Shown here one piece after another: positions 1-64,000 of a stretch of DNA of 64,000 nt. The DNA comes from an uncultured Chloroflexia bacterium (GTDB lineage: Bacteria; Chloroflexota; Limnocylindria; QHBO01), in NCBI GenBank assembly GCA_963720505.1, contig CAVRFT010000002.1, forward strand, positions 16,121-80,120, in the 5' to 3' direction. The translations under genes and the position numbers were made by a program. Every line of letters starts with the position of its first letter. Position 1 is the stretch's first letter. Below the pieces are notes generated by a model that did not search any database, was not told where the DNA came from, and saw only the letters and a list, made by a program, of their open reading frames with translations.

Positions 1-22
1 GCTGGCCGATGCGGTGCGCGAC

Positions 23-3000
23 TCAGGCTCCTGCATGGACCACCTTCTTCGCCTCGCGCAGCAGCGCCGATGCCTCCTTCGCCTGCTTCGACAGCCCCGC
101 CGCCTTGAATGCTCGGCCGCCAGCGTCAGCCGCTCGGTCGCGCCGGCCGCGTCACCGCGATCGCCGCAGCACGGCGCCCCACGCCAGGTTGGTGTGCGCC
201 ACCTCCAGCACGCAGCCGCCTCCCTCGAACAGCTCCAGGGCCGCGGCCAGGTGCTCGTCGGCGGCCGCAGCATCCGGCGAATCCTGTCGAGCCAGGGCCA
301 CGCCCCATGTCCGTTGCGCCACCCCCTCGCCGAAGACGCCGCCGATGGCGCGCGCCTTCTCGATGGCCGCCTGTGCGCGGGCCACGGCCTCGTCCAGCCG
401 TCCCGCGGTGAGGGCCGCCTCCGCGCTGCCCGCCGCGATCCAGTCGGCCGCCACCAATCGGCCTCCGATCTTCTCCGCCTCCGCGCTGGACTCGGCGACG
501 AATTGCTCGGCCTCCTCGAACTGTCCCAGCAGTCCGAGCGCCCATCCCTGGTAGCCAAGGCCCACTGAGATCATCAGGGAGTTACCGGCCAGGCGGCCGG
601 TCTCGACGGCCAGGCGCGACCCTTCGCGGAACGCCTCCAGGTCACGGGTCAGGTACGCCTGGAAACCCAGGACGATGTAGCAACCGGCCAGAATGGTGGG
701 GCTCTTCGTCTGCTTCGCCCGTTCCACCGCCGCGTGCTCCTCCGCCAGGCCGTCTGCTGGCTTGCCGGACGCGGTCACCGCCACGCCGTGATACGCGATC
801 GAGAAGGCCAGATCCAGCCACTCGCCCGCCTGCTCGAGCGGACCGATGGCGCCCGCCAGGATGGGGATCGCCCGGTCGAAGTGGCCCTGCACCACCAGCG
901 CCCGCCCCATGACGGCCATGGGAATCGCCACCAGTCCGGGGTCGGCCAGCTCCTGGCCGACCGACAGCACCTGCTGGAAGTAGCCGATGGCCTCACGGGG
1001 CTCGTCGCGGTAGTAGTGGATGCGGCCGATCCAGTACTGGACGCGGGCCAGCCGCACGCGGTCGGGTCCCGGTCCGCCATCCGCTGCGGGCAGCGCCCGG
1101 GCCACGGCCTCCGCCTCGGCCAGCTTGGCCAGGTTGCGCCCCGGATCCTCCGCTCCCCATGACACGACCATCTGCTGTACGACCAGGTCCACCAGCTGAC
1201 GGCGGATGTCATCCGTGGGCGGCAGGTTGGTGAGCGCCTGCTCGGCGGTCGTGTAGTGCAAATAGGCCTCGGGGTAGGCATGCAGCCGTACGGCCGCGTC
1301 GCCGGCGGCCACGGTAATAGGCATGGGCCTTGTCCCAGATCTCGCCGTGCAGGAAGTGGCCGCCCAGGATCGCCTGGAACTCGCCGATGCGGTCGCCCAC
1401 CAGCTCCTCCAGCGCCAGGCCCACCCGCGCGTGCAGGTCACGGCGTTGCGCGGCGGACAGGGTCTCGTAGGCGACCTCCTGGGTCAGCGCGTGCTTGAAG
1501 ATGTATTCCAGCTCCGGATCGCGGCGCAGCTCCCGGATGAGCTCCTCGCGCTCCAGGTGCTGGAGCTGCGACTCGAGCTTCGCCACGTTATCGGCCAGGC
1601 GCTCGAGGACGCGTTCCTGGAAGATGCGCCCGATCACCGCCGCTTCCTGCGCCGTCCGTCGCGTGTCGGGCGCCAGCCGGTCAAGCCGGGCCATCAGCAC
1701 GCCCTGCAGCGTGTCCGGCACGGTGACGCCCTCCATCTTCGGGGTGACGACCCAGGCGTCGCCCTCGTGCGCGCGCTCCAGGCCACCGCGCTCGATCAGC
1801 GTCCGGATGACCTCCTCCACGAAGAACGGGTTGCCCTCGGCCCTGCCAACGATCAGGTCGCGGACCGACGACGGCAGCGCCTCGGCGCCGGCCAGCAGCT
1901 CGCCGACCAGGCTGACCGCCGACTCGCGCGCCAGCGGCAGCAGGTCGAGATGCGTCAGGCGGTCGGCGTACTGCTCGGTCACGATTGGCAGCAGTGGCAC
2001 GTCGCCCTCGCCGCGGCGGAAGACGCCCACGATCGCCAGCGGCACCTCGCGGACGAGCGGCAGCAGGTGCCGGATCAGCTCGATCGAGCTGTCATCGGCC
2101 CAGTGCAGGTCCTCCATGGCCAGGATCGTCGGCCGCTGCTTGGCGAGCCGCCGGATGAGGTCCTCGACCAGCGCGAATAGCCGCTCCTTGGTGGCCTGCG
2201 GCGTCAGGGCGGCCAGGTGCTTCTCCTCATCCTCCTGCAGGCGCATGCCCAGCATGCTGGCCACCAGCGCATCGGCCTCCAGGCCTCCCGGCAGGACCCG
2301 ATGCAGCCCCTGGCGCAGGCGCGAGCGCGCGCGCGCCTCCGAGTCTTCATCGGTGATGCCGGCGTAGCGCCGGCTCAGGTCGGCGAACGGCCCATACGGC
2401 ACGCCGGTGCTGCCGGAGTACGAGCGCCCCTCCAGCCAGCGAATGTCCCTGCCCAAGCGACCGATGCCACTCAGCCATCAGCCGCGACTTCCCAATGCCG
2501 GCCTCGCCGGTGACGATCACGACCTGGCCGCCGCCGGCCCTCAGCTGCTCCGTCACGTGCTGGAGCTGCTCGAACTCCAGCGAGCGGCCGACCATCGCCG
2601 CCGCCAGGCCCTGGACGCCGCGGCCCTGGCCCGGGAAGAGCCGCGCGCGCTGCAGCTCGAACACCGTCACCGGGTCGCGCTTGCCCTGCACCTTGATCGG
2701 CTTCAAGCGGCGGAAGTCGAATGCCTCGCGCGCCAGCCGCTGGGTGCTCTGACTGACCAGGATCTGGCCGGGCTTGGCGGCGACCTGCAGCCGCGAGGCG
2801 GTGTTGACGGTGTCTCCGGTGACCGAGTACGCGCCGCCGCGGTCGGCCGCGATCTGGCCGGCCACCACCGGCCCGCTGTTTACGCCGATGTGGAGCTCCA
2901 GCGTCTGACCCAGCCGATCGACCCAACGGTCGTTGATGCCCTCCATCCGCTCCCGCATCGCCAGCGCGGTGCGCAGCGCGCGCTCCGGGTCGTCCTCGTG

Positions 3001-3471
3001 GGTCAGCGGCGCGCCGAACAGCGCCACGACCGCGTCGCCAACGAACTTCTCCACGAAGCCTTCATGGGCGTAGACGACCGACGCGATCTGGTCGAAGAGG
3101 TCGTCCTGGAACTCGCGAATCAGCTCCGGGTCGAACCGTTCCCCCAGCCCGGTGAAGCCATGCAGGTCCGCGATGAGGACCGTGATGTTCCGACGCTCGA
3201 CCTGGGATCGGGGGGCGGCGGCGGTGCGACGCGCCTTGTCGGCCAGTTCGGCGGGCACGCGTGCCTGCAGAGCGGAGAGGGCCTCCTCTTCGGTGGTGGC
3301 CGCGGGCCGGTCACCGGTTGCGGACGCGTTCTGCGCCTGAAGCAGGTCGAGCTGTGCCTGCAGGACCGATACGGCGGCGTCCACCGCCTCATCGCCCACC
3401 ACCGGCCGCAGCTGATCCTGTGCCGCGATCGCCGCTTTCAGCTGTTCGATACGGTCGGCAACCAGCGTCAC
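23..3471 (-). CDS. Class III adenylate/guanylate cyclase + STAND AAA ATPase + TPR protein (SWACOS-type); split by about 3 indels
   Basis: ORFs 2347-3471, 1209-2456 and 152-1441 join into one protein. Motifs: cyclase LIADLHGFT/EKFVGDAV/GDTVNTASRL, Walker A GEAGIGKS, Walker B MEDLHWAD, GNPFFVEE, then TPR-like helices. A shifted frame continues to TGA at 23-25. Confidence 0.9.
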
Positions 3472-3527
3472 GTCGTGCTCCCTCGCAGGCGCGTCAGCCT
3501 ATCGGTCCGCCTGACCCGAGGCAAGCC

Positions 3528-5946
3528 TCAGGCGCCTGAATCGGTTGCATCGTTGCGGACGAGGCCGCGCTCCAACGCGATGGTCACGATCCCGATGCGG
3601 CTGTCGGCCGCCAGCTTGTCCTTGATGTTCGCCACGTGGACGCTTGCCGTCTTTCGGCTGATGAAGAGCTCCTCGCCGATCTCGGCGTTCGAGCGGCCGG
3701 CCACCACCAGCGCCAGCACCTCGCGCTCGCGTGGGGTCAGGTCGAAGGGTGATCTCGGCGCGGCGTCAGGTGCGGCAGTTTCGTGTAGCTCCGCTGTCTG
3801 TATCGCCAGCTCGGCCGCATCCAGTGCCTGCTCGAGGGTTGGAACGCCACCGGGGGTTGGCGCCTTCTCCGGCAGCGGCGGATGTCCACCGAATCGCTGG
3901 CGCACCCAATCCAGGGGGTATGCGAGTGGCGGATCCATGCCATGTAGGACTGCGAGGTGCTCGGCGGTCAGCCATGTCGCACGCGCCTCATCCGCAACTC
4001 CGACCCTGTCGAGCCATGCGGCAACGCTGGCCAGGCTTCCAATCAGGTCCGGCATGGCTCCCGCCTCGCGCGTGATTCGAACCCCCTCGAGCAGCGAGGA
4101 TCGCGAACCCTCGAAGTCGCCGTTCTCCAGCTGGCCAACACTGAGGGGCAACAGCAGGCTGCCAAGGAACGCCCGCTCACCCCACTCACGCGTCAAGCGG
4201 ACGGACTCCTTCCAATATTCCAGCGCGGCGTGACTATTCCCGGAGTCCCACTCGACACCTCCCAGGTGATTCAGGCTGAGGGCGACCCGCTGCAGGTCGC
4301 CAGCCCGCTTGGAGGCGTCGATCGCAGCAAGCAACAAACGGCGTCGATCCGCGAGCCGGCTGCTGTCGACGTGGCTGAGGATCACGGAACGCGCGTACGT
4401 GAGCCGGCCCTCCAGGTCCGCGTAGCCCTTGCTCTCGGGCGATCGCCAACCCTCGTTCGACAGGAGCTGTAGCCAGATCGTCATCACCCAGGTCGGACAA
4501 GGTCGATCCGAGGTGGTAAAGGGTGTCCGCAATGCTGCGCCGGTCGCCAAGCTCTTCAAAGAGTTGGAGCGCCTGCTCCAGTAGATCCCGGCCTCCTGCG
4601 ACATCGCCGCCCACGGCGTCCAGCCAACCGGCCGTCATCAACACCGCGGCGCGCGACGAGGGCGCGGCATCGGCGCTGCCTGTGAGAGCCTCCATGAGCC
4701 AGGTGCGACCCTCGCTGATGCTCCCGTAGTAGCGCCAGTAGGTGCCCATCGGGGCGGCGAGCCGGCACAGTCGCTCTGAATCGCCGCTGTCGGAGAGCCG
4801 GGCGCGAGCGGCACGAATGTTGTCGAGGTCCTGGTTCAACCGTGCCAGCCAACGCGCGTGATCCGGTCCCTGGAGTCGTGACCCGGCGGACTCCGCCAGC
4901 CGAATGCAGAAGTCCGCATGCCGATCCCGAGTCTGGACAACATCGGCCTCCGAAAGCTCGGCCAGCCCAAACTCGCGGATGGTCTCGAGCATCGAGAACC
5001 GCGGCTCACCATCGCTGCCGACGGATGCAATCACCAGGTTGTGATCGACAAGGAGACCAACGGCGTCCAGCAGCAATGCGTCGTCGCTGTGCGAAACAGC
5101 CTGGATGCCCTCGAGGTCGAAGCCGCCGACAAAGACGGCGCAACGGGAGAACAACAAGCGCTCGCCCGCGGGCAGCAGGTCGTAGCTCCACGCGATGGTG
5201 GCGCGGAGGGTGCGTTGGCGGGCCGGCGCATCAGCCGCCCCTCCAGTCAGCAGGGCAAGTCGTGCCCCCAAGCGCGCCAGGATAGCGTCGGGCGAAAGGA
5301 CCTTCAGGCGGGACGCAGCGAGCTCGACCGCAAGCGGCAGTCCGTCGAGCTCACGGCAGATTTCGGCCACAGCGGTGGCGTTTTCGTCCGTCAGCTGGAA
5401 GTCCGGTCGCACCGAGCGCGCCCTCCCAAGGAAGAGCCGCACGGACTCGATATCCTTCAGATTCTCGGCCGATCGGGCGGTTCCACTGGGAGGCGTTGCG
5501 AGTGGCGGGACCGGATACTCCTGCTCCCCCACTAGGTGCAACGGCACGCGGCTCGTGACGACGACACGTAAGGACGGCGTCGCATCGAGCAGCATCCCCA
5601 CCGTCGGGGCAGCGGCGGCAATCTGCTCAAAGTTATCGAGCAACAAGACTGTTTCACGGCGCCCCAATCGCTCGCTGACGACGGTCATTGGATCGATGGC
5701 GCTCGATTCCCGAACTCCCAGTGCTGCGCCGATGGCGGGCAACAGTTGTTTTGGATCTAGAACCGAAGCCAGCTCGACAATGTGGCGCGGTCGCCGGTCT
5801 GAAGGGGTCCCGATCGCCTCCACCGCCAACCGAGTCTTACCGATACCACCGGGGCCGGTCAGCGTGAGCAGCCTGGTCCCCTCCAACAGGCGTCGGACCT
5901 CCGCTATCTCGCGCTCGCGGCCGACGAACGCGCTTCGCCACTCCAC
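3528..5946 (-). CDS. STAND/NB-ARC-like ATPase + TPR + LuxR HTH transcriptional regulator; one frameshift near 4400
   Basis: GPGGIGKT P-loop, LLLDNFE, LDGLPLAVELAA; C-terminal LTPREREVLALVVAGRSNAEIGEELFISRKTASVHVANIKDKL. Confidence 0.9.
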
Positions 5947-5988
5947 GGGCGAAGTCTAAGCGCGGCGATCCGGAACTAAGACGCGAGA

Positions 5989-6045
5989 CTCAGAAATGAG
6001 TCAGGCCCTAAGGCGCGTCCCGATGTGTCCAGCGCGGCTTAGGCC
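5989..6045 (+). promoter_or_regulatory. Putative LuxR-type operator/promoter motif CTCAGAAATGAG...CCTAAGG-N3-GTCCCGATGTG...CTTAGG
   Basis: Inverted CCTAAG (6007) / CTTAGG (6038) half-sites. The same core recurs on the minus strand near 35080-35100 and 35950-35970. Confidence 0.6.
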
Positions 6046-6097
6046 GAGGGTGTGCAGCCAAGGGCAGCAGCCCGAACACAAAGCGGAGGACACGGAC

Positions 6098-6553
6098 ATG
6101 GTTGCATCTCAAGGGACGCTTCAGCGGCCAAGCGCACGACAGGCGAGCGGCTGGGCCGCTCTCGTGGTCGCGGGGTTCATGGTTGGTCTGATCGTCGCCT
6201 ACGCGATTACGCTGGGACCGCTCGCCCAGAAGTCGCCGGCCACCGGAGGGCCTGCGGCACCGAACGACGCCGGCCAAAGCGCATTTGCCGCCTACCAGCA
6301 CACGGTTTCCAACCTGGCTGCCGCCGTCCAGCGCCATGACTGGCAGTCCATTGCGCGCTTCCAGTCACAGCTCGAAGGCCAGATCGGTGCGGAAACGATT
6401 GGGGCGGTCTATGCGGAGCGATCGCGTCTGCTCGGCAACCTGGCCGCCGCCGAACAGCGACACGACGTGCGCATGGCTCTTGCGTTCCGCCAGCAGATAG
6501 ACGACTTGTGCCCGGCAGCGCAGGTCAGCAGCGCGCCGGCGTTCTGCCGATAA
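6098..6553 (+). CDS. Hypothetical single-pass membrane protein
   Basis: GGAGGA SD at 6085, hydrophobic segment, two internal repeats (NLAAAVQRHD / NLAAAEQRHD). Confidence 0.65.
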   Translation: MVASQGTLQRPSARQASGWAALVVAGFMVGLIVAYAITLGPLAQKSPATGGPAAPNDAGQSAFAAYQHTVSNLAAAVQRHDWQSIARFQSQLEGQIGAETIGAVYAERSRLLGNLAAAEQRHDVRMALAFRQQIDDLCPAAQVSSAPAFCR

Positions 6554-6674
6554 CCCGTCCCTCCGCCGGGAGCCGAGTGGTTGGCACGCAGCCAGCCACT
6601 CGGCTTTTCTCTGTCCGAAGCCTCTGATTGCTTCGCCGATGTGACGCTTCTCCGTCCCTATTGCACGCGGCAAA

Positions 6675-7094
6675 ATGAGTTTCGTTACCAAGCCGCCGCC
6701 AGCCTGGATGATTCGCTTCAACGCGGCCCTGCTACGTCGAGGGCTCAGCGTCGGCTCCCAGTACCTGCTTTCTGTTCAAGGGCGCAAGAGCGGCGTGATG
6801 CGGAGCACGCCAATCTCAATCGCCACGGTCGATGGGGTCCGCTACATCGTTGCGGCATTCGCTGACGCCGCATGGGTGGGCAACGTTCGCGCCGCCGGCG
6901 AGGGCGTACTGAGCCGAGGGCAAAACGAAGAACGCGTCAAGCTCGTCGAGCTTCCTGTCCTAGAACGGGGGCCGATTCTCCGAGCCTTCATGGCGCAGGT
7001 TCGTGGTGGGGTGCGGTTCTTCGGATCGTCCGATCCAAGCGTCGTCGCGGCGGAAGCCGCTCGCTATCCGGTCTTTCGGCTCGACTCCTACTGA
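6675..7094 (+). CDS. Deazaflavin (F420)-dependent nitroreductase-family oxidoreductase
   Basis: LLSVQGRKSGVMRSTP, AAWVGNVRA and C-terminal YPVFRL are typical of the DDN family. Confidence 0.8.
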   Translation: MSFVTKPPPAWMIRFNAALLRRGLSVGSQYLLSVQGRKSGVMRSTPISIATVDGVRYIVAAFADAAWVGNVRAAGEGVLSRGQNEERVKLVELPVLERGPILRAFMAQVRGGVRFFGSSDPSVVAAEAARYPVFRLDSY

Positions 7095-7222
7095 GATCCT
7101 GCCCGGCGACGCCAGCCGCGAGCAAAGGCACCTTTTCCACGCCAGACCTCAGGTGTAGGGTGCGTGTGCGCACGGTGCGTCCGGGCACGGCGGGCCGATG
7201 CGCCTGCAGAGGGAGGAATCTC

Positions 7223-7744
7223 ATGGGCACGCCCACCCTTTTGACCGCTGTCCGGCGCCCGCTGCCATTGATGTTGGCAATCGCCCTGGGGCTGATGCTG
7301 ACCGCATGGGTCACTGGAACGGCACGCGCCGGCGGTAACTGCTCAATCTCGGTTGATCCCGACACTGTCCCCGTCGGCGGCCAGTTCGTCGTATCGGGCA
7401 ACTTTGGGGCCGGCGCCGAGGTCCACCTCGTGCGCGGCGAGAATGCCAATCCACCGGAGGACAGTCAGCCGGTGTACACGTCCCCGCAGAACCGAAGCAG
7501 CTTCCAGGCGACCATCACGATGGGACAGGGAACCGACGGCGTCTGGACCGTGTGGGGCATCCTTCCCGCCACGGAGTGCGGCGACTCCGCCGTGGTGACC
7601 GTCACCGGCGTCCCCGACACGGCCATGGATGCGAGCGGGTGGCCGCTGGCGACTGCCGTCGGTGCTCTCCTGCTTGTGCTCGCCCTGCTCCTAGGCGCCG
7701 CCGCTGAGAATCAGGTAGAGGCCAAAAGCAAGCGCCGCCCATAG
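7223..7744 (+). CDS. Secreted protein with C-terminal VPDTA-TM-basic tail (putative sortase-type sorting signal)
   Basis: GGAGG SD at 7212, signal peptide ending TARA, VPDTA at 7610-7624, hydrophobic helix, KSKRRP tail. Confidence 0.75.
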   Translation: MGTPTLLTAVRRPLPLMLAIALGLMLTAWVTGTARAGGNCSISVDPDTVPVGGQFVVSGNFGAGAEVHLVRGENANPPEDSQPVYTSPQNRSSFQATITMGQGTDGVWTVWGILPATECGDSAVVTVTGVPDTAMDASGWPLATAVGALLLVLALLLGAAAENQVEAKSKRRP

Positions 7745-7921
7745 CAGGAGCGAGACCCCGGTCAAGAGCGTCCATAGCAGGAGATGCCGGCCCATGCCGG
7801 AATGGTCGACCGTCCGGGAAGGTAATGGCCCAACCGTACTAGCCGATCGAATATCACCGTCCGTACACTCGTTGGCCCACGCGCCGTGGAGAGGACGGAA
7901 GGTCCATGCAGCGAGTGAAGC

Positions 7922-8217
7922 ATGACTGACGAAGATCTGGTCGATCTGCGCGCTCAAGCAGCAGCCGGGGATCTGGACGCCGTCGCCCAACTGTCGAGCT
8001 CGCCGGCGAGCGAGGCGACCTTGACGAGCTACGCCGCCTCGCAGCAGATGGCAACACAGATGCCGTGGACCTGCTCGTCGAGCTCGCCGGCGAACGGGAG
8101 GACTTCGATGAGCTTCGGCGTCTCGCGGCGAGCGGCAGCACGGACGCGGCAGATGTGCTGGCCGAGCTCACCGACGACGAAGAAGACGACGGCGGAGACG
8201 CCGACGACGGCGAATAG
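7922..8217 (+). CDS. Small acidic protein with about 25-aa helical tandem repeats; frameshift near 7990
   Basis: Reconstructed as ...VELAGERGDLDELRRLAADGNTDAVDLLVELAGEREDFDELRRLAASGSTDAADVLAEL, followed by an acidic tail. Confidence 0.7.
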
Positions 8218-8221
8218 TCGG

Positions 8222-9793
8222 TTACGCCGCGCCCGTCACCTCGAACAGCTGCCACTCACCGGGCACGCCGCGCAGCGCGTGGGTTCCGGCGTCACGCAGC
8301 GCCAGCTCGCCTTCGAGCTCGTCCGCCAGGTCGCGCGACAGCATGACCTGGTCCGCGACCGGCCTCGGCCATGACCCGCGCGGCGGCATGCACGGCCAAT
8401 CCGGTGACCTGCTCGCCGCGCATCTCCACCTCGCCGCAGTGCAGGCCGGTCCGGACGCTCAGCCCCAGCTCCTTCACGCCATCCCGCATCGCCACGGCGC
8501 ACTCGCACGCCGTTCGCCGGTCGGTCGAACACCGCGAAGAAGGCGTCGCCAGCCGTGTTCACCTCACGACCCCGATGTCGCCCCAGCTCGTGGCGCACCA
8601 TCGTCCGATACCGGCCCAGCACCTCGCGCCAGCGCTCGTCGCCCAGATCCACGATCGCCTGCGTCGACTCCACGATGTCCGTGAACAGCAACGTCAGGCG
8701 CGCGCGAGCCGGCAGGACCCGGTCGACCAGCGGCTGGACCGCGCGCCGCATCGGTCTGAAGGCGAGCCCGGCCGCCAATCCCAGCGCCAGCGGCAGGAAA
8801 TCGGAGGTCTGGTTGAACCAGGCCACCATGGCGCGTTGGGCCAGCACGTCCACCACGCCGATCGCCACCAGCAGCATCCCGGTCACCGCGCCGTACACGA
8901 TGGTGCGGTTCAGGAAGAGATCCAGGTCGTACAGGCGGTAGCGCAGGATCGCGATGCCGAAGGACAGTGGCAAGGCCACGCCGAAGCCCAGGATGTTGAC
9001 GAACGTGATGACCAGCCCGGCCGTGGTCTGCTGCAGGAAGAAGATGGCGTAGATGGCGCCGCCAAGGCTCGCCAGGATCGAGAAGATCGCCGCATAGACA
9101 ATCCACCGCATCTGAAGCCGCTCGTCCCCGGTCGCACGCCGTAGACGGAAGACCAGTGACGAACCGCCGACCAGCAGGAGGCCCAGCCCGCCCAGGAAAA
9201 GGGCGGATCCGATCGCTCCCTGATTGACGCCCGCCAATGCCGGCACGCCCGTTGGGTTCGCGACAAACGGAACCCCTGGAAAGAAGAGCGCGTTCGGGTC
9301 GAGGATGATTGCCAGCACCAGTAGCGTCGTGACAGCAACGCCCGCCCACTGCACCAGCCTCCACCGTGAAGAGAGGAGCTGGCCGTTCGGCATGCGGATG
9401 ATGGCCGCCAGCGCCAGGCCGGCGGGATAGACCAGACTCGCGGTCACGTAGCCGATCCACGAAATCCACGGCGAGAACGGGGCGCCCGGTTCCGTGACCA
9501 AAGCGAAACGGGTGTACTGCGACGTCAGGCCTGGCAGTCCGTTGCAGAACGAGATCGCCAGGAACAGCCAGCCCAGCGCATTGCCCGGCTGCCGTGACGC
9601 GACCAGGCCGCCCAGGATGGCGAAGCCGATGGGCAGCACGATCTCGATCGCGTTGGCCTCATCGACGTCGTGGATGGCGTCGAGGTTGACGATCGCCAGC
9701 CCGATGGCGCCGGCCACCACGGCCAGGGTGATCAGGCAGATCCCCCACGCCAAGCCGCGCGGTCGCCCGATTGGCGCCGACCTCGCTGCTCAT
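8222..9793 (-). CDS. Multi-TM membrane protein with C-terminal Rv1900c/LipJ-like class III cyclase domain; frameshifted
   Basis: About 8 TM segments, then LLFTDIVEST, EVNTAGDAFF, GLHCGEVE and GLAVHAAARV. Confidence 0.85.
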
Positions 9794-9880
9794 CGGCCCC
9801 ATCATGCCCCGCGGAACGTCACCGTGAGCCAGCAGTTCTGAGCGCGTCGCCAACGCGTCCGCGTGGCGTAGGGTTCGCAA

Positions 9881-12800
9881 ATGCTCGTGTGCCCCAGCTG
9901 CGGTCGGGAGAACGCCGACGACGCCCGGTTCTGCAACAACTGCGCGACCGCCCTGAGCCCCGTGCCCGTCACGCGCAAGGAGCGCAAGTTCGCGACGGCC
10001 CTCTTCGCCGACCTGGTGGGCTCGACTGCGCTCGCCGAGCGCGAGGATCCGGAGGTCGTCCAATCCGTCGTCGGGCGCACCTTCGACCGGCTCTCGGAGG
10101 AGATCGGCCGCTACGAGGGACTTCTGGAGAAGTTCATGGGGGACGCCGTCCTGGCCGTCTTCGGGGTCCCGCGTTCCCACGAGGACGATGCCGAACGGGC
10201 GGTTCGCGCCGGCCTGGAGATGCAGGCGATCCTGTCCGAGCTGAACCGCGGGTTCGCGGCCGAGGGCAAGCCGAACCTGAAGATGCGCATCGGGGTCGAG
10301 TCCGGCGAGGTCCTCGTCGACATGGAGCGCGCGTCCGGCCCACGTGACCGGATGCTGACGGGCGACGCCGTGAACACCGCCGCGCGCCTCCAGACCGCGG
10401 CCGAGCCGGGCCAGATCGTGGTTGGTCCCAGCGTCTACGCCAGCACCAAGGACGTCATCGAGTACCGACCCATCGAGCCGCTCGAGCTCAAGGGCAAGGC
10501 CGATCGCGTCCCGGCATGGCACGCGCTGCGAATCAAGGCCCGGACCCGCGGCGAACGTGCGCGCCTTGGCCTCGAGGCGCGCCTGGTGGGACGCGACGAG
10601 GAGCTGACGGTCCTGAAGCAGACCTTCCAGCGGGTGCAGACCGACAGCCGGCCGGCGCTGGTGACCGTCATCGGACCCGCAGGCGTCGGCAAGTCGAGGC
10701 TCGTCGCAGAACTCGAGCAGTACGTGGAGGGGCTGCCCGATATCGCGTACTGGCGTCGGGGCCGATGCCTGGCATACGCCAATACCTCGTATTCAGCATT
10801 CGCCGACGCGATCAAGGCGCAGTGCGAGATCTTCGACGACGATTCCGCCGAGGTCGCGGCCGGCAAGGCGGAGGCGGCCGCGCGGGAGCTGTTCGGTGAC
10901 GACAGCATCGCCCCACAGCTGCGGGCGCTCGTCGGTGCCGGCGAAACGCGCGACCTGAGCCGCGAGGAGCTGTTCGAGGCCTGGCGCCGCTTCCTCGAAC
11001 GCCTCGCCGCCCGGTACCCGCTGGTCCTCGTCCTGGATGACATCCACTGGGCCGATGACGGGCTGCTGGACTTCATCGACCACGTGGTCGATTGGGCGCA
11101 GGGCCCGATCATGGTCATCGCCACGGCGCGCGGCGAGCTCCTCGAGAAGCGGCCCACGTGGGGCGGCGGCAAGCGCAACGCGACATCGACCTACCTGGAC
11201 CCGCTGTCGGCAGCCGAGGGCGAGGCGATGCTCGACGATCTGCTGCCGGGACCCATCCAGCCGGAGCTCAAGCGCGAGATCGTCGAGCGCAGCGAGGGCA
11301 ATCCCCTCTTCGTCGAAGAGATCGTTCGCAAGCTGATCGACGACGGCGTCCTCCGCGCGACGGAGGCGTCCCAGTGGGAGGTCGCGCGACCGATCGCCGA
11401 CATCCAGCTCCCGCGCTCCGTGCAGGGGCTGATTGCGGCACGCCTGGACGGGCTGCCGGAGGACGAGAAGGCAGTCCTCCAGGACGCGGCCGTGGTGGGG
11501 CGCGTCTTCTGGGTTGGTGCCCTGGCCGAGCTGACCGGCCGGCCCGATGGCCCAGGTGCGCGACGCGCTGGGGCGGCTCCGTGTGAAGGAGCTTGTCGTC
11601 CCGCACGAGCCCTCCTCGTTCAGGGACGAGTTCGAGTTCGCCTTCCGCCACGGGCTGATCCGCGACGGAGCCTACGACTCCCTGCCGAAGTCGCTTCGGG
11701 CCGACAAGCATCTGGGCGTCGCCAAGTGGGCAGCGGATCGGGCCGGCGACCGCGCCGAAGAGATCGCGGAGCTGCTCGCGACGCACGAGATCGAGGCGCT
11801 TGGCTACCTCGACGAGCTCGGGGAACGACGACCGGAGGTGGTCCGCGAGGCGTTCGATCGCGCGTGGGCTGCCGCTCGGCGCACATCGGCCCTGAGCCTG
11901 GGCGCGGAGAGCACGCACTGGTACCGGGAGGCAGAGCGGCTCGGCGATCGGCTGGAGATCTCGCTGGAGGAGCGCAGTCCACTGGTCCGCCAGCACGGGA
12001 CCGAATCGTGGGGCCGGGACAACGTGATCGAGAATGAACGCGTCGCTCGACGCGCTGTCGAAGTCTTCACCGCGCTCGGGGATGATCGCGGGGTTGGCTG
12101 GGCGGACGCCCACCTGGTTCTCCCCCTGATGCAGCAGTCCCGCCACGACGAGGCCGAGCAGGCGGGCCGCGCCGCGGTCCAGATCCTCGAGCCGCTCGGG
12201 GACAGCGAGGAGCTGGCAGACGCCATCCACCAGCTGGGCTGGTTCCTGTGGCGGCGCGGACGCGAGCCGGAAGCCGAACCCCTCCTGCGCCGTGCAATCG
12301 ACATCGCCGACCGGGTAGACGCAAAGGTTGTCCGCGCGCAGGCGACGCAGACGCTGGCCGTCTGCCTCTTCTCCCTCGACGCGTTCGCCGAAGGTCAGCA
12401 GCTCATGGAGGAGGCCTTCCGCCTGGCGAAGGAAGCGGGGAACAGCGTGAACCTCATGCGCGCCTACAACAACATGGCGGCAACCCGGGGCGCCACCGCC
12501 GGGCCCGGTGGGGACCGTCGACGTGCTCCGCGAGGGCCTGGAGCTGGCGCTGCGGTCCGGAACGATCGCCAACGGCGGTTGGATCGCAGGCAGCCTTGGC
12601 GACCTGCTGCAGCTCATGGGTCAGCTCGAGGAAGCCGAGGAGAAGCAGCGGCTCGCGCTCAGCCTTGCCCAGCGCGTGGGCGACGAACCCCTGATCGGCC
12701 AGCGGTTGGCCTCGCTGGCGATGGTCATCCTGTGGCGCGGACGCATCGACGAGGCGGTCACGATGCGGGACGAGGCAGCGCCGGTCATGGCGGCGAATCC

Positions 12801-13331
12801 GGAGCCGCAGGCGTTCCACTTCATCCCCGAGTTCGACGGCTACGTCAAGCTCGGGCGCCTTGACCGAGCGGGCGCGGCAGAAAAGTTCGCTGAAGCCGCC
12901 GATCACGTCCGCGCACACAGCATCGACACCTACCCGGAGATCTTCACCGAATGCGCGAGGGCGTTCCTTCTGCTCGGCGATCGGGAACGGGCGGGGACCT
13001 ACCGAGATCTCGACGCCTCGACCGCCTCCGTCCAGAGCGCGGTACACGCGCGAATGGTCGCCGGCCTGCTCGAGGCCGATCCGGCCAGGTCGGTCGAAAT
13101 CCTCCGCGAGGCCATCGCCGAGTACGAGCGGCTCGGCATGCGCCCGTACGCGGCACGCGCCATGGTCGACCTGGGCCGCGCGTTGGCGCGCTGCCGGCCA
13201 AGATCCGCATGAGGTCCTTGAGGCGGCGCGGGAGATCCTCACGGAGTGCGACGCGCGCCTCTTCCTGTTCGAGGTGGACGAGGCGCTCGCCGGCCTGGGC
13301 GACGCCGGAGTGGCATTACAACCGCCAATGA
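9881..13331 (+). CDS. Zinc-ribbon + class III cyclase + STAND ATPase + TPR protein; 3+ frameshifts, end approximate
   Basis: CPSC...FCNNC, LFADLVGST, EKFMGDAV, GDAVNTAARL, GPAGVGKS, LDDIHWAD, TPR-like C-terminus. Confidence 0.9.
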
Positions 13332-14444
13332 CTGAGCTGGCGGTGCGACGACGCGCGAGGTTGACCAAGCGCTAAAGCTCGGGGCAGGCGTGCTCGCGGT
13401 ATCGATCGGGTCGACCTGAACGGTTGCGCGCGGCGAGCAATCTACGCGTTCCTTGGCCTCAACGGATGGCGCGGCAAGTCGACCACGATCCGGATGCTCC
13501 TCGGCATGATCCGGCCACTACAGTGACGCAAGCGAGCTGTTGACGGCGATTGCCGATGAAAACGTTGGGCCTAACGGATAGTCCGAGTACATCTGGCGGC
13601 GAGTGGGCCACCTCGGACTGGAGAGCGCGACGAACCGAGCCTCGACGTGCCGTCGGCGGAAAACCCGAGGTCGCCCGGCGCATCTGGCCGGATGCGGACA
13701 AGTCGAGCGCGGCGAGTACTTCCTCGCGCTGATAGCTGCGCATGAACCTTCAAGGGCAGGGCTGCACGCGACCCGGGAGGTCGATCGGCACGCGTCGAGC
13801 AGCTCGTATGCGATCTCCAGCGCCTCGCGCTTCAGGTCGGGCGCTGCATCGCGACGGAGCCGGAATCCTTCGTCGTAGGTCTCAGGACGAGCCGGCCAGA
13901 CGGCCCGAAAGAACCAGCCGGCAGCTGATCTCGGCGAAAGTTCGCGAGCTTCATCCGCAAGAGCGGAAGTCTCGCCGCTGGGTCATCGACGTGCGTGAAC
14001 GGCGAACGGTCTTCAGTCGGGCTTCCACTTGCGAGCCAGGTGGATCGCAGCCAGCGTCGCGACGGGCTCAGTGCATGATCGCGAACCCTTGCGCAGGACG
14101 TCGAGGAGCTCGATGCTGACTCCAGAGGAATGCTGGCACGAAATGGCCGGATCGGCCATGCCCGCACTCGGCCGAGATCATCTGACAGCGCGCGATCTGA
14201 GAGCGTCGCGAGAACGGCCCTGCGCGCTCCAGGCGATCTGTCGCCGAGCGCGCCGGGATCCCGAGGGTCACGAGCATCTCGAGCTCCGCGAGCAGCGCGC
14301 GCTCGACGCGCCGGACCGATGAGATTGCTCGCCTGCTCGTGTCGGCTGGCGTGCCGCCGGCCACCTTGCGATCGGGCGCCAGTCGCCTGGAGGAGCACTT
14401 CATCCGGCTCACGACGACCGCCGATGCAGACGCAGGCGACGTGA
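13328..14444 (+). pseudogene. ABC transporter ATP-binding subunit (bacitracin/lantibiotic-exporter type); heavily indel-damaged, possibly an assembly artefact
   Basis: Fragments readable across frames: MTELAV..LTKR, FLGLNG.GKSTTIRMLLGMIRP, DEP, LEEHFIRLT. Lies immediately upstream of a matching permease. Confidence 0.65.
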
Positions 14445-15242
14445 CGACGCTCCGCACGGCGATCGGCGTGGAGCTGTTGAAGGCGCGACGGTCGCGCGTT
14501 CCCGTGGTTCGTGGCGTTCGCTGTTCACCGTGGCCCCGCTCGTGTGCGGCCTGTTCATGGTGATCCTCAAGGATCCGGAGATGGCGCGGTCACTGGGCCT
14601 GCTGGGTTCAAAGGCAGCGCTCACGGCCGGATCCGCCGATTGGCCGACGTTCCTGAGCTTGCTCGGGCAGGCCGTAGCCGTGGGCGGGGCCGTTCTGTTC
14701 GCGTTCCTGACGGCATGGGTCTTCGGTCGCGAGTTCGCGGATCGAACCCTTCGCAACGTGCTCGCAAGCCCAACGTCGCGCCGCAACATCGTGCTGGCGA
14801 AGGCATGGTCGTCGGGGCTTGGGGAATCGCGATCTCTTCCTGGGTGATGGCGCTGGGCATGGGCATCGGTGCGGCAGTCGGCCTACCCTCCTGGTCGAGC
14901 GACGACGCCCTCGGTGCGCTCGGCTCGATCGGCCTTGCCGCGGCCCTCACGATCGCGCTCCAGAGCGGCCCCGCCCTGGTGGCTGGCATCGGTCGCGGCT
15001 ACATCGCGCCGCTCGGCTTCGCCGTCCTGACAGTGGCACTCGCCCAGATCGTCGCCGTGCTCGGCTGGGGCGCATGGTTTCCCTGGTCGGTGCCCGCGAT
15101 CCTCGCGGGTGCGGGAGGCGCCGAGGTCGAGCCGGTCACGCTCGGCGGCGTGGCCGTCACCCTGGCGACTGCCGCAATCGGCGGCGGCTCTCGGCGGTGA
15201 GCCACTGTGGCGTGGTGGGAACGAGCGGACCAGACGGGCTGA
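14441..15242 (+). CDS. ABC-2 type transporter permease (BcrB-like); frameshifted
   Basis: VELLKARRSR, AWVFGREFADRTLRNVLASPTSR, GRGYIAPLGF, WFPWSVP; 6 TM segments. Confidence 0.8.
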
Positions 15243-15251
15243 GCGCCTCGC

Positions 15252-16237
15252 TCAGGAGACGGTGATCACGACCTTGCCTCGCGCCCGTCCCTCGTCGACC
15301 AGGCGCAGCGCCTCCACCACCTGGTCCAGCGGATAGGTCCGGTCGATCACCGGCCGCAGCTGCCCCGCCGCGATCAGCTCCTTCAGCCGATCCACGTCCG
15401 GCACGTTGAATGGCTTCCACCACAGCGCCAAGCCGCGTCCACTTGTCGCTGAACAGCGAGATCAGCGGCCCGCCGATCATGGAGCCCAGGATCGACCCGG
15501 TCTCGCCGCCGAGCGTGACGTACACGCCATGCGGGATTCAGCGCCCGCCGCACGCTCAGGATCGAATAGTGCGAATCGCACTCCAGGATCCAGTCCCAGC
15601 GCCGGCCGGAGCGCGTGTAGTCCACCGACTGGTAGTCGAGCACCTCATCGGCCCCGAGCTCGCGCACCATGTCCACCTTGGATCGGCTGGCCACGCCGGT
15701 CACGTGCGCGCCCATGGCCTTCGCGATCTGGACCGCGAACGGCCCGACATTGCCCGATGCGCCCACCACCAGCACCCGATCCCCCGCCTTGAAGGTGGTG
15801 CCGTCGCGGCGACGCAGTCCCTGCAGCGCGAGCACGGCCGAGTGCGGCAGCGTCGATGACTCCTCGAAGCTCATGCCCTCCGGGATGCGCTCGAAGGCAT
15901 CCGCCGGAGCCGATACGTACTCGGCGAAGCTCCCGCCGCCGTGGTTGGCGAGATCGGCGAAGACCGCGTCGCCGGGCTGCCATCGGGTCACGCCAGGGCC
16001 AACCGACTCGATCTCGCCGGCGACGTCCCAGCCCATCCTCGGATCCTTCGGCGCCCGGAACCCCAGGAACAGGCGCACGAATCCCGGTCGCGGCTTGAGC
16101 CAATCAAGGTCCGCCCGGTTGACCGATGCCGCCCGCACCCGGACCAGCACCTCCCCCTCGCCAGGGACCGGCACCTCGACGTCCCGGACTTCCACGACCT
16201 CCGGTCCGCCGTACCGATAGCGCTGCGCCGCCTTCAT
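15252..16237 (-). CDS. NAD(P)-dependent medium-chain dehydrogenase/quinone oxidoreductase-like protein; frameshifted
   Basis: YGGPEVV, VRAASVNRAD, GWDVAGEI, VLVVGASGNVGPFAVQIAK, C-terminal GRARGKVVITV. Confidence 0.9.
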
Positions 16238-16375
16238 GCCAACATCATCCCAGCCGCCGCCAGCCCATCCGCGCTGGCCCGTACCAATGGCCCATACCTG
16301 CCAGTTGGCGAGGAGCGCACGCTGCGGGTGGTGCGTCTGCGCACCGATAGGAACGACGCAGCAATGGGGTCTTGC

Positions 16376-17311
16376 ATGGTGTTCACAGGCTGGCGAACTG
16401 GGGTGGGCGGTCTCGCCATCGCGGCTCTCGTGTCCCTTCTGGGCACGGCCACGGTCGCAGCTGCAACCACGACGACCGAGTGCGGACTGTTTCGCGACTA
16501 CGTCGCCCCTGATCCGCTCGCGCCGACAGACGGTTCGATCTCGTTCGGACTGTCGGGCAGCCCGGAGGTCATCGCCGCCGACGCCGCGCTCGTTCCACCG
16601 GCCGACACCAACCTCTCCAGCCTGACGGGAGGCGCGCCGACGGCCTTGACGGTGGTTCGCGACGCCGGAAGCATCACTTCGCTCGCGTTCGCCCCATCGT
16701 GCGTCCTCAACGGCGACGTCACCTTCGTCCCGGACCTGTTTGGATCGGGAACCGATGGCTACACGGTCGACGACCGCCTGGTCGCGCCGGTCGATCTGAT
16801 GGCCATCAATGATGGCCTGGCCGCGCTCATTCCAACGGCGGCGGCCAATGCGACGCCGCTCTCGATCGAGTTCACCATCGACCTGAGCACCGGCGCGCCC
16901 AGCGCGTTTCACGCGGAGGTGACCCTGGTCGGCGAGGTCCAGCCGAAGCCAAACGGCGACGTGATGGTCGGCCAGGCCCGCCTTCCCGCCAGCGTCGTCA
17001 GTGACGAGGCACGTGATCTCCTGGTCCAGGCACGTCAGCTAGGCGTCCCCGCCACCGTCGAGGTCACCGGCGAGGGAGTTCCCGACCAGGGCAGTCCTGG
17101 CGGCGTAGCAATGTCGATCACGCTGGCCGTCAGCTTCCAGGCTCCCACGCCGTCGCCAAGCGATGGCGAAGAGATCCCTGACACGGCCATCGCAATGAGC
17201 GACCACGGCACGGTGCCAGTGCTACCCATCCTCGGCCTCGGCGCCCTGGCCACCGTCGGATGGGTGCTTGTCGCGCGGTCGGCTGACGGCCGACGGGCCA
17301 ACGCTCGCTGA
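16376..17311 (+). CDS. Secreted protein with C-terminal IPDTA-TM-basic tail
   Basis: Signal peptide, P/S linker, IPDTA at 17174-17188, hydrophobic helix, GRRANAR tail. Confidence 0.75.
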   Translation: MVFTGWRTGVGGLAIAALVSLLGTATVAAATTTTECGLFRDYVAPDPLAPTDGSISFGLSGSPEVIAADAALVPPADTNLSSLTGGAPTALTVVRDAGSITSLAFAPSCVLNGDVTFVPDLFGSGTDGYTVDDRLVAPVDLMAINDGLAALIPTAAANATPLSIEFTIDLSTGAPSAFHAEVTLVGEVQPKPNGDVMVGQARLPASVVSDEARDLLVQARQLGVPATVEVTGEGVPDQGSPGGVAMSITLAVSFQAPTPSPSDGEEIPDTAIAMSDHGTVPVLPILGLGALATVGWVLVARSADGRRANAR

Positions 17312-17324
17312 GTCGGCGGAGACG

Positions 17325-17645
17325 CTAAACCTGCCGGACCGACTCCAGGTTGGCGATGAGGATGGTCGCTCCCCCATGCCGCACCAGCGACGGCAGCTCG
17401 TCCTGCAGGCGGCCCTGCACGACTAGCGGCAGCTCGATCTCCCGGCTGGAGCAGTAGCGCTCGATCACTGCGACGACGTCGTCGACCTTGTCGTCGTCGA
17501 CCGCCAGCATCAGCGTCACGTTCTCGATACCCAGGAAGCCGCCGATGGACGGGATCTGGGTCAGCCGATGACCGGCCTCCTCGAGGGCGGTGACGACGTT
17601 CTCAGCGTCAAGCTTGTGCAGGACAACCAACAGGAGCTTTGCCAC
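17325..17645 (-). CDS. darA: Cyclic-di-AMP receptor, PII-like (DarA/PstA family)
   Basis: KLLLVVL..D, GGFL..ENVTLMLAVDDDKVDDV, GGATIL match the DarA/PstA fold motifs. Confidence 0.8.
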   Translation of the reverse strand: MAKLLLVVLHKLDAENVVTALEEAGHRLTQIPSIGGFLGIENVTLMLAVDDDKVDDVVAVIERYCSSREIELPLVVQGRLQDELPSLVRHGGATILIANLESVRQV

Positions 17646-17695
17646 GCCTGCAATGGTAAGGGTTGCCCGCACGAGCTCCGGCATACGATTCCGCC

Positions 17696-18988
17696 ATGCG
17701 CCAGAGCGACCTGACTGCTCTCCTCGAACGCCACGCCTCGCAGCATGGCGTGCCCGGAGCGGCTGTTGGGATCCTCCGCGACGGCGTGGCCACGACGTCC
17801 TACTCCGGAGTCGCCGACGTCGCGACGGGCGTCCCCGTCACGGCCGATACACGCTTCAGCATCGGGTCCCTCACCAAGTCCATGGTGGCGACGGTGGTCG
17901 CGCGACTGGCCGATGCAGGTCGGCTCTCATTGGAGGACCCGGTGGCGGCACATGTGCCCGAGTTGCGCGCGGTCGGCTGGGCCGGACACGCGACCATCCG
18001 AGACCTTCTCGCCAATCGCTCAGGGCTTCCCCTGACGGACGACCTCGAGTTCGGCTTCGAAGCCCGACCGGAACGCGACGACGGAGCGCTGTCGCGGCTC
18101 GCCCAGGACGTTGCCAGTGCCGAGCCGGCAGGCGCCTTCTGGTCGTACAGCAACGCTGGCTGGTGCCTGCTCGGCCGCGTCATCGAGACGGCCGCGGACG
18201 AAACCTGGGAGGACGCGATGCGGCGCCACCTGTTCGAAGCGCCGGGATGGACCAGACGACCTTCGCCACTGAGGATCCTTCCGTCCCACGCGCATCGGGC
18301 CACTCCGTCACCGCCGACGGTCCACGTCCGGTCGAGCCCTTGGTGGCTCGTGCCTACGGACCAGCCGGAGCGAGCGTCCTCTCCACCGTGCCCGACCTCT
18401 TGCGGTTCGCCGCGCCTGCATCTCGAAGACCCGTCGCTGGCGGCGCTGCGCGATGTGCATGCTGACGTCGCGATCCACGGCTGGTTCGATGCCTGGTGCC
18501 TCGGTTGGGCGTGGTTCGACTGGGATGGCGGTCAGGTGTGGGGCTGGGACGGCCTCATCAACGGCGAACGCTCCGTGCTGCGGATCGTGCCGGAGCACCA
18601 CGCCGCCGTCGTCCTGCTGACGAACAGCAGCAACGGCCGGGCGATGTATCGCTCGCTCTTCACGGAGCTGATGCCATCGGCATTCGGCATCACGGTCCCA
18701 CCGCTGCGCCTGGCGACCGGCAGCCGATGCGCCCGACGACCTCTCGCCGTACGCCGGCGTCTACGGATGGCCCGATCGACAGGTCCAGGTGACGGCCGCC
18801 GGGAGCACGTCTCCGAATCGAGAGCGAGAGCGGCGAGACGGAGGCGCGTCCGATCGACTCGCGGATATTCCTGGTAGACCCCGACGACCCGGACAACCCA
18901 ACGGTGACGTTCGGAGCATTCGATGCTGCCGGACGACCAACGGTTCTCTACGACGATGCTTTGGGGACTTCCCCGCCTCAGCGAATAG
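17696..18988 (+). CDS. Serine hydrolase, beta-lactamase class C family; frameshifted
   Basis: FSIGSLTKS (SxxK), LLANRSG, WSYSN (YxN). Confidence 0.85.
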
Positions 18989-19017
18989 GCGCCGCGACCG
19001 CGCGCCCCGTTGCCGCC

Positions 19018-19164
19018 GATTCCCAGTGTCGGCGGGACCAACGACGAAGAAGAGGCCGATTTCGCCCGAAACGGGCCCCAACTTGGTGCGGATTCCCATG
19101 ACCCGGGAATCGGCACCACGTTTCGCGGCGCTTACTTCTCCGTTAGTCCCCTGGGCTGGGAATC
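19018..19164. repeat. About 147-bp nested palindromic intergenic element, copy A (REP/MITE-like)
   Basis: Terminal IR GATTCCCA/TGGGAATC, sub-terminal GGGACYAACG/CGTTAGTCCC, central hairpin GGTGCGGATTCCC..GGGAATCGGCACC. Its reverse complement aligns with 41681-41823. Confidence 0.85.
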
Positions 19165-20380
19165 CCCGCCAAGCTGCCCTCGTCGCGCGCCCGACCAGGT
19201 ACCAGGTCTCCATCTCCCCCTTGCCCCTGACCTCGATGGTGCCCCGCGGCTCCAGCACGAACTCGTCCTTCAGCAGCTCGTAGGTCGACCGCGTGACCTG
19301 GATGCGGCCCGGCGTGCCGTGCGTCTGCATCCGGTCCGCGATGTTCACCGCATCGCCCCACAGGTCATACAGGAACCGCTTGCGGCCGATGACCCCGGCC
19401 ACCACCGGCCCGGAGTTGATGCCGATGCGCAGCTCCAGTCCCCGGTTCCCCATCGGGCCATTCGCAGCCACGACGCTGAGCATGTCCAGGCCGATCAGGG
19501 CCAGCGCTCGCGCGTGATCCTTCCGTGGCATGGGAATGCCGGCGGCAGCCATGTAGCAGTCGCCAATGGTCTTGATCTTCTCCACGCCGTCAGCGCTCCG
19601 CCAGCGCGTCGAAATGCCCGAACAGCTGGTCGAGCATCCCAACCGTGTCGGCCGGCGACAGCTTCTCGGCCATGGGCGTGAAGTCGGCGACATCGGCGAA
19701 GAGGATGGAGGCGGCGCTGAAGGAATCGGCAATTGGTTGCGGAATGGGCCTTCAACCGATCCGCAATCGAGCGTGGCAGCACGTTGAGCAGCAGGCTGTC
19801 CGCCTGCTCCTGCGCGTCCTGCCGCTGCTGCGCGAAGATCGCCAGCAAGGTGAACACGACCGCGCCGCCCACGATCACGTTCAGCGCGATCATGGTGGTG
19901 CTGAACCAGCGCGGCAAGGTGGATAGGCCGCCGGTCAGCTCGCCGGCGAATTCCCGCCCCCAGGAAGGCGACCGCGAAGAGGACGAACCAGCGGATGCTC
20001 GACCGGACGGTGCTGAAGACGAGGGCGCCCAACGGCCCCAGGATGCCCCAGATCCCAACGGCTCCGGAAGCCAGGAATCCGCCGGTGGGCCACATCGACA
20101 GGGTCGGCGCCAGGGTGATGGCCAGCAGCTGAATGAGCAGCACGAGCCCGAAGTTGCGCGTGAGCGCGAATAGGCCGATGGAGGCCGCCGAGATCGCGAA
20201 ATACGCATAGGCGACGACGCCGGATACCGCCCCCAGCGAGAGGTACAGGGTCCCCCACACCAGCGAGATCGGCAGGATGAGGACTGCCAGGTAGACCAGC
20301 AGCGCCTTGCGCTTCCGCGTCTCCTGGTCGTCGTTCGGATCGGCGCCGATGCGTCCCAGGCGATCCAGCAGCCACGTCAC
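19143..20380 (-). CDS. Membrane-anchored class III adenylate cyclase (about 6 TM); frameshifted, 3' end approximate
   Basis: TM region, then LFADVADFT, VEKIKTIGDCY, RIGINSGPVVAGVIG, YDLWGDAVNIADRM. Confidence 0.88.
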
Positions 20381-20485
20381 GATCCGAGCATAGCGATGGC
20401 CGAAGTCGCAACCCGCCATCGAGGCGCTATGAAACCGCGAGCTTGCGGCCCTATGCTGCATCGTCGTATGAGCCCATTTGAGCCG

Positions 20486-23400
20486 ATGGAGGCTCCCCTT
20501 CCTGTGCTGACCTGTGCCAATTGCCACACCCAGAACGACCCCGACCGGAAGTTCTGCGTGGAGTGCGGACAGCGCCTGGCCGCCGCCTGCCCGGTGTGCG
20601 GCACCGAGAACCCGACCGGCGCGAAGTTCTGTGGCGAGTGTGGAACCACGCTGGCCGAGGCGGGACAGGCAACGGCAGCGACCGGAACCCCGGCAGCCGA
20701 GGCCCCGGCGGCAATCGATCCGGTCGCAGAGCGCCGGCTCGTATCGGTCCTGTTCGTCGACCTGGTCGGCTTCACCTCCGCCTCCGAGCAACGCGACGCT
20801 GAGGACACTCGCGATCTGCTGACCCGCTACTTCGACCTTGCGCGGGAGACGGTCGGCCGCCACGGAGGCGTGATCGAGAAGTTCATCGGCGACGCGGTCA
20901 TGGCGGTGTGGGGCACACCGACCGCGCACGAGGACGACGCCGAGCGCGCGGTTCGGGCGGGCCTGGAGCTCGTTGCGGCGGTATCGGTCCTTGACGAGAG
21001 CCTCCGAGCCCGAGCCGGGGTCTTGACCGGCGAAGCGGCCGTGACCATCGGCGCAGGAAGGCCAGGGCATGGTCGCCGGGGACATGGTCAACACCGCGTC
21101 TCGGCTCCAGTCCGCGGCCGAGCCGGGCACCGTGCTCGTCGGCGAGTCAACCCAGCGGGCGGCCTCTGCCGCGATCGCATTCGAGGATGTGGGGACCAGG
21201 GAGCTCAAGGGTAAGGAAGAGCCCGTGCACGTCTGGCGCGCCGTGGCGGTCGTCGCCCGTCGTGGCGGCCAGGGGCGAACGGCGGCGCTCGAGCCTCCGT
21301 TCGTGGGGCGGGACGAGGAGCTTCGGCTGCTCAAGGAGCAGCTCCACGCAACGGAACGCGAGGGAAAGCCGCGCTTGGTGACGATCGTGGGCCAGGCCGG
21401 CATCGGGAAGAGCCGCCTGGCGTGGGAGCTGGAGAAATACCTGGACGGCCTGGTCGACACGGTGCTGTGGCACGAGGGCCGCTCCCCGTCATACGGCGAA
21501 GGGATCAGCTACTGGGCGCTGGCGGAGATCGTTCGCGGCCGAGCCGGCATCACCGAGTCGGAGGATCCGGATGCGGCCCGCGCCAAGGTCTCGGACATGC
21601 TCGCCGGGCTGACCCTGGAGCCGGCGGAGCGGCACTGGATCGAACCGCGACTGACCGGGCTGCTGGGGTTGGACGAGCTGCCCAGCGAGAGCCGGGAGGA
21701 GCTGTTCGCGGCGTGGCGCATGTTCTTCGAGCGGCTCTCCCAGCAGGCGACGGTCATGCTCGTGTTCTGGGACCTCCAATGGGCCGATCAGGGCCTGCTC
21801 GATTTCATCGAGCATCTGCTCGCCTGGGCGCGCACCTCGCCCATCTTCGTGCTGGCCGAGGCTCGGCCTGAGCTGTTCGAGCGTCGCCCGGGCTGGGGCT
21901 CGAAGGTTCGGAGCGCGACGTCGACCCACCTGGATCCGCTGTCCGAGGCCGATATGCGCCGGCTCCTCACCGGCGTTGCGCCCGGGCTCCCCGAGCAGGC
22001 GATCCGCGGGATCGTCGAGCGCGCCGAAGGCATTCCGCTGTACGCGGTCGAGACGATCCGCATGCTCATCGATCGCGGCGCACTGGTCGCGGACGGCGAG
22101 CAGCTGGTGCTGGCGGGCGAGCTCCCGCCGCTGGCGGTGCCGGAGACGCTCCATGCCCTCATTGCGGCCCGCCTGGATGCGCTGGCGCCCGAGGAACGGA
22201 CCCTCGTCACGGATGCGGCGGTCCTGGGCCTGAGCTTCACGATGCCGGCGCTCGAGGCCATCGGCAACATCCGCGGGGAGGCTCTCACCCAGCACCTCGA
22301 TGCGCTCGTCAAGCGCGACATCCTGGGTCTTGACGTCGATCCACTCTCCTCGGAGCGCGGCCAGTATCGGTTCGTCCAGGGCGTCGTGCGCGAGGTGGCA
22401 TACCAGTCGCTCGCCAAGCGAGACCGGCGTGCCAAGCACGTCGCCGCGGCCCGCTACTTCGAGTCGCTGGGCGAGGACGAGCTGGCAGGCGTGCTCGCCA
22501 GCCACTACCTGGCCGCCTATCGAGCCAATCCCTCCGGTGACGAGGCCGATGCCTTGGCAGCCCAGGCGCGCGTGGCCTTACGCGCGGCGGCCGACCGGGC
22601 AACGGCGCTTCATGCGCCGGTCGGCGCCCTGGACTACCTCGAGCAGGCGCTCGAGGTGACGAGTGATCCACTCGAACAGGCTGCGCTCCACGAGCGCGCA
22701 GGTTCGGCTGCCATCAGGGCTGCGCGGACGCAGGTCGGAAAGGACCACGGTCGCAGGGCGAGCGAGCTCTACGCCGAACTGGGCGATCGGCTGGGCGTGC
22801 TGCGGAGCCGTACCGTGCAGGCTCGGGTGATGCTGTCTGAGCACGGGGACCAGGCCACCGTCACCCTCATGCAGGAAGCCCTCGCCGAGGTCGCGGACCT
22901 CCCACCCTCGGCCGAGATCGCCAATGCGCAGGCGGAACTGGCTCGCGCCCTGATGCTCCAGGGCTCCCCCGAGGCCCTGATCTGGTGTGAGCGCGTGCTC
23001 GAGAACCCGCAGCTGACCAGCCAGAGCGTGCTCGTCCACACGCTGATCACGAAGGGCGCAGCGCTGTCGATCAGCACGTGGACGGTCAGCCGAAGCGGAG
23101 GCGGTCCTTCGCGGGGCCATGGTCCTGGCCGACCGGCTGGGCGAGCCGCATGCGATGCTGCGCGCGCGAAACAACCTGACCGGCATCGTGGATCAGCAGA
23201 GCACGCAGGGATCAATCGACCTGGCGCGCGAAGTCTTCGAGATCGGCCAACGATACGGTGAGCGCACGTGGGTGCAGCAGGCGATCGGTGGTCTTCTGAC
23301 CGGCGAGCTTCGAGATCGGTCGCTGGGACGACTGGCAGGAGGAAGCGCGGGTCGAGGCTCCCGAAGCGGCAGGGTTCTATCGGGCCTGGTTCGACGCCGA

Positions 23401-24067
23401 AGAGGCTCGCAGGCTGGCCTTCCGCGGGCGACGCCGACGACGCTGACCGGATCCTCGCCGACGATCTGGACAGAGCCGGCCGTGCAGAACAGCGCCCAGG
23501 CGAGAGCAGGCATCTCCGGTCGTGGAAGCGGAGATCAGGTTGACGCAGGGTCGCTGGATCGAGGCCTTCGACGCGTCCCGAGCGAGGGTGGAACCAGACC
23601 GATAACTCGCGCGCTGGCAACCCAGCTCGCCCAGTTAGCCGCCGCGGCCGCCGGTGACGCGTCGCGCCTGCGAGATGCCGTGCAGGCGCAGGATTCCATC
23701 CTGTCGGACGATCTCCCGATGTCGCTGGCGGCCCGCCAGATCGCGCAGACCCTGACCTCGCTCCTCGATGGACGCTGGGATGAAGCACGCCTGACATACC
23801 TGAAGGCGCGGCGCATCGTCGAGGAGGTTGGAAACCTCCAGCTCCTCGCCCTGCTGCAGCTGGCGGTTGGTCACCTGGCCGCCGATCACTTCAGCGAGGC
23901 AGCCCAGGCCGCGCAGGAAGCCGAGGACGTACTTCCACGATCGCGGAGCGGACGCGTTCGTCGCCACCTATCGGGCGCATGCGGTCAAGGAGCCGACCGC
24001 GGGCGGGCAATCCCCCACCAAGGTGGCTGACGCCGAGGTTGTCGAAGCCGAACCGACCTCTCGCTGA
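20486..24067 (+). CDS. Double zinc-ribbon + class III cyclase + STAND ATPase + TPR protein; frameshifted
   Basis: CANC..FCVEC..CPVC..FCGEC, LFVDLVGFT, EKFIGDAV, GDMVNTASRL, GQAGIGKS, GIPLYAVE, TPR-like tail. Confidence 0.9.
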
Positions 24068-24173
24068 GTGCCGGTCGAATCAGCCAACCGCCGAGATCGG
24101 CGGCTTTCGAGCAATGTGAGCACGGCCGATGGACCGGTTGGACATCCCCGCCCGAGAGGCGGAGCATAGAGGT

Positions 24174-24318
24174 GCCGGACGGGCATCGGGAGCGGTCCTC
24201 AAGGATCGCCAGACAGTGTCAACTGACGACGCCGCCGATCAGATCCGTCCGCGGCAGCTGTCCTGAACAGGCTCGGCAGGAGCCGCCTACGGATGCTGCC
24301 AGGAAGGGGTTTTACCCC
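24174..24318 (+). promoter_or_regulatory. Structured 5' leader of the ACT gene (candidate cis-regulatory RNA)
   Basis: CGGACGG/CCGTCCG stem (24176/24245), inner ATCGG/CCGAT stem with two hairpins, and a GGGGT-TTT-ACCCC hairpin covering the SD region just before the ATG. Confidence 0.4.
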
Positions 24319-24714
24319 ATGCAGACTTTCCAGACGTTCATTGTTGAGGCAACCAACCGCCCGGGCGAGCTTGCCCGAGTGACCGATGCAATTGCCCAGC
24401 GGGGCATCAACATCGAGGCGTGGAGCCTCGGCTATGGCAGCCACGGCGCCCTCGCATTCCTGGGGCACGACGAGAAGGGCATCAAGAGTGCGCTGACCGC
24501 CGATGGGATCTCCTACAAGGAGGTCTCGTGCCTCACGATCTGGCTCGAGGACAAGCCTGGCACCGTTGCCAAGGCAACCAGGCGCCTGGCCGATGCCGGC
24601 GTGAACATCGAGTTCTTCGCACCGGTCGAGTACAAGACCGATCGGCGGGCCACCATCGCGATCGGCGTCGACAAGATCGATGCCGCGCGGACCGCGCTCC
24701 AATCTGCTGGTTGA
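24319..24714 (+). CDS. Stand-alone double-ACT domain protein
   Basis: NRPGELARV..IAQRGINIE and EDKPGTVAK..LADAGVNIE. Confidence 0.88.
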   Translation: MQTFQTFIVEATNRPGELARVTDAIAQRGINIEAWSLGYGSHGALAFLGHDEKGIKSALTADGISYKEVSCLTIWLEDKPGTVAKATRRLADAGVNIEFFAPVEYKTDRRATIAIGVDKIDAARTALQSAG

Positions 24715-24841
24715 CTGGATGATCCCGGAGCCTGCCCTCGCAGGATCCGCGACCCTCTAGCAAACGCTTGCAGACGCCGTGCCGGCCTGCCCGGCACGGC
24801 ATCGGCGCATCCGCCTGCAAGGTGTCGCGATCCCCTGGCCC

Positions 24842-25692
24842 TTACCCGCCGCGCGCTGCCTCGACGACCTTCGTGATCTCGTCGACCACCAACTGCGGAT
24901 CCTCGCCCGCGATGTAGTGGGCCGTGTGCGCCACCACCTGCTTCGCCTGCGGGCTGAGCACGAACCAGCCCTGCTGACCCTCGATGTTCTCCACCTCGTC
25001 GAGGTTCTCCGGGTTCTCGTACTCGACCGTCATGACGGTGACCGGGATGTCGCCGATCTCGGTGCGGGCATCCCACGCCTCGTGCTCCACCGCCAGGTAG
25101 TCGCGACGCTCGTCGTTGGTCGGTGAATCGCAGGCGGTCTCCGCGATCAGCTCCGGCGGTGGGTCGGTGTATGGCCGGAACGTATCGAGCAGGACGATGC
25201 CAACCACATCATCGGGCCGTTCTTCGGCGAAGCCGGCCGCGATGTAGCCACCGCCCGATGCTCCCACCACGACATACGGGCCGGGAATATCGGCCGCCTC
25301 GAGCAGCTCAGCCATGTCCCCGGTCAGGTCGGTCAGGTGCCGGCAGCCGGTCACCGGGTCGCTGTGACCCAGGCCGCCGCGGTCGTAGGCGCAGACCTTC
25401 GTCACCTCGGCGATCTGCGTGATGACCGGGTTCCACTCGGAGGCGTCCGACCCATCACCGGCGTTCAGGATGACGGTGGGCGAACCCTCGCCACGGCAGA
25501 CCCGATACAGCGAGCGACCATCGCCGATCTCGACTGACCCCGCCTCGATGAGATTCGGACTCGCGGACGGCGATACCGTCGCCACCGACGGGGACGACGC
25601 GTCTGGCGATGCCGGGCTCGCGCTCCGGCGCCGCAGGCAGTCAGCGTGAGCATTGCCGCAGCCACCAGCGCAAGCAGTCGGCTCTTCGTCAC
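24842..25692 (-). CDS. Alpha/beta-hydrolase lipoprotein; frameshift near 25620
   Basis: Lipobox LTAC, S/P linker, VCAYDRGGLGHSD, VVGASGGGY nucleophile elbow, HYIAGEDP. Confidence 0.85.
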
Positions 25693-25887
25693 GCCGGCAT
25701 CATCGGGGTTGTGTCAACGGCTTGGCCGATCAATTGGTGGCACGCTGCTGTCAGGCCTCCGTCGTGCTGCACGGTTGCACGGCCCTCGTGCATCACGAAC
25801 ACCTCCGACAGGCGGGTCACCCCCCGTCGAGGCAGGCCCTTCGGCGCATCGGCCCATAACCCCGGCCCCCGCTAGCATGGGCAACTC

Positions 25888-27750
25888 ATGACCAGCCTTC
25901 GGACCCCCGATCTCGCCGTGCGCAGCGACCTGCGCAACCTGGCGATCATCGCGCACGTCGACCACGGCAAGACGACCCTGGTGGACCAACTCCTGCGCCA
26001 GACGGGCACGTTCCGCGCGAACGAGACGCTGGTCGACCGGGTCCTGGACTCCGGCGACCTGGAGCGCGAGAAGGGCATCACCATCCTGGCCAAGCAGACC
26101 ACGGTGGACTACCAGGGCGTGCGGCTGAACATCGTCGACACCCCCGGCCACGCCGACTTCGGAGGCGAGGTGGAACGCGGCCTCCTCATGGTGGACGCGG
26201 TGCTGCTCCTGGTTGATGCCAGCGAAGGCCCGCTGCCCCAGACGCGGTACGTGCTGCAGAAGGCCATGCAGCGCCACCTGCCGGTGATCGTGGCGCTGAA
26301 CAAGATCGATCGCTCCGACGCGCGACCGGCGGAGGTGCTGGACGAGGTCTACGAGCTGTTCATCGACCTCGGAGCCGATGCGCACCAGATCGACTTCCCG
26401 GTGGTCTACACCAACGCCAAGGCCGGCACCGCCACCCGCGACCTGGCCACGCCCGGGACCGATCTCACACCCCTGCTCGACCTGCTGGTCGAGATCACTC
26501 CCCCGCCGCAGCACGAGCCCGGGCATCCCCTGCAGCTGCTGGTGACGAACCTGACCGCCAACGACTACGTCGGCCGCATGGCGGTCGGGCGCATCCGGAA
26601 CGGGAGCATCCGCATCGGCCAGCGAGTGAGCGTCGTCCGCGAGGAAGAGGAGGACACCGCCGGCTCCGTCGAGCCCGGACGAACCGTCACGCTGACCGGC
26701 TCGGTGACCTCGCTGCAGACGGCCCACGGCATCGATCGCGTCGACATCACCGAGGCGCAGGCGGGCGACATCGTGTCGGTGGCCGGGCTGCCGGAGGTCA
26801 CGATCGGCGACACCATCACCGACCCCGGCGACCCGCGCCCGCTCCCCCGCCTGGACGTGGACGCGCCCACGCTGCGCATGACGTTCGGGGTCAACACCTC
26901 GCCGCTGGCCGGGCGCGACGGCAAGTACGTCACCTCGCGCCAGATCAAGCAGCGGCTGGACCGCGAGGTGCTGGGCAACGTCTCCATCGAGGTCTCGCCC
27001 ACCGAGTCGGCCGACACGTTCGAGGTGCGCGGTCGCGGCGAGCTGCAGCTGGCGGTGCTGATCGAGCAGATGCGGCGCGAGGGGTACGAGCTGACGGTGT
27101 CGCGCCCGGAGGTGATCCTGCACGAGCGCGACGGCGAGACCCAGGAGCCCTACGAGCGGGTGACCTTCGACATCCCACCGGAGTTCATCGGTGCGGTGCA
27201 GGCGGCCCTGGCAGGCCGCAAGGGCTCACTGGAGCAGATGTCGACCGATGCCGACGGGCGTGCCCGCCTGGAGTACATCGTCCCGGTCCGCGGCCTGATC
27301 GGCTACCGCGGCCAGCTGATGACCGATACCCGCGGCACCGCGCTGATGCACCAGATCGGCGAGGGCTACGGGCCGTGGGCCGGCGACGTCACGCATCGGA
27401 CCAGCGGCGTGCTGGTGGCAGATCGGTCCGGGCTCTCGAACGCGTTTGCGCTGAACAACCTGGAGGAGCGGTCGGAGCTGTTCATCGGCACCGGGGTGGA
27501 GGTCTACGAGGGCATGATCGTGGGCGAGAACGCGCGGCCCGGCGACATGAACGTGAATGCCACCAAGTCCAAGCAGCTGACCAACATCCGCACCCACAGC
27601 CACGACGACTCGCTGCGCCTGACGCCGCCGCGGCCGATCACCCTGGAGTCGGCCATCGAGTTCATCGCCGCCGATGAGCTGGTGGAGGTGACGCCCTCCG
27701 CCATCCGCCTGCGCAAGCGCGTCCTCGCGGCCGGGGATCGCAAGCGCTAG
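25888..27750 (+). CDS. typA: Translational GTPase TypA/BipA
   Basis: [56 protein letters not shown]; intact 620-aa ORF. Confidence 0.98.
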
Positions 27751-27919
27751 ATCGCGACGGCCTCAGCGCACGAGCGCCGTGCCGTTCAGGTCACAATCCC
27801 GCCGATGCAGGATTCGAGTCGTCACGGTCACGAAGCCGGATCCCGGTCCGCCGCGCGATCCGAGCAAGCGACCGGCGTTGGAAGGCTGGCGTCGGATCGC
27901 CGGCACTTTGCGCCGGACG

Positions 27920-28264
27920 ATGACGACCGCGCCGCTGACGCCGTACGAAGAACGCCGCATGGGCGACCTTCGATCCGTGCGCGCCGCGCTGCTGCAAGGC
28001 CGCGCGCCGGCCGAACCATGGACGCTGCTGGCGATCGCGCGCAGCGCGGACGGCGCCGACTGGCTCGATTCCTTGCTGGTCAGGAGCCGACAGTATGACA
28101 GCTGGTGCCGGTCGATCGCGGCTTGCCGATTGGCAGAGCTGGGCCGCCGGCCTTCGGCGCTATCCGGTCGCCGCTTCGCCGGTCCAGGGGCGCAGTCGAA
28201 CGACGCGGCACGAACCGCAGTCAGGCGAACGCGGCTAATGCCGGCGTCCTGGTCGCGTCGATAA
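27920..28264 (+). CDS. Hypothetical protein; start uncertain, possibly 27805 with an indel
   Basis: Plausible ORF following a CACAAT-7nt-ATG promoter-like site at 27792-27807. Confidence 0.4.
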   Translation: MTTAPLTPYEERRMGDLRSVRAALLQGRAPAEPWTLLAIARSADGADWLDSLLVRSRQYDSWCRSIAACRLAELGRRPSALSGRRFAGPGAQSNDAARTAVRRTRLMPASWSRR

Positions 28265-28303
28265 CAAAGATGCCCCCGCCAGGGGCCCGTCCTGGCGATG
28301 GAA

Positions 28304-29031
28304 CTAGGGGAAGCGCGAACAGATCCTCGTGCAGGCCATGGACGGCTGCCATCGCGATCTGGGCGTACTCCTCCAGCGCATCTCGCGTGACGACATCCAC
28401 CAGCGTCGCACTCGGATGAGCTTGCGATCCATTCCACCTGATTCTTTCCCAGGGGGAAGGCTCGGCTGAGTCCTCGCCCGGCTTTCCGTGTGCTCGTATC
28501 GGAACAACGGAGCCTCCGTAATTAGACCGGCAGGACCACCAGGTGGTTGCCGTATCCGTATCCAGCTGCGATCCCTACGGCGGCGCTGATCACTTGCTCA
28601 AGCGCCGAGTGTGCTCGGTCGTTCCGGTCGTTGTGAGCCTCGACGACCGTGAATGCGTAGCGATCTGGGAGTGGCAGCTTCTTGGTGATGAGATCGACTC
28701 CGATCCATCCGGATCCGAGAGCGTCATTCGCAGCGCGCCCTTGGTAACCGGAACGGTCGGTTCCCTGGATAGTTGTCGTGGTCAAGGCAACCCACGGCTT
28801 GTCGGATGCGGCTTTGCACTCGATCACCATGGCCACTAGTACAGGGACATCCTCGTGCAGCCAGGCGACTACATCGGTCTCACGATTTGTCCCTTGCTGG
28901 ACGGGGTCGAGGTAATGCTGCCCTTGGTCCGCGAAAAAGCCGGCGGCCCGGAGAACCCGCGCCGTGTGGTACTCGAGCGGGAACCCGCCCTTCCTGAGCC
29001 AAGTGAGAATGCTTTCGGCGACTGGCTCCAT
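28304..29031 (-). CDS. PD-(D/E)xK nuclease-superfamily protein; frameshifted near 28520, end approximate
   Basis: GFPLE...RETDVVA...MVIECK...KPWV arrangement of catalytic E/D/ExK residues; visibly more AT-rich codons. Confidence 0.65.
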
Positions 29032-29151
29032 CGCGTCATGGTTGCACAAGGCCATTGGCCTAGTCGGCCGTAGTGGTTTTGAGTTTTTCCTGACGAGCCT
29101 GCGCCGCGGACACGGCCCGCTGTCCGAAATCTCTCCCTGCTGAGCATTCTC

Positions 29152-29238
29152 GGCCGATTCGACCGAGCGATCTGGTCGGTTCGATTCAGAACGATCGTCG
29201 AATCAGCCGGATCCGCTCGGCAGACGCCGTGAATCGAC
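29152..29238. repeat. About 85-bp nested palindrome with four GATTC/GAATC motifs
   Basis: GATTC at 29156 and 29183, GAATC at 29200 and 29231, CGAGCG/CGCTCG arms. Confidence 0.6.
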
Positions 29239-29284
29239 TTCGCGGACGCGCGGTTCGTTCATGGCGTCACCGTCAATCGGTCAG

Positions 29285-29321
29285 GAAAAGCAAGGACGCG
29301 AGGTTTCCCTCGCGCCCTTGC
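29285..29321 (-). terminator. Rho-independent terminator of the 29348-29802 gene
   Basis: Minus strand GCAAGGGCGCGAGG-GAAA-CCTCGCGTCCTTGC followed by TTTT. Confidence 0.8.
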
Positions 29322-29347
29322 GCTCATTGTGGGCCAGCCGCCCACGG

Positions 29348-29802
29348 TTAACGTCCCCGCTGGTCGAGGATGATGTCGGCGACGTCACGCGGCATGCGAT
29401 AGACCATCATGCCGTCGTCGTCGCTCCACCAGTCGCCGACGAACCACTTGTCGCCCTGGCCGTACCGGTTCTTCCAGCGACGGCCGAACGCTCCGAATGT
29501 GCCCGGCATCGACGTAGGTCGCGGCCGATGCCCTTTGCCAGCTCCACCATCGTGAAGGGCTCCTCCGGATGATCGGCCAGGAAGTCGAGGATCGACAGCA
29601 TGCCGGTTCCTCGCGATTCGTCGTAGGCGCGCCGGATGAGCCGTTCGTCATCTGGCGCCGACGACGAAGGGCTCGGAGCCTCGTCCGCCACGGGGCCCCC
29701 GGCATCCGAGGTGGCCGGCAGCTGGCCGATGAACCGATGGACCGCAGTTGCCTGGCTGGTGTGGACCCACATCGGGATATAGTCGCTCGCGTTTCCGTTC
29801 AT
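29348..29802 (-). CDS. Putative winged-helix DNA-binding protein (DUF6416-like); frameshift near 29520
   Basis: AAGGAG SD; LIRRAYDES..ILDFLADHPEEPFTMVELAKGIG..PGTFGAFGRRWKNRYG..VYRMPRDVADII. Confidence 0.6.
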
Positions 29803-30228
29803 TGTCTCTCCTTACTCGTTCTGACCGGTAAGCGCGGGTTGGCGTTCTGAATAACCGCAGTCTGCGACGAGCAAAGAAGGATGGCAAGTAAGATTGTTAG
29901 ACCCTGTTGACTGTAGGCACCGTTAGTCTTTCCTACTCGAGGAGCGAACAAGCTGCAGAGCCGCGCATGCTGCGGGCTGCCCGGCCATCCTGGATCGCCG
30001 TAGACTTCGTCGGCCTAGACGGATGCGAACGGCCGGCGCTACTTGGCGGTCCGCCATTTGACGCGCATCTGGCCTTGCTCCTGAGCCGCTTGCTTGCTTG
30101 CATCGGAGTATAGGATTCCGATAACGGGAGGCTGCGATGCGCGAGCGAACCCCATGGTCGCCCTCACTGCCGATCGCTTGCGCTGAGCCACTGGCGAAAC
30201 CGGCCCGTTGCTGGGGAGGACTCGATCC

Positions 30229-30882
30229 ATGCGCCGTGCCCGCGTATCACTGTCACTCGCTGCCTCGGTCATTCTCGTCCTGACCCTGAGCAGCACCACG
30301 CTTGCAGCCCCGCATAAGGCGGCGGTCTACTCGCCCAACGCCCACGTCAACGGCGCGTCCCTGGTGGACCTCGCGGTGGCGTGGAACGATTGGGCCTGGC
30401 AGCCGGCCGATACCAACCCGCTCCTGAATCCTCGCTGCGAGGCGAGCGGGATCGGCAAGATCTGGTTCGCACCCGTCTCGATCGATGTCGCACAGGAGCT
30501 GGACTGCACGCTTCCGCCGGGTGGAAAGCTGCTGATCACCCCCGGTGGCTACGAATGCTCCACTGCGGAGGGCAACGGCGAAACGCTCGCCGAGCTCACC
30601 GAATGCGCCGAGACCAACTTCGCCAACGAGATCTGCTGCGCGCAGGTGATCGTCGATGGCGTGGAGCTCGCGAACCTGGATCCCTACGAGTTCCTGACGC
30701 CTGGCCAGGTGCTGGATGGACCAAACCTCTTCGGAGACGACCCGACGCTGTCGATCGAGCGCGGCTGGTTCATCCTCTTGCGCCCGATGAGCGTCGGCGA
30801 GCACGAGGTCTTCATCTACGACGAGGCCCCGAACTTCGGCCTCGTCTTCAGCACCACCATGCATATCACCGTGGCGCCCTGA
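30229..30882 (+). CDS. Secreted Cys-containing hypothetical protein
   Basis: GGAGG SD, signal peptide, W-x2-W..NP..C..WF..C..P pattern, LLRPMSVGEH. Confidence 0.75.
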   Translation: MRRARVSLSLAASVILVLTLSSTTLAAPHKAAVYSPNAHVNGASLVDLAVAWNDWAWQPADTNPLLNPRCEASGIGKIWFAPVSIDVAQELDCTLPPGGKLLITPGGYECSTAEGNGETLAELTECAETNFANEICCAQVIVDGVELANLDPYEFLTPGQVLDGPNLFGDDPTLSIERGWFILLRPMSVGEHEVFIYDEAPNFGLVFSTTMHITVAP

Positions 30883-30924
30883 AGCAATTGCTTCTTATCG
30901 GTCCAATAGGGAGGGAACAAGACC

Positions 30925-31401
30925 ATGCGACGCATCGTGGCAATCATCGCGGCGACCTGTGCCCTGGTCGCTCTCGCGTCACCGGTCGCGGCCGCGAAGC
31001 CGGACCGCCACCCGGAAAACCTCGAGGGTTTCGTCCTGACGGGGGCCTGCGAGTTCGACGTCCAGCTCGACATCCTGAGGGACCGCTCGTACGCGATGGA
31101 CTTCTACGACCAGGACGGCAACCTCGTTCGCACGCAGTACTTCGGCAGCATCGTCATCAGGGCCACCAATGTGGAGACCGATGCATCCGTGGACCTGAAC
31201 ATCGGCGGCCCTGCCCGTGATGCCTATAACGCGGACGGCACCATCACGACCACGTTCCTGGGCCTTGGCCTGCCGCTCATAACGGACAACAACCTGACTC
31301 GCGGACGCTTTGAATTCACCTTCAGCGCCGGTTTCGAGGAGCTGTTGAGCGTCGGGAAGTCAGCCGGATTCACGGAGGATTTCTGCGCGCTCATTGACTG
31401 A
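30925..31401 (+). CDS. Secreted beta-rich hypothetical protein
   Basis: GGAGG SD, signal peptide ending VAAA, N- and C-terminal Cys pair. Confidence 0.8.
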   Translation: MRRIVAIIAATCALVALASPVAAAKPDRHPENLEGFVLTGACEFDVQLDILRDRSYAMDFYDQDGNLVRTQYFGSIVIRATNVETDASVDLNIGGPARDAYNADGTITTTFLGLGLPLITDNNLTRGRFEFTFSAGFEELLSVGKSAGFTEDFCALID

Positions 31402-31480
31402 CCGCTAAGGGGCGAGGCGCCCCGCAGTCTTTCCGTAGCGCAGGCGGCGCAGTATCGTCCCCTGCGCGGAGGGACTCGGA

Positions 31481-33970
31481 ATGGACACGATCATCGATCT
31501 GCTCGACCGAGCCGTGGCCGAGCACGGTTCGCAGGCCGGCGCTGATCATCAAGCCTGGCTTCAGGACGCGGATCTGGACGTACGCCGATATCGGCGACCT
31601 GGTCCCGCGCGTGGCCCAGGTGCTGCGGGGAGCCGGCGTGCAGCCGGGCGATCGGGTCCTGATCTGGGCCGTCAACCGCCCGGAGTGGGCCATCGCCTTC
31701 CTTGGCGCGCTGTGGGCGGAAGCCGTGCCCGTGCCGGTGGACGTCCGCTCCACCGACGAGCTGGCCACCAAGATCGCGGCCCAGACCCAGGCCAAGCTGG
31801 TGCTCGCCTCCATCCCCACCATCAAGGCCGCCAGCCGGCTGGAGCTGCCGGCGCTGACCGTCGAGTCACTGGTCGACGTGGCGCGCGACGCGCAGCCGCT
31901 CCCCCGCCCGACTCCCGATCCGGACGCCCTGGCCGAGATCGTCTTCACCTCGGGCACCACCGGGGATCCGAAGGGCGTCATGCTCAGCCACCGCAACATC
32001 ACCTCGAACGTCACCTCGCTGGGCAGCGTGGTGCCGCTGGGGCCGGAGACCCGGCTGCTCTCGATCCTGCCGCTGTCGCACATGTACGGGCTGAACCCGG
32101 GCTTCCTGGCGCCGATGCTGACCGCGGCGCATCGGTCGTGTATCCGACCAGCCTCCAGGCGCCCGTGCTGGCACGCACCTTCCGCGAGCGCAAGGTCACG
32201 ATGCTGCTGGCGGTGCCGCAGGTCGTGAAGCAGCTGAACAACGCCGTGGAGCGCCGGGTCGACGCCGACGGCCGGCGGGCGATCTTCGAGCGGCTGCACG
32301 GCATCGCGCGCCATCTGCCCATGCCGTTGCGACGGCTGCTGTTCCGACCGGTGCTGTCGCGGCTCGGTGGCAGCCTCGAGTACCTGGCCGTCGGCGCCGC
32401 GGCCATGAACCCGGTGATCGCCCGCCGCTGGGAGGAGATGGGCGTGGTCTCGCTGCAGGGCTACGGCGCCACCGAGACGTCGCCGGTGGTCGCCTTCACC
32501 CGCGTGGAGCGCAACCGCGTCGGCACGGTGGGCGAGGTCATCCCCGGCGTGGAGGTGCGGATCAGCCCGGAGGGCGAGATCCAGGTCCGCGGCCCGAACG
32601 TGTTCCAGGGCTACTGGCAGCGGCCCGATGCCACCGCGGCGGTGATGCAGGACGGCTGGTACCGCACCGGTGACGACGGCATGCTGGACGCGCGACGGCT
32701 TCCTGACGCTCCAGGGCCGCAGTCAAGGACATGCTGGTCATGCCGGACGGCACCAAGGTGCACCCGGCGGACGTGGAGCAGGCCCTGACGCGCGACGCGC
32801 GCGTGCGCGACGCCGCGGTGGTCGGCCTGGAGCGGCCGGGCAGCGAGGTCCAGGTCCACGCGGTGCTGATCCTCCACGACCCCACCGAAGCCGATGACGT
32901 GGTCCGCCAGGCCAACACCCAGCTGGGCGGCCACCAGCAGATTCGCGGCTTCACCGTCTGGCCGGAGGACGAGTTCCCCCGCACGCCCACCCTCAAGGTC
33001 AAGAAGCCGGAGATCCTGAAGTGGATCCTGGCAGCCAAGACCGATGAAGCCCCACCGTCCGGGACCGATGCTCCCGCCGCAGCCGGCAGCCCCATCGAGC
33101 GCCTGGTCGCCCAGCTCGACGGCGTCCACGCCGATGCCATCCGGCCCGACGCCCGACTCTCCACCGACCTCGGCATCGATTCGCTCGGCCGCGTCGAGCT
33201 GCTGGGCATGGTCGAGGAGTCGCTGGGCGTCTACATCGACGACGGCGAGCTCGACCCGGAGGAGACGCTGGAGCAGCTGCAGGCCAGGGTCGATGCCGCC
33301 CCTCCCAACACCGCCGCGCCGGAGGGCATCTTCGGCTGGCCGCTGAATCCGGTGGTCGGCGCGCTCCGCATCGGCCTCCAGACCTTGATCATCCTGCCGC
33401 TGGTGAGCCTGTTCTACCGCCGCCCGGTGCGAGGCCTGGAGCACCTGGACGGGCTGCAGGGGCCGGTCATGTTCGCCGCCAACCACCACCTGCACAACGA
33501 CAACGCGCTGATCCTGATGGCCATCCCGGTCGGCTGGCGCTGGAAGCTGTCGGTGGCCGCCGCCGCGGACGACATCTTCGGCTCCTGGTGGCGCGGCACG
33601 CTGTCCGCCATCCTGGGCAACGCCTTCCCGCATGGCACGCGAGGGCGCCGTCCGCCGCAGCCTCGACCTGCTGGGCGCGCGCCTGGACCGCGGCTTCAGC
33701 GTGCTGATCTACCCGGAGGGCAAGCTCACCGTCGACGGCCCGCTGCAGGAGTTCAAGTCCGGCACCGGCCTGGTCGCCATCCACGGCGCCATCCCGGTCG
33801 TGCCGATCCGACTGAAGGCCCGCACGCACAGCCGGATCGACGAGGACACGGACGGCACGGCCTGGCGCGGCGAGGTGGAGGTGGTGTTCGGGAAGCCGCT
33901 GCGCTTCGGGATCGACGCCGACCCGACCCAGGCCACGGCCGAGATCCGCGCCGCCATCGAGGCGCTCTAG
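31481..33970 (+). CDS. AMP-binding acyl ligase + acyl carrier + PlsC acyltransferase fusion (Aas-like); 4 frameshifts
   Basis: FTSGTTGDPKG, GYGATET, WYRTGD, LGIDSL (phosphopantetheine Ser), NHHLHND, YPEG. Confidence 0.9.
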
Positions 33971-33989
33971 GCCGGCTGGCATGAACAAG

Positions 33990-34025
33990 GAAGAGGCCGC
34001 CGGAGCAGATCCGGCGGCCTCCTTC
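33990..34025. terminator. Hairpin between convergent genes (probable bidirectional terminator)
   Basis: GAGGCCGCCGGA-GCAGA-TCCGGCGGCCTC perfect 12-bp stem. Confidence 0.75.
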
Positions 34026-34043
34026 GGGTGGTTACGGTAGGGG

Positions 34044-35001
34044 TCAGTCGCCGAGCTCGGCCCTCGTGCTGACGTAGATGTCGGCGGTCACGCCGCGCCC
34101 GAAGTACAGGCGCTTTCCGTCTCCGGAGAGCGACGGTCGCGACTCCGGCTCCGCCGTGTTCACCGCCGTCACCGGGACGGGAGTCGACCACAATCCGGTT
34201 GAGCCGTCGAAGGTCGCGGTGAAGATGTCCATGTTCCCGTTGCGACTCGACGCGAACACGATCTCGCTCCCATCGGCGCTCACGTTGGGCATCTGATCCA
34301 CGGCCGCCGAGTTGAGCTCCGTCACGGCCTGGGGCGTTCCGAACCTGCCGTCACTGCCCAGGATGCTTCGGTAGATGTCGTGGTTCCCGGACGTTCCCGT
34401 GCTCGAGAAGTACAGGTACGTCACTCCGCCGATCGTCCTCAGCGACGGTCCGAACTCGCCGCCCGTGAAGTTCGGGCCGCTTCCGTCCGCGACACAGCCG
34501 AGGTTCTGCGGAGCGTCCCACGTCCCGTCGTTGCGCTGCCGTGTGATGTAGATGTCGCCGACGGGCGGCGTCATCCCGGGAGTCGCACCGCAGGCGGTGC
34601 GATCCGAGACGAAGAGCAGCCAGCCACCGCCGAGCGGCGTCGGGCAGAACTCGTTGTCAGCGCTGTTGATGGCCGAGCCGAGGTTCTGCATCGGTCCAAA
34701 GGGGTCGCTCTTCTTCGAGCGGTCGGCCACCCAGACGTCGTTCTTGCCATACCCGCCGGGCCGCGTGGAGGCGATGTACAGCTGCTTGCCGTTGGGCGAC
34801 TCGATGGGGCAGCCTTCGTGAGCGGCCGTGTTCACCTCGGCCACCGCCGTGGGCGCGCCCCACGGGCCGTAGTCCGATGCTTGGGCGGCGAGCCGGCAGG
34901 ACGCCGGCTACCACGAGGAGGATGGCGCCGACGATGGACGTCATGGCGCGCTGTGCTCGGGAGCGTGGCCAGAGGCCCGGGGCCGTGAAGTACGGAGTCA
35001 T
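34044..35001 (-). CDS. Secreted PD40/TolB-like beta-propeller protein; frameshift near 34890
   Basis: Five repeats of type xNT/S..E..P...DG..LYFxSxR; signal peptide; N-terminus MTPYFTAPG. Confidence 0.85.
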
Positions 35002-35128
35002 CTTCCTTCTCCATCTGCTAACTGGCGGGACGTTGCCCGCTTCTCGATGGAGAAGGTGGTCCTAAGGGTGGGCCGGCCACATCGGGACGGTCCTTAGGCG
35101 ACGGTCGTCGGTTGCCTCATTTTCTCAG
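34975..35128 (-). repeat. About 150-bp direct repeat, copy 1 (promoter + SD + first 9 codons)
   Basis: Aligns by eye over its full length with 35847-35998, with scattered substitutions. Confidence 0.95.
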
Positions 35129-35195
35129 ACCGGACCTCGCAAAGAATCCACTCGAGCGGGTCGTCCTCGTTCTCGTCCCGCTCGCTTCCGCGAAA

Positions 35196-35227
35196 GCAGA
35201 AGGCCGGGCGTCCTGCCCGGCCTCTGC
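35196..35227 (-). terminator. Rho-independent terminator of the 35247-35873 gene
   Basis: Minus strand GCAGAGGCCGGGC-AGGAC-GCCCGGCCTTCTGC followed by TTT. Confidence 0.7.
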
Positions 35228-35246
35228 TCGTTCCCGCGTCAGCCGT

Positions 35247-35873
35247 CTAGCAAACGATGTCGCCGGTGGTGTTGCCGTCGCTTGACTGGCGCCACACACC
35301 GCAAGCTCCAGCTTCGAACGTCCCCGCGAACTTGAGGAATTGGAGGGAGTCGAAGCTGGAGAAGTAGTTCCTCGCGTTGAAGGCAGCCCCGAGGCATGTG
35401 CCGTCCTGCTGGCACTGCAGGTCGAAGTCACCGACGAAGCCGCTCGTGGCGAGGTTGGGCGCGAAGGTTCCCTGGATCACGATGACGAGCTCGCCGTACC
35501 ACCGGCCGGTCACTCCGGCGCTGACCGTGCCGGTCCCCGCCGGGCTCACGCCTGCGAAGCTGGTGAACGTGCCGATGTCCTGGCGCTTGAAGCAGTAGGT
35601 ATTCGTCCCGATCTGCCAGATCTGGATCGACTCGCGAGCCGCGTCGAGCGCCCAGACATGCCCGTCATTTCCGACATCGGCGCTGTTGCGGTACGTGCCG
35701 TACGCGTTTACCACCAGGGGGCCGCCTCCGGGACACTGCGCCACAGTGGCTGCCGCGGCGGTCTGGGGCATCGTCGCCAGCACCGCAAACACCACGCCAA
35801 CCACCACGGACTTCATTGCGCGAAGTCCTCGCGGTATCCGCGAGGTGCCCGGGGCCGTGAAGTACGGAGTCAT
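35247..35873 (-). CDS. Secreted Cys-containing hypothetical protein
   Basis: Intact ORF with signal peptide and several Cys residues; N-terminus MTPYFTAPG shared with the 35001 gene. Confidence 0.8.
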   Translation of the reverse strand: MTPYFTAPGTSRIPRGLRAMKSVVVGVVFAVLATMPQTAAAATVAQCPGGGPLVVNAYGTYRNSADVGNDGHVWALDAARESIQIWQIGTNTYCFKRQDIGTFTSFAGVSPAGTGTVSAGVTGRWYGELVIVIQGTFAPNLATSGFVGDFDLQCQQDGTCLGAAFNARNYFSSFDSLQFLKFAGTFEAGACGVWRQSSDGNTTGDIVC

Positions 35874-35998
35874 CTTGCTTCTCCATCTGCTATTGGCGGG
35901 AGTTGCCCGCTTCTCGATGGAGAAGGTGGCCCTAGAGGTGGGCCGGCCGCATCGTCACAGTCCTTAGGCGACGGACGTCGGTTGCCTCATTTTCTGAG
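35847..35998 (-). repeat. About 150-bp direct repeat, copy 2
   Basis: Matches 34975-35128. Confidence 0.95.
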
Positions 35999-36004
35999 GC
36001 AGCG

Positions 36005-36364
36005 TCAGCAGGTGTACAGGGGCGTACCGTCGATCAGCTCGGCGACGACGTCCGCGGCGGAGATGATCCGTGCGCCGTCGATCAGATCGGCCTCGGTGAT
36101 GCCACGGGGCTTCGTGCACGCGCCGCAGGCCCACACCTGGCCGCCGTTCTCGAGCAGCGAGGCAAGCACCTCGCTCAGCGGTTGCATGCCCTCGTGGTGG
36201 ATGTCGTCGGCGTAGCCCTTCGTGGCCAGCCAGACTCCCTCGATGGTGAGAAGCACGATCGCTTCCTGGTCGGCCGATGCGGCGACATTCGCCACGATGA
36301 AGGGCAGCGTCGCTCGCTCATGGTCGTCCTTACCGTGTGTCGCTTGCGCCATGAATCTCGCCAT
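36005..36364 (-). CDS. DsrE/DsrF-like sulfur-relay family protein
   Basis: THGKDDHERATLPF..LLTIEGVWLA..VWACGAC. Confidence 0.85.
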   Translation of the reverse strand: MARFMAQATHGKDDHERATLPFIVANVAASADQEAIVLLTIEGVWLATKGYADDIHHEGMQPLSEVLASLLENGGQVWACGACTKPRGITEADLIDGARIISAADVVAELIDGTPLYTC

Positions 36365-36381
36365 CGATTCTGTCCTCTCGG

Positions 36382-36634
36382 CTACTTGCGACGTAGGAAA
36401 TAACGAGTCCGCCCCGGTGCCGTCCTCGATGATGGCCACCAGGGGATTTCCGGTCAGCCTCGACCAGGAAGCCAGCCCACTTCGCGCGGTTGGGTCGTCG
36501 GAGACGACCTCGAGCACCTGTCCACTCGGCAGTTGGCGCATCCGGGCCGCGATCATCGGAGTCAACGTCGCGCAGTCCTGCCCGACGAGGTCCATCCGAA
36601 CATCGGCGGCCGGAGCACTCGATGCATCCATCAT
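36382..36634 (-). CDS. TusA/SirA-like sulfurtransferase; appears fused to DsrE only through an indel
   Basis: MDLVGQDC..P..L.SGQVLEVVSDDP..LASWSRLTGN; the shifted frame ends RTRYFLRRK-TAG at 36382. Confidence 0.8.
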
Positions 36635-36790
36635 TCGTTTCTCCGATTCCTCTGCGATGCTGGCGCGAGGGTATGCCGCCGTACCGAGCGCCACGGCAAT
36701 GGGCTGCTCCTTAGTTGCCGGGAGCGGAGTTCCTTAGTCCATCGTGCGTTGGCAGGCAGGATCGCTTGCGCGAGTCCGGATAATCCGCGG

Positions 36791-39700
36791 ATGAACCCGC
36801 GGATCTCGAGCCCCGTGTTCGTCGGGCGCGGCCAGGAGCTTGTGCGCCTGCGCGCGGCTCTCGAAGGCGCCATGTCCGGAACGGTCGGCACCACGCTCAT
36901 CGGCGGCGAAGCCGGCGTCGGCAAGAGCCGCCTGCTCGCGGAGTTCCGCGCCGGCGCCACCTCCGAGGGCCTGCGTGTCCTGGAAGGCGGGTGCGTCGAC
37001 CTGGGAGACGGCGCGCGCCCGTATGACCCCTTCGTGGCCGCCCTCCGCCCGTGGCTGCGATCACTGCCCGCGGAGGACTTCGACCGCATCGTCGGGCCGG
37101 CCCGATCCACCGTCCTCCAGCTGATTCCCGACCTGGGATCTGATGGCGAGGCCGAGGCCGAGGTTCGGGCCACGGCCCCTGCGTCCGCAACGCAGTCAAC
37201 GCTTTACCTCCAGGTGCTTGGCTTGATCGAGCGCATTGCCGCCGATGCCGTCACTGTCATTGCGTTGGAGGACCTGCATTGGTCGGATCGGTCCACCCGC
37301 GACCTGCTGCGCTTCCTGGTACGAAACCTGACCCAGGGTCGCGTGATGCTGATCGGGACGTACCGCACCGATGAGCTGAACGAACGTCATCCGTTCCTGA
37401 CCCTGCTCGCCGAGCTGGGACGGAGCGGGCAGGTGGATCGGTTCGAGCTCGCGCCGTTCACACGGAACGAAGTCCATGACCAGATGGCGGGCATCCTCGG
37501 CCGTCCTCCCGATCGCTCCCTCGTCGCGCAGCTCCACGACCGCGGCGGTGGGAACGCCTTCTTCACGGAGGAGCTCCTCGCCGTCGCGGAGCGGAGCGAG
37601 CAACGCATCGGCCTCACACTTCGCGAGACGCTGCTGGCCAGGGTCGGTGGACTCTCCCCTGCGTCCCGGGATCTCTTGCGCGTGGTCGCCGTGGCCGGTC
37701 AATCCGCACGGCACGACGTCCTGGCAGCGGTGGCGAAGATGCAGCAGGCGGAGCTCGGCGCGACCCTGCGGGAGGCAATCGATCGCCAGCTGCTGCTGGC
37801 CGGCGACGACGAGGTCATGCAGTTCCGCCACGGCCTCCTGCAGGAGGCGGTGTACAACGAGCTTCTGCCCGGTGAGCGGTTGGCGCTGCATGCCGCGGTC
37901 GCGGCAGCCATCGAGGTCCTCAACCCTGATCAGGAGACCGATGCGGCGGTCGCCTCAGAGCTGGCTCACCACTGGTACGAGGCGCGCGATGTGCGCCAGG
38001 CGCTGCCGGCCCTGCTGCGCGCCGGGCGCGCGGCGGAGCGGATGTTCGCCTTCGGGAACGCGTTCGCCCACTTCCACCTGGCGTTGAGCCTGTGGCCGGC
38101 GGGGATGGATTCCGTTGACGGCATGATCGCGCCAGGACCTGAGGATGCGGACGGCCCAGGCGGCTGCCATGACCGGCGCCTACGATCGGGCGATCGCGCT
38201 GGCTATTGGGGCGCTGGACGACGATTCGGCCCTCGAGCCGGACGCCGTGCGCACCGGCGCATTGCTCGAGCGTCTCGCGGTCTATCACCTCGGAGCCGCC
38301 AACCCGGACGCCGTGGAGCCGGTCGCCCGTCGTGCCCTGGAGCTTCTCCCGACCGATCCGCCTTCGGTGGCGCGAGCCCACGTGCTGGGCATCCTGGCGC
38401 ACGGACTGGGGATGCAGGCTCATTTCGACGAGTCCGATCGCTTCGCCCAGGAAGCGCTCGCAACGGCGCGGCAGGTGGGTTCGGCCGAGGCCGAGATCCG
38501 CGCGCTGGGCTGCATCGGCCGCAATGCCGCCGCGGTTGGAGATGCCGCCTCGGGGGTCCGAACCTTGCGCCAGGCGTTGACCCTCGCTCGCTCGGTCGGC
38601 GACTTCTCGGGCGCCGCCGAGATCGCCATCGAGCTGGCTCTCGCACTCCACTGGGCGGGAAAGCTGGAGGAGGCATGCCAGGTGGCCGATGAGGCGATCG
38701 CCGAGAGTGCCCGTTGGGGGACCGAGGGGTTCGGGATCGCGCTGCGGGCGGTCAGGGGTCAATCGGCCTTACTGCTGGGACGATGGCTCGAGGCGGAACA
38801 TTGGATCGACGCCGCAATTGCGGGAGAGTCCCTGGGCTTGCCCGGCGTCATGGCGAGCGGGGCTCGGGGCCTCCTCGATCTCGGTCGGGGCAGCCTGGAC
38901 TCCGCTGAGGGTCATTTCGAGACCGTGCTGCTGATGTGCCAGAACTTCAGTGCGACCGTCTATGGGTGGAACGAGCTGTACGCGAGCATCGCCCTGCTGT
39001 TGATCGCGCGCGGGCAGCCAACCGAGGCGATCGCGTCCGTGCGCGAGAGCCTGGCGCGCTCTGCGCAGCCCGAGCGCGATGTCCACATGCGCGTCTGCCA
39101 CCGCCTGGCGATCCGTGCCGCGGCGGACATCGCCGACGTCGCTCGCCCGCTGGGCGATTCGGCGAAATTGGAGGAGGCGCTGGCCATCGGCCGCGAATTC
39201 GACGCCCTGATCGATCACCACGCGCAGCTCGTGCGCGCATTGCCGGATGGCGGCGACCCGCACCTCGCGCTGGACGTGGCACTCGGCAAGGCCGAGCTGA
39301 GCCGGCTCACCGGTCGCTCGAGCGCCGCCGCGTGGGCCACCGCCGCGGCGGCTGCGGACGAGCTGCAGCATCCCCACGAGGCCGCCTACAGCCGATTCCG
39401 CCAGGCGGAGGCGCTCCTGCTCTCGCGCGGGCCGAGGACCACTGCCCGCGCCGCAGCGCTGGAGGCGCACCGGATAGCGCGTGATCTGGGGGCCACTCCC
39501 CTCCAGGGGGAGGTCGAGCGGCTTGCAGCGCGATCGCGGCTGGACCTTGCGAGCCCGCCCGTCGATTCCGACGGGGATTCCGGCGCTGACGCAGTTCCGG
39601 CGCTGAGCATTCCGCCGCTCAGGCGGTCGGCCGCGCGATCCCGTTCCGTCTGACGCAGCGCGAGCAGGACGTCCTGGAGCGCCTCACCCTGGGCCACACC

Positions 39701-39859
39701 AACCGGGAGATCGCAACTGACCTGTTCATCAGCGAGAAGACGGCCAGCGTGCACGTGTCGAACATCAAGTCGAAGCTGGGAGCGAACGGCCGCGCGGAGA
39801 TCGCCGCGATCGCTGTGCGTCTCCGGCTCGTCCCGGAGCCCATTGAGGAGAGCGAGTAA
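36791..39859 (+). CDS. STAND AAA ATPase + TPR + LuxR HTH regulator (MalT/LAL-like); 2 frameshifts
   Basis: GEAGVGKS, LEDLHWSD, GGNAFFTEE, LTQREQDVL..GHTNREIATDLFISEKTASVHVSNIKSKL. Confidence 0.92.
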
Positions 39860-39950
39860 CTCGAGCGCTCGCTACCCCACGTTCGGCGCTGCAGCGCATC
39901 GGCCGGGACAGCCAAGGAAGCGCCGGCCGTCCCGTGAGTACCATGCCGGG

Positions 39951-40203
39951 GTGGCACGCCTACAGCTGAGATCGCTCGTCCTGATCGTCGCGATCACCGT
40001 CGCGGCGTGTCTGGTTCTCAGCCTCCTCATCCCGGCGCTCCGGAATCCAGCTGCGATCTTCCTCGCGTGCATGGTCGCGATCTGCGCCTACGGCGCCCCG
40101 ACCCAGTTGGTGGCGCGAGCCTGACCTCCTCGTCTTGCTTGGGCTGGCCTCTGCGGTCGGCCTGGTGCTCTTCCTGGTCGCTCCAGGCAGCCTGCCCCGC
40201 TGA
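39951..40203 (+). CDS. Small membrane protein; frameshifted, end approximate
   Basis: TACCAT-6nt-GTG start, hydrophobic segments. Confidence 0.5.
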
Positions 40204-40243
40204 CCCGCTCCAGCGCTTCGCGGTTCAGGCCACAATCCCGCCG

Positions 40244-40496
40244 ATGCAGGGTCTCGAGATTGCAGGGCTCTACGCCCTGGTTGCGTTATCCGTGTACGCC
40301 CTGCGCGACCGGATTCCGGAGCTGAATACCGCGCCGGTGGCCGTGCGCCTGACCGTCGGGACCCTTGTCGGGCTGACGCTATGCCTGCCCATTCTCGTGC
40401 GCGGCACCAACCTCATCCCGGATGACCTCGAGCCCGCTGGTCGTGATTGCCTTCGTCGCGACGCTCTTCGCGCTGGTCCTCTGGCTACGCCGTTGA
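40244..40496 (+). CDS. Small 3-TM membrane protein; frameshift near 40438
   Basis: CACAAT-7nt-ATG start, hydrophobic helices, LWLRR stop. Confidence 0.55.
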
Positions 40497-40533
40497 CGCC
40501 GCTACCCGTGTGGCGGGCTGACGGGTACGCGGC

Positions 40534-41628
40534 TCAGGCGACCCAGGGCAGCTGGATCGGCAGGATCGCGTTCAGGAGCAGGCCCAGGATCAGCAGGGCG
40601 CCGGCTCGACGGGTGTGCACGAACGCCGCGCCCACGAACCACAGCGGCCAGCCGACGTACGAGTGCGGCGGCACCTCCGGCCTCGGCTTGGCGAACACGC
40701 CCAGCACCTGGACCAGGCGCGGGATGCCCAGCAGCACCAGCGCCACCCATGGACCGATGAAGCCCACCAGCGCCGCCCCGATCACGATCGGGTAGAACGC
40801 GACCATCAGCCCCTGGGCCACCAGCCTGGCCCGGGCTTCGCCCAGGATCACGGGCAGGGTGTGGATGCCCTTGGCCGCATCGGCGGTGATCTTGTCGATG
40901 TGCTTGCCGAACAGCACGGTCGTCACCAGGATCGCGTACGGCAGCGACGCCAGCCAGACCCAGCCGGGCAGCTGGCCGGTGGCCACGAAGAACGTGCCGC
41001 CCACCATCAGCGGTCCCCACACGATGAAGACGCCGGGCTCCCCCAGCCCGATGTGCTTCAGCCGGATCGGCGGCGCCACGTAGAAGACGGAGATGAACAG
41101 GCCCGCCAGCGCGAAGGCGATGACCAGCGGCCCGCGCTGCGACGCCAGGAACAGCATGATCCCGAAGTCGATGGCGTTGGCGATCAGGATGGCGGCCGCC
41201 AGCTGTCGCTTGCTGACCCAGCCGGACAGGATCGGGTGCGGCGCGTACAGGGCGCGCACGTACTCGTCGGTGTCGACCCCGCCCTCCAGGTCGAAGTAGT
41301 CGTTGATCATGTTGTTGGCGGCGTGCGCGACCACCAGACCGATGATCGACAGGGCCATCAGACCCCAGTCCACCTGGATCACGCCCGGGTCCAACCGCGC
41401 GGCACCGACGGCCAGCAGCCCGCCGATCAGCCCGGCCGTGGCCGTCATGCTGAAGACGGCGGCGCGGGTGATGACCAGCCACTTGCTCACCGCATCGGGT
41501 GGGCGCGTCATGCCCACCGGCAGGTTGGCGGTGTTGAAGACCGTGCGCCAGACTCCCAGCCGCTGGCCGAGGGTCATCGGCTCCGATGGGGCGTGGGTTC
41601 CGGCGGTGGTGCTCTCTGGAGTGCTCAT
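40534..41628 (-). CDS. menA: UbiA-family prenyltransferase, MenA-like (DHNA polyprenyltransferase)
   Basis: AANNMINDYFDLEGGVD, FYVAPPIRLKHIGLGE, DAAKGIHTLPV; multi-TM. Confidence 0.8.
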   Translation of the reverse strand: MSTPESTTAGTHAPSEPMTLGQRLGVWRTVFNTANLPVGMTRPPDAVSKWLVITRAAVFSMTATAGLIGGLLAVGAARLDPGVIQVDWGLMALSIIGLVVAHAANNMINDYFDLEGGVDTDEYVRALYAPHPILSGWVSKRQLAAAILIANAIDFGIMLFLASQRGPLVIAFALAGLFISVFYVAPPIRLKHIGLGEPGVFIVWGPLMVGGTFFVATGQLPGWVWLASLPYAILVTTVLFGKHIDKITADAAKGIHTLPVILGEARARLVAQGLMVAFYPIVIGAALVGFIGPWVALVLLGIPRLVQVLGVFAKPRPEVPPHSYVGWPLWFVGAAFVHTRRAGALLILGLLLNAILPIQLPWVA

Positions 41629-41680
41629 ACGTGCTACCCGGTGGGAGCCACTATTGTACGCCTCGCTTGGTCTTGGCGCA

Positions 41681-41823
41681 GATTCCCAGGGGGCGGGACT
41701 AACGGAGAAGAAGCGGCCCAAACGTGGTGCGAATTCTCATCCCGCGGGAATCCCCACCAAGAAATGGCCTGCAAATGGCCCGATTCCGCCTCTTCTTCGT
41801 CGTTAGTCCCTGGGGTGGGAATC
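41681..41823. repeat. About 143-bp nested palindromic element, copy B (inverted relative to copy A)
   Basis: GATTCCCA..GGGACTAACGGAGAAGAAGC..central hairpin..GCCTCTTCTTCGTCGTTAGTCCC..TGGGAATC. Confidence 0.85.
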
Positions 41824-41848
41824 CGCGGCAACTTCGCGGTGAGGCCGA

Positions 41849-42349
41849 TCACCAACGGGCAGAGCTGCGCCTATCGGTCCAGTCCTGTGACGCCCCGTGA
41901 TCGTCCCAGTCCAGGTGAGCCTCATCGGCATCAGACGCCATGTGGATGGCCTGGCCAAGGGCGCTGCCCAGCTCCTCGAGCCCATCGGGCGGGACCGCGT
42001 GAAACTCGATTTCGTCCTGCAGGTCGGTGGCCTTGACCTCGGCCAGCACGACGCCCTCCGACACGATCTCGACATGGCGCCCGTCGCCGCGCCGGCGGAG
42101 CGTGAACCTGCCCGTTGGACCGGAGAAGCGCAGCGGAATGAATGACGCGCCGTTCCCCCTCACACGTGTCCCATGCCTGGCTGCATAGGCCAGCACTGAC
42201 GCAAAACACAGCCACAGGGCCAGCAGCAGTCCGCCCTGGGCGAGCACCGAGTTGTCCGCGGGCAGGGCCGCCAGCATCAGGAGACCCAGGGTTCCGACGA
42301 GCGCACCCCGCAGCGCAAGCACCCAATCTCCGTGGTCTTGCTGGATCAC
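41849..42349 (-). CDS. Hypothetical 2-TM membrane protein
   Basis: Two TM helices followed by a soluble acidic domain; start uncertain. Confidence 0.6.
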   Translation of the reverse strand: MIQQDHGDWVLALRGALVGTLGLLMLAALPADNSVLAQGGLLLALWLCFASVLAYAARHGTRVRGNGASFIPLRFSGPTGRFTLRRRGDGRHVEIVSEGVVLAEVKATDLQDEIEFHAVPPDGLEELGSALGQAIHMASDADEAHLDWDDHGASQDWTDRRSSARW

Positions 42350-42527
42350 GGACTTAGGCTGCCAACCGCGCGCCGCCACGACCAGCAGTACTTTGGGAGT
42401 ACTTCCGGCTGCCAGTGCTCCCAGTCGGTGACTTGCTTTACCCGAGTACGCTTTGGCTGCTGCCCCCGCAAGTCGCGCCCGGCCGTCGCGACGGCCCACG
42501 AAATGGCCACTCTCTGGAGGGAGACCC

Positions 42528-43029
42528 ATGCGTCGCATCAGTGCCCTGCTGCTCGCGTTCCTGCTCGCCCTGACGCTCGCAGCACCAGCGTTCGCAGCCA
42601 CGACCATTCCCGGTACGCGCTTTTGTGAAGGAGAACTTCGAGCGCGCGCCTTCTGATCGGCCGTGTGAGTTCGACGAAGCAACCGAAGAAGTCACCTGCT
42701 TCGGATTCGGGAACGCCAAGAGGTTCGGCCCGCTCACGTCCGTCATCGTCTTCTCGAGCACGGGCGAGTCAGTTCGCACCCTCACCCTGCGAGACGGATC
42801 GACCGTCATGCTGGAAGAGACATACGACAACTTCCAGACGCCCGGCAAGTCCGGCGAGGCCCCCGGGATCTTCCACTCGTTCGGCAATCCGGGCGTCCTG
42901 ACCGGGACGTTCGAAATCATCGGCGGGACCGGCGCCCTTGAAGGCGCGACTGGCTCCGGGACGGTCAAGCACATCGTTGCCGGAAACACCCGTCAAATCT
43001 TCTTCACGGGAACGATCACGCTGCCGTAA
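42528..43029 (+). CDS. Secreted dirigent/allene-oxide-cyclase-like beta-barrel protein; frameshift near 42623
   Basis: GGAGG SD, signal peptide, IIGGTGALEGATGSG motif. Confidence 0.65.
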
Positions 43030-43135
43030 CGGCAACCGTTGTCCTATCACTGGCGTCGGGCGACCCCGGTCGCCCGGCGCCAGAGCAACCGAACAGCTCA
43101 CATTCGGACAGGCTCGGGGGTTGGAGGGTGGTGAC

Positions 43136-43606
43136 GTGATTCGCGGTGCGCGCTTCGCATACGCGGCGCTGGCCTGGGCATTCGTGGCGGCGATCGTTCT
43201 CCAGGTGTTCTTCATCGGCCTTGGGCTCTTTGTCGGGCCCGAGAACCTGGAGCTCCATCGCAACTTCGGTTGGATCCTGCACCTCGCGCCGTTGCCCATC
43301 CTGGTGGCGGCAGCGCTCGCACGCGCGGGTCGCACGCGCATTTTGCAGGCGGCGGGCCTGGTGGTCGTCATCTTCTTCGTCCCGATCCTGGCGGCAGTCC
43401 GCACCGATCTCCCATATGCCGCCGCCTTCCATCCGGTTGGGGCGCTCATCGCCTTCTGGCTCGCGACTGTCATCGCGCGCGGCGCAACCAGCCTCGTTGG
43501 CTCCAGCGACACCGAGGATGTCACGAGTCGAGCCGAGTGGGTGCTCGTGGCAGTGTTGGTGGTGCTCGTGCTGTTCGTCTCGCTCAGCGGAAGCCCGGAC
43601 GCCTGA
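43136..43606 (+). CDS. DUF6220-like membrane protein
   Basis: LQVFFIGLGLF..HRNFG..AAFHPVGAL with conserved His residues; multi-TM. Confidence 0.7.
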   Translation: MIRGARFAYAALAWAFVAAIVLQVFFIGLGLFVGPENLELHRNFGWILHLAPLPILVAAALARAGRTRILQAAGLVVVIFFVPILAAVRTDLPYAAAFHPVGALIAFWLATVIARGATSLVGSSDTEDVTSRAEWVLVAVLVVLVLFVSLSGSPDA

Positions 43607-43645
43607 CACTCTGCTGGTGGGATCCGCGGCGCCTACGCTTGGCGG

Positions 43646-44537
43646 GTGACAGAGACAAGCCGGCGCCCCGTCTTCGGCATGTCAGTGGTCCCCGTGGCCG
43701 CCGACTACCCGCAGATCGTGGACGACGTCCTGTTCGGCGAGGCGCACGGCCTGGAGCTGGTCGGCATCCAGGACCACCCATACCAGCGGCGCTACCTCGA
43801 CACCTTCGCCCTGATCGCCGATCTCCTGGCCCGCACTCACGCGACTTCGCTTCTTCCCTGATGTCGCTTCCCTGCCGATGCGCGGTCCCACCATGCTGGC
43901 CAAGGCCGCCGCGTCGCTGGACGTCATGAGCGGCGGCCGCTTCGAGCTGGGGCTGGGCGCCGGCAACTTCTGGGATGCGGTGGCCGGCATGGGCGGTCCC
44001 CACCGCACCACCGCCGAGGCGGCCGATGCCCTGGAGGAAGCGATCCCCATCATCCGCGACGCGCTCGACGTCGGCCCGGAGCGTCGCGTCGTGCGCGGCG
44101 ACGGCCCGCATTACACGGTGCCCGGCTATCCGCCCGGTCCCCCGCCGGCGCATCGGGTCGAGATCTGGATCGGCGCCTACCGGCCTCGCGGACTGCGCCT
44201 GATCGGTCGCATGGCCGATGGGTGGGTCCCCTCCTTCGGCTACACCGGTGTCGACGGCCTGCGCGAGGGCTCGAAGCGCCTGGACGACGCCGCGCTGGCG
44301 GCTGGGCGCGATCCGGCGGCCATCAAGCGCATCCTCAATGTGGGCGGCCTGGTGACCGATGGACCCCTCGGCGACAACCCACTGGACGGGCCGGTGGACC
44401 GATGGGTGGCGACACTCACGGACCTGGCGGTCGACATCGGGATCGATACGTTCGTCTTCTGGCATGCCGACCGCACGTCGCTGGAGCGCTACGCGACCGA
44501 GGTCGTCCCACGAGTCAGGGAAGCCCTCAGGGTTTGA
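43646..44537 (+). CDS. LLM-class flavin-dependent oxidoreductase; frameshift near 43850
   Basis: GIQDHPYQ, LAKAAASLDVMSGGRFELGLGAG, IGRMADGW. Confidence 0.9.
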
Positions 44538-44576
44538 GACACATGAGCTGTCACGCGCGGTCGCCACGCTCGGGAC

Positions 44577-44780
44577 ATGCACACGGTCGATTACCGCCAG
44601 TTCATCAACCGCAACCTGCCGCTGCAGGACCGCGGTTGCACGTCCAAGGCGGTGTTCATCAGTCGCCGCGAGGCGCAGAGCCTGCTTCGCAATAGCCGGC
44701 ACGGGTCGACGGGGCTCAAGCCCTATCGCTGCCGATGGTGCGAAGGCTGGCACCTTGGCCATCCGCGGCGAGCGCACTGA
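44577..44780 (+). CDS. Small putative zinc-finger protein
   Basis: C..K..F.S..EA...PYRCRWCEGWHL pattern. Confidence 0.7.
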   Translation: MHTVDYRQFINRNLPLQDRGCTSKAVFISRREAQSLLRNSRHGSTGLKPYRCRWCEGWHLGHPRRAH

Positions 44781-44781
44781 G

Positions 44782-45006
44782 TTGATCCCCGCCACGACCG
44801 CCCTGCCGCCGTGCCCGCGCTGTGGCGCGAGGGATCCGGTCCCGATCGTCTACGGCTACCCGGACTTGGAGCTGGGCGAGGCCGAACGGCGTGGCGAAGT
44901 CATCCTGGGCGGCTGCCTCGTCGGCCCCGAGTCGCCCGAGTTCGAGTGTCGCGCCTGCGGCGTTCCACTGCCATGGACGACGGGAGCCGATCCCTTCGAG
45001 GACTAG
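44782..45006 (+). CDS. Small putative zinc-ribbon protein
   Basis: CPRC..VPIVYGYP..GEVILGGC..FECRAC. Confidence 0.7.
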   Translation: MIPATTALPPCPRCGARDPVPIVYGYPDLELGEAERRGEVILGGCLVGPESPEFECRACGVPLPWTTGADPFED

Positions 45007-45096
45007 AACTGCGGGAAGGGCTGGCGCGCCGTGCGGCCTTGATGCCGGAGACCGGCACATTCCAGGCCGTATCCGTCGGGTGGATACTCCCCTCAA

Positions 45097-45708
45097 GTGA
45101 CGGCACGCGGCGTCTGGCTCGCGATCGATATCGGCCTCAAGCTGGCCCTGATCGGCCTGCTCCTGATGGCCGTCCTGTTCCCGCACCTGCCCCAATTCGA
45201 GGGCAAGGCCATGGGTGGACGGGCGCTGGCCTACCCGCTGTCCACCCTGATCGTGCCGGTCGTCTGGTTCGTGTGGTTCCGCCGCTACCCCTACCCGATC
45301 GCCATCGACATCCTGATCGTGCTGCCGTTCCTGATCGACACGGCCGGCAACGCCCTGGACCTGTACGACACCATCGAGTGGTGGGATGACGCCAACCACC
45401 TCGTCAACTGGGCGATCCTCACCGCCGGCGCGGCCGTTGCCCTGTCCTACCTGCCGCTCGGACGCCTGAACCGATTCGCCCTGGGCGTGGGGTTCGGCGC
45501 CGTGACCGCCATCGGCTGGGAGCTGGCGGAGTACATCACCTTCATCCGCAATTCTCCGGAGCTGGCGACGGCCTACACCGACACCCTCGGAGACCTGGTG
45601 CTCGGCACGCTTGGCGCGGTCATCGGGTCGGCGGTCGTGGCGTACCTCTTGCCGTCGCGGTCATCGGACGCCTCGATGGTGGAGTTTCCCGCCGCCCCGA
45701 GATCCTGA
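45097..45708 (+). CDS. Membrane protein, DUF2238/YjdF-like
   Basis: WWDDANH, GWELAEY, YTDTLGD; about 6 TM. Confidence 0.65.
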   Translation: MTARGVWLAIDIGLKLALIGLLLMAVLFPHLPQFEGKAMGGRALAYPLSTLIVPVVWFVWFRRYPYPIAIDILIVLPFLIDTAGNALDLYDTIEWWDDANHLVNWAILTAGAAVALSYLPLGRLNRFALGVGFGAVTAIGWELAEYITFIRNSPELATAYTDTLGDLVLGTLGAVIGSAVVAYLLPSRSSDASMVEFPAAPRS

Positions 45709-45943
45709 GCTTCCCCGCCTGGTCGCTCCCCCGGCAAGCCGCGTCCTAACGACTTCGTAGGCCGAACGACCTACCGGCGCGATCAGTCATCGGCTCCGCC
45801 GCCGACGGCCGCGGCGATATGGCTACGAAATTCCGTTAGGCGGCGCCCATCTATCCGATGGTCAGGGTTGCCGGTTCAAGACGCGACCCGACATCCTCCG
45901 TGACCTGCTGCCCACGCTAGCCGCACGCAACAGGAGGAACGTA

Positions 45944-46168
45944 TTGAGACATCTCAGATATCTCGTTGTGGCCATCGTGGTTCCCGCCCTGATTCTGGCT
46001 GTGTTCGCCGTCAGCGCGGTGTTCGCCGGGGGACCACAGGGAAAGACGACCATTTGCCATGCCGCGGCGAAGAAGTACGTCGAGATCACGGTCTCGAACA
46101 ATGCTTTGCCGGCGCACATGGCCCATGGCGACGTGCTGCCTGACGAGTACGGCGACTGCCCGTCCTAG
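45944..46168 (+). CDS. Small secreted Cys/His-motif peptide
   Basis: AGGAGG SD + TTG, signal peptide, KTTICH..YVEITVS..AHMAHGD..C. Confidence 0.75.
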   Translation: MRHLRYLVVAIVVPALILAVFAVSAVFAGGPQGKTTICHAAAKKYVEITVSNNALPAHMAHGDVLPDEYGDCPS

Positions 46169-46236
46169 CGTCGAGACAGCAAGAACACCGATGGCGCCCA
46201 ACTCGGGCGCCATCGCGCGTCATGGAGGACTGACCG

Positions 46237-47426
46237 ATGGCTATCGGGACTGCCGCCGTTCGCCCCATCCCGGAGGGCGTGACCGAGCGGACTGCCGATT
46301 CAACGGCGCCGAGCGTGTCGATCGTCATGCCGTGCCTCAACGAAGAGGAGACGGTCGGCATCTGCGTCGAGAAGGCGATGAGCTGGCTGGCGCAATCCGG
46401 CACGCCGGGTGAGGTCGTGGTCGTCGACAACGGGTCGACCGACCGCTCCGCGGAGATCGCATCGGCCGCCGGCGCGCGGGTGATCCACGAGCGGCGTCGC
46501 GGCTATGGCCAGGCGTACCTGCGCGGCTTCTCGGAGGCGCGTGGCGACTACATCGTCATGGGCGACGCCGACGACACGTACGACTTCTCCAACCTGGATC
46601 CGCTGATCGCGCCGCTGGCCAATGGCGCGGACATGGTGCTGGGCAACCGCTTCTCCGGCGGCATCGCGTCCGGCGCCATGCCCTGGGCGCATCGCTACCT
46701 GGGCAGCCCGATCATCAACGCCGTCATCCGGCTCTTCTTCGGCACCCGGATCGGTGACAGCCAGAGCGGGCTGCGCGCGTTCCGGAAGGACGCTGCCGAG
46801 CGTCTGGGCCTGCGCTCCACCGGCATGGAGATGGCCTCCGAGATGATCGTGAGCGCGGCGCGAGCCGGGTTCCACATCGTCGAAGTCCCGGCGCCGTACG
46901 CCGTGCGGCGCGGCGAAAGCAAGCTCAGCACCGTGCGCGACGGCTGGCGCCACCTCCGCTACCTGCTGCTGGCGGCACCCGATTTCCTGTTCACGCTGCC
47001 GGGCGCGGCGTTGATCGTGCTCGGCGCGATCGCCACCGCCATCACGCTCGCCGGCCCGGACGGCATCCAGATCGGCCCCTGGCCTGGCGCCCGGTGTTCG
47101 CCGGCTCGATCCTGCTGGCCATCGGCGTCAATGCCTTGCTGTTCGGCGTGATCGCCAAGCTGTTTGGCGTCTCGCGTGGCCTCCTGGCCGAGGACCACTG
47201 GTCGCGCCTCTATCGGCGCTGGTTCAAGCTCGAGGTCGTCCTGGCGATCGCCGCGCTGCTGTTCGTCACCGGCTTCGCGCTGGAGCTCACCCTCTTCGGG
47301 GCGTGGACGACCAACGCGGTACAGGTCGACGGACTGCAGCTCGCCGCGCTGGCGCAGACCCTGATGATCGTGGGTGCGGAGCTCGGCTTCGGCGCCTTCC
47401 TGCTGGTGACGATCCAGTCGCCATGA
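46237..47426 (+). CDS. GT2 polyprenyl-phosphate glycosyltransferase (DPM1-like) with C-terminal TM domain; frameshift near 47090
   Basis: VMPCLNEE, VVDNGSTD, MGDADDTYD, DSQSGLRAF, EMASEM. Confidence 0.9.
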
Positions 47427-48609
47427 GTGACCGCCGCCTCCGGATCGCCTTCGTCTACGACGCCCTCTTCCCCTACGTCAAGGGTGGCGCCGAGCGGCGA
47501 TACCACGAGCTCGCTCGACGGCTCAGCCAACGGCACGACGTGCACATGGTCAGCTGGACGTGGTGGGACGGAGCGCCCGACGAGTCGCTGAATGGCCTGA
47601 CCCTGCACGGCGTCGGCAGGCCACCGGCGCTGTACGGGACCGATGGCAAGCGGACGATCCGCGAGGCCGCGGCCTTCAGCGCCCGGGCGCTGCCGACGCT
47701 GCTCCGCGGCAAGTGGGACGTCATCGACTGTTCCGCCACGCCGTACCTGCCGCTCATCAGCACCTGGCTCGCGTCGCGGCTGACCGGCACCCGCTTGACG
47801 GCAACCTGGCACGAGTTCTGGGGTGAGCACTGGCGCGAATACCTGCCGGAGCGTCCGGTCGTGGCCCGCGTGGCGATGGCGCTTGAGTCTGCCTGCCGCC
47901 GGCTGGGTGACGAGATCGTGGCCGTCTCCGACTTCACGGCGGCCGCGCTGGCACTGCCCGAAGGACGCGTCCAGGTCGTGCCCAACGGCGTCACCCTGTC
48001 CGAGATCGACGCGGCGCCGCTGCCCAGCGATCCGGCAGACGTCGTGTACGTCGGGCGCCTGATCGACGAGAAGCGGGTCGATCTGCTCCTGGACGCCGCC
48101 GCCAGGCTCCGCCAGCGAGTGCCGGGCGTGAGCTACTCGATCATCGGCTCCGGACCCGAGGCGGGCACGCTGCAGGCGCGGGCCGTGCGCCTGGGAGTCG
48201 CTGATCGCGTGCGGTTCCACGGCCACCTCGAGGCCGCCGAGACCTACGGTCGCATCAAGGCCGCCAGGCTCCTGGTGCTGCCCTCCGTGCGAGAGGGATT
48301 CGGCATGGCCGTGGCGGAAGCGCAGGCAGCCGGCACCGTGCCCGTCGTGGTGCGCAGCCCGCACAGCGGCGCCGCCGACCTCGTGCGCGATGGCGTGGAC
48401 GGACTCGTGGTGCCGCCGACAGCCACCGCGCTGGCGGACGCCATGGCCACGGTCCTGGCCGACCCGGCTCGCCTGGAGACGATGGGTCGGGCCGCACGCG
48501 CGACCGGCGCGAGCGTGACTGGGAGCAGCTGGCCGACCGGATGGAAGCGCTCTACCGCGGGCCGGTCGCAGCGCTCACCCCCGTCCCAAGCGTCGACGCC
48601 GCGCCATGA
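47423..48609 (+). CDS. GT4 glycosyltransferase
   Basis: RIAFVYDALFPYVKGGAERR, YVGRLIDEKRVD, PSVREGFGMAVAEAQAAG. Confidence 0.9.
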
Positions 48610-50894
48610 CCGACGACCGAGCGGCAGCTGACGCCGACCCGCGGCTCTGACGCTCATGCGGGCTGGGCCGCCGCCCTGGCGCGCTGGCGCCCGAGCGAGG
48701 CCGACATCGGGCGTCGCCTGCCGGTGGCTCATCGCGCATGGCCGTGTGGCGGGCCTGGTCTTCGCGATCGTGATGAGCACGCCAATCGGCAGCGGCGACT
48801 ACGGCCAGTGGCTCATGACGTCTCGGCTGTTACCTGGGCGAGCCGGTGCCGGATTACCGCGACGTCGCCGACGCTGCCGCCCTCGTGCCCGGTCTTGCTG
48901 GCGGGGATCCGCCTGCGTCGTCCCCGACCCCGTGCTCGCGCTTGGACGCTGCTGAACGCGCTCGTGCTGGCGGGCCTGCTGGCGCTACCTTCTACGCTTC
49001 TCGGCGCGATGGTCGGTGCGCGAATCGATGGGCCGGCGTCCTCAGCGCTGGTGATCGGGCTGCTGGTCACCGATCGGTTCCTGGAGCTGTTCGCGTTCGG
49101 CGGTCTGCTCCAGATCGCGGCGATGACCTTCATGGGTTGACCGTCGTGGCATTCGTGCGTGCCGCCCGCGCGCCGACACGATGCGAGCGCCGCTGGTGGC
49201 TCGCCGGCGTGGCTGCGCTTGGCCCTGGCGGCCTCACCCACGTCGGCGACCGGCATGATCGCGGTGCCGGTCGGCCTGTCGCTGGCCGGCATGGTCGCTC
49301 ATCCCGCGGCGCGAAGCTATGGGCTGGCGTCGACTGAGCGATCGCGGCTGCTCCCCCTGGTGCTCGGCCTCATGGCCGTCGGCCGGCTACTGGCTCCTCG
49401 TCCTGCTGCCGGCCAGCGCCGACTACGTGACGAACCCGGCCAGCCTGGCCTACCGCGGCCCGGATCGCCTGCTCAGCTCGCTCACCTCGCTACGTGGCCG
49501 ACGGCAGTCGTCGCGATTGTGCTGGGCGCTCGGCGCGATTGCGCTCGGGAGTCTTGGCGAGCTGCTTCGCCGTCGAGCGCGATGGATACGATGCGTGCTG
49601 CTCGCGCCTGGGCTCGCGATCGTTTGGGGGCTGCTCGCCTACTCGATCGCTGTCGCGGCGCCGCCACCGACTACCCGCGCTTCGCGACGCTCCTCTTGGC
49701 TCCCGCTCGTGATCGGCGCCGCCGGCGCGGTGCTCTGGCTGATCCGCTGCGCTCGCCACGCTCGACCCGGGAGATCGGTGCGCTGCCGTCCCGCAGCAGG
49801 CAGTGGTCATCGCGTGTCGTCGTGCTGGTCCGGCGATTTCCACTCCGTTCACCGTGCAGCGCTTCGGCCGGCAGGCCGTCGTTCTACCAGCTACGAGACG
49901 CCGACGGCGCTGACGTCCGCAGCCCTGGCTCATCGAGGCCGCTCTGGCGGGCAGCCGGAGCGGTGCTGACCGACGTCCGCGAGGGCAAATGGGTCGAGGG
50001 CCTGACCGGTCGCGAGGCCCTGTTCAGCCAGCCGGTCCGCTACGCCTTCCGGCCGAACGAGTGGCAGCGCAGCGTCGATGCCGACGCCGCTGCTGCGCTC
50101 GACGCACGACCCTGACCAGTGGCCTCGTCTCGGCGCATGTACATCGGTCGCATACGGAGGTCGACGGCAACGCCCTTCCGACCGACCTGCTGGTCCGGGC
50201 AACCATGGCGGCGAGTTCGTCGATCTGCTGCGCATCAATCCCGCGCCGTCGAGATCAATGCGGGTCGCGGTCAGTGGACGGCGGCGAATCGCCTCGCGCC
50301 GGTGCGCGCGACCAGACGGTCAAGCGACCGCCAGGCGACGGCTGACGCACGGTCTGGGCAAGCGGTCGCAGCCACGGATGCTCGCTCACGCAGACGAGCC
50401 ACCGTCTTCGAAGGACGGGGCGACGCTGGGCGTCCGAATCGACTCGCCAGAGCACAGGATGCGCGGCGACGCTCTACGCCGCCGGCCGGTTCCAGCTGGA
50501 GCGTGACGGACCTCTCGGCCACCGAGGCGACGATCGTGCCTGCCGCATGCGTCGGTGACGCACCGCCCTGTGCCTGAGGTTGGGCCGGCCACCCTGAGGC
50601 GTCGCTTGCGCACCGACCGAACGGCGGACTGCGGGTTCGCAGCGACGAGCGACGGCCGGCATCGACGTGCTGGTCACGGCGCTCACGGCCGGCAACGCGT
50701 CGGTTGGCCTGGGGCTGCTGGATCCGGCGCAGGTCGCTGGCGGAGCACGACGTCCGCGCCGCGCTGCTCTGGCAGGTTCGACCCCGCCTTCGCAGGACCG
50801 CGTCAGCCGCCTCGAGGACGCTTGGCTTCCGCGAGGCCGCAGCGTCGGCCCATACAGAGTCCTCGTGCGCGAGATCGCGGCTTCGGTCCGATGA
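48606..50894 (+). CDS. Large multi-TM protein, putative GT-C (PMT/ArnT-like) glycosyltransferase; heavily frameshifted
   Basis: Fragments GSGDYGQWLMTSR, ELFAFGGLLQ, LTHVG, YPRFATLL, VLTDVREGKWVEGLTGR; ATGA overlaps with both neighbours. Confidence 0.55.
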
Positions 50895-51906
50895 GCGTCA
50901 TCGGGCACCGGCTGCGCAGCCCCGTCCTGGTGGTCGGCGCCTACGGCTACGGCAACGTCGGGGACGAGGCGATCCTGAGCGGCCTCCTCGACCCGGCTGG
51001 AAGGCCACGCGGTCACCGTGGTTTCGCGCTCGCCGGGCGATACGTCGGCCCTGCATGGCGTGCGATCGATCGGCATCGACCAGGCCGTACCGGCCCTGCG
51101 CCAGCACCGTTCGGTCGTCATCGGCGGAGGTGGCCTGTTCGGGCGGGACATGGGCCGGATCGGCCGGCTGCTGCCGGCCTTCGGTCTCCTGGCCGCCGCG
51201 CTGGGCAAGAGGGTGTGTGTCGTCGGGGTCGACCTCGACGACCACCTCTCCGGTTCGGCGCGCGTCCTGGTCCCGCTCCTCATGCGGGCCGCGACATCGG
51301 TCCAGGTGCGAGATCGCGCGTCAGCAGCCGTCCTGGAGGCTCGTGGCGTCAGCGCCGGCGTGGAACCTGACCTGTCCGCCTGGATGCAGCCGCGAGACGC
51401 GGAGGCAGGTCGCGAGGCGCTGCAGCGCGCCGGTCTTGATACGGAGCGGCCGATCATCGGCCTGGCGTTGACCGGCGTGAACCCGGCCCTGGCCGATCGC
51501 GTCATCGAGGCAACGACCGCCGCAGTGGACGCGCTGCCGGAGGCGCAGTTCTGCTTCATTCCCATGAGCCGTCACCCCTGGGTGCCAGCCCACGATGACC
51601 GGCTCGTCGCGGAGCGTCTGAGGCAGCTGCGGCCCGCGAGTCGCGGTGCTGGACGGTCCCCTGCCGCCGGACCTGGTGCTGGCCACCATCGGTGAGCTGT
51701 CGGCGCTCGTGGCGATGCGCTATCACGCGATGCTGTTCGCGGAGCGCGCCGGTGTCCCGCTGATCCCGATCTCGTACGCGGACAAGACCGAACGATGGGT
51801 CACGGAGCACGGGCTGCGCTCGGTCCGCCCCGATGCCACGGACCTCACCCGGCCCTGCGCGAGGCGCTGTCCGCCAGTGCCTCCCCCCGGCGACCGCGCC
51901 TCCTGA
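50891..51906 (+). CDS. Polysaccharide pyruvyl transferase (CsaB/WcaK-like); frameshifted
   Basis: GAYGYGNVGDEAIL, VIGGGGLF, VQVRD..S, PDL, AMRYHA. Confidence 0.85.
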
Positions 51907-51926
51907 GGACCGCATCCTGATGGCCG

Positions 51927-52950
51927 ATGCGCGCCAGGTTGGCCGCCCGCGTGGCCCTGGGCGTCGCGATCCTCGGGCTGGTCCTGCTTGCCGTGGATCC
52001 GGCGGAGGTGGCGCGGGCGCTCGCCACCGCGGACCTGCGACTGGTGATCGTGGGCATCCTGGGCCTCACCGCCATGCACGCCGTGGCCGCCGCCGGCTGG
52101 CGCTGGATGATCGCCCAGCGCTCTGGCCTGAAGCTGTCCTGGGGAGCGGCGCTGCGCGTTCACTACGCCGCGCAGGCGCTGGGCAGCGTGACGCCCGGCA
52201 ACCTGGGCAGCGATGTCCATCGCGCGACGGTGGTCCGCCAGGCAGGTCACGGCTGGTCGGCGGCCATTGAGCCGATCGTCGTGCAGCGCGCGACGAGCTA
52301 CCTCGCCCTCAGCCTGCTGGCCGGGATCGGGCTCGTGGTCGTCTCGAGCGACCGACGAGCTGAGCCGGGTGATCGTGCTGATCGGTGCCGCAGTGGCGGG
52401 ATTGCTGCTGCTCACCTCATGGCAGCTGCTCCGGCCCATCGGGCCGTTTCGCGGACTCCACACGTGGCTCCGCCGGCGAGTCGATGGCGCAGCGTATGAG
52501 CACGGGACCGATGACGATGAGGTGACGCAGCACACCTGGTCGATCCTGTTGATCGGGCTCGTCACCGGTCTCATCTTCCACGCCGGCAGCGTGGCGCTCA
52601 CCTGGCTGCTGGTGTTCGCCATTGATCCGCAGACGCCGGTCTGGCCGGTGCTCGGCGCGATTGCGATCGCTCGCCTCAGCCTGGCCGTGCCGCTGACGCC
52701 AAACGGGCTCGGGGTCCAGGAGGGGACGCTGGCTGCGCTCCTCACCGCGATGCAGGTCTCGGCGCAGCCGGCCCTCGCCGCCATGCTCCTCGCCCGGCTC
52801 TCGACCGTCCTGCTGGCGGCCATCGGGGTCGCGCTCATGGTCAGGGGGCATCGGGCGCGCGCCGCTTCCCTCCCGTTACTCGGAGCAGGCTGGCAAGGTG
52901 GTCCACCCGTAGGGTCCGATCCGGCCCACCCGCAGGCAGAAGCGGCCTGA
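51927..52950 (+). CDS. Lysylphosphatidylglycerol-synthase TM / UPF0104 flippase-like protein; frameshifted
   Basis: RWRW-like segment, SVTPGNLGSD, VPLTPNGLGVQE, LLARL. Confidence 0.8.
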
Positions 52951-52965
52951 CCTACGATGGTCGCG

Positions 52966-53859
52966 ATGGACTCAGTAGACGACAGGGGCTCCCAGGTCGA
53001 CACCACCGAAACGGGACCCGGTGGCCTTGGCTGGGACGCGGTGTATCAGCAGGACCAGGCGCCCTGGGACATCGGTCGACCACAAGCCGTCATGATTCGC
53101 CTGGCCGATGCCGGTGAGATTGCCTCCCCCGTCCTCGACAGCGGCTGCGGCACCGGCGAGCACACGCTGCTCTTCGCCTCCCGCGGCCTGGACGCGATGG
53201 GCGTCGACGTCTCTCCCACGGCCATCGGTCGCGCCCGACAGAAGGCGGCCGAACGTGGCAGCAACGCCGACTTCCGGGTCGGCGACGTGCTGGCGCTGGA
53301 TCGGCTGGGCCGCACCTTCGCGACCATCATCGATTCGGGCGTGTTCCACATCTTCAGCGACGCCGATCGCGTGCGGTACGTGGCCAGCCTGGCCTCCGTC
53401 CTCCAGCAGGGCGGCGTGCTGCACCTGCTGGCCTTCTCCGAGCTGACGCCGGGCGAGCGAGGACCGCGCCGCGTCACCCAGGCGGAGCTGCACGCTGCCT
53501 TCGCCGATGGGTGGGAGATCCAACGCATCGAGGCGGCTGAGCTCGAGGTCCGACCCGACTGGGCCGATGAGGCTCCACGCTGCTGGCTGGCGCGAATCGT
53601 CCGCACCGGCTCGCCCACCGTCGAGGCCAACGCCACGACCCGCCTCGCGGCGCTGCCCTCCCGTTCGGGCGCCGGGCAGCTGGTGATGGGCATCCTGGCC
53701 GGCATCGACCACCTGATCGCGAACCGGCCGCGGGCCGTGCCGCAGATCGAGGAGGCGTATCGCGATCCGTGGGCGACCACCGATGGGCTCACGGTCGACG
53801 GGTTGGATGAGCCGATGGATCGGCCGGAACCGCCGGATCGCTCCGGAGCCCGCCTCTAG
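52966..53859 (+). CDS. Class I SAM-dependent methyltransferase; last about 57 aa may be a separate gene
   Basis: APWDIGRPQ, VLDSGCGTGEH, GVDVSPTAI, IIDSGVFH. Confidence 0.85.
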   Translation: MDSVDDRGSQVDTTETGPGGLGWDAVYQQDQAPWDIGRPQAVMIRLADAGEIASPVLDSGCGTGEHTLLFASRGLDAMGVDVSPTAIGRARQKAAERGSNADFRVGDVLALDRLGRTFATIIDSGVFHIFSDADRVRYVASLASVLQQGGVLHLLAFSELTPGERGPRRVTQAELHAAFADGWEIQRIEAAELEVRPDWADEAPRCWLARIVRTGSPTVEANATTRLAALPSRSGAGQLVMGILAGIDHLIANRPRAVPQIEEAYRDPWATTDGLTVDGLDEPMDRPEPPDRSGARL

Positions 53860-53904
53860 GCTGATCGCCGCCACGGACCGCGGGCGCTGGCCGAGGCGAC
53901 GTTC

Positions 53905-54284
53905 TCAGTAGGTCAGAACCGCGATCCCCTGCCGCTCGAAATCCGGCCGGTTGCGCGTGACGACCGTGGCGTCCAGGACCGATGCAATGCCCCCGATGAG
54001 GGCGTCCGCCAGGGCGCGCCGTCCACCGGCCTCGTGACGAAGCCGCCTGGACTCGCCCGCCCAGCGAGCCATGTCGGGCGACGTTGCGACGTAATCGAGC
54101 GCGTCGAGCAGCCTTGCCAATTGCTGTCGCTGTCGTCGTCACCGCGGGAAAGGGTTTCGCAGGTCACGACGTCGCAGGTGAACAGCTCGTGCCCCTCCTC
54201 GAAGAAACGATCAAAGAGCGCATTGGCTGCCGGATCCCCGTTCGCATGGTCGATGAGCAGGGTCGAGTCCAGGAGGTATCGCAC
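53905..54284 (-). CDS. vapC: PIN-domain toxin VapC; frameshift near 54125
   Basis: YLLDSTLLID, CE, ADALIGGIA, VTRNRPDF acidic tetrad. Confidence 0.88.
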
Positions 54285-54286
54285 GG

Positions 54287-54530
54287 TCAGTCGGACTCTT
54301 CGGATCGCATGCGCTCGACCCACTTCGACACCTGGGCGCGGCTCATCCCGTGTTCTGTCTCCGCCAGGATGCCAGCAGTGTCGCGAATGGCCTGCCCCAG
54401 CCGATCGCGCCGGATGCGTTGCGCTACCGCCTCCGCGACGTAACGGCTTCGTCCGCGCGGCCCAGCCATCGCGTCGACCTCATCGAGCAGCTCGGCCGGT
54501 AAGCGTCAGGTTGGTGCGCGCGAGTGCCAT
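54287..54530 (-). CDS. vapB: Ribbon-helix-helix antitoxin (VapB); frameshift near 54500
   Basis: RTNLTL-PAELLDEVDAMAGPRGRSRYVAEAV; directly upstream of vapC. Confidence 0.82.
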
Positions 54531-54544
54531 GCTGGGCTCCATGA

Positions 54545-54576
54545 GTGTGCAATGCTATGCGCATACCCTAGCACAC
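54545..54576. promoter_or_regulatory. Dyad operator in the vapBC promoter
   Basis: GTGTGC (54545) / GCACAC (54571) arms centred exactly on the palindrome TATGCGCATA (54556-54565). Confidence 0.65.
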
Positions 54577-54683
54577 TACCCGTCACCCTAGCTCGGCGAC
54601 GTCTGTGAAGGCCCGCGGCGGAATCACCCTTGCGCGGGAGCCACGATCCGGTGCATAGTCCCCGCGGCACTCACGCCACGTAC

Positions 54684-54836
54684 GACCAAACAGGAGGACC
54701 GCTGTGCAGATTGGCATTGCTGGACCTCCCGGCCGTCCGGAGTAACGCCCCCGCCCTCTGATTGAGGCGACCCAGGCGCTCCTGACTGGTCGGGACAGGA
54801 CCAACCCCGACTCCCCTTGCTCAGGAGCGCTTTTCC
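54684..54836 (+). promoter_or_regulatory. Leader-peptide attenuator controlling the RIO kinase gene
   Basis: Mutually exclusive helices 1:2 (54693-54700/54722-54729), 1:3 (54684-54696/54779-54791) and 3:4 (54776-54785/54821-54830, then TTTT). Segment 4 contains the RIO SD. Confidence 0.75.
54704..54745 (+). CDS. 13-aa leader peptide MQIGIAGPPGRPE
   Basis: AGGAGG at 54692-54697, 6-nt spacer, GTG, TAA at 54743; several A/T-ending codons unusual for this genome. Confidence 0.7.
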   Translation: MQIGIAGPPGRPE

Positions 54837-55607
54837 GTGTCATCAACCGCGCCGATGCGGTCGGACCTCGAATGGCCGGAGCACGAGCCATACGAGGACG
54901 TCACGCTCGGCAACCTCAAATCAGGCAAAGAGGCAGAGATCTTCCTGGTGGAGCGACGCTACGCCAGCGGTCCGCGCCTGCTCGCCCACAAACGCTACCG
55001 CCCGCGCTACCCCACCAAGGGCCAGCTGCGGGAGGAGGGCTTCAGCAACTCCACCTCGTACCGCGGCGACTCGGTGTATCGCGGCGGCTGGGCGTTCCTC
55101 AACGCCCGCGACCAGCGCGCGGTGGCCTCCGGCAACAAGAGCGGCTATGGCCAGGAGCTGGCCGGCCAGCTGTGGCCGGCGCTCGAGTGGGTCATGCTGC
55201 GCCGCGCCTGGGAGGCGGGCGCATCGGTCCCCTACCCCGTCGAGCAGACCGATCACGGGCTGCTGATGGAGTTCATCGGCGACGAATCCATGGCGGCGCC
55301 CAAGCTCGCCCAGGCTCGCCTCGAGCCCGATGCACTGGCATCCGCCTGGGCACAGCTCCACGCCAACCTGCGCGCTCTGACCGAGGCGGGGCTGGTTCAC
55401 GCCGATCTATCGGTCTACAACCTGCTCTGGTGGGAGGGGCGGCTGGTGCTGATCGACCTGCCGCAGGCGGTGGAGTTCACGACCAACGCCGATGCGTGGG
55501 ACCTGCTGCACCGTGACGTGGCCAACGTCGGCGACTGGTTCACGCGCCATGGCGTGCCGGTGGAGGTGGAGGAGGTGTACGCCGATCTGCTGACGCTGGT
55601 CCACTGA
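54837..55607 (+). CDS. RIO1-family atypical kinase/ATPase
   Basis: LKSGKEA loop, LLMEFIG, LVHADLSVYNLL, LIDLPQA. Confidence 0.92.
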   Translation: MSSTAPMRSDLEWPEHEPYEDVTLGNLKSGKEAEIFLVERRYASGPRLLAHKRYRPRYPTKGQLREEGFSNSTSYRGDSVYRGGWAFLNARDQRAVASGNKSGYGQELAGQLWPALEWVMLRRAWEAGASVPYPVEQTDHGLLMEFIGDESMAAPKLAQARLEPDALASAWAQLHANLRALTEAGLVHADLSVYNLLWWEGRLVLIDLPQAVEFTTNADAWDLLHRDVANVGDWFTRHGVPVEVEEVYADLLTLVH

Positions 55608-55643
55608 CTTCCGCGGGACGATGCTCGCGCGCACACTACGGCC

Positions 55644-56528
55644 ATGAGCGGAGCAGAGAACAGGTACAGCACGCGATCGGCGAAGCCGCAGACCAAGAAT
55701 CTCGATGACCCCGACGAGAGGCTGACGTTCCCGAAGGGCGTTGTCACCAACGTTCGGTTGGGCGACCTGGTGGTCGGCCGGATGGTGCAGCAACCAGGCT
55801 GGCGTTGGTCGGAACAGGTGAAGCCCATCGCGAAGACCGAGAGCTGCCAATTCCACCACGTCGGGGTTGGACTGTCCGGCACCGCCATGATCCGCATGGA
55901 CGATGGCACCGAGATGACCATCCGCCCGGGCGACGTGTTCGACATCCCGCCTGGGCATGACCAGTGGGTCGTTGGTGACGAGCCCGCCGTTTCGATCATC
56001 TGGGGCGGTTGGCGCGGGTTCGGCAAGACCCCGGCTGGCGATCGGGTGCTGACCACCATGCTGATGACCGATATCACCGGATCCACCGACCGTGCCGCAG
56101 CGATGGGCGACGCCGCATGGGACCAGTTGCTGGAGCGGCACAACCAGCTGGTCCGCGACGTGATCGAGCAGTACCGCGGGCAGGAGATCGACACCACCGG
56201 CGACGGTTTCCTCATCGTCTTCGATGGCGCCGCTCGGGCGCTGCAGGCGGCCGCGGACATTCGCACTGCCGTCGGAGGGATCGGCCTGGAGATCCATGCC
56301 GGGATCCACACCGGCGAAGTGGAGCTGGTGCCGGGCAACATCCGCGGCCTGGCCGTGCACGAGACCGCCCGCATCATGGCGCTGGCGGGAGCGGGCGAGA
56401 TCCTGGTGTCGAGCACCACGAAGGAGCTCGTCTCGGCGCCCGGCGTCACGTTCGAAGACCGCGGGCGGCACGTGCTCAAGGGCGTGCCCGGCGAGCGGCA
56501 GGTCTACGCGGCCACGGTGGACGGCTGA
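55644..56528 (+). CDS. Cupin domain + Rv1900c-like class III cyclase fusion
   Basis: PGWRWS..CQFHH..PPGHD cupin; LMTDITGST, EIDTTGDGF, GLAVHETARI. Confidence 0.88.
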   Translation: MSGAENRYSTRSAKPQTKNLDDPDERLTFPKGVVTNVRLGDLVVGRMVQQPGWRWSEQVKPIAKTESCQFHHVGVGLSGTAMIRMDDGTEMTIRPGDVFDIPPGHDQWVVGDEPAVSIIWGGWRGFGKTPAGDRVLTTMLMTDITGSTDRAAAMGDAAWDQLLERHNQLVRDVIEQYRGQEIDTTGDGFLIVFDGAARALQAAADIRTAVGGIGLEIHAGIHTGEVELVPGNIRGLAVHETARIMALAGAGEILVSSTTKELVSAPGVTFEDRGRHVLKGVPGERQVYAATVDG

Positions 56529-56552
56529 CTGCCCGCGTCCGTCGGCCTCCGA

Positions 56553-56693
56553 GTTTCTGCCTGAGCAACCAACGGACACGAAACGGCTAAATCCGGGCGT
56601 TTGCGGCCGCAGAGGGTCTGGGAATTGCTCGTCAGCGGCAACAGACGACCAAGTTACGGGTGCTTCTTCTCCGTTGGTCGCCACAGGAGAAAC
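56553..56693. repeat. About 141-bp nested palindromic element, diverged copy D of the 19018/41681 family
   Basis: ACCAACGGA/TCCGTTGGT IR, shared GCTTCTTCTCCGTTRGT and AATCCGGGCGTTTGCGGCC segments; different terminal IR (GTTTCT..CTG/CAGGAGAAAC). Confidence 0.7.
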
Positions 56694-56713
56694 AGCAAGC
56701 TGCGGCCGCAGCG

Positions 56714-56995
56714 TCAGTCGCGGCCGACCTGGCTGATCTCGAAGGCCGCCTCGTCGCCGATTCCGACGCCGACCGACTTCAGCATCGCCTTGTTCACGCT
56801 CAGCGCCAGGCGACCGCCGCCGGCCGGCATGACGTTGGAAGCGAACGCCTCCCCGCCGATGGTGCCCTGCACGTGCTGCTGCTTTAGACCGCCGAGGGCG
56901 GCGTGGTGCGCCTCCGGGATATCGGCGACCGCCAACCCGCTCGCTTTCTCAGGGTTCCAGTAGCGGATCTGGCTGGTGAAGGAGATCGGCAGCAT
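56714..56995 (-). CDS. DUF1905 domain protein
   Basis: VQGTIGGEAFASNVMP.GGG..L.V.K.M....G...GD. Confidence 0.75.
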   Translation of the reverse strand: MLPISFTSQIRYWNPEKASGLAVADIPEAHHAALGGLKQQHVQGTIGGEAFASNVMPAGGGRLALSVNKAMLKSVGVGIGDEAAFEISQVGRD

Positions 56996-57094
56996 CGGTC
57001 AATACCAGCCCGGCGCAGCGCAACTGTCAACGGACGATGCACCGAACGGATTGCGACACACAAGGTGTCAGGAGCGCTCCGCAGTCTTGGGCGC

Positions 57095-57346
57095 ATGAGG
57101 AGCGCCAACACCGTTCACGTCGATGTCAGCCCGGCAGCGTCCGCCTGCGTCTTCTCGATGCGACTGGACCCGCTGGGCGAGCGCTGGGTTGCCGTGGTCG
57201 ACTGCGAGCACGAACGGCACCACGGCATCGGCGCAAGTGCACGCGAGGCGTTGGTGGCCGCGCTGGCGCCGCTCGGCAAGCGAACCGCGGCCAGCGTGAT
57301 GGCCGATCCGGCGATGTTCGGCGCCAGCCTGGCGCTGCTGGCCTAG
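57095..57346 (+). CDS. Small hypothetical protein
   Basis: 84-codon ORF with typical high-GC codon usage. Confidence 0.5.
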   Translation: MRSANTVHVDVSPAASACVFSMRLDPLGERWVAVVDCEHERHHGIGASAREALVAALAPLGKRTAASVMADPAMFGASLALLA

Positions 57347-57694
57347 GCCTCGGCCTCGGATCCCTCCTCGGCATCATCAGGCATCGGCGGTGGCGCCTCG
57401 GGCTGGTGGCTGGCCTCCACGATGGTCGGCTGTCCGTCGCGCTCCTTCCAGCGCGTCTCCAGGCGGATCGCGCCCTCGTCCCCCACCAGGTGCAGCACCG
57501 CCAGGTAGCCCGTGCCGGTCATATCGACCGACTCGACCGTCGCCTCCGGTCAGCGGCAGCGGCAGCATGGCGACCACCGGTCCCATGTTCCGCTGCAGCT
57601 CGGGGCTCATGGCCTTGGCGGCCTCGCCGATGTCCCCGCCGCGCAGCGCATCGGCAAAGGCCTGCGCATGTTCGCGGATCGATTGCTCATCCAT
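57343..57694 (-). CDS. Small hypothetical NTF2-like protein; frameshift near 57545
   Basis: TATGCT-6nt-ATG start; reconstructed ..LPLPLTEATVESV..RLETRWKERDGQPTIVE. Confidence 0.6.
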
Positions 57695-57793
57695 ACGGCG
57701 AGCATAGGGCGAGTGGATGGGTCCACGTCGCGTGCCGCGGGCATGGAAAGGCCGGCGACCCCGCGAGCAGGGCCGCCGGCGTGAGTCGACGAA

Positions 57794-58634
57794 TTACTCA
57801 GGACTGGTGATGGATCGGACCAAGTCGTCGGTGAATGGGTTGAGCTGGTCGAGGACGTTGTCACCCTCGCCCCCATAGCCAGCTCCCCAGGTGGCGACAA
57901 GGATGGTGTCGGTCCCGATCTGCACCTCGTACAGGCGGTGATGCTCACCGGCGGAGAAGCTGATTGCCGGGCTTCCAGGCGGGTTGTCACCCACATAGCA
58001 GTCCGGCCCGAGCTCGATATCCCAGTACCGCACACTCACGTTCGAGTTCGTGAGTTGGCCCATCGGCGAGACGATCAGGCCTTCGCTGCCGGCGATCCAT
58101 TCCTCCACGTTTGGCAGGTCGGATGTGACGTCGGTTGGCTGGCAGAGATCGTTCGGCAGGTCGAGCCCGTCATGGATGGTGATCGCGCCGCCAGTTACCG
58201 GTCGCAAGCGGAACGTGTGGCCGCCAGTCCACATGTCCTCGCTGAGTCCGTGAAGCTCTGGCCGGCGCGGTGAAGGCGAAGGCGTGAGTGAACGTGCCGG
58301 AGTCGTAGGTGACGCCCGCATGGAGAGCGCCGTCGACGACAGGCAGCGCCGTGATGGAAGAGAGCGCCGTGATGGACGGCGATGGCGTCGGCTTATTACC
58401 CGGTGCGAGCCGGCTCGCCATGAAGATGCCCGCGCCGGCGACGACGATCGCAAGGACCGCGGCCGACGCCAGGAGAGTACGCATGATCGGGAACCTCCAC
58501 GGACCAACGGCGGTCCGTTGTCGAAGTCGATGAACATCGTCCGCAATCGCTAGCAACGCGCGATCAGGCAGGACCTCCGGTCCCTCATCGAGGAAGGCCT
58601 GGAGGAGCAGATCGGGATCGCGGGTGGCACTCAT
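57794..58634 (-). CDS. Putative transmembrane anti-sigma factor; frameshift near 58262
   Basis: Overlaps the sigma stop (ATGA); short cytoplasmic N-terminus, one TM, extracellular domain. Confidence 0.7.
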
Positions 58635-59185
58635 GCGGGACGCTCCTTGGAATTGGCGGGCACGCGGGCATCAGCCTCCAGGGCTCCCCGCATGGCCACG
58701 GTTGCGTAGCGAAGCCGGGACTTGGCGGTGCCGAGCGGGATACCAAGGTGATCCGACACCTCGGCGATCGTCAGTCCCAGGTAGTGATGGAAGACGAGGA
58801 CGGCGCGCTGCTCCGGAGAAAGCCTCCGGAAGCCGCGCTCCAGCTGGTCACGGTCGTGAACGGTCAGGGTGGCATCGGGCGTCTGCAAGTCGTCCGGCAC
58901 CATGGACAAGACGTTCGCCGACGCGCGTCGGCGGCGCTTGGCCTCCCCGTAGCAGATGTTCACGAGCGTCCGATGCAGCCACGGCTCAAATCGGTCGTGG
59001 TCACGAAGGGACGGGAGCTCTCGCCAGGCCGTGGTGAGCGCCGTCTGCACGGCGTCCTCGGCCAGCGCGGCGTCGCGAAGGATCCGGTACGCGATCGCCA
59101 TGCACCGATCACCGACCGCCTGGGTCAGGGCGGCGAAGGCTTCTTCGTCACCCTTCTGCGCACGATCGACGAGCGTTGCGAGCAC
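58631..59185 (-). CDS. ECF RNA polymerase sigma factor
   Basis: RAQKGDEEAF, AEDAVQ, FEPWLHR, LSPEQRAVLVFHHYLGL..EV...GTAKSRL. Confidence 0.93.
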   Translation of the reverse strand: MLATLVDRAQKGDEEAFAALTQAVGDRCMAIAYRILRDAALAEDAVQTALTTAWRELPSLRDHDRFEPWLHRTLVNICYGEAKRRRRASANVLSMVPDDLQTPDATLTVHDRDQLERGFRRLSPEQRAVLVFHHYLGLTIAEVSDHLGIPLGTAKSRLRYATVAMRGALEADARVPANSKERPA

Positions 59186-59295
59186 TCCTGCTCCCTCCAG
59201 TTGACGCGCCTCACTGACGCATCTGTCCTGAAGAGTGTCGGACTGCTGTCGATGGATCTAATTCTCTGCAGCGGCCTGCGCCACGCCGGTCTTGA

Positions 59296-60045
59296 TCAGG
59301 TGCCAGTGGGGCAGGTCCATTCGAGCGTGCCGGTCACGTCCCCGTCGGTGCCCAGGATCGCAGCCACCTCGCCGGAGGTGACGGCCAGGCCGGAGAACTG
59401 CACGATCTCGTTGTTGCCGGTCTGCCGGTGCTCGATCGTGGAGGAAGGATCGGAGTCCAGCCACAGCTCGGTGGGCGCGCCGTCCGCCGGCACCAGCGCC
59501 GCGTTCATGTAGATCGACACGACCAGGCCGTCGTCGCGGCTGCCCTCGTCCGGCTGCCATCGGTCGCCGAAGGCGAAGGTCGACGAGACGAACGGGTACG
59601 CCTGCGGTTCCACGCCCGGAATCTCAAGGCGCGTGTTCGGGTCCATGGTCACCTGCAGCTCTTCGCCGCTCGGCACCGTGGAGCAGTCGGCCGGTCCCGT
59701 GGCGACGCCCTGGACCGGTCCGCCCAGGGTGAGCGTCATGGTGCCAGTCGAGACGGTCAATGGCTCGCGGGATGGCCCGATCCACTGGCCCAGCAGAAGG
59801 CCCACGCCAATGGCGAGGCCGATGAAGGCCAGCCGCGTCGTGAGCGTGCGGCGAAAGAGGAAGAGCAGCCCGGCCAACAGAATGGCCGCGATGGCCACCA
59901 GGGTGATGACGATGGCCTCGCTCGGGTGCCACCACAACCAGTCCAGGTAGGCACCGATGGCCGCGGCGGCCAGGCCGACCACCACCAGAACGCCAATGAA
60001 CACGCCTCGTCCGCCCGTTGTCGTGCTGTTCTGAGTCACCGTCAT
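59296..60045 (-). CDS. Hypothetical protein, 3 TM + extracellular domain
   Basis: Intact 249-aa ORF with SD. Confidence 0.7.
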   Translation of the reverse strand: MTVTQNSTTTGGRGVFIGVLVVVGLAAAAIGAYLDWLWWHPSEAIVITLVAIAAILLAGLLFLFRRTLTTRLAFIGLAIGVGLLLGQWIGPSREPLTVSTGTMTLTLGGPVQGVATGPADCSTVPSGEELQVTMDPNTRLEIPGVEPQAYPFVSSTFAFGDRWQPDEGSRDDGLVVSIYMNAALVPADGAPTELWLDSDPSSTIEHRQTGNNEIVQFSGLAVTSGEVAAILGTDGDVTGTLEWTCPTGT

Positions 60046-60194
60046 CCACTTCTCCGCTTAGCACGAGCGCCGCGGCCGATGCCGCGACGCCGAATGCAGG
60101 GCGGATCATGCCCGACCCGAGCGGTATGTGCACTCGGCTACTCGGCGATCTGCAGCTCCCCGAGCCAGATTGCGGAGGCGCGCCGAAGCCTTGA

Positions 60195-60773
60195 CTACTC
60201 GGGCCTCAGCTCGACGAGGTCCACGAGGTCGTTGGTGGCTGCCAGGGCTTCATCGGGCTCGGCATCCATGGCCTGCAGCACCTTGCTGTAGAACACCCGC
60301 GCGGCCGCCGCCAGGGTCACGTCGAAGATCTCCTTGTCGCTGAGGCCGTGGGCTCGCAGATGGTCCACGTCCTCCGGCGCGATCCTGTTCGCGTCGAGCG
60401 CCACCTTCTCGGCGAAGACCATGACCTCCTTGTCGCGAGCGTCCAGCGAGTCGGCAGAGCGGAAGTCCCTGGCGATCTGCTCCACCTGGGCGCGATCGAA
60501 GTAGTCGGAATCCATGACCACCGCGGCATGGGCGCTGACGCAGTACCGGCAGCGCACCGTCGCGGCGGCAGCCAGGGTCGCGAGCTCGTAGCGCCGATGG
60601 TCCATATCGGCGTTGATCGCCTCGACCAGCTGACGCCAGGCGGCGCGGGCAGCCGGGTTCAGGCTGAACAGCCGAACCTGGTTCGGCAGGTAGCCCTCTG
60701 ACGCCTCGGCCGCGTCGTACATGGCCTTGACGGCGCCATCGGCTTCCTTGGGCGAGGGTGTGCGGACGTACAT
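60195..60773 (-). CDS. AhpD/carboxymuconolactone-decarboxylase-family peroxidase-related enzyme
   Basis: RYELATLAAAATVRCRYCVSAH. Confidence 0.88.
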   Translation of the reverse strand: MYVRTPSPKEADGAVKAMYDAAEASEGYLPNQVRLFSLNPAARAAWRQLVEAINADMDHRRYELATLAAAATVRCRYCVSAHAAVVMDSDYFDRAQVEQIARDFRSADSLDARDKEVMVFAEKVALDANRIAPEDVDHLRAHGLSDKEIFDVTLAAAARVFYSKVLQAMDAEPDEALAATNDLVDLVELRPE

Positions 60774-60897
60774 GGGTCGAGGTCCTCTGCGACTCTCCCA
60801 TTGTCCGCCCGTGCGCCAAGCGCGGGATGGTGACGTTCAGGGCTCTGGGCGGTAGGCTGGACGCTACCTGCTGCACACATCCGGAGGCCCGAGCGCC

Positions 60898-62143
60898 ATG
60901 ACCCGCGTCCTGCGTCGCGTCCTCGCCCTGCTGACAGCCATGGTCCTCATCGCGATCACCGCCACGCTGGTGTTTGGCGTGGAGACGCGGCTGCTCGACG
61001 GGAAGCTGCGCACCGGTGACACCGTCACGGTGCCATCAACCGAGACGTGGGACGGGAACCTCTACCTGTTCGCGGGTCAGGTGACGGTCGACGGGAACGT
61101 CGACGGCGACCTCACCTCGGCAGGCGGCTTGGTCGAGATCAACGGCAGCGTGTCCGGCGACGTGCTGGTCGCCGGCGGTCGCGTGCTGGTGGTCGGCGCC
61201 GTGGAAGGGGACGTGCGAGCGGCCGGCGGCCAGATAGAGGTCTCCGGGTCCGTCGCCGGCGATGTGCTGGTCGCCGGTGGCCGGGTCACGACGATCGCTG
61301 GCTCATCGGTGGGCGGTGACGTGATCGTGTCCGGCGGCCAGGTCGTTGTCGACGGCGACGTCGACGGCAGCGTGATCGGATGGGCGGGCGCGTACAGCAG
61401 CAGCGGCGTGATCCAAGGCGAGGAAAACGTCCAGGTCCGCGAGACCAAGGAAGAATCCACAGGGGCCACCGAGTTGGAGACCACCGCATTGAGCGGTGGC
61501 CGCCAGCTGCTGGTGATCGTGGTCGTCGGCGGCCTGATGCTGCTCTTCGTGCCACGGGTGCTGCGTGCCGCCGACAACTCGCTCCGGTCCAGCCCGGTGG
61601 GCTCCTTCGTGGGAGGGATCCTGGCCTGCCTGGCCTACATCGGCTTCGTGATCGTCACGATCCTGGTGATGCTGATCCTGGCCGTGGTGTTCACGATCAT
61701 CCTGTTGGGCCCGCTGGCAGCCTTCTCGATCGTTGGTGGGCTGCTGGCGATCGGCCTGGCGACCTACGGCTTCTGGCTGGCGGTCGCCTACCTGGCCGAC
61801 GTGGTGGTGGCGCTGGGACTGGCGCACATCGTCGTCGCGGCCCGGCCCCAATGAGAGCCGATGGCGCGAGCTGCTGCTGCTGTTGCTCGGCGCGATCGTC
61901 GTGGTCGTGCTCACCAGCCTGCCGGTCGCCGGCGGGGTCGCGAAGCTGCTGATCGTGCTGTTCGGCCTGGGCGCGCTGGCGCTGGCCTGGTGGCGCTCCC
62001 GCAAGAAGGACGACGACGTCGACTGGAGCCAGGTCCCGGCCGAGCCGCCGGCGCCGACGCCCACGCCACCGCCGCGGGCTGAGGGACCGATGAATCCCGC
62101 GGTCCATCGGCGTCCTATGCGTGAGGACCATCAAGAGGAGTGA
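60898..62143 (+). CDS. Bactofilin-like beta-helix (polymer-forming cytoskeletal) protein with multi-TM C-terminus; frameshift near 61845
   Basis: Repeated V.V.G.V.GD...AGG units followed by TM helices. Confidence 0.8.
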
Positions 62144-62146
62144 CCC

Positions 62147-62532
62147 ATGCTCAAGGACAGCGACGCCTTTTCGGGCTTCTCGGTCGATGACATCGAGAAG
62201 GCCAAGGCGTTCTACGGCGAGACGCTGGGGATCGAGACGGACATGAGCGATGCCGGCCTGGCGCTGCGCATCCCGGGCCGCCGCCCGGTGTTCATCTACC
62301 CCAAGGACAACCACCAGCCCGCCACCTACACGGTGCTGAACTTCCCCGTCGAGAGCGTGGACGCCGCGGTGGACCAGCTGGCAACGCGGCGGGCGTGCAG
62401 ATGGAGAACTACGGCCCGGACATGGGGCAGGACGAGAAGGGCATCGCGCGCGATCCGCGCGGCCCGGTGATCGCCTGGTTCAAGGATCCGGCGGGCAACA
62501 TCCTCTCGGTGTTGGAGGGATCACCGGACTGA
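62147..62532 (+). CDS. VOC/glyoxalase-family protein; frameshift near 62390
   Basis: [33 protein letters not shown]. Confidence 0.9.
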
Positions 62533-62561
62533 GTCGCGATCAGGCCGCACCGGCCACGAAC

Positions 62562-62703
62562 GGTCCCAGATTCACACCAGGTGCACATGATGCGGCGGCG
62601 AGGGGCGTTGAAGCGTCCTGATTCCCACCGGGTGTGATTTCGGACGCTCCCAAGGCGCTTTTCCCGCAGCTCGTGCGCGTGTGGTGTGAATTCGGACGCT
62701 TCA
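62562..62703. repeat. About 140-bp nested palindrome made of four copies of an about 18-bp unit (AGCGTCCGAATTCACACC-like)
   Basis: GATTCACACC at 62569, GATTCCCACC at 62620, GGTGTGATTTCGGACGCT at 62631, GGTGTGAATTCGGACGCT at 62683. Confidence 0.75.
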
Positions 62704-62751
62704 CGCGCGCGCAACTGAACTCGCGACCCTGGCGCTGCGTAGTCGGTTTGG

Positions 62752-63441
62752 ATGCTCCACACCGTCAAGACGGTCGTCCTCGCTTGCGCTCATGCAGCCC
62801 TGGTTGCCGGCTGCGCCACCCCTGACGGGACCGATACGACCCAGCCCACGCGCATCCGGCTCGCCCTCCGGATCTGCGGACGCCAGCGAACCGGCCGATG
62901 GCGTGAGCGAGCTGCGCTCAACGACCGAGCCGCTGCCGGCCGGCGACTACATGCGCGCATCGTTCACGCCGCCCACCACCTTCACGCTCACCGAGGGCTG
63001 GCGCGCGGTTCAGCTGTTCGATGGCTTCTTCGACGTGCAGCAGAAGGTCGGCAGTCCCGAACGTCATCGCCGTGCAATTCGCCCGACCGTCCACGGTCTA
63101 CGGCGCGGCGGCCAGGGCGTGGAACCGGCCACTGCGGCCGAGGCGGCGGAAGCGCTGCGGCAGCAACGAGGCGTTCGAGGTCTTCGGCGACAGTGAAGCA
63201 CAGGTCGGCGGCATGGATGGCCGCGTGATCGAGATCGAGAACGCCGGCGATGCGCACGCCACGGTGATGGTCGTGCCGCCCGGGTCCGCTGGGGATCGAT
63301 CCCGGTCGACGGCTGTGGGTCGCCTTCCTGGACACGCCGGACGGGCTGATGGCGGTCATGGTCGGCGGCTCGGTGGCGGAGTGGCAGGAGGCCATGGACG
63401 CAGCCGAGCCCGTGCTCGAGTCGATCCATATCGGCTCCTGA
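62752..63441 (+). CDS. Putative lipoprotein; several frameshifts
   Basis: LVAGC lipobox, S/P linker, domain ending AEPVLESIHIGS. Confidence 0.65.
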
Positions 63442-63542
63442 TTTCGCACCGGGGCTGGTGCCTGCACCCATCGGCCCTAGGCTGGGACGCAGCCATTCAG
63501 AACGGTGCGTCAATGCGCGCCGGTGGCACCGAGGAGACCCAG

Positions 63543-63929
63543 ATGGACGAGCATCCAAACGTGGCGGTGCTGCGCCGCCTGAGCGACGCCATGAACAGCG
63601 GAACCGATCTCGAGGCCGCGGTTGCAGACCTCATTGCCGATGACATCGAGTGGCACGAGATCGGGCGATCCGAGCCCACGGTGGGCAAGGAAGCCCTGCG
63701 CGAGCGGTATCAGCAGGCGATGGGCACGTTCGAGATCAAGGCCGACGAGCACGATACGCTCGCGAACGACACGCACGCCGTGCAGCTGATGAACGTCACC
63801 GCCACCAAGGACGGACGCACGCTCCAGTACCGGACGGCCGAGATCTATCACCTGAAGGACGGCAAGATCACCGCCCGCTGGGCATTCTCGGACGACACCG
63901 CCCGGATCCTGGAGTTCTTCGGCAGCTAG
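63543..63929 (+). CDS. NTF2/SnoaL-like protein
   Basis: GAGGAG SD; HPNVAVLRR..IADDIEWH..GKEA..YHLKDGKITARW. Confidence 0.88.
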   Translation: MDEHPNVAVLRRLSDAMNSGTDLEAAVADLIADDIEWHEIGRSEPTVGKEALRERYQQAMGTFEIKADEHDTLANDTHAVQLMNVTATKDGRTLQYRTAEIYHLKDGKITARWAFSDDTARILEFFGS

Positions 63930-64000
63930 TCCCGACTAGGACTCCGCCGCGTACTCCTGGGAATGGTCGCCGCGATCGATCTCAAGGGTGCGCTGCCAGA

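Follow-up and report, generated by a model that had tools for sequence, protein, structure and literature searches.

Two regulator genes of the STAND-LuxR type in an uncultured bacterium have copies of the same 21-nt motif in their vicinity, which raises the question of what the motif does and whether the regulators act on it. To address this question, we analyzed a window of 64,000 nucleotides, the whole stretch of DNA under study, together with related genomes and metagenomes. The window belongs to a metagenome-assembled genome (MAG) of Candidatus Limnocylindria (Chloroflexota) of 2.53 Mb, with 70% G+C and an estimated completeness of 71%. An earlier note had proposed an operator that links the two regulators to their targets. 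A shared control element does emerge from our comparison, with a composite anatomy rather than that of a simple operator: a proximal repeat and a -35 region (CGATGYG), followed 17/18 nt on by a -10 hexamer, NAnnnT. Comparative sequence analysis supports, in silico, a DNA-level control element tied to the STAND-LuxR family, and the motif probably makes up the upstream half of a sigma-70-type promoter that depends on an activator and is in use across the class Limnocylindria.

Copies of the motif and their genes

The motif, CCTAAGG-N3-GTCCCGATGTG, matches exactly at 6007-6027 (+) and 35098-35078 (-), and a third copy at 35968-35948 (-), listed as a variant in the earlier note, has three mismatches. 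Only 0.04 matches were expected in shuffled sequence against the three found, and none of 100 shuffles reached at least three. The accompanying features are likewise present in the window copies as they had been described. Upstream boxes lie at 5989-6000 (+; CTCAGAAATGAG), 35127-35115 (-; CTGAGAAAATGAG) and 35997-35985 (-; CTCAGAAAATGAG), and downstream sites at 6038-6043 (+; CTTAGG), 35067-35061 (-; CCTTAGG) and 35937-35931 (-; CTCTAGG). The ATGAG-to-CCTAAG offset is 11 nt at the first locus and 22 nt at the other two; measured from T to T, TGAG(T/G) and TAAGG are 12 nt apart in the former and 23 nt in the latter. Outside the window, a fourth copy (c4) at C7:274130 (-) has a small secreted protein encoded 3' of it, and a decayed copy (c5) at C7:272176 (-) has no target gene; both are more than 24 kb from any GerE gene. 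A generalized pattern run over the window's own genome returned no regulon members besides these known copies.

The three window copies do not carry equal weight. Those at 35098 (c2) and 35968 (c3) are paralogous duplicates of an entire promoter-leader-start module that reaches into the first codons of the gene, and they therefore provide no independent evidence. The copy at 6007 (c1) is distinct: it scores 16.8 bits overall against the leader model, yet its box matches at every specified position, and c1 keeps just the functional blocks in common with the other copies.

At c1, the distal repeat TGAGT (5997..6001, +) is within the palindrome GACTCAGAAATGAGTC (5986-6001), and its flank, CTCAGAAATGAGT, equals CTCAGAAATGAGG of the leader in genome G179 at 12 of 13 positions. 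The box (6007..6028, +) consists of CC-TAAGG (repeat 6009-6013), a 9-nt linker, CGCGTCCCG, and a -35-like ATGTGT at 6023-6028. A predicted -10 hexamer with A2 and T6, GAGGGT (6046..6051, +), follows 17 nt past ATGTGT and would place transcription start near 6057-6059. The target gene (6085..6553, +; Shine-Dalgarno [SD] sequence GGAGGA at 6085-6090, ATG at 6098) encodes a protein of 151 aa with a hydrophobic N-terminal anchor and no Pfam match. Its single weak homologue, in genome G007 (32% identity), is preceded by TGAGG...CCCGATGTTA-17-GACGCT. The one-turn (12-nt, T-to-T) spacing is peculiar to c1, occurring once in 176 family genomes. Most simply, c1 would be a main-type promoter minus 11 nt with the helical phase kept, a reading drawn from this one case.

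The c2 promoter (35053..35119, -) comprises TGAGG (35119-35115), TAAGG (35096-35092), ATGTGG (35082-35077), an 18-nt spacer and CACCTT (35058-35053). Its leader and target (34044..35052, -) contain the hairpin GCGGGCAACGTCCCGC, the SD GGAGAAGG at 35012-35005 and an ATG at 35001, which opens a gene for a secreted PD40 beta-propeller protein that is frameshift-split in the assembly (34657-35001 / 34044-34844). The c3 promoter (35923..35989, -) has the same order of parts, TGAGG (35989-35985), TAAGG (35966-35962), ATGCGG (35952-35947), an 18-nt spacer and CACCTT (35928-35923). It is followed by a leader and target (35247..35922, -; ATG at 35873) for a secreted protein of 208 aa with no Pfam match, 3' of which is a terminator-like hairpin (~35230-35190). 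The expectation that targets would be secreted or membrane proteins is supported in silico, the predicted c2, c3 and C7 products being secreted and the 6098 product membrane-anchored.

A further promoter of the same architecture, overlooked by the earlier note, is adjacent to the second regulator. Divergent from that gene, the tusA promoter (36668..36736, -) consists of TAAGG (36736-36732), a second TAAGG (36713-36709), TTGCCG (36699-36694) and TACCCT (36673-36668). The leader and the TusA and DsrE coding region (36005..36667, -) have a GGAG SD and an ATG near 36634; TusA and DsrE form one open reading frame in the window and two genes in relatives.

The two regulators

Reg1 (3528..5946, -), divergent from the c1 promoter, combines STAND (AAA_16/AAA_22), putative TPR and GerE/LuxR parts, and Reg2 (36791..39859, +) combines STAND (AAA_16), putative MalT-like TPR and GerE/LuxR parts. 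The STAND NTPase domain is clear in Reg2 (AAA_16, E=1.9e-28); in Reg1, AAA_22 reaches 28.0 bits (cut-off 27), and AAA_16 (30.7 bits, cut-off 32.6) and nSTAND1 are slightly under their cut-offs. TPR_MalT scores 27.4 bits in Reg2 and 16.9 in Reg1 (cut-off 45), values that come from frameshift-split proteins, and TPR_12 in Reg1 is slightly over its cut-off at 30.7 bits. The C-terminal GerE/LuxR helix-turn-helix (HTH; PF00196) scores 62.8-68.5 bits. Reg1 is split by a frameshift (3528-4604 / 4234-5946), and Reg2 runs through three frames (36533-38692 / 38145-39653 / ~39590-39859). Since Reg2 orthologues in other genomes are single open reading frames of 1019-1156 aa, the frameshifts in both regulators and in the PD40 gene are probably assembly errors.

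The recognition helices of Reg1 and Reg2, FISRKTASVHVANIK and FISEKTASVHVSNIK, are near-identical, an observation of the earlier note that we can extend: among the 13 GerE domains of the genome, these two alone have the FIS.KTASVHV.NIK helix. Resemblance between their NTPase halves is confined to the surroundings of the Walker A motif, which argues that the shared motif is not a by-product of a recent duplication of the whole gene. A search of the family for Reg1 orthologues yielded none above 45-48% identity, and the 30 best paralogues of the Reg1 N terminus had neither a LuxR HTH nor the box at their loci.

Layout of the predicted promoter

Genomes and metagenomes together supplied about 75 related sites, and one layout is found throughout. 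Two direct repeats, T(A/G)AGG, follow each other at a distance of 22-23 nt, or 12 nt at c1; a 9-nt linker with CC(G/A) at its end follows the proximal repeat; next comes a -35-like hexamer, ATGYGN, or TTGCCG/TTGTCG before tusA; and a 17/18-nt spacer leads to NAnnnT with invariant A2 and T6, often TAnnnT. The spacing of the repeats is constant, and the sequence between them is unconstrained. Many of these sites are homologous and thus do not represent independent events.

Several groups of sites bear on the nature of the downstream hexamers. In main-type leaders, NAnnnT is exactly 17/18 nt past ATGnnn in all 36 distinct sequences, with 0 matches at adjacent offsets. In background sequence, NAnnnT would turn up at one or the other of two adjacent offsets with a probability of 0.044. 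The other four positions of these -10 hexamers vary (CACCTT, CACCCT, CATCGT, GAGTCT, CAGCCT and others), with A2 and T6 invariant in the 36 leaders. At 16 loci, tusA promoters read TAAGG-N18-TAAGG-N9-TTG(C/T)nn-N17/18-TA(C/T)nnT, followed by a leader of ~35 nt with a GGAG SD; the spacer is 17-18 nt in 15 loci and 20 nt in the window locus, which is included in the 16/16 count for this geometry. Their TTGCCG and TACCCT are canonical, and the TTG of the -35 occupies the position of the box "ATG."

Paralogous STAND-LuxR loci of other genera, with the helix KTASVH[VL]TNIK, provide a further case. There the layout starts right after the stop codon of the regulator and runs (C)TAAGG or TGAGG, N17, TAAGG, CGCnT(C/G)CC(G/A), ATG(C/T)Gn, N17/18, NAnnnT, N6-8, start codon. 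In 8/8 of these loci, NAnnnT occurs at the same geometry, 6-8 nt 5' of the start codon of a conserved small-protein gene that lacks an SD. Such a position marks the hexamer as the -10 of a predicted leaderless transcript and lends indirect support to a start 6-8 nt past the hexamer. A second family of the class has NAnnnT at 17/18 nt in 14/14 sites, many of them TAGCCT. The 6007 copy (ATGTGT-17-GAGGGT) and its G007 relative (ATGTTA-17-GACGCT) fit the -10 rule derived from the other loci. Taken as a sigma-70-type pair, with -35 and -10 hexamers 17 ± 1 nt apart and A2 and T6 in place, the arrangement is present in 36/36, 16/16, 8/8 and 14/14 sites and in c1 and G007. The one exception is c5, the sole copy without a target gene, whose -10 hexamer has lost A2.

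Because the tusA, paralogue, second-family and main-type promoters share this geometry, we interpret the box of the earlier note as three parts, namely the proximal T(A/G)AGG repeat, the linker and the -35 region, and its upstream box as the distal repeat. The upstream box, given as CT(C/G)AGAAA(A)TGAG, is conserved as RRAAATGAGG and loses its palindromic left half among homologues. Many homologues, among them G008, G083, G179 and most group-2 leaders, lack the inverted CTTAGG on the downstream side, which is therefore not part of the element. A palindromic operator (GGAC-N-GTCC in the box, CTCA-N4-TGAG upstream) was also considered and set aside, as neither palindrome is conserved among homologues. 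The -35-like ATGYGN and -10 CACCYT of main-type leaders are poor consensus matches, and a strict TTGACA/TATAAT sigma-70 scan had no matches because the hexamers are weak. The two opposite-strand "terminators" returned by the strict scan correspond to a hairpin, AGGCAAC...GTCGCCT, inside the spacer, which is not conserved.

Distribution and linkage to regulators

A scan of genome and metagenome collections with ATGAGG-N15-20-CCTAAGG-N3-GT-N2-CGATG recovered ~40 distinct true sites, all on Limnocylindria-type contigs. When 176 genomes of the family were searched with TRAGG-N17/18-TAAGG-N9-WTG (17-18 nt between repeats), 33 matches were found, compared to 22 for the reversed control. The earlier note had proposed enrichment near LuxR genes with the KTASVHV helix as a check. 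Of the 33 family sites, 31 are within 4 kb of a gene with a Reg2-like HTH, most of them within 150 nt. The remaining two are the unlinked C7 copy and one apparent chance match. With the pattern relaxed to two mismatches, matches across the family were as many as in the control. Like the motif and its geometry, this distribution and the linkage to the regulators are direct observations.

Gene order points in the same direction. In every contig that is long enough, Reg2 is followed by divergent tusA-dsrE, the leader element and a secreted protein, either a PD40 propeller or others, and in some contigs the element and secreted-protein cassettes form tandem arrays. Genome G005 has Reg2, tusA-dsrE and the tusA promoter and is missing both the leader and the PD40 gene, from which it follows that the leader travels with its target gene. 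In 8 of 12 second-family loci, the start of a Reg2-like gene on the same strand is 350-400 nt past the site, an arrangement that suggests autoregulation.

Predicted mechanism

The binding protein, the activation and the transcription start site are inferred from these data, and the sequence of events would be as follows. Once its NTPase/TPR part is switched on, the STAND-LuxR regulator would multimerize, and its GerE/LuxR HTH domains could then bind the phased repeats, whose centers would fall near -47 and -70 and on one face of the helix. Reg2 and its paralogues are the candidates, joined in this genome by Reg1 with its near-identical recognition helix. Bound beside a poor -35, the regulator may recruit RNA polymerase in a MalT-like manner, with transcription predicted to start ~7 nt past the -10 hexamer. 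Its contact may be with the repeats, the linker or the -35 region. The predicted regulon in this genome comprises tusA-dsrE, the secreted proteins at 35873 and 35001, the small secreted C7 protein and the membrane-anchored protein at 6098.

Alternative explanations

An activator-dependent promoter is not the only way to read these sequences, and a translational role is the first to weigh. CCTAAGG(A) could be an SD, as TAAGGA pairs with the 3' end of 16S rRNA, and an 8-codon upstream open reading frame (uORF1), ATGAGG...TAA, would end within it. The ATG 9 nt on would start another short uORF (uORF2), and its translation would govern the hairpin that masks the SD of the main gene. The SD-to-ATG spacing is ideal (CCTAAGGA, ATG 9 nt on), the ATG is invariant in 36 leaders, uORF2 has at most 13 codons in 26 of 41 leaders, and uORF1 always has 8 codons (9 in c5), in frame with the TAA. 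Compensatory changes in the anti-SD/SD helix and a box-like sequence immediately 5' of a signal-peptide coding sequence in genome G006 also fit. We nevertheless regard this as quite unlikely, as the length of uORF2 varies between 1 codon (M-stop) and over 45, with shifts of frame and no conserved peptide, the uORF1 codons have no third-position pattern, and no start codon follows the distal TAAGG/TGAGG copies. In tusA promoters, moreover, a canonical TTGCCG-17/18-TACCCT supplies the TTG that stands in place of the "ATG," and at the paralogue loci the box ATG is not consistently in frame with the gene that starts 45-50 nt on, 6-8 nt past the -10. The conserved CC before TAAGG and CC(G/A) before ATG are unexplained by an SD alone, and leaders L112 and L114_2 have a terminator so close by that the ~20-25 nt between it and ATGAGG could hardly accommodate a promoter 5' of the box. 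A leader-peptide attenuator of the erm or cat type was rejected on the same length range of uORF2 and its unconserved frame. Alternatively, T(G/A)AGG and TAAGG, 17-18 nt apart, might be the -35 and -10 of an alternative sigma factor, with transcription starting at or near the invariant CGATG and only an indirect linkage to the STAND-LuxR genes. A constant spacing around free intervening sequence is typical of a -35/-10 pair, a start near CGATG would keep the anti-SD in the transcript and explain the covarying helix, and the window does contain an ECF sigma gene (58631-59185, -). Against this, a -10 read as TAAGG(A/C) would not end in the usual T, c1 has only 7 nt between the elements, and synteny with the sites is seen for the LuxR regulators and for no sigma gene. 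Every site also has a better-placed pair, (A/T)TGnnn-17/18-NAnnnT, which is canonical before tusA and puts the start codon of the SD-less genes 6-8 nt past the hexamer, making the alternative-sigma account decidedly unlikely. The sigma-28, sigma-H, ECF and sigma-54 consensus sequences, compared by eye, have spacings that do not fit.

A structured cis-regulatory RNA, similar to a riboswitch, in which a CCTAAGG/CCTTAGG helix would close the box into a conserved loop, is very improbable. Such pairing is possible in the three window copies, and one subgroup has an 11-bp helix between two variable segments. Yet CCTTAGG is absent in many homologues, no copy has a match in Rfam 15 at either the gathering or the E-value threshold, and RNAalifold recovers only the SD helix and the terminal hairpin. 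For the two variable segments (V1 x V2), own and foreign pairing scarcely differ (-11.9 vs -11.6 kcal/mol, median rank 16 of 34), and the segment combinations of L120 and L124 break the helix. Neither RNAalifold nor a column covariation scan nor the own-versus-foreign duplex test, all applied to the 5' part, favored helices that would close the box or the upstream element; on the 3' part, MAFFT with RNAalifold gave no structure because the alignment misplaced the two groups. That the likeness has no function at all, reflecting a recent promoter-leader duplication plus chance, is hardly credible. It would account for c2, c3 and c4, clear paralogues that are alike even in the first codons of their genes. 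It does not account for c1, which has the functional blocks and little else in common with the others, for blocks that recur in non-homologous promoters of two families with divergent sequence between them, or for the loss of A2 of the -10 in the target-less c5.

Comparison with known regulons

The predicted activator-dependent promoter resembles a MalT regulon in several respects. In both, the regulator is a STAND NTPase that ends in a LuxR/GerE HTH, with a TPR-like sensor that is putative in Reg1 and Reg2, and short asymmetric sites form direct repeats beside or over a poor -35. The MalT box of Escherichia coli and Klebsiella is 5'-GGGGA(T/G)GAGG-3' (PMC7567727). The distal ATGAGG equals the 3' six bases of that box, and the -35 element CGATGYGG has GATG.GG in common with it. 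RRAAATGAGG otherwise shares only ATGAGG, 6 of 10 positions that may be coincidental, and the proximal repeat is CCTAAGG. The core here is T(A/G)AGG, phased at a constant 22-23 nt, and the proximal repeat ends 9 nt 5' of the -35 with no overlap. The targets are secreted proteins and tusA-dsrE rather than the maltodextrin genes of MalT, and the phylum is Chloroflexota. By analogy, then, the element would be a counterpart of the MalT box and not a MalT box itself, as it does not match the decanucleotide.

Closer in genomic setting is Actinoplanes sp. SE50/110, where MalT activates a large genomic region through the palindrome TCATCC-5 nt-GGATGA, which overlaps the -35; the motif came from mapped transcription starts and was confirmed by deletion and overexpression transcriptomics (PMC7567727). 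In both systems, a MalT-like LuxR gene is embedded in a variable region whose genes have little annotation and include several related to membranes or transport, with the same motif at the -35 of each transcription unit and with motif and regulator conserved in relatives while gene order varies. The repeats described here differ in being direct, in lying 5' of the -35 and in being predicted from sequence. SARP-LAL regulators use heptameric direct repeats (PMC5930380). The actinomycete LAL and SARP-LAL systems resemble ours in having large ATP-binding LuxR-family regulators beside their targets and direct repeats phased by helical turns 5' of the -35. SARP-LAL repeats are, in contrast, read by the SARP (OmpR-type) domain and not by a LuxR HTH, and antibiotic clusters are what they control.

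Repeated boxes at the -35 are a textbook trait of MalT and LAL regulons, and what we describe is a regulon of this familiar kind, not a new principle or mechanism. Its main value is that an uncultured class gains a first grammar of promoters and operators. Limnocylindria are abundant Chloroflexota of soil and freshwater, and we know of no transcription factor binding site or promoter that has been characterized in them; a literature search on LuxR regulators of Limnocylindria returned nothing. The grammar consists of phased T(A/G)AGG repeats, a weak -35, an NAnnnT -10 and, for some genes, leaderless transcripts, and is tied to one expanded STAND-LuxR family. Predicted direct targets are secreted proteins, tusA-dsrE, the conserved small protein and the regulators themselves. 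Possible uses are the annotation of such MAGs and the supply of parts for heterologous expression. The regulon would rank among the few MalT-like regulons defined outside Proteobacteria and Actinobacteria.

Complementarity to the Shine-Dalgarno sequence

In main-type leaders, the SD of the main open reading frame has its complement in the stretch between position 3 of the -10 hexamer and ~+11, and each leader pairs better with its own SD than with foreign ones. The anti-SD/SD helix has compensatory changes (CCTTCTCC/GGAGAAGG vs CCCTCTCC/GGAGAGGG), with G.U intermediates and a change from A-U to U-A in L138. Such a helix needs transcripts that begin 5' of the predicted start, and it counts against the activator-dependent promoter as we have drawn it. 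Two accounts may be given: read-through transcripts are silenced in an IS10-like manner, or the true start is further upstream, as it would be with an alternative sigma factor.

Under the first account, the -10/discriminator CACCTTCTCCATC would double as an anti-SD, such that transcripts reading in from tusA-dsrE or the preceding cassette would fold on GATGGAGAAGG and hide their ribosome-binding site, and activator-driven transcripts from the promoter of the cassette itself, free of that stretch, would be translated. We hold this to be unlikely, and its rationale is weakened by the upstream tusA promoter, which is probably under the same regulator. Fold-back inhibition of read-through transcripts was reportedly described for IS10/Tn10 by Davis, Simons and Kleckner in 1985. 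In IS10, sequence 5' of the native start is complementary to the ribosome-binding site, and only transcripts from the element's own promoter are translatable. The likeness lies in this complementarity between sequence upstream of the start and the ribosome-binding site, and for the leaders it has the standing of a hypothesis. If true, the secreted-protein cassettes would be self-insulating, portable promoter-leader-start modules, with IS10-like inhibition serving ordinary genes.

Copies of the promoter-leader module, which comprises the element, its leader and the start of the downstream secreted-protein gene, occur in tandem arrays on four metagenome contigs (L112, L114, L119 and L132). Each array holds two copies, 800 to 960 nt apart and upstream of different secreted proteins, and in L112 and L114 only ~20 to 25 nt lie between the end of a terminator-like hairpin and the next ATGAGG. 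A decayed copy of the element (L006) is found in the window's own genome, outside the window, on the minus strand of contig C7 at 272176. There, ATGAGG-N19-CCTAAGGACCGTGGCGATGCG is retained, replacement of CACCTT by CGCCTT has led to loss of A2 of the -10, and the hairpin, Shine-Dalgarno sequence (SD) and a recognisable target gene are all absent.

A contig labelled Verrucomicrobiia (L072, DATNBW010000032.1) has the whole dsrE-leader-target arrangement of Limnocylindria type and was therefore probably mis-binned. In genome G006, the box-like CCTAAGGTTGGCGACGATGCG (L040, contig C24 at 6663, plus strand) has one mismatch to the pattern and stands directly 5' of the signal-peptide coding sequence MRRSRGKILRALLAGAIAG..., with no distal repeat seen at this locus. 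It may represent a related promoter, or simply an SD and start codon.

Directly 3' of paralogous STAND-LuxR genes is a gene for a conserved small protein without a Pfam match, at loci L169, L173 to L176, L178, L182 and L186 (genomes G181, G061, G065, G027, G063, G018, G184 and G185). The ORFs span 62 to 140 aa, several ending early at the edge of the fetched locus, and the protein begins with M(E/D/K)QTCLVIPLQPG or MQEHCVV, with RSERRLGI and SM(D/E)P(F/Y)DLWFKR among its motifs. Because the genes at these loci lack an SD and their start codon follows a -10-like hexamer by 6 to 8 nt, they are probably leaderless.

Three genes of the window are each broken across reading frames, namely those for the STAND-LuxR regulators Reg1 (3528-5946) and Reg2 (36533-39859) and the PD40 gene (34044-35001), a predicted target encoding a secreted beta-propeller protein; their orthologues elsewhere are intact. 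TusA and DsrE form a single ORF of 229 aa in the window (36005-36694, minus strand), which we compared with L090 (G005, contig C30). In relatives, TAG ends the first of two genes and an SD precedes the second; the G005 junction reads ...YLQRK*, followed by GGAGGGAAGAGATC ATG. The single ORF may reflect a genuine fusion or one more assembly frameshift, and the in-frame TAG or TGA flagged in homologues by the genome search is most likely the tusA/dsrE gene boundary.

Elsewhere in the window, an ECF-type sigma factor ORF (VLATLVDRAQKGDEEAFAALT..., 58631-59185, minus strand) has no synteny with the motif sites; the ORF after it (59296-60045) probably encodes a membrane protein. At 30118-30214 (plus strand) lies a c-di-GMP-II-GAG riboswitch aptamer (RF03169; 61.9 bits, E=6.9e-10). 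The ORF directly 3' of the aptamer (30208-30882) and a further one after that (30925-31401) both have N-termini resembling signal peptides.

Follow-up and report, generated by a model that had tools for sequence, protein, structure and literature searches.

The window analysed here, a 64,000-nucleotide stretch of an uncultured Chloroflexia genome, contains three copies of an undescribed family of DNA repeats of soil Chloroflexota (Candidatus Limnocylindria). In genomes of the same taxonomic family, copies of these repeats bracket a gene whose product joins an XRE helix-turn-helix (HTH) to a predicted nuclease-like domain, and variants of the repeat are matched to paralogues of the protein. We consider it probable that the non-autonomous repeats, about 160 bp long, and the XRE-HTH/nuclease-like protein form a two-part system, of which the window copies are scattered solo members. 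In other words, the observed association of gene and repeat points to a partnership similar to that of REPIN and RAYT but with a different enzyme, the mechanism of which we infer.

To place the copies we used R1, a covariance model built from copies of the source genome only. An earlier sequence-only reading of the window had proposed three palindromic intergenic elements; all three are real, and the model extends each by about 9 bp at both ends. Copy A (19009..19173, plus strand; R1 match 125 bits) is a whole, solo element of subfamily 1, which has GATTCCC arms. Its parts, all on the plus strand, are a left site (19010..19038) made of outer arm TTGCCGCCGATTCCC, spacer AGTGTCGGC and inner arm GGGAC; a left conserved core, CAACGACGAAGAAG (19039..19052); a central site (19083..19118) that reads TTGGTGCGGATTCCC-ATGACCC-GGGAATCGGCACCA, with 14-bp arms and a 7-bp spacer; a right conserved core, CTTACTTCTCCGTTAG (19131..19146); and a right site (19146..19172) made of inner arm GTCCC, spacer CTGGGCT and outer arm GGGAATCCCCGCCAA. 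The outer inverted repeats occupy 19010-19026 and 19156-19172. Copy B (41672..41832, minus strand; 148 bits) is likewise a whole, solo member of subfamily 1. From its low-coordinate end it comprises, on the minus strand throughout, a terminal site (41673..41699; TTGGCGCAGATTCCC-AGGGGGC-GGGAC in plus-strand reading), a conserved core (41700..41713; TAACGGAGAAGAAG, plus-strand reading), the central site (41725..41759; TGGTGCGAATTCTC-ATCCCGC-GGGAATCCCCACCA), the other conserved core (41790..41806; CTCTTCTTCGTCGTTAG, plus-strand reading) and the high-coordinate terminal site (41806..41832; GTCCC-TGGGGT-GGGAATCCGCGGCAAC), with outer inverted repeats at 41673-41688 and 41816-41831. Copy D (56543..56704, plus strand; 115 bits) is a whole, solo element of subfamily 2, with GTTTC/GCAAC arms. 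Its plus-strand parts are the left site (56553..56569; GTTTCT-GCCTGA-GCAAC), left core (56570..56583; CAACGGACACGAAA), central site (56616..56650; GGTC..TTGC-TCGTCAGCG-GCAA..GACC), right core (56663..56676; CTTCTTCTCCGTTG) and right site (56677..56693; GTCGC-CACAGG-AGAAAC).

The architecture described from sequence alone holds in its details. The outer inverted repeats can be read directly in copies A and B, and the sub-terminal ACYAACG/CGTTRGT repeat with its GAAGAAG/CTTCTTCTCC tract and the central hairpin are present as proposed. Motifs of the GATTCCC type do run forward-forward-reverse-reverse in A and B, the inner forward motif of B being GAATTCTC, and copy D indeed combines the same body with other arms (GTTTCT..GCAAC / GTCGC..AGAAAC). 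The two copies that had been placed between convergent genes are A, between a beta-lactamase-family gene (plus strand) and a class III cyclase gene (minus strand), and D, between a cupin-cyclase gene (plus) and a DUF1905 gene (minus), all four assigned by Pfam. Copy B lies between two minus-strand genes, 17 nt past the stop of the upstream ORF and 44 nt ahead of the start of a UbiA-family gene. The statement that the window is free of transposases was upheld. Beside copy A, the open frame of the cyclase ORF (18761-19192, minus strand; 899 aa) runs through the whole element, and its Pfam domain stops about 19 nt short of the element; either a frameshift error has hidden the stop, or the frame is open by chance.

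Comparison of 58 unique copies aligned to the covariance model defines the anatomy of the family. RNAalifold on a MAFFT alignment returned outer pairs only, owing to subfamilies that were out of register, and the covariance model alignment was used instead. The element is about 160 bp long, has outer inverted repeats of 13-17 bp and contains no ORF. In order, it consists of an outer arm, a spacer of about 7 nt and an inner arm; the core YAACGGAGAAGAAG; one or two small variable hairpins; a central palindrome of 14-7-14 bp; a linker; the inverted core CTTCTTCTCCGTTRG; and an inner arm, spacer and outer arm. Each copy thus presents three palindromic arm-spacer-arm sites, with arms of 5-7 bp and spacers of about 7 bp, and the terminal hairpins are preceded by CCGTTRG. 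Subfamilies are distinguished by their arm sets, which include TTCCC/GGGAA with GGGAC/GTCCC; TTCTC/GAGAA; GTTTC/GAAAC with GCAAC/GTTGC; and GTTCC/GGAAC with GCATC/GATGC. The arms switch in concert between subfamilies, AAC...GTT is invariant, and 82% of the long inner helix is Watson-Crick paired, many positions showing two types of pair. The earlier suggestion of selection for structure is borne out in part: the arms of different subfamilies show covariation, a pattern that templated correction inside DNA palindromes could also produce. At some loci (L062, L035, C6:382595) the modules follow one another in tandem. Solo pieces also occur: a lone arm-spacer-arm palindrome (C3:842572-842600), an isolated left end that forms a tandem with a full copy (C6:382595-382650) and a lone right end (C4:10200-10240). 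At C6:~455540-455585, an operator-like palindrome, TTAGGTGACCGTATGGTCACATGTCAA, adjoins an element site and is largely conserved in four species (orthologues L049, L057 and L083).

In 34 of 44 copies of subfamily 1, versus 5, the spacers on the left and right have one polarity in common (GYGGGGY or its complement). Because the two spacers of a single copy resemble each other no more closely than do spacers taken from different copies of equal polarity class, we regard the shared polarity as a trait of the family and not as a duplication made at each insertion. The spacer comparison thus rules out target-site duplications or attL/attR sites as the source of the pattern, and the empty sites described below lack a palindromic target. 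A relationship between spacer polarity and replication direction was also considered and rejected, as GC skew was too weak and unrelated.

Could these elements act as RNA? The sequence-only reading had offered a structured ncRNA as an alternative, and selection at the RNA level, whether for such an RNA, a bidirectional transcription terminator or an mRNA-stabilising hairpin, would fit the strong predicted folding of copies A and B (-83 and -80 kcal/mol, z about -5), the location of copies at gene 3' ends and, in two cases, an ordinary GC-rich hairpin at the empty site in the source genome. However, both strands fold equally well, and stem mismatches are as often G-T as A-C (125 vs 145, p=0.25). 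Where the neighbouring genes are in tandem, the element is oriented along them eight times and against them ten times, an unbiased distribution. Rfam, proposed earlier as a check, returned zero matches at the gathering threshold and none at E<=1, and hairpin-plus-T-run terminators are absent within the elements, the one small site lying at the outer edge of copy D. The folding of both strands, the symmetry of mismatches, the unbiased orientation and the absence of internal terminators argue for an element that works at the DNA level and against an RNA gene. Mismatch symmetry, orientation and the Rfam result together led us to reject a function at the RNA level, and we hold this family of explanations to be very improbable.

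The family is dispersed through one lineage. Iterative nhmmer searches of the source MAG (2.53 Mb, 7 contigs, 70% G+C, 71% complete; the window is C2:16121-80120) found 21 element loci in the assembly, far beyond chance, which answers the genome-wide count that had been suggested as a check. A fourth copy on C2 (C2:86206-86367) lies 6 kb past the end of the window, and three of the 21 loci are on C4, a 10.3-kb contig that is a reversed near-duplicate of C3:771-779 kb. The HTH gene is on C4 too, where its frameshifts follow another pattern; the contig represents either a genuine duplication or else a haplotig or strain variant. Beyond the source genome, R1 matched 19 of 40 relatives (20 of 41 genomes in all, with E-values down to 7.5e-24). 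All the R1-positive genomes belong to one taxonomic family, and the 16 genomes that represent other families of the class gave no match. In a wider sample, 31 of 151 genomes of the family matched at E<=1e-8. A strict subfamily 1 pattern, sought in 185,579 species with one genome each, occurred only in MAGs named Candidatus Limnocylindria, 'uncultured Chloroflexia' or 'uncultured bacterium', and the element matched nothing in plasmid and phage collections.

Copies within a genome are strongly diverged, with a median identity of 0.56 and a maximum of 0.81, and we found no young, near-identical copies. Given these identities, activity must be either very slow or extinct. Many copies are orthologous in position across species and genera, at sites between conserved syntenic genes; orientations are mixed and spacings range from 2 to 22 kb. 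For 37 copies, each neighbour is no more than 200 bp away: convergent genes enclose 16 of them, tandem genes 18 and divergent genes 3, so that 34 of the 37 are downstream of at least one gene. At seven sites, relatives carry a copy where the source genome has 4-85 bp of unrelated spacer from which the outer arms are missing too. The search for empty sites and target duplications that had been recommended was thus fruitful in its first part only: orthologous empty sites exist at seven loci, and in these seven filled-versus-empty comparisons neither a target palindrome, a target-site duplication nor a clean end was visible. At three loci, the subfamily found at one intergenic site differs from species to species, with tandem or composite arrays in some cases. 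Copies have been gained and lost as whole units at the 3' ends of genes.

Class III adenylate/guanylate cyclase genes touch elements far above chance: in the source genome, which has about 22 PF00211 genes, such a gene is next to 4-5 of 18 element loci. The contact is usually at the 3' end of the cyclase gene, as for copies A and D (genes 18761-21460, minus strand, and 55644-56528, plus strand). GGDEF-EAL genes are the second commonest neighbours (7 of 112 flanking genes). The window also contains a c-di-GMP-II riboswitch (RF03169, 61.9 bits; 30118-30214, plus strand) upstream of an ORF that starts near 30208-30229.

The elements are associated with a gene: in G135, a 219-aa ORF with an XRE HTH lies between two R1 copies that are 970 bp apart. 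The proposal that copies might flank some nuclease gene other than a RAYT is borne out in this sense: the gene that they bracket encodes a protein that combines an XRE HTH and a nuclease-like domain. Homologues of this partner occur in 129 of 151 genomes of the family, at 1-13 per genome and mostly as open frames of about 220-260 aa. Among the best 30 homologue loci examined with R1, 17 have an adjacent copy and at least nine have a copy on both sides, one of these in the same genus as the source genome. The bracketing copies share one strand, which is opposite to that of the gene wherever the strand call is clear. As a control, the 36.5 kb around an unrelated small gene contained no R1 match. 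The paralogue loci that R1 did not match tell a similar story, as four of the five examined have, on their flanks, repeats that share the build of the family but not its arms; examples include a 144-nt direct repeat with 90% identity, and GTTTGCGC-N4-GCGCAAAC present three times upstream and once downstream.

The partner gene of the source genome (C3:778213-778873) lies outside the window, within a cluster of six copies (C3:760.7-779 kb), and its stop codon abuts the copy at C3:778874-779038. It is frameshifted, occupying three frames, which may be an assembly error or may mark a dead gene. In the closest public relatives (P0065, P0111 and P0021) a copy lies 1-8 nt past the stop codon, and P0111 has an upstream copy as well. 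The source genome encodes a second, intact and distant HTH paralogue (C3:245084-245695, plus strand; 38% identity), which lacks obvious flanking repeats within 450 bp.

The partner is about 218 aa long, with an N-terminal XRE HTH and a C-terminal domain of predicted restriction-endonuclease-like fold. At E<=1e-5 it matches 455 proteins, whose names, where given, are only XRE-family or helix-turn-helix regulator. Pfam, NCBIfam and PADLOC detect the HTH alone and cover the C-terminal domain with none of their models, and a sequence search of the PDB returns only 434-repressor-like proteins, HigA, HipB and controller proteins. The AlphaFold (AF2) model (pLDDT 92.3) assigns residues 8-74 to the HTH and shows an alpha-beta-beta-beta-alpha-beta domain after it. 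This is the topology of the PD-(D/E)XK core, which in that superfamily bears conserved acidic residues on strands 2-3. The HTH folds like controller proteins (C.BclI, C.AhdI), HipB and ClgR, and the Foldseek matches to the C-terminal domain are modest: AF1548 (1y88) and a chain of the R2 retrotransposon (8gh6), both of which we take to be restriction-endonuclease-like folds. In an alignment of 37 sequences, the invariant residues are E115, D123, R125, A126, D128, T144, R145, R154, K159, D162, N178 and R179, with E141 close to invariant; the lysine of the canonical (D/E)xK motif is out of its usual place. From one predicted model and the two modest structural matches, a PD-(D/E)XK-type nuclease is a plausible identity for the C-terminal domain.

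If gene and repeat do work together, a protein dimer would read the inverted arms of the three sites, the nuclease domain would nick or cut at these sites, and repair or replication would then copy, replace or remove whole elements. The outcome would be a small, old and vertically inherited population of elements, like REPINs kept by RAYT. Such cutting followed by repair would explain the gain and loss of whole units without duplications, the replacement of one subfamily by another at a single site, and the low, old copy numbers with vertical persistence.

Alternatively, the repeats could be orphan relics of an old MITE-, BIME- or ERIC-like repeat with a mobilising enzyme that is lost or unrelated, and the HTH gene would then be a favoured neighbour, or an autoregulator with an operator region from which the repeat arose. 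Arguing for this case, the copies are old and diverged, with no pair in a genome above 0.81 identity, and many hold orthologous positions across species and even genera. The partner homologue was not detected at E<=1e-5 in the carriers G013, G008 and G015, which are incomplete MAGs, the gene of the source genome is frameshifted, and tandem partial modules point to slippage and not to transposition. Counter to this, the geometry is fixed, with a copy 1-8 nt past the stop and both copies direct, across several genera and paralogues; the repeat variants match the paralogues; and the presence of different subfamilies at one site in different species needs ongoing turnover. We judge the relic explanation unlikely, while it deserves more weight than the others considered here. 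It is also the case that the bracketed XRE protein could simply be an autoregulator at its own operators.

In a further scenario, the elements would be operator arrays of a regulon: the XRE protein would act only as a regulator, its nuclease-like domain serving for dimerisation, and the roughly 20 modules would control neighbouring genes such as the cyclases. This would accommodate an HTH like that of controller proteins, HipB and ClgR, the three palindromic sites in each module and the enrichment beside cyclase and GGDEF-EAL genes. Against it, 34 of the 37 closely flanked copies are downstream of at least one gene and 16 lie between convergent genes; nor does this scenario sit well with the gain and loss of entire 160-bp units, with the coexistence in one genome of subfamilies with different arms, or with acidic residues of the C-terminal domain that are invariant or nearly so. 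We therefore see a purely regulatory role as distinctly unlikely, and return to the two-part system of repeat and nuclease-like protein as the preferred reading.

Known mobilising enzymes offer little to take the place of this protein. A flanking RAYT had been suggested, and the RAYT/IS200 domain (PF01797) was found in none of 41 genomes, with control genomes positive. IS110 and rve transposases are absent from the source genome and mostly absent from carriers, and among the Y1, IS110 and rve families that were searched there was no IS that shares the ends of the element and could be its parent. G003 and G009, the only genomes of the same genus that lack the element (E<=0.001), have 16/15 and 9/7 IS110/rve matches, respectively, where carriers have almost none. 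Three candidate partners were rejected: a single-copy NucS_C-like gene (PF01939, weak), which is free of elements within 1.5 kb in 12 genomes; a 340-aa gene that lies between copies in G024 and encodes a secreted protein without nuclease features; and a 177-aa ORF of the window (28522-29055, minus strand), a candidate PD-(D/E)xK protein that has no Pfam match and is not among the source-genome homologues of the partner protein.

Tyrosine recombinases merit separate consideration, as the modules could be attC-like or Xer-dependent, with arm-7 bp-arm units as recombinase core sites and same-polarity spacers as attL/attR. The central site has the 14-7-14-bp form of lox-type sites, spacer polarity is shared in most subfamily 1 copies, and the invariant AAC...GTT recalls the R boxes of attC. 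But two strong Xer-like tyrosine recombinases (PF00589) make up most or all of the set in genomes of the family, an integron integrase was not seen there, and in the source genome the PF00589 genes are not beside any element. In addition, the copies do not form co-oriented cassette arrays, the empty sites have no attB-like palindrome, and the shared polarity is a trait of the family. Recombination of this kind is, in our estimation, the least probable of the explanations, with hardly any weight. Compared with the attC boxes RYYYAAC...GTTRRRY, GACTAAC/GTTAGTC fits at 6 of 7 positions but lies on the inner stem and not at the ends, and unlike integrons and CALINs the elements show no arrays of short promoterless cassettes and no IntI was found.

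The sequence-only reading had favoured a non-autonomous DNA element of the REP/REPIN or MITE kind, and this main inference is supported. The family does not belong with IS-derived MITEs, integron sites or known RNAs, and it lacks the features that define REPIN/RAYT systems, namely a RAYT and a tagged REP. In the REPIN/REP-RAYT systems ('REPtrons') of Proteobacteria (PMC3116915; PMC3479197; PMC3733652; bioRxiv 10.1101/2021.07.10.451892), the REP is a 20-40-bp hairpin with a 5' GTAG or CGTC tag (PMC3733652). Our family is similar in its short palindromic intergenic repeats at gene ends, its vertical descent in one lineage, its chromosomal partner gene flanked on both sides by its own repeat, its variants matched to paralogues and its absence of target-site duplication. 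It differs in that the partner has an XRE HTH and a putative restriction-endonuclease-like domain instead of an HUH Y1 transposase; in a 160-bp unit with three sites and a core and without the GTAG/CGTC-tagged hairpin; in about 20 or fewer copies per genome compared with hundreds; and in symmetrical sites, which suggest recognition of double-stranded DNA.

Other bacterial repeats and regulators share parts of this picture. The BIMEs of enterobacteria are likewise mosaics of palindromic units and linker motifs, and modules are tandem at some of our loci, but the sequences are unrelated and REP units are absent here. ERIC, RU-1 and RU-2 (PMC2759123) and Correia elements are also imperfect intergenic palindromes of 100-170 bp, often in transcribed regions, that are present or absent between relatives and lack their own transposase; they have zero sequence similarity to our element. 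IS-derived MITEs (PMC10969869; PMC11602168) are, like our elements, small, non-coding and mostly intergenic, with terminal inverted repeats and a protein supplied in trans. Here, however, no target-site duplication or parent IS was found, and the candidate enzyme lacks a DDE, HUH, serine or tyrosine recombinase domain. Correia elements of Neisseria have a TA duplication and 26-bp terminal repeats, and we know of no case in which ERIC/RU or Correia elements bracket a dedicated gene. Controller (C) proteins of restriction-modification systems and XRE antitoxins of the HipB/HigA type resemble the partner in the fold of its N-terminal domain, and these known proteins bind palindromic operators as dimers. 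In our system the HTH is fused to what may be a nuclease, and the 'operators' are dispersed 160-bp modules. In the literature we found no description of an XRE-HTH/nuclease-like partner for bacterial repeats.

Until now, no proteins other than RAYT-type HUH enzymes have, to our knowledge, been linked to REP-like repeats. In an abundant, uncultured soil lineage, the RAYT role appears to be filled by another, uncharacterised family of enzymes. More tentatively, this may be a second, independent invention of the REPIN/RAYT lifestyle, in which a vertically inherited protein would maintain and now and then copy its own repeats, in which double-stranded cutting and then repair would replace HUH single-strand transposition, and in which the paralogues, up to 13 per genome, would each have co-evolved with their own repeat variant. 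If so, 'domesticated' replicators composed of a repeat and an enzyme arose more than once. The partners would also constitute a set of natural DNA-binding nucleases with readable palindromic targets of about 17 bp, and the paralogues with their repeat variants would offer a directly testable recognition code. The repeats that flank the roughly 455 related proteins account for many of the contig breaks and unusual intergenic palindromes of Limnocylindria MAGs.

Follow-up and report, generated by a model that had tools for sequence, protein, structure and literature searches.

A putative expression module, combining a control region, a Shine-Dalgarno-masking leader and a start, repeated ahead of unrelated secreted-protein genes in soil Limnocylindria

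The window analyzed here, a 64,000-nt stretch of DNA from an uncultured Limnocylindria bacterium of the Chloroflexota, contains two adjacent genes for secreted proteins downstream of a TusA-DsrE fusion gene, which is transcribed divergently from a gene encoding a MalT-like STAND-LuxR regulator (Table 1). The regions heading the two secreted-protein genes form a repeat, as reported in the first-pass annotation; it lies on the minus strand, and BLAST gave 92% identity across 152 nt. A repeat-finding program divides the pair into a 97-nt block (91%) and a 90-nt block (80%), and the copies were also aligned with MAFFT. The likeness opens at CT(G/C)AGAAAATGAGG and, in each of the two ORFs, closes with codon 9, at GGCCCCGGGC; both begin with MTPYFTAPG and have 19 residues ahead of a second Met, again as annotated.

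Table 1. Coordinates of the repeat copies, genes and associated features in the window.
Feature	Position	Strand	Remarks
Partial module copy, 5' region only	5996-6043	+	ATGAGT, CCTAAGG 12 nt on, CCCGATG, GCTTAGG
Hairpin 3' of the PD40 gene	33991-34023	-	Terminator-like
Cargo 2, secreted PD40 (TolB-like) beta-propeller	34044-35001	-	PD40 repeats PF07676, E=4e-26
Module copy A, heads PD40 protein	34975-35128	-	CM match 34999-35125, 145.6 bits
Copy A, box I ATGAGG	35120-35115	-	
Copy A, box II CTAAGG	35097-35092	-	
Copy A, CGATG	35084-35080	-	
Copy A, anti-SD	35056-35046	-	
Copy A, GC hairpin	about 35040-35024	-	
Copy A, SD	35015-35005	-	
Copy A, ATG	35001-34999	-	Followed by 9 codons common to both copies
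GC-rich hairpin 3' of the Cys gene	35196-35229	-	Tail only UUU
Cargo 1, 208-aa secreted Cys-rich all-beta protein	35247-35873	-	CPGGGPLVVNAYGTY...
Module copy B, heads Cys-rich protein	35847-35998	-	CM match 35871-35995, 136 bits
Copy B, box I ATGAGG	35990-35985	-	
Copy B, box II CTAAGG	35967-35962	-	
Copy B, CGATG	35954-35950	-	
Copy B, anti-SD	35926-35916	-	CCTTCTCCATC
Copy B, GC hairpin	35910-35896	-	
Copy B, SD	35887-35878	-	GATGGAGAAG
Copy B, ATG	35873-35871	-	Followed by 9 codons common to both copies
TusA-DsrE fusion gene	36005-36694	-	Conserved platform gene; probable start ATG 36634
Bipartite site 5' of TusA-DsrE	36709-36737	-	CTAAGG 36737-36732, N17, CTAAGG 36714-36709, then CCCATTGCC
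Divergent MalT-like STAND-LuxR regulator	36791-39853	+	AAA_16 + TPR_MalT + GerE HTH

Beyond the shared start the two products are unrelated, and the suspicion that they might be homologous fell away: one is a PD40 propeller, the other matches no Pfam family, and BLASTP of one mature protein against the other gave E=0.39. Comparison of the all-beta AF2 model of the Cys-rich protein with PDB folds gave nothing better than E=0.18. The N-terminus of this protein is a mosaic, in which the MTPYFTAPG of the module precedes the protein's own signal peptide. The first-pass annotation overlooked a frameshift in the PD40 gene, in which the signal-peptide frame (34657-35001, MTPYF...) differs from that of the propeller (34044-34844). 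Relative to intact orthologues at loci L035 and L031, this gene has one surplus base near 34891, and its reading frame is continuous only if that base is ignored. Since neighboring genes are frameshifted too, the 1-nt frameshift is probably an assembly indel. In this assembly the STAND-LuxR gene lies in three frames, with breaks near 38126 and 39605-39614; its orthologues are single ORFs of ~1000 aa. As for the claim that each unit has its own terminator, a GC-rich hairpin follows each gene; that of the PD40 gene is terminator-like, and the one behind the Cys gene has a short U tail. The latter is kept, with compensatory changes, in other arrays, and might terminate transcription weakly or else stabilize the mRNA.

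The 5' region of the module reads ATGAGG-N17-CTAAGGA-N6-CGATG and contains two TRAGG boxes exactly 23 nt apart. This spacing is constant across all full-length copies, including those of family f3, and differs in two partial copies (12 and 26 nt). Between clades, ATGAGG and CTAAGG are swapped at the same position. Upstream of TusA-DsrE, the bipartite site shows the 23-nt phasing seen in the modules, at a distance of 54 nt from the start codon of STAND-LuxR. The pattern TRAGG-N18-TRAGG is present 5' of TusA-DsrE in about 25 loci, the cassette-less G005 among them, and at every cassette. Genome-wide, the bipartite pattern occurs five times, and four of these occurrences belong to this system (reversed control, one). 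CTAAGG itself is rare (66 sites in 2.53 Mb), and all three of its close pairs belong to this system, with ~0.1 expected. A consensus scan of the module revealed no recognizable sigma-70-type -35/-10 pair; when sigma-70, sigma-28, sigma-54, and ECF-type promoter geometries were compared with it by eye and by consensus scan, none fitted. From these sequence patterns, we infer that the 5' region is a DNA-level activator or promoter site. The boxes are also readable as translation signals: ATG AGG and six further codons lead to an in-frame TAA, and UAAGGA with an AUG 8 nt downstream resembles a ribosome-binding site followed by a start codon. In one partial copy the spacer is 3 nt longer and the reading frame is kept.

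The leader, about 85 nt in length, contains the tract CCUYCUCC(AUC), which pairs with the Shine-Dalgarno (SD) sequence (GAU)GGAGARGG and encloses a GC hairpin. In 41 sequences folded independently, the mean pair probability of this anti-SD:SD helix is about 0.7. Alignment columns 70-80 and 119-129 are complementary in 83-85.6% of cells, vs. 50-61% in controls with slid partners, and at pair 72:127, 20 sequences have CG, 14 have UA, and 3 have UG. The predicted structure is backed by thermodynamics and by covariation, the latter being limited and coming mostly from one pair that follows the two-clade split. With a conserved anti-SD:SD helix maintained by compensatory change, the aligned leaders conform to the SD-sequestering type, and their role is presumably regulatory. 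Two other approaches were discarded: RNAalifold with 41 sequences lost the SD helix through misalignment and did not recover a 5' fold, and mutual information computed for every column pair mainly reflected the two-clade split and was uninformative. Across the window, Rfam gave a single match at gathering level, an unrelated riboswitch of the c-di-GMP-II-GAG family (30118-30214).

Searches with a covariance model (CM) and a pattern scan yielded 56 CM matches, corresponding to 43 distinct sequences from 48 sources. The module is present in 9/401 genomes of the class, belonging to two families, and in 6/176 genomes of the family. All named records are Limnocylindria or Chloroflexota MAGs or soil metagenomes, with one exception, L018, a MAG labeled Verrucomicrobiia. 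The genome studied here has a third full copy (G000:C7:274030-274157) and two partial ones, at C7:272158 and in the window. A second STAND-LuxR paralogue, encoded at 2347-5946 on the minus strand, borders the divergent intergenic region that contains the partial copy of the window. The expectation that the repeat would recur with other cargos was borne out by the search of the genome and its relatives: the module heads at least six unrelated classes, all of them signal-peptide proteins, namely the PD40 propeller, the Cys-rich all-beta protein, a cupin, a TasA-like protein, and two unknowns. When five of the six classes were compared with Pfam, only PD40 and cupin matched.

At nearly all loci the first module starts 10-14 nt after the TusA-DsrE stop codon, and arrays of 0-3 cassettes, all in the same orientation, directly follow this gene. 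Their content and order vary among relatives. Thus, L030 has class 3, Cys, and PD40 cassettes and L036 has Cys, class 3, and PD40; two cassettes were observed in L040, L052, and L053, one in G012 and G137, and none in G005. Modules within one array may diverge strongly, e.g., in L030 and L036. The only neighbors kept across all loci are the TusA-DsrE gene and the STAND-LuxR gene, the latter adjoining in every locus long enough to show it.

The start that travels with the module comprises the ATG and 2-45 codons. Within the Cys-protein family, the point of fusion varies between codon 2 and the end of the signal peptide (~codon 45), and the N-terminus takes the native form MRKRPLRVRG... or the forms MTPYL+RRHPL... 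and MTAYVSAPGTWRNPRG+IRRHPL.... The entire PD40 signal peptide is joined to CPGGG in P0001 and P0018, PD40 N-terminal remnants are retained ahead of another cargo in L014 and L018, and cassettes of L040 and L032 contain a remnant of the TusA-DsrE 3'-end. The element tree requires 14 cargo switches, with a minimum of six. Because the junctions differ between homologues, recombination appears to have re-headed cargos repeatedly. The first-pass notion of a reusable expression and secretion cassette is largely supported: the same N-terminus module does precede at least six cargo families, although it does not itself provide a signal peptide as such and usually adds a short N-terminal extension before the cargo's own. 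Similarly, the varied arrays and junctions agree with the proposed capture of cargos into a tandem array by recombination near the signal sequence, but a dedicated capture mechanism is unlikely, as a recombinase is absent nearby; duplication, gene conversion, and homologous recombination at module copies are the more likely basis of such capture.

The regulator adjacent to TusA-DsrE matches AAA_16 (E=2e-28) and TPR_MalT, and at its C-terminus it can be aligned with the HTH end of L023, an intact orthologue; a GerE match was obtained in the second STAND-LuxR paralogue (3528-4604, E=2e-17). The locus thus encodes a protein of the type that governs MalT regulons, with a STAND NTPase, a TPR/SUPR sensor, and a GerE/LuxR HTH. 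Over its six 3' bases, the MalT box of E. coli, GGGGA(T/G)GAGG, agrees with box I, a weak motif similarity. An ECF sigma/anti-sigma pair beside the partial copy C7b was considered as the regulator and rejected, since it does not occur at any other element locus. Judging, indirectly, by its adjacency and by the box I similarity, STAND-LuxR is the most likely activator of the TusA-DsrE promoter and of all cassettes.

We consider it probable that the repeats are copies of a self-contained expression module, consisting of a control region, an SD-masking leader, and a start, that has spread by recombination in soil Limnocylindria. The 5' region would serve as a DNA-level control site, present also 5' of TusA-DsrE in the intergenic region shared with the divergent regulator, which would act at all these sites. 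As the SD is paired in the leader helix, translation would begin only once the helix is opened. The ATG and a few codons, up to the full signal peptide, would move along with the module. Through duplication, gene conversion, and homologous recombination among its copies, the module would have come to stand ahead of the unrelated secreted proteins, and the same events would have built, shortened, and reordered the arrays 3' of TusA-DsrE. In the window, the Cys-protein cassette would have been recently overwritten by a PD40-type module, which would explain why the ~92% identity stops at codon 9. More tentatively, the module may double as regulatory unit and as substrate for recombination in a cassette system that works without an integrase.

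A terminator would not fit into the 10-14 nt between TusA-DsrE and the first module; therefore, co-transcription with a purely RNA-level role of the element is conceivable. The 125-nt element would then work within a polycistronic TusA-DsrE-cassette transcript, as a riboswitch-like or protein-bound leader or as a relay of two mini-ORFs, the first being AUG AGG...UAA and the second starting at the AUG of CGAUG with UAAGGA as its SD, whose translation opens the anti-SD:SD helix. We regard this explanation as rather unlikely, although several features of the sequences speak for it. ATG...TAA is in frame in every full copy and likewise in C7b, the copy with N19; where L089 has TTG in place of ATG, this is still a start codon, and where CGATG became CCATG (L030:2482), the ATG is retained. 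The second mini-ORF ends 5 nt before the anti-SD in clade 1 and crosses it in clade 2, and in many lineages box II and CGAUG are looped inside a lineage-specific helix. On the other hand, no common fold was found for the 5' half of the module: a universal helix around box II was rejected, as the duplex energies of cognate and non-cognate pairs differ marginally (-14.7 vs. -13.6 kcal/mol). Nor can the second mini-ORF (uORF2) be a universal conserved short ORF, because its length varies from 1 to >60 codons, and the peptides are not conserved. The first TRAGG box upstream of TusA-DsrE lacks a following start codon and yet keeps the 23-nt phasing, and a role as start or stop codon does not explain the interchange of ATGAGG and CTAAGG between clades. 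The elements (34700-36100) have no match in Rfam 15 even at the permissive threshold of E<=10. Regulation of the CsrA type at GGA sites is rejected, because CsrA was not found in 21 genomes in which the controls were positive.

The variation of arrays in number, content, and order at a single fixed platform, together with the patchy occurrence of the element among genomes of the family and class and the imperfect palindromes CCTNAGG...CCTNAGG in the module, could also suggest recombination sites of a mobile cassette system, similar to integron attC, with a dedicated recombinase acting at the TusA-DsrE platform. This seems very improbable: in this genome no tyrosine recombinase was found within about 45 kb, the PF00589 matches being at C2:2.6-3.1 kb, 224 kb, and 259 kb and the locus at C2:50-53 kb, and no recombinase gene is among the two neighbors conserved in all loci. 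Moreover, junctions spread from codon 2 to ~45 do not define a single crossover point, and modules of one array differ strongly in L030 and L036. A trivial explanation, that the repeat is a recent local duplication or gene-conversion tract of this genome, or an assembly artifact, without modular function, might be prompted by the fact that each of the window copies has the other as its nearest relative (90-92% identity) and by the several frameshifts in the assembly. It is hardly credible, being contradicted by the distribution of the element: it occurs in dozens of independent assemblies and in two families, its boxes are conserved, its helix is compensated, and it heads six kinds of cargo.

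The expression module proposed here shares features with several known systems. SD-sequestering leaders include riboswitch expression platforms, RNA thermometers, and translated leader switches; as in these, the SD is paired to a pyrimidine tract lying upstream, and compensatory change maintains the pairing, but no ligand-binding domain or trigger was recognized for the module leader, it belongs to no Rfam family, and its helix, with 8-11 GC-rich pairs, seems too stable to serve as a thermometer. In Actinoplanes sp. SE50/110, a MalT-like regulator activates 17 promoters via a motif overlapping the -35 region (PMC7567727), the motif being about 34 nt upstream of the 17 TSS (PMC7567727; PMC4381067). 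As in MalT and the Actinoplanes MalT-like systems, a large STAND-LuxR ATPase is encoded beside its targets, here putative ones, and a short box recurs at many separate promoters; in those systems it is at or near -35, and here the promoters, the binding, and the activation are putative. The TRAGG boxes are direct repeats 23 bp apart and not TCATCC-N5-GGATGA, the putative targets are TusA-DsrE and secreted proteins of unknown function, and the common sequence continues for about another 100 nt, taking in a structured leader and the beginning of the coding region.

The vsp/vpma loci of Mycoplasma are clusters of phase-variable surface-lipoprotein genes with conserved 5' UTR and signal-peptide regions and non-homologous mature parts, in which the neighboring Xer1 site-specific recombinase inverts DNA around a single promoter (PMC2268961). 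The Limnocylindria genes likewise combine a conserved 5' UTR, signal-peptide region, and start with otherwise unrelated mature parts, but the cassettes are co-oriented, each has a complete module, no recombinase was found nearby, and the host is a free-living soil bacterium. Tandem lpl paralogues of Staphylococcus aureus are reshuffled by homologous recombination between conserved segments; these are members of one family that recombine at a central conserved coding region (PMC2568036). In the Limnocylindria arrays, by contrast, homology resides in the regulatory module, ahead of cargos that are unrelated to each other. Finally, integrons contain a variable array of single-gene, mostly promoterless cassettes beside a conserved platform, with a repeated structured element bounding each cassette. 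The Limnocylindria locus differs from them in having no integrase or attC/attI signature and imprecise junctions, and in that the repeat is at the 5' end and carries putative expression signals.

Limnocylindria are abundant uncultured soil Chloroflexota, and to our knowledge their regulatory biology is almost wholly undescribed; we found nothing on this element in the literature on the class. The locus provides a testable candidate regulon, comprising one MalT-like sensor, one bipartite DNA site, an undescribed SD-masking leader, and secreted proteins that vary as a set and of which several come from families without annotation. The leader is a candidate for a new family of cis-regulatory RNAs. 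The variable junctions constitute a natural series of signal-peptide fusions. If the more tentative reading, of an integrase-free cassette system, is true, any gene that gains the ~150-nt promoter-leader-start module would join the regulon of one STAND-LuxR sensor, and could be excised, duplicated, reordered, or exchanged between strains via homologous recombination at the module. Limnocylindria would then possess a shufflable co-regulated secretome beside a fixed TusA-DsrE platform. The locus also indicates that the unit of evolution in a free-living bacterium can be the control region, leader, and first codons rather than the gene; as far as we know, such units have been described until now mainly in surface-antigen families of pathogens.

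The two copies of the repeated segment that the first-pass annotation reported at neighboring genes, modules A and B, are 92% identical over 152 nt by BLAST, and repeat finding and MAFFT alignment agree with this. The similarity extends from CT(G/C)AGAAAATGAGG into both ORFs, as far as their codon 9 (MTPYFTAPG), and in each of them the second Met is preceded by 19 residues, as had been noticed. The mature parts of the two proteins are unrelated, again as had been proposed: PD40 repeats are recognized by Pfam in one of them, whereas the Cys-rich one has no Pfam family, and the BLASTP comparison of the two yields E=0.39. The Cys-rich family comprises 173 homologues with seven invariant Cys residues; the 120 listed of these are unnamed or "hypothetical," and the sole organism name among them is Limnocylindrales. 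The AF2 model of the protein is all-beta and called confident (pLDDT 80.8); no fold in the PDB matches it at E<0.1, and it may represent a new fold.

Features of the cassette locus and of related elements (window positions, except those on contig C7 of the same genome)
Feature	Position	Strand	Remark
TusA-DsrE gene	36005-36694	-	first in minus-strand gene order
Module B	35847-35998	-	between TusA-DsrE and Cys-rich genes
Cys-rich protein gene	35247-35873	-	208 aa; headed by module B; followed by GC hairpin
Module A	34975-35128	-
PD40 propeller gene	34044-35001	-	headed by module A; followed by terminator-like hairpin
STAND-LuxR gene	36791-39853	+
Acyl-CoA ligase/acyltransferase gene	31481-33984	+
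TusA-DsrE leader	36634-36737	-
c-di-GMP-II-GAG aptamer	30118-30214	+	RF03169
Partial copy	5956-6045
Intergenic region with partial copy	5947-6097	+
Third full copy	C7:274030-274157
Degenerate copy	C7:272158	-	locus L067 (C7:271385-272200)

A frame break within the PD40 gene had been overlooked. In the window, the PD40 ORF and its signal-peptide ORF are in different frames, with one extra base near 34891 compared to intact PD40 orthologues. The STAND-LuxR gene is spread over three frames (breaks near 38126 and 39605-39614), its orthologues being single ORFs, and at least two frame changes in the ORF list suggest that the acyl-CoA ligase/acyltransferase gene is also split. Taken together, these breaks have an indel-prone (long-read) assembly as their likeliest cause, rather than pseudogenization. 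One in-frame TAG was observed within the TusA-DsrE match in four loci, L070-L073 (genomes G137, G083, G179, and G012), and none in the window. Several assemblies break within or just after a module (L022/L015, L046, L051, and other short contigs), as expected if genomes hold several near-identical copies; hence, arrays probably look smaller in short-read MAGs than they are.

A covariance model built from five copies, combined with one exact-pattern scan per public collection, yielded 56 matches (43 distinct sequences). Named records are Candidatus Limnocylindria/Chloroflexota MAGs or soil metagenomes, with the sole exception of L018 (DATNBW010000032.1), a Limnocylindria-type STAND-LuxR/TusA-DsrE/module contig in a MAG labelled Verrucomicrobiia, probably due to a binning error. 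The occurrence in whole genomes is patchy (6/176 in the family, 9/401 in the class, two families represented). The third full copy in the same genome precedes a 125-aa secreted protein, and its likeness to the window copies ends at the ATG.

By translating each sequence from the ATG with which the element ends, we identified six unrelated classes of signal-peptide proteins behind the module: PD40 propellers, Cys-rich proteins, ~214-aa proteins (TYTDPVGD...; class 3), secreted cupins (PF07883), 255-aa proteins with a TasA/SipW-like signal, and 125-aa proteins. The earlier interpretation of a reusable cassette largely stands and is extended, its promoter/operator role and spread by homologous recombination being the parts that we infer. 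Arrays are located directly after TusA-DsrE, and their number, content, and order vary between loci, e.g., class 3, Cys-rich, and PD40 in L030; Cys-rich, class 3, and PD40 in L036; class 3 and TasA-like in L040; Cys-rich and PD40 in L052; class 3 and PD40 in L053. TusA-DsrE is followed by PD40 only in G012 and G137, by a Cys-rich cassette in G008 and G179 (where the contig ends soon after), and by no cassette in G005, where metK is next.

The junctions are mosaic. Among the 120 listed of 173 Cys-rich homologues, the N-terminus has a native form (MRKRPLRVRG...) and mosaic forms (MTPYL+RRHPL... and MTAYVSAPGTWRNPRG+IRRHPL...); the window protein starts with MTPYFTAPG+TSRIPRGLRAMKSVV.... Homologues P0001 and P0018 have CPGGG joined to the complete PD40-type signal peptide; in L014, 37 PD40 N-terminal codons stand in frame ahead of the Cys-rich protein's own Met; and in L018, 27 PD40-type codons and a stop precede a cupin. 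The L045 module combines a class-3 5' half with a cupin-module 3' half, and the L040:10960 and L032 cassettes retain the final TusA-DsrE codons upstream of the module. On the element tree, the cargo has to switch 14 times (minimum 6). In this tree, modules A and B are mutual nearest relatives, whereas copy B shares only 77-81% identity with the Cys- and PD40-cargo modules of same-genus genomes (G008, G012); hence, judging from sequence, the window Cys-rich cassette seems to have been recently converted by a PD40-type module, with codon 9 as the tract end. Integron-like, site-specific capture of cassettes is unlikely, as the junctions between module and cargo are imprecise and the genome search revealed no (tyrosine) recombinase within about 45 kb of the locus; the module would rather spread by homologous recombination.

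The invariant parts of the 5' half are ATGAGG (box I), 17 variable bases, CTAAGGA (including box II, CTAAGG), N6, and CGATG; a common fold of this half was not found. These boxes would also suit a role in translation, given the in-frame ATG...TAA and UAAGGA-N8-AUG. However, the length of the second mini-ORF is variable, between 1 and over 60 codons. The same bipartite site is present outside the repeat, upstream of TusA-DsrE in about 25 loci, as [C/G/A]TAAGG-N17-[CTAAGG or ATGAGG]AGC..CCCATTGCC. There, the start codon of STAND-LuxR is 54 nt away and the start-to-start distance is the same as in modules (23 nt); the site is also found in cassette-less G005 and in genomes of a second module-containing family. 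ATGAGG and CTAAGG are swapped at one position between clades, which fits one recognizing factor better than a start/stop codon role. Four of the five occurrences of the bipartite pattern in the 2.53-Mb genome belong to the module/TusA-DsrE system (reversed control, one occurrence); CTAAGG itself is rare (66 sites), and all three close pairs are within this system.

The divergent STAND-LuxR regulator (about 1000 aa; AAA_16, TPR_MalT, and a C-terminal LuxR-type HTH) adjoins TusA-DsrE wherever a locus extends far enough. A distance of 23 bp is canonical between the starts of the -35 and -10 hexamers, and box I coincides with the six bases at the 3' end of the E. coli MalT box. From published work (PMC7567727; PMC4381067), MalT-like regulators activate many promoters, and the box that they use overlaps the -35 region. 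Together with this spacing, box likeness, and mode of activation, the site outside the repeat, which is decisive, argues for a DNA-level activator/promoter site common to TusA-DsrE and every cassette. The adjacent MalT-like regulator would act on this putative promoter/operator at TusA-DsrE and at each cassette. Against this reading, a consensus scan detected no sigma-70 consensus in the module, the first module begins 10-14 nt past the TusA-DsrE stop, and two partial copies depart from the 23-nt spacing.

The partial copy in the window (ATGAGT, CCTAAGG, CCCGATG, GCTTAGG) is situated in the intergenic region that a second STAND-LuxR paralogue shares with a divergent gene, which again ties the boxes to this family, the 12-nt spacing notwithstanding. 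This region contains four CTAAG/ATGAG-type boxes (about 5956, 5977, 5996, and 6008) and, preceding the start of a small membrane or secreted protein at 6098, an 11-bp hairpin (CCTAAGGCGCG...CGCGGCTTAGG). With the third full module 2 kb upstream of it, the degenerate C7 copy (ATGAGG-N19-CCTAAGGACCGTGGCGATG) leads straight into a short ECF sigma gene, which contains an in-frame TGA, and an anti-sigma gene comes next; this pair was not found at other element loci.

The 3' half is an RNA-level leader with an SD-masking helix. In 41 independently folded sequences, the pairing CCUYCUCC(AUC) x (GAU)GGAGARGG, which encloses a GC hairpin, has a mean probability of ~0.7, and 85.6% of helix cells are paired on the alignment, vs. 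50-61% with slid partners. Pair 72:127 is CG (n=20), UA (n=14), or UG (n=3), other positions also show G-U pairs, and hairpin variants with G-C to A-U changes are seen in L038 and L058. No Rfam family matches the leader helix, which would gate translation. The TusA-DsrE leader (~100 nt, conserved in about 25 loci; CCCATTGCC, CATACCCTC, GGAGAAAC-N5-ATGATG, in this order) looks related to the cassette leader but is shorter, and is possibly a second regulatory RNA. A full-length c-di-GMP-II-GAG riboswitch aptamer (61.9 bits vs. a gathering score of 40) is located about 4 kb away from the cassette locus.

By analogy, the closest functional counterpart of the module control logic would be a MalT-type regulon. 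The two closest evolutionary analogues are the Mycoplasma vsp/vpma families, in which unrelated mature parts follow a conserved 5' UTR and signal peptide (PMC2268961), and the S. aureus lpl cluster, where the recombining unit reaches from the end of one ORF across the intergenic region into the start of the next (PMC2568036). The module is a lineage-wide leader-start unit, with a putative promoter, at the head of a varying set of secreted proteins next to the STAND-LuxR/TusA-DsrE platform.

Follow-up and report, generated by a model that had tools for sequence, protein, structure and literature searches.

What controls the RIO1-type kinase gene of this Chloroflexota bacterium from soil, and does the short open reading frame ahead of it (uORF) sense anything on the gene's behalf? 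RIO proteins have a small-subunit role in archaea and eukaryotes, and the literature that we searched holds no description of the function or regulation of bacterial RIO kinases. An earlier sequence-only reading of the locus had proposed that a ribosome stalled on two proline codons of the uORF releases the SD of RIO. Here, we examine this proposal within the window, meaning the whole stretch of 64,000 nucleotides that was analysed, and against the leaders of orthologous genes. The best reading is a translation-sensing switch that sequesters the SD, of the leader-peptide kind (erm/toiL/trp-logic), in a new arrangement and with a new target. On balance, we favor the view that positions 54630-54836 form a dedicated mRNA leader in which three competing helices set RIO translation initiation according to ribosome occupancy of the 3' half of the uORF.

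The RIO kinase gene and its leader

The identification of the downstream gene as a RIO kinase is upheld by profile matches to RIO1 in Pfam (3.9e-32), to the PA4780-family RIO1-like model in NCBIfam (2.1e-33, under the equivalog cut-off) and to Rio1 in the PDB (3e-19). When aligned with A. fulgidus-type Rio1, the motifs GKEA, LVHADLSVYN (HADLSxYN) and IDLPQAV (IDxPQAV) line up, and the residues of the nucleotide-binding loop, the catalytic HxDLSxYN and the metal-binding IDxxQ are invariant among 18 orthologues. The start site is likewise kept across orthologues. The protein falls in a clade of bacterial kinases akin to the PA4780 family, which are annotated by homology only. We also considered a conserved operon with the downstream cupin-cyclase gene and rejected it, as that gene lies beside RIO at only 2 of the ~200 loci compared.

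The elements of the leader, which were located in silico or by comparison of loci, are collected in Table 1. The promoter-like element surfaced through comparison only: a scan for consensus sigma-70 promoters made no call, while TTGnnn-N17/18-CAT[AGC][AG]T is found at 49/55 orthologous loci having enough upstream DNA, with its end 37-60 nt (median 43) ahead of the uORF start. The transcript is expected to start at ~54666. Taken alone, the 201-nt leader folds no significantly better than its shuffles (z -1.46), and neither a consensus sigma-70 promoter nor an intrinsic terminator (scan of 54200-55800) was called, so the single window sequence proves little by itself. It is conservation, not single-sequence folding, that raises the leader above chance.

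Table 1. Features of the RIO leader and gene, in positions of the window
Feature	Position	Strand	Evidence
Promoter-like element: TTGCGC (54630-54635), 18-nt spacer, CATAGT (54654-54659)	54630-54659	+	comparison of loci
SD1 AGGAGGA (AGGAGG, 54692-54697): uORF ribosome-binding site, also the 5' strand of P1	54692-54698	+	alignment A2, MFE
Leader uORF GTG...TAA, MQIGIAGPPGRPE, 13 codons, stop 54743-54745	54704-54745	+	sequence, conservation
Segment 2, within the uORF (codons 7-13)	54722-54743	+	pairing, alignment
GGACCTCC, anti-SD1 strand of P1, part of segment 2	54722-54729	+	
CCCGGCCG and GGAGT, 5' strand of anti-sequestor helix 2:3	54728-54735, 54739-54743	+	
Small hairpin P2, CGCCCTC / GAGGCG, loop TGATT, between uORF stop and segment 3	54752-54769	+	
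Segment 3, shared strand: AGGCGCTCCTGA (54774-54785), anti-SD2, then TGGTCGGG (54787-54794)	54774-54794	+	
Inner hairpin of the OFF state, GGTCGGG (54788-54794) with 54806-54812	54788-54812	+	MFE
Segment 4 with RIO SD2 AGGAG (54823-54827)	54821-54832	+	pairing with segment 3
RIO1-type protein kinase gene, 256 aa	54837-55607	+	GTG start, domain profile matches

The upstream reading frame

An SD-preceded uORF of 8-30 codons is present in all 80 unique leaders upstream of RIO orthologues, drawn from Ca. Limnocylindria (Chloroflexota) MAGs and soil metagenomes, compared with 4.4 ± 2.2 in dinucleotide shuffles. In the window, this is the frame that had been noted after AGGAGG. The GGAGG of SD1 is nearly invariant in alignment A2, which comprises 42 sequences of close relatives. 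The start codon is GTG, ATG or TTG at a constant distance from CCU CCC, such that its identity changes and its position does not. The spacer from SD1 to the start varies by 5-9 nt among relatives; the length of the uORF is fixed or altered by whole codons, its indels being in-frame or compensated (L127, L143, L122), and variation in codons 5-7 falls chiefly at the third position. By this comparative signature, the uORF looks translated, as in an attenuator with a short upstream ORF. The N-terminal I-A-V (I-A-V-P) of many leaders recalls what we take to be the IAVV/IFVI class of Erm arrest peptides, which is a lead only.

The codons for the two prolines are under a different kind of constraint. 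Across codons 8-11, every position is frozen, synonymous sites included, which argues for a constraint on RNA pairing. Where Pro-Pro occurs, it is always encoded by CCU CCC; codon 8 is CCU in 35/42 close relatives and never CCC, CCG or CCA, and the substitutions that it does accept are C-to-U changes retaining the pairing with SD1. From this pattern, we conclude that CCU CCC is fixed at the RNA level, as the anti-SD1 and as a strand of helix 2:3. At the level of the peptide, Pro-Pro is found in 46/78 leaders (clade A, 36/44; B, 9/11; C1, 0/6; C2, 1/12; D, 0/5), leaving three of the five clades (C1, C2 and D) nearly free of it (1/23), and PPG or PPD is found in 34/44 close-clade and 8/11 clade B leaders. 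Consecutive proline codons are therefore not kept across the family as they would be in a polyproline or EF-P sensor, and polyproline as the defining sensor, a central element of the sequence-only reading, finds no support. The leader peptides also differ from those of trp/his-type attenuators in having no run of codons for a sensed amino acid, and no repeated regulatory codon save Pro-Pro in some clades.

Two mutually exclusive helices

Three pairings had been proposed for the leader, and all are present in the window: segment 1 (54693-54700) with segment 2 (54722-54729) at 7/8 positions, segment 3 (54776-54785) with segment 4 (54821-54830) at 10/10, and a 1:3 pairing of 54684-54696 with 54779-54791 at 11/13. 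The first is hairpin P1, in which the uORF's own SD pairs with the CCUCC of uORF codons 8-9; the MFE pairs SD1 with 54725-54729. The second is the sequestor, which the folding program extends to 12 bp (54774-54785 : 54821-54832). SD2 AGGAG sits in its 3' arm, 9 nt ahead of the RIO GTG at 54837, so the proposal that a helix conceals the RIO SD stands. Because the close clade is too conserved for two-sided covariation of 2:3 and 3:4 to be informative, we used cross-clade swap tests in addition to the alignment. For helix 3:4, 96.7% of cells are paired in A2 (32-62% with the partner slid), and across five clades the cognate arms pair at -16.6 kcal/mol versus -12.3 when swapped. Together with the inner hairpin, helix 3:4 is predicted to be the thermodynamic ground state, in which the RIO SD would be hidden (OFF).

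The competitor of this helix is one that had not been proposed. Helix 2:3 joins uORF codons 9-13 (CCCGGCCG...GGAG) to segment 3 (GCUCC...GGUCGGG), with 8/8 pairs between 54728-54735 and 54787-54794 and 5/5 between 54739-54743 and 54778-54782, and it excludes helix 3:4 because both use the GCUCC of segment 3. In A2, 94.3% of its cells are paired versus 25-54% when slid, pair 54:134 occurs as GU (22), AU (10) and GC (8), and the consensus that RNAalifold returns unprompted is the core of helix 2:3 (columns 50-56 : 132-138). Across clades, cognate arms pair at -25.4 kcal/mol versus -21.1 when swapped; relative to shuffled segment 2, the helix has a z of -2.75, with 76% of leaders below -2. It is kept in all clades and is built from unlike sequences in each, such as CCCGCGGCCGGA:UCCGGUCGCGGG and CCGGCUG-GCCGGAG:CUCCGGU(A)CGGCCGG, as read off the sequences. 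The best upstream partner of segment 3 lies within the uORF or at most 12 nt past its stop in 55/70 leaders, typically at codons 8-16. Helices 2:3 and 3:4 are thus conserved and co-varying across clades, and the dependence of their exchange on ribosome position would follow from footprint geometry.

The 1:3 pairing, in which SD1 was to capture segment 3, fares differently. In 70 leaders, it has a z of -0.12 versus shuffled sequences, with 7% below -2, and cognate arms (-12.3 kcal/mol) pair no better than swapped ones (-12.5). We therefore rejected 1:3 as the anti-sequestor, since it reflects only generic SD:anti-SD complementarity; the control pairings 2:4 and 1:4 are likewise without a cognate advantage. 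The idea of mutually exclusive helices is thus borne out for 3:4 versus 2:3 and not for 1:3 as a competitor. More broadly, the comparison of orthologous leaders that had been suggested as a check returned a universal uORF and a conserved helix 3:4, with Pro-Pro in little more than half of the leaders and 1:3 no better than shuffled.

Two smaller hairpins complete the fold. P2 is seen in most close-clade leaders with altered arms (GCCUC:GAGGC, CUUC:GAAG, GGUCU:AGACC; judged by eye and unscored), is enclosed by helix 2:3 in sequential folds, and is missing from clades B and C1. In the inner hairpin, the 5' arm is kept among relatives while the 3' arm and the register vary; the GGTCGGG of segment 3 is invariant in A2. 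As judged from these comparisons, the leader is a conserved RNA switch that would hide the RIO ribosome-binding site.

Folding order and the sign of regulation

At equilibrium, the OFF state is favored by ~10 kcal/mol whether or not segment 2 is masked. When the ribosome is represented as a 29-nt footprint at one of four positions (at initiation, with codon 3 or codon 9 in the P site, or at the stop), the masks do not discriminate the states in the window's clade: in the close clade, opening SD2 costs 11.3 kcal/mol in the naked leader, compared with 11.5 for a ribosome that has codon 9 in its P site and 13.1 for one at the stop. Blocking segment 2, a folding check that the sequence-only reading had recommended, thus leaves the cost unlowered, and in silico a stall at codon 9 does not open the downstream SD. 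We rejected an erm-like flip at equilibrium for this reason and moved the analysis to folding order.

In sequential folds of the window leader, 2:3 is the MFE structure for transcripts of 130-162 nt and switches to 3:4 at 170 nt, when segment 4 is out. For transcripts ending before segment 4, the MFE contains at least 8 bp of 2:3 in 48/78 leaders, and 30/78 are without 2:3 as MFE. Because segments 2 and 3 are transcribed ahead of segment 4, helix 2:3 would be the first to form except when the 3' half of the uORF is occupied by a ribosome, so that the switch would read the occupancy of codons 8-13 during leader synthesis. Helix 2:3 would expose the RIO SD (ON) and helix 3:4 would bury it (OFF). 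A ribosome on codons 8-13, be it translating, paused at Pro-Pro-Gly or terminating, would enforce 3:4 and keep RIO off, whereas a bare segment 2 would leave a period in which RIO can be initiated; segment 2 would be bare if the uORF is uninitiated, if the ribosome stalls within the first few codons, or once it has left. As the footprint of a ribosome with Pro9 in its P site would include the 2:3 strand, a Pro-Pro stall should favor 3:4, and a ribosome paused on the two prolines would most likely keep RIO off. Pro-Pro-Gly/Asp in the window's clade would then serve as a parking brake on the anti-sequestor and not as an inducing signal, which is the reverse of the original proposal. Whereas the folding order is computed directly, we infer the ribosome footprint geometry, the kinetic control, the regulatory sign and any link to EF-P or ribosome supply. 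The estimated barrier from ON to OFF is low (~7 kcal/mol for the window leader; mean, 8.8), so the naked ON state would be short-lived, and tertiary contacts, binding of a protein or ligand, or capture by the 30S subunit may stabilise it.

Clades B and C1 may bring in an opposite sign. There, the uORF stop lies 5-8 nt before segment 3, and in C1 a ribosome at the stop cuts the cost of opening SD2 from 8.8 to 2.8 kcal/mol; since a terminating ribosome would melt 3:4, uORF translation would be activating in these clades, and the regulatory sign may differ within the leader family. Extended to all clades, this becomes translational coupling, in which RIO requires uORF translation: a terminating ribosome, or the bare segment 2 left after disruption of P1, would open 3:4, a Pro-Pro pause would only delay, and RIO would track good translation capacity. 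The strong SD1, which suggests frequent uORF translation, would fit such coupling. In the window's clade, however, the stop is 17-60 nt upstream of segment 3 with P2 in between, and the stop-bound ribosome raises the opening cost, while direct melting has no need of the helix 2:3 that all clades keep. We consider coupling unlikely as the general explanation.

The predicted instability of the naked ON state also leaves room for a protein or small ligand that binds the fold of P1, 2:3 and P2 and stabilises either the ON or the OFF state, in which case the uORF would be secondary. Such a factor could be an assembly factor, a ribosomal protein or the RIO kinase itself. Segment 2, segment 3 (with its invariant GGUCGGG) and part of P2 are indeed conserved beyond the needs of pairing. 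However, Rfam offers no matching family, and the start codon, frame and third-position pattern argue for a translated uORF, which makes this explanation somewhat less likely again. Binding of a factor and control by ribosome occupancy are compatible with each other.

If helix 3:4 and the UUUU after it were an intrinsic terminator and 2:3 its antiterminator, the decision would fall to RNA polymerase and not to initiation. Such transcription attenuation would explain why a short-lived 2:3 matters, and the stem is rich in G+C, with many T residues after it in the close clade (mean of 5.4 T in the 11 nt after GGAG). Nevertheless, the loop is ~35 nt, and the T run is interrupted, doubles as the SD-start spacer and is not kept outside the close clade (3.1-3.4 T in clades B and C2). 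Given also that the scan called no terminator of the trp/his type, the TTTT tail finds no support as one; moreover, with SD2 inside the stem, read-through transcripts would still be masked. We regard this possibility as improbable.

The least probable account, at a level that we would call very doubtful, is the original one, in which a ribosome stalled on Pro-Pro covers segment 2, SD1 captures segment 3 and SD2 is released, with RIO induced by EF-P shortage, Pro-tRNA starvation or peptidyl-transferase stress: although erm/cat-type leaders work through induction by stalling, the genome encodes efp, PPG or PPD is frequent in the close clade and clade B, and 1:3 pairs well in the window, this pairing lacks conservation past a generic SD:anti-SD match and must beat a 12-bp helix plus a 7-bp inner hairpin, the stalled ribosome would sit over the conserved anti-sequestor strand without lowering the cost of opening SD2, Pro-Pro is absent from 32/78 leaders, and CCU CCC is fixed at synonymous sites.

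Distribution of the leader

A scan of 54000-56000 on both strands against Rfam 15 (E <= 1) gave no match, and in Rfam and the literature searched we find no described control of a bacterial RIO kinase by such a leader, in agreement with the sequence-only reading. Our covariance model R1 was built without P1 and P2 because MAFFT mis-registers them. It finds a single copy in 35/36 genomes and two copies in the other (G288), all within one family, and all 30 of the fetched matches lie directly before a RIO orthologue. Within a single class of Chloroflexota, the leader is conserved across no fewer than five diverged clades. The same layout is seen in cultured Microbacterium and Actinomycetota MAGs, as read from sequences and folds with no statistics: SD1 pairs with uORF codons 7-10, a sequestor hides SD2, and the 5' arm of the anti-sequestor is at the uORF end or stop (Pro-UGA). 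Among Kitasatospora RIO homologues, which have long N-terminal extensions, the leader was not seen.

This spread makes it conceivable, though we hold it only tentatively, that the RIO1-type kinase genes of soil Chloroflexota and Actinomycetota share a common, undescribed class of ribosome-occupancy leader. A proline-dependent slow step (Pro-Pro-Gly/Asp in Limnocylindria, Pro-UGA termination in Microbacterium) would park the ribosome on the anti-sequestor, and synthesis of the kinase would increase whenever ribosomes do not load, or stop short of the leader ORF's end. If so, the RIO kinase would be an EF-P-sensitive, feedback-controlled responder to small-subunit shortage or malfunction, and this would be the first physiological context for bacterial RIO kinases. 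A leader dedicated to RIO, conserved in Chloroflexota clades and mirrored in Actinomycetota, that reads ribosome traffic on a 13-22-codon ORF would make RIO expression depend on the state of translation, which agrees with the archaeal and eukaryotic role. As cultured Microbacterium species carry the layout, the idea is open to bench testing.

Comparison with known systems

The same 20 nucleotides of the leader would do three jobs: encode Pro-Pro-Gly-Arg-x-Glu, supply the anti-SD for the ribosome-binding site of the leader itself, and form the downstream anti-sequestor. This would be a compact variant of leader-peptide control in which a "polyproline motif" can arise as a by-product of an RNA-pairing constraint. 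The RIO1 domain, nucleotide loop, catalytic loop and metal-binding motif of the gene product are shared with archaeal and eukaryotic Rio1 kinases/ATPases; unlike these, it comes from a clade of bacteria-borne kinases close to the PA4780 family and scores under the equivalog cut-off.

Among leaders, those of the erm/cat type (ermC-ermCL, ermA, cat86, cmlA) share the short SD-preceded uORF, the downstream SD locked in a helix, the exclusive alternative helix whose availability is set by the uORF ribosome, and translation initiation as the output. In those leaders, stalling places the ribosome over the partner of the anti-sequestor, which turns the gene on, whereas in the RIO leader the anti-sequestor strand is inside the uORF (codons 9-13) and occupancy should turn the gene off. 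The RIO leader further differs in its target, a RIO kinase instead of a resistance gene, and in P1, where the uORF pairs with its own SD.

In E. coli toiL-topAI, the uORF is reported to sense translation stress, and the position of its ribosome alters an RNA structure that occludes the downstream ribosome-binding site, much as we propose here (bioRxiv 10.1101/682021). The toiL leader belongs to another sequence family, its output includes Rho termination, and stalling on it relieves repression, whereas the geometry of the RIO leader predicts relief only if ribosomes miss codons 8-13.

Proline- and EF-P-responsive leaders (Salmonella mgtP-mgtCBR and mgtL-mgtA, and the engineered polyproline-pyrL) similarly have consecutive proline codons in a short ORF, where ribosome speed could set the fold; in cells that lack efp, termination increases when a polyproline motif is engineered ahead of pyrL (PMC5021804). 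By comparison, Pro-Pro in the RIO leader is not family-wide, and its codons double as base-pairing strands.

The logic proposed for the RIO leader is also that of trp/his/pyrBI attenuation. There, once a ribosome gets to the leader ORF's end, the 5' strand of the anti-structure is masked and the closing helix can form; if the ribosome is missing or is held up earlier, the anti-structure forms instead, and the decision is made kinetically during transcription. The difference is that the closing helix of the RIO leader hides an SD, with neither a clear intrinsic terminator nor runs of regulatory codons.

The RIO kinase gene and its surroundings

The ORF downstream of the leader matches the Pfam RIO1 family (3.9e-32), the NCBIfam PA4780-family RIO1-like model (2.1e-33, under the equivalog cut-off) and solved Rio1 structures (3e-19), in an alignment that includes the GKEA loop, LVHADLSVYN and IDLPQAV; judged by these matches, it is a true RIO1-type kinase. 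The leader elements are listed in the table, where SD1 and SD2 denote the Shine-Dalgarno sequences of the upstream ORF (uORF) and of RIO, respectively. We refer to SD1 as segment 1, uORF codons 7-13 as segment 2, the shared strand at 54774-54794 as segment 3, and the strand holding SD2 as segment 4.

Features of the RIO leader in the window
Feature	Position	Strand	Basis or remark
Promoter-like element	TTGCGC 54630, CATAGT 54654	+	comparison of loci
SD1 AGGAGG	54692-54697	+	sequence
uORF MQIGIAGPPGRPE	GTG 54704 to TAA 54743-54745	+	13 codons
Helix 3:4	54774-54785 with 54821-54832	+	12 bp (folding program)
Inner hairpin enclosed by 3:4	54788-54794 with 54806-54812	+	7 bp (folding program)
SD2 AGGAG	54823-54827	+	3' arm of 3:4, 9 nt upstream of RIO GTG (54837)
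RIO1-type kinase gene	54837-55607	+	Pfam, NCBIfam, structure matches

The sequence-only reading had described the AGGAGG, the GTG uORF and three pairings, and all are present at the rechecked positions, with recomputed matches of 7/8 for 1:2, 10/10 for 3:4 and 11/13 for the alternative 1:3. As a single sequence, the leader is statistically unremarkable (whole-leader fold z-score of -1.46) and has no Rfam match. No consensus promoter was called at the leader by our scan; in the comparison of loci, the motif TTGnnn-N17/18-CAT[AGC][AG]T is present at 49/55, its end lying a median of 43 nt upstream of the uORF start.

Two overlapping small ORFs of 60 aa (54287-54469) and 136 aa (53913-54323) lie on the - strand, divergent from the leader, neither with a Pfam match at E <= 0.01. 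This pair (53913-54469) looks like an antitoxin/PIN-toxin pair in its layout, and its promoter and that of RIO must share the gap at 54470-54630. A cupin-adenylate/guanylate cyclase fusion (55644-56528, +; Pfam Guanylate_cyc, 3.1e-10) begins 37 nt past the RIO stop and is not conserved beside RIO, as tblastn finds a match at only 2 of about 200 RIO loci.

Conservation and distribution of the leader

RIO orthologues were gathered blind to their upstream DNA from relatives' genomes, one genome per species, and soil metagenomes (searched with A1, an alignment of the RIO protein), and the leaders considered had 240 nt or more of DNA upstream. A uORF of 8-30 codons, preceded by a Shine-Dalgarno sequence and lying >85 nt upstream of the RIO start, occurs in 80/80 unique leaders, compared with 4.4 +/- 2.2 when the same finder is applied to dinucleotide shuffles. 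When 401 genomes of the Chloroflexota class Ca. Limnocylindria were searched with R1, a covariance model of the leader, matches were obtained in 36, all from one family and in single copy except for two genomes with a second match. All 30 of the matches fetched lie directly upstream of a RIO orthologue, and the leader is therefore dedicated to the RIO gene.

One genome of this family, G288, has two full-length matches (C22:330505-330662 and C2:51909-52071), of which only the C22 match was fetched, and this one precedes RIO; the double match may represent a duplicated RIO locus. The occurrence of RIO with its leader is patchy both across the class (36/401) and within the window's genus (1/13 other genomes, G001-G013), with many of the MAGs incomplete.

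Conserved helices

In A2, our 42-sequence leader alignment, 96.7% of the cells of helix 3:4 are paired, versus 32-62% with the partner slid. Its distal end varies among relatives (UG:CA, CG:CG, A:U), and in distant clades the helix is of different sequence throughout (e.g. ACUCC:GGAGU, UCCGAG:CUCGGA). Together with the uORF in every unique leader, this upholds the sequence-only reading in part: the leader is conserved, looks translated and masks the RIO Shine-Dalgarno. The competing helix and the role of Pro-Pro in that reading do not stand, and its sign of regulation is likely reversed. The proposed competitor, 1:3, has a duplex energy no better than with shuffled segment 1 (z of -0.12, 70 leaders) and no cognate advantage (-12.3 versus -12.5 kcal/mol clade-swapped), and is nothing beyond generic SD:anti-SD complementarity.

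The conserved competitor is instead helix 2:3. In its first part, uORF codons 9-11 (CCCGGCCG, 54728-54735) pair 8/8 with UGGUCGGG (54787-54794), and in its second, GGAG(U) at 54739-54743, running from codons 12-13 into the first nucleotide of the stop, pairs 5/5 with GCUCC of segment 3 (54778-54782). Because this GCUCC doubles as the anti-SD2 of 3:4, the two helices are mutually exclusive. Helix 2:3 is paired in 94.3% of A2 cells versus 25-54% with the partner slid, one of its pairs appearing as G-U (22), A-U (10) or G-C (8), and its core is the consensus that RNAalifold returns unprompted (columns 50-56 with 132-138). Its strands co-vary across clades, for example as CCCGCGGCCGGA:UCCGGUCGCGGG, CCGGCUG-GCCGGAG:CUCCGGU(A)CGGCCGG and CCCGAU(G)CCUCG:CGAGG-GUCGGG. 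Cognate strands pair better than swapped ones (-25.4 versus -21.1 kcal/mol) and better than shuffled segment 2 (z of -2.75; 76% of leaders below -2). When 78 leaders are taken singly in RNAduplex, the best partner of the uORF 3' half is segment 3 in most (-21 to -58 kcal/mol); conversely, the best partner of segment 3 in the whole upstream RNA is the uORF or the <=12 nt past its stop in 55/70 leaders, typically codons 8-16. Hairpin P1, formed by SD1 and the CCUCC in codons 8-9, keeps its complementarity with little covariation (-14.0 cognate versus -13.1 kcal/mol swapped); it shares only two bases with 2:3, and the two co-exist in folds.

Apparent peptide and RNA constraint on the uORF

Across 44 unique leaders of the close clade, to which the window belongs, the peptide reads M-Q-I-x-[IV]-A-V-P-P-[GD]-R-[AS]-E, sometimes with two further residues. 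The start is GTG, ATG or TTG at a constant distance from CCU CCC, the spacer from SD1 to the start differs by 5-9 nt among relatives around a constant ORF, the length differs by whole codons (L127, L143, L144), and in one leader, L122, a frameshifted uORF returns to frame ahead of the same stop. At the sequence level, these features indicate a translated uORF. Per-position entropy shows variation mainly at the third position in codons 5-7 and all three positions frozen in codons 8-11, so that the uORF appears to be under peptide constraint in its first half and under RNA constraint in its second. Codon 8 is CCU in 35/42 leaders and never CCC, CCG or CCA, despite the G+C-rich genome.

L122 (Ga0310890_10071653) has lost 1 nt ahead of CCUCCC and 2 nt following GGAG, which changes the peptide to MSIAIAVLPTARSA. 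The stop and the RNA strands are kept despite the altered peptide, a natural test showing that RNA outweighs peptide in codons 8-13. In the metagenomic leader L101 (contig Ga0315556_1044632), GTCCGCCTGAC is present three times in tandem in the stretch from the uORF stop to P2, the small hairpin preceding segment 3; the copies duplicate the stop region and stretch the spacer to segment 3, with the remaining leader kept.

Folding order and the sign of regulation

At equilibrium, the OFF state (P1, P2 and 3:4) is favored by about 10 kcal/mol over the ON state, in which 2:3 leaves SD2 free. With a ribosome-sized mask placed on the uORF, the SD2 opening cost in the window's clade is 10.1 at the start, 10.1 with codon 3 in the P site, 11.5 with codon 9 and 13.1 kcal/mol at the stop, versus 11.3 for the naked leader. 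As the masks hardly shift this cost, an erm-like equilibrium flip is unsupported. During synthesis of the window's leader, 2:3 is the MFE structure at transcript lengths of 130-162 nt, and 3:4 takes over once segment 4 is complete, at 170 nt; among transcripts ending before segment 4, at least 8 bp of 2:3 are in the MFE structure in 48/78. For the change from ON to OFF, the estimated barrier is low, at about 7 kcal/mol in the window and 8.8 on average. In these models the naked ON state would be brief, and given the low barrier, prompt 30S capture or another factor may be needed.

A ribosome with Pro9 in its P site should cover roughly codons 4/5 to 13/14, as estimated from bacterial footprints, and would thus cover all of segment 2. 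We propose that the order of synthesis of the segments, rather than equilibrium, sets the outcome. A ribosome engaged with the uORF 3' half, whether in elongation, in a pause or at termination, would block the anti-sequestor, allowing 3:4 to form and turning RIO off, with Pro-Pro-Gly/Asp acting as a parking brake. If segment 2 were bare as segment 3 emerges, with the uORF uninitiated, or its ribosome stuck within the first codons or already gone, 2:3 would form, SD2 would be temporarily exposed and RIO would be on. The logic is that of trp-type attenuators, here acting on an SD-masking helix. The earlier proposal that a Pro-Pro stall releases SD2 is thus likely reversed, since by its estimated footprint the stalled ribosome would cover the anti-sequestor, and in this model the sign of regulation is likely the opposite.

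This sign may be non-uniform across the leader family. The uORF stop adjoins segment 3 in clades B and C1, and a terminating ribosome would melt 3:4 in both, with the modeled SD2 opening cost in C1 falling from 8.8 to 2.8 kcal/mol; in these clades, uORF translation may activate RIO. In the close clade, transcription termination by the T-rich spacer after 3:4 could also contribute, although our scan called no intrinsic terminator at the leader and the T-richness is not conserved outside this clade.

The Pro-Pro motif and EF-P

Pro-Pro(-Gly/Asp) is found in 36/44 close-clade and 9/11 clade B leaders and is nearly absent from the three remaining clades (0/6, 1/12 and 0/5). Its losses in the close clade are C-to-U changes that keep the pairing with SD1. 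As a sensor, the role first assigned to it, Pro-Pro is neither universal nor clearly peptide-selected. The genome encodes EF-P, which makes some EF-P sensitivity of the leader plausible, with an effect expected to be opposite in sign to that first proposed. With a polyproline motif placed before pyrL, EF-P was shown to influence attenuation (PMC5021804).

Related leaders and known systems

By eye and in single-sequence folds, leaders from cultured Microbacterium and Actinomycetota MAGs appear to show the same design as the Limnocylindria leader: uORF codons 7-10 are the partner of SD1, the anti-sequestor has its 5' arm at the end or stop of the uORF, and a sequestor hides SD2. In Microbacterium sp. 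SD291 (L037) and M. natoriense JCM 12611 (L041), the uORF MT[TN]VFVAPLADILP, ending Pro-UGA, lies about 110-70 nt upstream of the RIO start. Its stop shares nucleotides with the 5' arm of a hairpin (UGAGGCCAC...GUGGCCUC) whose 3' arm can alternatively pair with the RIO Shine-Dalgarno (GUGGCCUCC...GGAGCCAC). As these are cultured strains, the switch is testable there.

A full-text literature search found no paper on the regulation of a bacterial RIO kinase, and the leader offers a testable link between these kinases and ribosome traffic. In the erm and cat leaders, a leader peptide controls a masked ribosome-binding site. The preprint on toiL-topAI describes such control there as well (bioRxiv 10.1101/682021). 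The RIO leader is of the same kind as these systems, combining leader-peptide control with a masked ribosome-binding site.
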